A DNA stretch of 11,246 nt from an uncultured Candidatus Bathyarchaeia archaeon (lineage in GTDB: Archaea; Thermoproteota; Bathyarchaeia; Bathyarchaeales; Bathycorpusculaceae): assembly GCA_964450845.1 (NCBI GenBank), contig CAYVGZ010000050.1, positions 1 to 11,246 on the forward strand, given 5' to 3'. A program made the position numbers and the translations under genes. Position 1 is the first letter of the stretch, and every line of letters begins with the position of its first letter. Below, in pieces: positions 1 through 11,246 of the stretch. Under the pieces are notes generated by a model. The model was not told where the DNA came from, ran no database searches, and saw only the letters and a list, made by a program, of their open reading frames with translations.

Positions 1-218
1 AACTCGTATCTTGGCAAGCGACAAATTCCCTTTGAATTAACTGAAACGTAATCCGGAAAAGAAGGCGAATACAATTCCGCAAAGGGTTTTGCCCCACAAA
101 ACTTCATCAAAAGGTGAGCCGCTATCTTCCCAACATTTCCAAAACCCGGAAGCCCCTGCACAAAAATCGGCTTCTCAAGAACAGGATTGAATATCTGAAG
201 GAAATAAGGTTTATCCAT
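1..218 (-). CDS. PAC2-family proteasome assembly chaperone, N-terminal part (runs off the window start)
   Basis: Manual translation from ATG at 218 gives MDKPYFLQIFNPVLEKPIFVQGLPGFGNVGKIAAHLLMKFCGAKPFAELYSPSFPDYVSVNSKGICRLPRYE, open to the edge. The GLPGxGNVGKIAA and LYSPxFP motifs are typical of archaeal PAC2/DUF75 proteins. Absent from the ORF track. Confidence 0.85.
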   Translation of the reverse strand, partial: MDKPYFLQIFNPVLEKPIFVQGLPGFGNVGKIAAHLLMKFCGAKPFAELYSPSFPDYVSVNSKGICRLPRYE

Positions 219-307
219 TCTGCTTGCACCAAGCACGATAATACGCGTGTGATACTAAAATGTTTTTACAATAAAACACATTAATAAATGGTAAGACTAT
301 ATCTCCC

Positions 308-322
308 AAAAAGATTTAAGAA
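308..322 (+). promoter_or_regulatory. BRE/TATA promoter of the tRNA gene
   Basis: A-rich BRE-like run followed by TTTAAGAA (315-322), centred about 27 nt upstream of the tRNA 5' end. Confidence 0.55.
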
Positions 323-344
323 AGCATGGATTCAGCATAAAAGC

Positions 345-444
345 AGCGGGGTGGGGTAGCCAGGATTAACCCGCTGGGCTCATAAGAGTCTAAGTGATCT
401 GAGAGACCCAGAGATCAGTAGTTCAAATCTACTCCCCGCTACCA
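345..444 (+). tRNA. Initiator tRNA-Met (CAT) with 21-nt intron at 37/38 (385-405) and encoded CCA
   Basis: Acceptor stem AGCGGGG/CCCCGCT with A1-U72, anticodon stem CTGGG/CCCAG with three consecutive G-C pairs, anticodon CAT at 381-383, T arm AGTAG-TTCAAAT-CTACT, discriminator A plus CCA at 441-444. The intron forms a bulge-helix-bulge (CTCA:TGAG helix, bulges TA|A and AG|A). Confidence 0.96.
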
Positions 445-524
445 TAGCTTTTGTTGGCTAGAGGAGATATAAGTGGCTAAGAGTTTTCGGTTTTGATGTT
501 GAAGAATTATGGTGAGGATTTTAC

Positions 525-752
525 TTAGATTTTATTGTCAAGGTAAAATCTGCCGAGTTGTTCATCTTCTCTGCAAATGATTTTTCCGTTAATGGTTAGG
601 TTTTCAGCTTCAAGCAGTGATTGCCATAACTTTGCTTCTGCCATTTTTTGTCGAAGGTTTTCCCTAACTTCTTTAATTAGCTGAATTCTTTGCGGGTTAG
701 ACATTTCTAGTAGATCCAGTTTTTTCAGCTTCTTTTTGTTTTTTGTACTCAT
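525..752 (-). CDS. Hypothetical protein, 75 aa, basic N-terminus, helical
   Basis: ATG with GAGGG Shine-Dalgarno-like sequence upstream and an AT-rich TATA-like stretch near 805-812. No family recognised. Confidence 0.5.
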   Translation of the reverse strand: MSTKNKKKLKKLDLLEMSNPQRIQLIKEVRENLRQKMAEAKLWQSLLEAENLTINGKIICREDEQLGRFYLDNKI

Positions 753-921
753 TTATTTCCCTCTGGAGATACCTGTCGCATGTCTTAATAAAACAGTTCT
801 TTCAAGTTTGAACATATATCAAAAAACGATACAAATACCAGAGACTAAAATCTCAAAGCAAAACCTAGGCCGCTTTTTCTCTGCAGTTTCCTGTAACGCA
901 AGTTTTAAAATTTTGAAACAG

Positions 922-1119
922 TTAGGCTCTTCCTTTCTCTTCTTTGCCGAAGTATGTTGTCCATTTAAGTTTGCGGGCGTCTCTTCCAAATTTTAGAGAA
1001 CTTTTTCTGCATTTGCTTGAGCAGAACCACAAAATGGATCCATCGTTTTTGACGTGCATCATGCCTGTGCCTGTTGGGAATTCGTTGCCGCAAAATGAGC
1101 ATTTTCTGGGTCTGGGCAA
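922..1119 (-). CDS. rpl24e: 50S ribosomal protein L24e
   Basis: CSFCG..F.PGTG-like zinc motif, FCSSKC and KLKWT; canonical position after rps28e. Confidence 0.97.
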
Positions 1120-1151
1120 AGTTGATTCCTCTGGATGATTTTGATTTCGGG

Positions 1152-1382
1152 TTATCTGGTGATTTTTTTTGCTTCTCTTTCTGTTTCTCTGAGCATTAGT
1201 ATGTCTTGGGCTCGTATTGGTCCTTTAACGTTGCGTGTTATGATGCGTCCTTTGTCTTTTCCTTCTAAGATGCGTACTCTGACTTGTGAGATTTCGCCTG
1301 TTACGCCTGTGCGTCCAATGACTTGAATTACTTCGGCTGGAGTGGGTTCTTCTCCTGCGGTTTCTTTCTGTTCCCTGCTCAT
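1152..1382 (-). CDS. rps28e: 30S ribosomal protein S28e
   Basis: [37 protein letters not shown] signature. Start placed at ATG 1382, which overlaps the L7Ae stop (TGATG) and suggests translational coupling. Confidence 0.97.
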
Positions 1383-1762
1383 CACGTTGTTCCTCTTTTC
1401 ATCTGTTCAATTCTTGCAACTATTTCTTTGACTAGTCCTGTGGCGTCTCCTTCTTTGGCTATGCAGACTGAGGCTGCGGGGACATCGATGCCTGCGGCGG
1501 TGCCTATTTTTTCTTTGCTTGGGACGAATATGTATGGGATTTTTCTTTCTTCGCATAGTAGTGGTAAGTGTGCTACTACTTCTGGGGGGTCGACGTCTTC
1601 TGCTATGATTACGAGTTTTGCTTGTGCGCGTTCTATGGCTTTTGTTGTTTCGTTTGTGCCTTTTCTGACGATGCCTGTTTTTGAGGATATTTGTAGGGCT
1701 TCATAGGCTGCGTCTGCTAGTTCTTTTGAGACTTCGAATTTTACGTAGAATGGTTTGGACAT
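1382..1762 (-). CDS. rpl7ae: 50S ribosomal protein L7Ae (K-turn binding, also sRNP/RNase P subunit)
   Basis: [39 protein letters not shown] signature; GGTGA SD upstream. Confidence 0.98.
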
Positions 1763-1804
1763 GTGCCTTCACCCTTGTTTAAGTGCAGAGTGTTATCGAC
1801 ATTT

Positions 1805-1936
1805 CTTGTTTATGAAGGTTTCGACTTTTGGGGATGTTGAGTTGTGGTTTGTCTGATGGAGAACAGGGTTTCTGACATAGAATGGCAAACTTTGGGAGAT
1901 ATTAGCCTTATAGACTTGTTTATGAAGGTTTCGACT
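1805..1936 (-). repeat. Exact 22-bp direct repeat (1805-1826 and 1915-1936), BRE/TATA-like on the minus strand
   Basis: CTTGTTTATGAAGGTTTCGACT occurs twice with a 110-nt period. The minus strand reads AGTCGAAACC-TTCATAAA-CAAG. Confidence 0.9.
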
Positions 1937-1974
1937 AAAATCTCTAAAAGTCGTTTCGTTTGCAAATTTATGTA

Positions 1975-1988
1975 GAAAGCTTTAAATA
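1975..1988 (+). promoter_or_regulatory. BRE/TATA promoter of gar1-tfb
   Basis: GAAAGC-TTTAAATA about 50 nt before the gar1 TTG; GAGGGG SD at 2020-2025. Confidence 0.55.
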
Positions 1989-2036
1989 ATCTGCTTCGTT
2001 GAACCATTCCGCTTTTAACGAGGGGAATTTAAAATT

Positions 2037-2285
2037 TTGCACAGATTAGGCCGAGTCCTCCACATAAGTCCAAGCAGAAACATCATAATAAAAATCGAAA
2101 ACATTCCAAGAATCGGTGAAACAGTTGTTGACGAAAACCTGAAAACTGTTGGAAAAATTTTTGACCTATTTGGACCCGTCTCCTCGCCCTACGTAGCCAT
2201 AAGACCTACAATCCTAAAACCTGAGGAACTCACCAATAAAATGTTGTACATTTCCCCTCAAAAAGGAGAAAGGAGAAAAAAATAA
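2037..2285 (+). CDS. gar1: H/ACA RNP component Gar1
   Basis: LG.VLH..P.IG..V.D.....VGKIFDLFGPV..PYVAI signature; TTG start with SD; conserved archaeal gar1-tfb adjacency. Confidence 0.93.
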   Translation: MHRLGRVLHISPSRNIIIKIENIPRIGETVVDENLKTVGKIFDLFGPVSSPYVAIRPTILKPEELTNKMLYISPQKGERRKK

Positions 2286-3257
2286 ATGAGCGATGAGGAA
2301 GAAGGCCAAGACTCCGACCCTATAGTGCAAGCGCAACACGTTGAACCCATAAAAGTCCACCGCTGCCCAGAATGCGGCAGCACAAGACTAATGCGTGATT
2401 ACGAAAACGCCGAAATAGTCTGCATGGACTGCGGAATCGTAGTAGCCGCAAAAATAGCCGACAGGGGACCCGAATGGAGAGCCTTTGACGATGAACAAAG
2501 AGCAAAACGAACAAGGGTTGGTGCTCCCTTAACTTATACAATTCATGATAAAGGCTTATCAACAATGATTGATTGGCATGACCGAGATATTTACGGAAAA
2601 AGTTTATCACCTGGACAGAAGGCACAGGTTTACCGACTCAGAAAATGGCAACGGCGCATAAGAGTTTCAGATGCAACAGAACGCAACCTCGCCTTCGCAT
2701 TATCTGAAATCACAAAAATCGCCAACAACCTAAGTCTTCCCAAAAACATCCTCGAAACAGCGTCAGTAATCTACAGAAAAGCCGTAAAAGAGCGGCTAAT
2801 ACGTGGAAGATCCATTCAAGGCGTAACTGCAGCAGCAATTTACTTAGCTTGCAGAAAATGCGGACTAGCTAGGACATTAGAAGAAATAGCACAAGCATCA
2901 AGCGTAAACAAAAAAGAAGTCGGTCGCAGCTACCGTTTCCTAATCAAAGAACTCGACTACTCCATACCGCCTCTCAAACCAAGCCAGTACATAACAAAGT
3001 TTTCAAACCAACTAACAATGCAAGGAAAAGTCGAAGAAATCGCCCACAAAATTCTAGCCGCAGCAAAGGAACTAAAATTAACCTCCGGTCGCGGCCCAAC
3101 AGGTATTGCGGCTGCCGCAAGTTACATAGCTTCAGTGCTGACTGGCGAAAGAAAAACACAAAGGGAAATAGCTGAAATAGCACAAGTAACCGAAGTCACC
3201 ATTAGAAACCGCTACAAAGAGCTTGTTGAACGGTTAATGTTCCAGATAACCGTTTAA
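2286..3257 (+). CDS. tfb: Transcription initiation factor IIB
   Basis: Zinc ribbon CPECGS...CMDCG, B-reader GPEWRAF, two cyclin folds, C-terminal [26 protein letters not shown]. Confidence 0.99.
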
Positions 3258-3270
3258 CCCCTCTTTTTCT
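3258..3270 (+). terminator. Pyrimidine/T-tract terminator after tfb
   Basis: CCCCTCTTTTTCT directly after the stop; oligo-T termination is typical of archaea. Confidence 0.45.
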
Positions 3271-3302
3271 AAATATCTGGTTCGGGTGCCTCATTAACAG
3301 TT

Positions 3303-3692
3303 CTAAAGTAATTCTTCTTCCTCGCAGCTGGAGTACTCTTCTCCTAAATGTTCCTCTTTCTCGTCTCCCTTCAATGTTGACGACGCGAGTTTGCCCAGTT
3401 CCTGAAGAAATTCATGCGGAAGTTTATCTTTTAACGTCTCAACTTCCTTCTTTAGCTTGTTAACCTCACTTTCTAAACCCTTTGCTTTCTCACTTAATTC
3501 CACAACTTCTTTAAGTTGCCTAACCTCCTCCAAAAGCAAGCCTTTCTCTTTCTCTAATGCCTCAATCTTTTTTTCCAGTTTCGTTTTCATTTCGGTAACC
3601 TGCATGATTTTTCCACTCACTGATTCAATATTTTGCAAGTTCACAATTAATAATTTACTCCAAAAACTATTTGTGCACTCACTACAAAACAC
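3303..3692 (-). CDS. Coiled-coil (leucine zipper) protein with acidic C-terminus, paralogue of the 3735-4163 zipper. Start uncertain (GTG 3692 or ATG 3605).
   Basis: Leu at 39-46-53-60 and 66-73-80-87; shares LESEVN and about 49% identity over 53 columns with the neighbouring protein (hand alignment). Confidence 0.8.
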   Translation of the reverse strand: MFCSECTNSFWSKLLIVNLQNIESVSGKIMQVTEMKTKLEKKIEALEKEKGLLLEEVRQLKEVVELSEKAKGLESEVNKLKKEVETLKDKLPHEFLQELGKLASSTLKGDEKEEHLGEEYSSCEEEELL

Positions 3693-3734
3693 ATTTTAGC
3701 CCCTACGAGGATAATTAACAAAGGGGCTCACAAT

Positions 3735-4163
3735 TTGGTCAAGTGTCCAAAATGCGGGATTGATGTATCCACTCCAGTTAAGACTTGGCCCATGCCTATG
3801 CGAAAGCCATTAAAAAAGGGCGAATCCAAAATTGCAATGGGAATATTTGAATGTCCAAACTGCAAAGCAAGGTTTAGAGCCGCCTTAGAAGTAGAAACCA
3901 AGCTTGAAGAGACAGCAAGTATTAAAAACATGGTTGAAAGAATTAGAGGCATAAAGGGAGAACTCATGCAGACCTTGAAGAATCTTCGAGAAAAAATAAA
4001 GACCTTGGAAACTGAACGGGCAAATTTAATGATTGAAATTGACAACCTAAAGAAAGTTGCAGAATCAAAGGCTAACGCCCTTGAAAGCGAAGTAAACATG
4101 TTGCGGGAAGAAGTAAAATCTCTTAGAGACCTTCTGGGTTATACTGAAGAAGCAGGAAAATAG
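3735..4163 (+). CDS. Cren7-like zinc-ribbon domain fused to a C-terminal leucine zipper
   Basis: N-terminal CPKC...PVKTW...MGIFECPNC..RFR matches my recollection of the Cren7 pattern PEKVW...IGLFKDPETGKYFR. Heptad series I63-I70-L77-L84-L91-L98-L105 then L116-L123-L130. TTG start with AGGGG SD. The CDS is solid; the family call is by eye. Confidence 0.75.
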   Translation: MVKCPKCGIDVSTPVKTWPMPMRKPLKKGESKIAMGIFECPNCKARFRAALEVETKLEETASIKNMVERIRGIKGELMQTLKNLREKIKTLETERANLMIEIDNLKKVAESKANALESEVNMLREEVKSLRDLLGYTEEAGK

Positions 4164-4204
4164 CCGAATAACATTTTTCTACATTGTTTATAGATCTTTA
4201 TGGA

Positions 4205-4612
4205 TTACTTCAAATATTGCTTGTAATATTCTTGAGCTTTGGCTACAGCTTTCTCCGGGTTTTTCAATATCGTGTACTTCATTTCTGGCGAAATCTTTGC
4301 GGCTTCGCTGAAAAACTCTACAACTTTTTTCACGTTTCCTTCGTAAATCGCCAAACCTCCGGCAATTTCATACTGTATTCTAGCCCTTGTGGCATCCTTT
4401 GCTTTTTCAAAGTTTTTGGCGTTTTCCACAGCCTCTTTCATTGAACTTTCGACTTTCCTAGGGTCAAGAAACATCGTGTGGAATAATGCTTCATAGGTTT
4501 CTTTATCGTCTCCGCAAAGCTCTTCAAGTTTGGTTATTATTTTTGCGTGTTCCATATTTGTGTTCTTTTCTTCTTTCTTTCCCTTCCTAAACCTGTCCAG
4601 TAAACCCAACAT
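4205..4612 (-). CDS. Hypothetical all-helical protein (possible TPR-like helix pair)
   Basis: 135-136 aa ORF with protein-like composition and AGGAGG SD before ATG 4612. No family recognised. Confidence 0.75.
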   Translation of the reverse strand: MLGLLDRFRKGKKEEKNTNMEHAKIITKLEELCGDDKETYEALFHTMFLDPRKVESSMKEAVENAKNFEKAKDATRARIQYEIAGGLAIYEGNVKKVVEFFSEAAKISPEMKYTILKNPEKAVAKAQEYYKQYLK

Positions 4613-4709
4613 CAAGCCTCCTTGAGCTTCACATTTACATTTTATATTTACTTAGGACAGTATATGCAATAGTTAATCTTAAAGCTTTGTTTGTTTCTAC
4701 ATATGAGTT

Positions 4710-5327
4710 ATGCCATATAAATTTACATTTGACCTTTCGAGAGTTCCACGCTTCTTCTTTACTGAAATTGCCAAACTTGGCTATCAAAAAGGTGTTCATA
4801 AAAAAGTTGGCAGAACCGCGCAGGAAATGATAAAAAAATTCAAGATTCAAGAAGTGGCAGGTCTCAACTTGTCTGATGCTGTGCTTCTTCTCCAAGACCT
4901 TATAGAAATGCAAGCTAGAAACCTTGTAGAAAGAGAAAAATTTGTACAAGCAAAGAAAAAGGCGCTTTTTCTGCCTCATTGTTCTAGAAAATATATGGAT
5001 AGTCGTTGTAAAGCAGTTTTTGACCCGAATATTCCCTCTTATATTTGTGGACACTGCTCTCCAGACTGCTCAATTAATAAGGCGGTGTCCTTTGCCGAAA
5101 AGAAGGGCTATGACGTTTATATACTGCCTGGCGGTTCTTGCATTCCTAAAATTTTGAAAGCTAAACACTACGAAGGCGTTGTTGGAGTTGCATGTGGTGA
5201 AGAGATAAGAATGAGCGGGGAAGTATTGAAAGGAATAAATGTGGCGGGTCAAGCTGTTCCTTTAATAAAGAATGGTTGTGCAAACACCGTTTTTAGCATT
5301 GAAACCTTAATGACTGTTCTTCAGTAA
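4710..5327 (+). CDS. DUF116 family Cys-rich protein
   Basis: LFLPHC, CxxCxxxC (CGHCSPDC), GY.VYILPGGSC, GVAC..E and terminal GCxNT motifs; 8 Cys. Confidence 0.85.
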   Translation: MPYKFTFDLSRVPRFFFTEIAKLGYQKGVHKKVGRTAQEMIKKFKIQEVAGLNLSDAVLLLQDLIEMQARNLVEREKFVQAKKKALFLPHCSRKYMDSRCKAVFDPNIPSYICGHCSPDCSINKAVSFAEKKGYDVYILPGGSCIPKILKAKHYEGVVGVACGEEIRMSGEVLKGINVAGQAVPLIKNGCANTVFSIETLMTVLQ

Positions 5328-5389
5328 AAAGAGTTCTAAATGTATCCGCTTTCGCATTTGATGACATATTAGACAAAATGCTGGAAAAA

Positions 5390-5551
5390 TTATTTTACGA
5401 TTTCTCTTTTCTTCCAGCGTAGGTTTTTGCTTCGGCATTTTCTACATTTAACCGCGGTTGCAGCGTTTCTTGCGCCACATTCTCTGCAGATTTTCATGTA
5501 GAGTCTATGTTTTTGAGCTATGGTCTTCTTAAGCGGGTCCATAATTGGCAT
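5390..5551 (-). CDS. rpl40e: 50S ribosomal protein L40e
   Basis: Manual translation MPIMDPLKKTIAQKHRLYMKICRECGARNAATAVKCRKCRSKNLRWKKREIVK (53 aa, C4 zinc finger); GAGAGG SD. Missed by the ORF track because of its size. Confidence 0.96.
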   Translation of the reverse strand: MPIMDPLKKTIAQKHRLYMKICRECGARNAATAVKCRKCRSKNLRWKKREIVK

Positions 5552-5701
5552 TTATTTAACCTCTCTTTCTTGTGGCTAAAGCTCAGATAGTCTGCTAGAA
5601 AATATACTTTTTGCCAGCAACCAAAGTTCTTTCGCAATTTCTTGCGCTAAATTCCCTTTTTCTTCATTAAAGGACTAAATTGGATGGTGTTCATTTTGTT
5701 T

Positions 5702-6577
5702 CTAGCTACTAACGAGTTTCGTCAACAGTTCTGGTACGTCGTTTGGTTTTTCAGCTACTTTTACGCCAGCACTTTTGAACTTTTCAATCTTACTTTCAGC
5801 CGTTCCTGCCTTGCCCATAACTATTGCGCCAGCGTGTCCCATACGTTTTCCGGGTGGAGCGGAACGTCCAGCTACGAATGCCACAACTGGTTTTGGGTAC
5901 TTCTCGCTTGCGATGTATTCGGCTGCTAATTCTTCGAGGTTGCCACCAATTTCCCCTATCAAAACGATGGCTTTTGTTCGTGGATCTTGTTCAAACATTC
6001 TAAGTGCATCTAGAAAGTTTAAGCCTGTTATCGGGTCTCCTCCCAAGCCTATGCATGTAGATTGTCCTAGGTTTTTTCTGGTTAGACCTGCTGCTATTTC
6101 GTACGTGAGGGTGCCGCTTCTTGAAACCATGCCTATGGTGCCAGGTTTAAAGATGTGGGCAGGCATTATTCCGAGTTTGCTTTCTCCTGGAGTTATTATG
6201 CCTGGGGTGTTTGGTCCGATGATTGTTGCATTGGCTTGTTTTGCGCGTGCCATTACGTTGACAGCGTCTTTTATTGGAATATGCTCAGTTATTATCACAA
6301 TGGTTTTTATTCCGTTCTCCAGGGCTTCTAGAGTTGCGTCTGCGGCGAATGGAGCTGGTACAAAAATTATTGAAGCGTTTGCTGAATGTTTTTCTCGGGC
6401 TTCTTCGACTGTATCATAGACTGGGACGTCGTGAATTTGGGTTTTTCCTTTCCCAGGGGTTACGCCTGCAACGATTTTTGTTCTATATTCTAGCATAAGC
6501 TTGGTATGGAAGCTTCCTTGAGTTCCAGTTATGCCTTGTACAATTGCGCGTGTGTTCTTGTCAATTATTATTCCCAA
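5702..6577 (-). CDS. sucD: Succinyl-CoA synthetase alpha subunit
   Basis: VQGITG..G..H, AGVTPGKG, IIGPNTPG, SRSGTLTYE, IGLGGDP and phospho-His motif RMGHAGA; TTG start with GGAGG SD. Confidence 0.96.
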   Translation of the reverse strand: MGIIIDKNTRAIVQGITGTQGSFHTKLMLEYRTKIVAGVTPGKGKTQIHDVPVYDTVEEAREKHSANASIIFVPAPFAADATLEALENGIKTIVIITEHIPIKDAVNVMARAKQANATIIGPNTPGIITPGESKLGIMPAHIFKPGTIGMVSRSGTLTYEIAAGLTRKNLGQSTCIGLGGDPITGLNFLDALRMFEQDPRTKAIVLIGEIGGNLEELAAEYIASEKYPKPVVAFVAGRSAPPGKRMGHAGAIVMGKAGTAESKIEKFKSAGVKVAEKPNDVPELLTKLVSS

Positions 6578-6579
6578 GT

Positions 6580-7728
6580 TTATTTGCCTCCATTCCTAGA
6601 AATTTCAACGGCTCGTTGTGCGGCTTCTTCCATGCTTTCTAATACGTGCACTCCTTTTTCTGTTAGTATTCGTTTTCCTTCTTCTTCATTTGTGCCTACA
6701 AGCCTGATAACCATTGGTTTTGTTGCCCCAATTTTTGCCTTTGCTTCTAGGATTCCCAGTGCAACTTCGTCGCAGCGGGTGATTCCGCCTAAAATGTTTA
6801 TGAAGAGTGCTTTGACTTTTGGGTCTGAAAACACTATTTTGAGGGCTGTGGCTATTTTTTCTGCAGGTGCTCCTCCGCCGACATCTAGAAAGTTTGCTGG
6901 TTTTCCTCCGTAGTATTGAATTGTGTCTAGTGTTGCCATTACGAGTCCCGCCCCATTGCCTATCACGCCTATGTCTCCGTCCAATTTGACGTAAGCCAAA
7001 TCGTTTTTTGTTGCCTCTATTTCTTGTGGGGTGAGTTCACTTTCGCCTTCCAAGAGCCTCTTTTTGTATTCTTGGTGGCGAAATAGGGCGTTGTCGTCTA
7101 ATATTATACGTGCGTCTGCTGCAACAAATTTTCCATCAATAGTCTCTGCTAAAGGGTTCATCTCAATCAATTCTGCGTCATAATCCATACCAACACAATA
7201 TAGTCTTTCAAAAATTCCTCCAAGCTCAGAAAGTTGGTTGCCTACATAACCCATTTTTCTAGCCATTTGACGGGCGTGAAAAGAGTGAAAACCATGTTGA
7301 GGATTTATTGGAAATCGGACTATTTTTTCTGGAGCTTTTGTGGCTATTTCCTCTATTTCCATTCCGCCAACTGCAGAAGCAATTGCCACGTAGCTCTGAT
7401 TAAATCTGTCAGTTGTTATGCCAAAGTAAAGTTCTTTTTTTATTTGTATTTTCTCTTCAATCCATACGCTTTTGACTGGTATGTCCTTTATCTGCATTCT
7501 TAGCAGTTTTTCCGCGTCTTTTTCTACCTCTTCAATGGAATTGGCGAATAATATCCCGCCCGCTTTTCCTCTTCCAGCAACCAACACTTGTGCTTTAACT
7601 GCGAATGGTGGTTTCAGTTTAGATGCGACTTCTTGGGCTTGGTTTGGGTCGGTTGCTAATCCGCCTCGAGGTGTTGGGATTCCATAGTTTGCGAGTATAT
7701 TTTTTGCTTCATATTCGAAGAGTTTCAT
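6580..7728 (-). CDS. sucC: Succinyl-CoA synthetase beta subunit
   Basis: MKLFEYEAK, VKAQVLVAGRGKAGG ATP-grasp, EMNPL, GNGAGL, NFLDVGGG, NILGGITRCD. Confidence 0.96.
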   Translation of the reverse strand: MKLFEYEAKNILANYGIPTPRGGLATDPNQAQEVASKLKPPFAVKAQVLVAGRGKAGGILFANSIEEVEKDAEKLLRMQIKDIPVKSVWIEEKIQIKKELYFGITTDRFNQSYVAIASAVGGMEIEEIATKAPEKIVRFPINPQHGFHSFHARQMARKMGYVGNQLSELGGIFERLYCVGMDYDAELIEMNPLAETIDGKFVAADARIILDDNALFRHQEYKKRLLEGESELTPQEIEATKNDLAYVKLDGDIGVIGNGAGLVMATLDTIQYYGGKPANFLDVGGGAPAEKIATALKIVFSDPKVKALFINILGGITRCDEVALGILEAKAKIGATKPMVIRLVGTNEEEGKRILTEKGVHVLESMEEAAQRAVEISRNGGK

Positions 7729-7741
7729 GACGGTTTTCTCC

Positions 7742-8200
7742 TTACTTTATGGTTTCTATTGTAACGTAAGATTTTGTGTCTTGTATACCATCAATAGAAG
7801 ATAGTCTTCTTAACACTTCGTCAAGTTTTTCTCTGCTAACTATCAAGACGGCGTCAACGTCGCCTGTTATTCTGAAGGCTCTCTGGACTGCGAGTTCTTT
7901 GACTTTTTCGTAAGCGTATGTTCTTTTAAGGGGTGATACCTTGATGAATACAAATGCGGGGGTAGAGGCTATTCCAAGAACATCTAATCCGTTCTCGGTT
8001 ACGTCTATGAAACCCCTTCCAGTGCGTATATAATTTAGATCTCTGAGTTTTCGTAGGTGAACATTTAATGCTTGTCTGCTTATGCCTAGTTGTTTTGCTA
8101 ACTCGTCTTGTTTTACACGGAGTGTGTAAGTGTTTGCGGATTTTCCTTTTTCATAAAGCATTCGTAGCAGTTGCATTGAACGTCTTGTAAGAGCCTCCAA
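7742..8200 (-). CDS. Transcriptional regulator, winged HTH plus Lrp/AsnC (RAM) ligand-binding domain
   Basis: QDELAKQLGISRQALNVHLRKL HTH with wing GRGFIDVT; C-terminal ITGDVDAVLIV...LSSIDGIQDTKSYV RAM-like motif; 13 nt upstream of sucC. Confidence 0.85.
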   Translation of the reverse strand: MEALTRRSMQLLRMLYEKGKSANTYTLRVKQDELAKQLGISRQALNVHLRKLRDLNYIRTGRGFIDVTENGLDVLGIASTPAFVFIKVSPLKRTYAYEKVKELAVQRAFRITGDVDAVLIVSREKLDEVLRRLSSIDGIQDTKSYVTIETIK

Positions 8201-8409
8201 AGGGTTTTCCTCTGTATTATTTTGTTAAGTTTGAGCTTTACAATAGTACGGATTATTTAAATGTTTAGCAAAATCAAAATGCAAAAGATACATCGCTGTT
8301 AGCTTCTAATTTTGTTAAATGGAATTTAAAACCGTAATGTATTTATTTATCGACAAAAATGGTTATGAAGCCATAGAAAAAGTGAAAACTAGGAGTGAGG
8401 CGGTACAAA

Positions 8410-8688
8410 ATGTCAGAAAGCAACGCAGTGTTGATCGGAAATAAGCCAGTAATGAACTATGTACTGGCTTGCATAACCCTCTTTCACGGCGGAGCAAAAG
8501 AAGTGAATGTTAAAGCAAGAGGAAGATCCATAAGCATAGCAGTTGACGTCGTTGAAGTTGTCAGACGCCGATTCTTACCGGATGTACAAATCAAAAAAGT
8601 TGGCATTGGGACTCAGCAGATGGCACCCAGAGAAGAGGGTGGCATGCCTACAAACGTTAGCACAATCGAGATAACGCTTGGAAGATAG
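8410..8688 (+). CDS. albA: DNA/RNA-binding protein Alba
   Basis: [34 protein letters not shown] signatures. ATG 8410 preferred over GTG 8395 because GGAGTGAGG is then a well-spaced SD. Confidence 0.96.
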
Positions 8689-8754
8689 AGTAGTTTCGCA
8701 TAAACTTTCAGAGCTCCGCCGCCCCTCCTTTATTTGTGGAGGGCGCCTTTATAG

Positions 8755-9264
8755 GTGAAAACGGTATTATGCAGTTTCTGTTTAAAGAGTGGGATGCTGT
8801 GCCAAAAGTGTTTGGGTAAACTTGAGTCTGGCGAAGTTAGCGAATTAGATTTGAAGATTGCCCGTTTGTTGTTGTCTTTGGAGGAAAAGTATCCTTCGCT
8901 TCAGAATGTGTATTTTCATGGGGCAGTTGACGCAGGCAAAACTTTGGCAATAGTTGTTGGGCTTGGGGATGTTCCTCGTCTTTTGGGTTTTGGTGGGAAA
9001 ATTGTTAAAGCTTTAGGTGAGGAAACTGGTAAAAGTGTTCGTGTTTTGGAATATGGGGTTGATGATAGAAAGTTTTTAGAGGATTTGTTTGCTCCTTTGG
9101 GTATATTGGCGATTAACACGATTTGGCTGCCCGATGGAACTACTGAGACTAGAGTTATTTTAAGAAAAAGGCGCGGTTCTCAGCCGCCTTTTGATGTAAA
9201 GGCTTTAAAGGAGATTGCTCGTAAAGTTCGCAATATGACTTTGCGTGTGGAGTTCACGGACTAG
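8755..9264 (+). CDS. nusA2: Archaeal NusA paralogue with N-terminal zinc finger (NusA2-type, KH domains)
   Basis: N-terminal CxxC..SG.LCxxC, KH GxxG loop (LLGFGGKIVK), ..VRVLE and C-terminal KH-like segment; lies directly upstream of aspS as in Crenarchaeota. Confidence 0.8.
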   Translation: MKTVLCSFCLKSGMLCQKCLGKLESGEVSELDLKIARLLLSLEEKYPSLQNVYFHGAVDAGKTLAIVVGLGDVPRLLGFGGKIVKALGEETGKSVRVLEYGVDDRKFLEDLFAPLGILAINTIWLPDGTTETRVILRKRRGSQPPFDVKALKEIARKVRNMTLRVEFTD

Positions 9265-9279
9265 GTTGAGTGTGAATCT

Positions 9280-10599
9280 ATGAGGTTAGATTTTATTGGT
9301 GATTGGTGTAGGACGCATTATTCTGCTGGCGTAAAGCCTGAAATGGATGGCGAAGAGGTTACTCTTTTTGGCTGGGTTCAAGAGATTAGGGATTTGGGTG
9401 CAATCCGATTTCTAATATTGCAGGATAGAGAGGGCACAATTCAAGTTACGATTTTGCGTAAAAAGGTGGACAGCGAAGTTTTGTCGAAGTCTGATGTTTT
9501 GCTGAAGAGGTACAGCATAGGCGTTAAGGGGGTTGTGAAAAAGACTGATATGACTCCGAGAGGTGTCGAAGTGATACCGAAAGAAATCAAGGTTTTGGCT
9601 ACTGCTTCGCCTCAGTTGCCCATTGACATATCGGGAAAAACGCCTGCGAATCTGGAGGTTCGATTGGACGCGCGGGCTTTGGACCTTTCCCAAGAAAAAA
9701 ACATAGCAGTTTTCAAGATTCAACACACAGCCTTGGAGGCAATACGAGATTTTCTTTTTGAAAAGGGCTTCATCGAAGTGTATACTCCTCGTATAATTGC
9801 TTCAGCAACTGAAGGTGGCGCTGCACTCTTTTCTTTCGATTATTTTAAGAGGAAGGCGTTTCTTGCGCAGAGTCCGCAATTGTATAAGGAACAGCTTGTG
9901 ATGGGTCTTGAAAAGGTTTTTGAAGTGGGTCCTTTTTTCCGTGCTGAAGAGTCACATACGCGTATTCACTCGAGCGAATTTGTTTCTGTAGATATTGAGC
10001 AGGCATTTGCAGACGCTGAAGATGTGATGCAGTTGCTTGAACGGTTGATGCAATATGTTTGCAAAACTGTAGTTGGCAAATGTCGAAAAGAACTGTCAAC
10101 GCTGAAACATAGAATAAAAGTGCCAGAGGTTCCCTTTAAACGCTTAACCTATGACGAAGTTCTGCGCAACTTAAAACGTGAGGGCATCGAGATTCCTTGG
10201 GGGGAGGACATACCAACAACAGCCCTCAGAACCTTAGGTAAGATTTACCCATACTTCTACTTCATAACTGACTGGCCAACCCATTCCAAAGCCTTCTACA
10301 TTAAACCGCGAGACGATAATCCAAAGGTGTGTGAGGGCTTCGATTTGATGTGGTCTTGGATAGAACTGGTTTCAGGTGGCACGAGAATAGCTTCGAAAGA
10401 GCTTTTGGTTAAGCGGTTGAAAGAGAAGGGGCTGAGTCCAGAGTCTTTTAAGCATCATTTGCAGGCTTTTGATTATGGAATGCCTCCTCATGCTGGTTGG
10501 GCTATTGGCTTGGGAAGGTTGACGATGATGTTGACTGGGAAGAAGAACATACGCGAGGTTACACTTTATCCACGAGACAAATTCAGACTCACACCATGA
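9280..10599 (+). CDS. aspS: Aspartyl-tRNA synthetase, archaeal type (specificity uncertain, divergent motifs)
   Basis: OB anticodon domain GWV.EIRDLG..F, TEGG, LAQSPQLYKE, FRAEE, E..SGG.R, YGMPPH.G, PRD. Confidence 0.92.
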   Translation: MRLDFIGDWCRTHYSAGVKPEMDGEEVTLFGWVQEIRDLGAIRFLILQDREGTIQVTILRKKVDSEVLSKSDVLLKRYSIGVKGVVKKTDMTPRGVEVIPKEIKVLATASPQLPIDISGKTPANLEVRLDARALDLSQEKNIAVFKIQHTALEAIRDFLFEKGFIEVYTPRIIASATEGGAALFSFDYFKRKAFLAQSPQLYKEQLVMGLEKVFEVGPFFRAEESHTRIHSSEFVSVDIEQAFADAEDVMQLLERLMQYVCKTVVGKCRKELSTLKHRIKVPEVPFKRLTYDEVLRNLKREGIEIPWGEDIPTTALRTLGKIYPYFYFITDWPTHSKAFYIKPRDDNPKVCEGFDLMWSWIELVSGGTRIASKELLVKRLKEKGLSPESFKHHLQAFDYGMPPHAGWAIGLGRLTMMLTGKKNIREVTLYPRDKFRLTP

Positions 10600-10800
10600 G
10601 CGTCTTTGAAATTTTAGCAAGCCAATAAGGCTATGCTTCTGTAGTTTTTCAGTTTTGTTAGCTTTTGCTCTCTGCGGAGCCTAGAACCCCCTTATATATA
10701 GATTGAACTTTGGGTTCCTAGTGAAACTTCTATTGTTATTTTATAGAAGTATTTTACAGAATGAATAAAGCGTACGGTTCACATTTACTTTTTGGAGGAG

Positions 10801-11246
10801 ATGAGGGAAATGAGGAAAAGGTATGCGTTATTGTCCCTTGTAGCAGCTACGCTGATTATTATGGTTGGCTTTTTAGCCGTAGGCTCAAACCCGAATCAAT
10901 CTTTGACTTGTTTTGCGTGCGGCGGCAGCGGCGTTGTTGATAAAACTTCATGCGAGGCTTTCACTGTGAAAATTACATTCAAAAACACTGGAAAAACCGA
11001 GGGCACATGGTCCGTTAACATAGCCTTCGAAGGCGAAAAATGGATTTGGACTGGAACACCACAAACATTAACCCTTAAACCATGCAAAACGAAAACTTTA
11101 ACATGGAATGGCACCGTGCCATGCGACGCTTCAACAGATTCTGTAGCAAGGCTAATTGTCTACTACGATGATTCATTTGTGCCGCTAGACTGGTGGATTC
11201 ACGTGATTCCAAGCGCAGAGCTAGCAATAACATCAAGCACAGTGGA
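10801..11246 (+). CDS. Secreted or membrane-anchored protein with Ig-like (CARDB/NEW3-like) beta-sandwich, runs off the window end
   Basis: Open frame MREMRKRYALLSLVAATLIIMVGFLAVGSNPNQSLTCFACGGSG...TVKITFKNTG..W.V......W.W...TLTL.P..T.TLTW...VP; basic plus hydrophobic leader, GGAGG SD, sequons NQS and NGT. Absent from the ORF track. Confidence 0.8.
   Translation, partial: MREMRKRYALLSLVAATLIIMVGFLAVGSNPNQSLTCFACGGSGVVDKTSCEAFTVKITFKNTGKTEGTWSVNIAFEGEKWIWTGTPQTLTLKPCKTKTLTWNGTVPCDASTDSVARLIVYYDDSFVPLDWWIHVIPSAELAITSSTV

Follow-up and report, generated by a model that had tools for sequence, protein, structure and literature searches.

Genomic context of the gene pair

The window, by which the whole analysed stretch of 11,246 nucleotides is meant, is contig 50 of an archaeal assembly (a 1.64-Mb, 93%-complete genome), and the names of close homologues place it in the Bathyarchaeia, family Candidatus Bathycorpusculaceae. 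Two genes, referred to below as A and B, lie head to head in it, surrounded by housekeeping genes:

2037-2285, Gar1-like open reading frame
2286-3257, TFB (Pfam TFIIB, 1.5e-47)
3303-3605, minus strand, gene B (100 aa, ATG start), headless paralogue corresponding to A residues about 78-136
3606-3734, divergent spacer of A and B, 129 bp between the start codons
3735-4163, plus strand, gene A, 142 aa with a TTG start, as called from the open reading frame

Further genes of the window encode L7Ae, S28e, L24e, succinyl-CoA synthetase, an Lrp/AsnC regulator, Alba and AspRS. Gene A is located directly 3' of TFB on the same strand, as in 26 of the 28 loci examined, and B is convergent with TFB, the stop codons of the two being 45 bp apart. 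The arrangement Gar1-TFB-A (positions 2286-4163 of the window; loci L009-L036) is kept across the taxonomic order. Two other open reading frames, 3457-3699 on the plus strand (80 aa) and 3728-4099 on the minus strand (123 aa), were rejected as genes; they lie antisense to B and A, are rich in Leu, Ser and Phe, and are shadows of the Glu/Lys-rich (GAA/AAG-rich) coiled-coil coding sequence.

Predicted structure and distribution of gene A

The product of gene A can be divided into two parts:

3735-3896, plus strand, head with a CPKC...CPNC zinc ribbon, residues 1-54, Cren7-like fold in the predicted model
3903-4136, plus strand, coiled coil, residues 57-134, delimited by alignment, heptad assignment and heptad-class conservation

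Two CPxC knuckles (CPKC and CPNC) are found within residues 1-43 and are followed by one long helix. The AlphaFold2 model, built on 36 orthologues (mean pLDDT 86), contains strands at residues 14-19, 32-39 and 46-53 and a single helix of ~80 residues (57-134). In the family alignment C4, C7, C40 and C43 are invariant, W18, G36, F38, F47 and R48 are nearly so, and position 20 is hydrophobic. Some of these residues may correspond to those with which Cren7 binds and kinks double-stranded DNA, namely a Trp, a hydrophobic wedge on the beta3-beta4 sheet and basic residues. When the head was compared with the PDB by Foldseek, ranks 1-9 were all Cren7 (probability 0.98-1.0, 27% identity) at a target-normalised TM of about 0.6; the weak E value of about 0.1 is expected, because the domain has only ~50 residues. 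Cren7 was also the top match in VIA-align, which placed residues 1-54 of the model on Cren7 9-57 with Z 5.0-5.5 and an rmsd of 2.2 A over 49 residues, the runner-up being the zinc ribbon of NrdR (Z 4.6-4.8). Judged from this model, the product of gene A is a zinc-ribbon head of the Cren7 type carried on a coiled coil.

Cren7 is derived from a zinc ribbon, and four-Cys, zinc-bearing forms of it are kept in Bathyarchaeota (Kaur et al. 2018, PMC5906684). The head of A has the same small beta fold as Cren7 (Sso6901; PF11520; PDB 3KXT, 3LWH, 6A2I, 2JTM) at 24-27% identity, with a superposition spanning 49 of about 57 residues, and it keeps the four predicted Cys of the ancestral zinc ribbons (PMC5906684). 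In contrast to Cren7 proper, its sequence match to PF11520 is below the gathering threshold, which is set at 25 bits, and that family was absent among the best 25 Pfam families listed for either A or the isolated head. In the published fusions Cren7 is preceded by a CdvA-like coil or takes the form FtsZ-Cren7 or URI-Cren7 (PMC5906684); A differs from them in that the head is N-terminal and a leucine-zipper-like coil is C-terminal, an order not described in that paper. Scans of A and B against Pfam and NCBIfam gave only sub-threshold coiled-coil and zinc-ribbon noise. Some orthologues of A are assigned to PF27636 in the protein database.

A profile of A run against PDB sequences did not match Cren7, and its best matches, a cytochrome c repeat and vimentin coil 1A (E about 1e-3), were rejected as likeness of composition or of coiled coils. 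The coil (3960-4140 of the window) gives weak, sub-threshold matches to coil 1A of intermediate filaments, with E 1.4e-4 and 22 bits against a cut-off of 40 for Pfam Filament and E 1.3e-3 for vimentin 3s4r in the PDB; this likeness is probably generic. The coil is conserved on every face (surface positions 0.79) and lateral assembly or a conserved partner is possible. It is interrupted by one heptad discontinuity, a stutter, near residues 108-112.

Of 30 orthologues of A, 29 start with TTG, and in genomes lacking B the start is mostly TTG as well; the conservation of such a weak start suggests a translation of A held at a low level. The homologues of A make up 880 clusters, and every named one is from Bathyarchaeia. 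Among 251 genomes sampled from the class, 31 have full-length A, and these belong to four families of the window's own order (genome counts, here and below, refer to samples that include incomplete MAGs). Full-length A is thus a bathyarchaeal protein restricted to one order.

Gene B, a headless paralogue of A

The product of gene B also has two parts:

3420-3602, minus strand, coiled coil, residues 2-62, carrying two extra residues at the heptad break compared with A and C (a further paralogue, described below)
3306-3419, minus strand, residues 63-100, with a break at Pro63, an EFLQEL helix and an acidic tail

An earlier note on this DNA had located both genes correctly, with the residues of B numbered from a GTG at 3692 (129 aa), to which the mechanical open reading frame extends. 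The start is almost certainly the ATG at 3605, since orthologues begin at MQVxEMK and the 29 codons upstream are unconserved; the protein is then 100 aa long and the spacer 129 bp. The same note had counted identities by hand between the coils of the two proteins, and a recount of A84-134 against B10-62 (39-91 in the numbering from the GTG) gives the same 26 identities over 53 columns, the block KAxxLESEVNxL and a single 2-residue indel included. By BLASTP, A and B share 29 of 63 residues (46%, E 9e-11). Its assertion that this goes beyond generic heptad similarity is borne out by a control in which residues were permuted only inside each heptad position class: the real pair has a Smith-Waterman score of 116, the shuffled ones a mean of 47 (sd 7), giving a z of about 9.5, and none of 5000 shuffles reached it, with the same outcome whether one or both sequences were shuffled. 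The coils of A and B are therefore homologous and not merely alike in composition. B was correctly described as headless and acidic at its C-terminus: it contains no zinc ribbon, nor any other Cren7 part, and the tail is present.

B is represented by 137 homologous clusters. Where dS is unsaturated, its median dN/dS is 0.13, compared with 0.11 for A, indicating that B is a real gene under purifying selection. The family has a conserved KIPxEFLQEL motif, with P63 and L67 invariant, and a tail with the consensus EECxxCEEEELL, in which the CxxC is well conserved and C94 nearly invariant; this CxxC could be a metal site shared by two chains. In the window the tail (3306-3347) reads YSSC, the first Cys being replaced by Tyr. 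A single-chain AF2 model of B has one helix (residues 2-85) and a disordered tail (85-100).

The likeness of A and B might be ascribed to generic heptads or low complexity, or B might be a spurious open reading frame, as coiled coils often inflate local similarity and the region holds long shadow frames on opposite strands. The failure of all 5000 heptad-preserving shuffles, a dN/dS of 0.13 over saturated dS, the 137 conserved clusters with their tail motifs, and the conserved promoter box and Shine-Dalgarno sequence described below refute this explanation, which we regard as barely conceivable.

Searches of the ESM Atlas with B returned no informative cluster, the recognition score being below the useful range. 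Against the bZIP families PF00170 and PF07716, B scored 19.3 and 19.1 bits (cut-offs 22.3 and 27.6), with the zipper part alone, and it has no basic DNA-contact region of the bZIP kind.

Spacer and probable promoters

The divergent spacer carries three conserved or semi-conserved elements:

3646-3656, minus strand, box ATTAATAATTT, conservation 80% or higher in 30 loci, located about 45 nt 5' of the ATG of B
3685-3699, plus strand, box CAAAACACATTTTAG, at -40 to -50 from the start of A
3711-3726, plus strand, AT-rich box ATAATTA and then a Shine-Dalgarno-like GGGG run, semi-conserved, just 5' of the TTG of A

By its position, ATTAATAATTT is probably the TATA element of B, and a GGTGA-type Shine-Dalgarno sequence is located between it and the ATG. 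Position and conservation together make CAAAACACATTTTAG a probable BRE/TATA element of A; as it is conserved also in genomes without B, it appears to be A's own core promoter. A similar box, TGCAAAAGTCTTAAGTG, is found upstream of paralogue C, and the box of B differs from the type common to A and C. The element at 3711-3726 would serve as a proximal promoter element and ribosome-binding site of A. In place of a single shared promoter for both genes there are two distinct conserved boxes of the core-promoter type, placed back to back about 40 bp apart. The stretch between ATTAATAATTT and CAAAACACATTTTAG is variable in sequence and length, and no shared operator was detected in the 30-locus alignment of the spacer.

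Distribution and origin of gene B

With B as a query, matches at the level of B were obtained in 37 of 151 genomes of the family, belonging to about 20 genera. The head-to-head arrangement holds throughout, B adjoining A divergently in all 30 loci fetched, with 109-134 bp between the start codons, and in two public MAGs the orthologues of A and B bear consecutive NCBI locus tags. Co-occurrence with a divergent arrangement, a point raised by the earlier note, holds in one direction only: B never occurs without A alongside (30/30 loci), and A occurs without B in most of its range, in the family as in the order. The adjacency may merely follow from a local inverted duplication combined with very stable synteny, given that the TFB-A order is itself kept order-wide and is equally stable. 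The gap between TFB and A is 65-260 bp in loci without B and 445-476 bp in loci with it, so that B with its promoter is an insertion into the TFB-A spacer.

The trees were quick searches on short alignments. On the coil tree, computed from the part of the coil common to the paralogues, the B sequences make up a single clade (SH-aLRT 99) that branches from among A-like sequences on a long stem (0.98 changes per site), and C forms a separate clade (SH-aLRT 98, stem 0.27). On the A tree every genome with B belongs to a single derived clade, which also holds 12 genomes lacking B, a distribution that forces at least two losses. Read from these trees and alignments, B is the product of a single partial inverted duplication of the distal two-thirds of the A coil within one family, which entered the TFB-A spacer and obtained a promoter of its own. 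It went through a burst of change, in which two residues at the heptad break, a Pro-EFLQEL motif and the acidic tail were gained, and then came under purifying selection. B has been lost repeatedly.

The B of one genome (G041, L066) has an in-frame TAA, and the sister of this genome on the A tree, G009, is without B; a second match with an in-frame TAA is at G057:C44:64851-65132. Four genera (g41, g51, g68 and g72) include both genomes with B and genomes without it. B is here a gene in the midst of disappearing.

Coil paralogue C and loss of the head

A third paralogue, C, is encoded away from the A/B pair:

genome G000, contig 106, L002:1465-1710, minus strand, paralogue C, 81 aa, coil only

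C is 66% identical to A residues 72-138 and ends in a basic KKKK/KKKKK tail. It is present in most of the family relatives searched, many of which lack B, is unlinked to B, and co-occurs with B in G000, G001, G002, G008 and G010. In G000 and some relatives it is divergent from Nop5.

The zinc-ribbon head may also be missing at the position of A itself. In two genomes, G007 (L034, about 90 aa) and G018 (L085, about 97 aa), the TFB-adjacent gene has lost its head, and a search of 12 genomes from the genus of G018 found none with full-length A; the head is degenerate in G012 (L035), with one knuckle left. Such genes indicate that a headless coil is not necessarily an inhibitor, and that the coil serves some function for which the head is not needed.

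Possible pairing of B with A

On a simple heptad assignment, the consensus sequences of A and B are identical at 0.67 of a/d, 0.67 of e/g and 0.17 of b/c/f positions, the corresponding values for A and C being 0.80, 0.73 and 0.70. Surface positions are conserved within each of the three families (A 0.79, B 0.70, C 0.79). According to these comparisons B has kept the zipper interface and swapped its outer surface; C, which retains 70% of A's surface positions, mimics the coil of A more closely than B does and is by this measure the closer pure competitor. The a/d cores of A and B are nearly identical, with Leu at all d positions and I-R/K-I/V-A/V-A-V-V-L at a, including a conserved charged Arg/Lys at one a position, and interface positions are invariant in both families. 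As a, d, e and g are kept in B, a mixed A-B coil is sterically plausible.

Heterospecificity was sought by counting g-e' charges in six pairings and none was found: the pairs are all attractive in AA, BB, CC, AB, AC and BC dimers alike, and the AB score minus the mean of AA and BB is 0.0 across 27 genomes. Charge counting therefore does not discriminate between the pairings and, as far as the sequences go, pairing of A with B is permitted and not preferred. The conserved Asn of EVNxL was considered as a register lock at an a position and rejected, since the heptad assignment puts it at b.

A and C share the stutter, and every B has two extra residues exactly there, which turn it into a discontinuity of another kind. 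With this fixed insertion the two segments of B cannot both match the register of A if the chains run parallel, so that A and B are unlikely to form one unbroken parallel coil that keeps its register through both segments.

Possible function of gene B

The evidence fits a headless B that can still engage A-type coils yet does something that A does not. Our preferred reading, offered tentatively from the sequences, the models and the analogy with H-NST, is that B may co-assemble with A and retune its two-headed DNA binding. B would still zip onto A-type coils (A and possibly C), at a minimum along the four C-terminal heptads. With a single DNA-binding head and an added acidic tail, such mixed dimers would lower or retune the two-headed binding or bridging of DNA by A. 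B would then be an accessory and dispensable modulator, comparable to H-NST acting on H-NS. With an ATG and a GGTGA ribosome-binding site, compared with the conserved TTG of A, B could be made in excess over A. Several points weigh against such a modulator: AB pairing is not favoured over AA or BB, the insertion shifts the register, C is the closer mimic of A, the adjacency has an explanation in local origin and stable synteny, and headless genes occur at the position of A itself. Further, the distinct conserved surface and tail of B point to partners of its own, its distribution is patchy (37/151 genomes, two copies with stops), and in a parallel dimer the tail of B and the head of A would be at opposite ends.

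B might instead act as an independent homodimer with a new function, the old zipper serving for self-pairing only, its new surface, EFLQEL helix and acidic CxxC tail binding other partners or metal, and its place beside A might be a relic of the inverted duplication held by stable gene order, perhaps with useful co-regulation. We consider this main rival possible, if somewhat less likely than co-assembly with A. The long stem branch of B followed by conservation is in its favour, as are surface positions of which 17% are common with A and which are yet conserved within B, the 2-residue register change fixed in all B sequences, the conserved tail motifs and a promoter box unlike that of A and C; the TFB-A synteny, moreover, is equally stable with no proven functional link. 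It accords poorly with the fact that B is away from A in none of 30 loci although synonymous sites are saturated, and with the retention of the interface positions, the unusual charged a included, exactly as in A.

The main partner of B might instead be C, the acidic and basic tails making a charge-complementary heterodimer which would affect A only indirectly. C has the same a/d/e/g pattern, its basic tail is opposite in charge to that of B, and the two coexist in the five genomes named above. This partnership is nevertheless very unlikely, given that C is present in many genomes without B, is not linked to it, and shares the stutter of A and with it the same 2-residue mismatch with B.

A broader reading can be envisaged, which we hold to be unlikely: A, B and C might form a combinatorial set of coils whose mixed dimers tune the valency and charge of a Cren7-derived DNA bridger encoded beside TFB. 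B would then be a recent off-switch, possibly sensitive to metal or redox state, and the set, in some Bathyarchaeia, an archaeal counterpart of the partner exchange between eukaryotic bZIP or HLH proteins and Id.

Comparison with known systems

In eukaryotes, Id proteins and CHOP are dominant-negative partners of HLH and bZIP proteins; like them, B shares the dimerisation helix and has no functional DNA-contacting part, but there is no homology, and B is without the heterospecific e/g charge pattern of the classic inhibitory partners. Among archaea, Alba1 and Alba2 of Sulfolobus form mixed dimers that alter DNA packing. As is proposed for A and B, a chromatin protein would pair with its paralogue, but both Alba proteins are full-length DNA binders of another fold and their genes are not a divergent pair.

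The closest parallel in architecture is offered by H-NST, a truncated paralogue of H-NS and its antagonist (Williamson & Free 2005, reviewed in PMC7074111). As described in that review, a coiled-coil oligomerisation domain is joined to a small DNA-binding domain in H-NS, and a short paralogue consists of the oligomerisation part only; B, like H-NST, is accessory and patchily distributed. Compared with that account, the folds and the domain of life are unrelated, and the DNA-binding domain of A is N-terminal and of the Cren7 type. Moreover, H-NST is described there on genomic islands, whereas B is chromosomal and head to head with its parent gene; B adds an acidic CxxC tail and a replaced outer surface.

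Since regulation by truncated paralogues of oligomerisation domains is already established, the finding does not open a new category. If B does join the coil of A, the pair would to our knowledge be the first in archaea in which a headless paralogue tunes a DNA-architectural protein. The evolutionary record is unusually clear, comprising a single origin, a kept interface, a replaced surface and repeated loss.

Head-only paralogues

Genes for the head alone complement those for the coil alone:

genome G000, contig 14, L003:1489-1656, minus strand, head-only paralogue
genome G000, contig 2, L005:1486-1650, minus strand, head-only paralogue

These proteins, of 54-56 aa, are the only ones matched by the Cren7 Pfam model, and below its threshold (15.7 and 16.9 bits, E 0.015 and 0.006); searched against the window's own genome, PF11520 gave a best match of 13.7 bits. 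A phmmer search of the head-only paralogues against the PDB gave nothing significant, with Cren7 at E 0.58. Like B, they start with ATG. Even without a mechanism for B, a modular family emerges, made up of a Cren7 zinc-ribbon head alone, a head with a coil (A), a basic-tailed coil (C) and an acidic-tailed coil (B), and it should be approachable with simple biochemistry. One of the head-only paralogues is without a Cys of the second knuckle, and in relatives the head-only genes are often found as tandem pairs about 200 bp apart.
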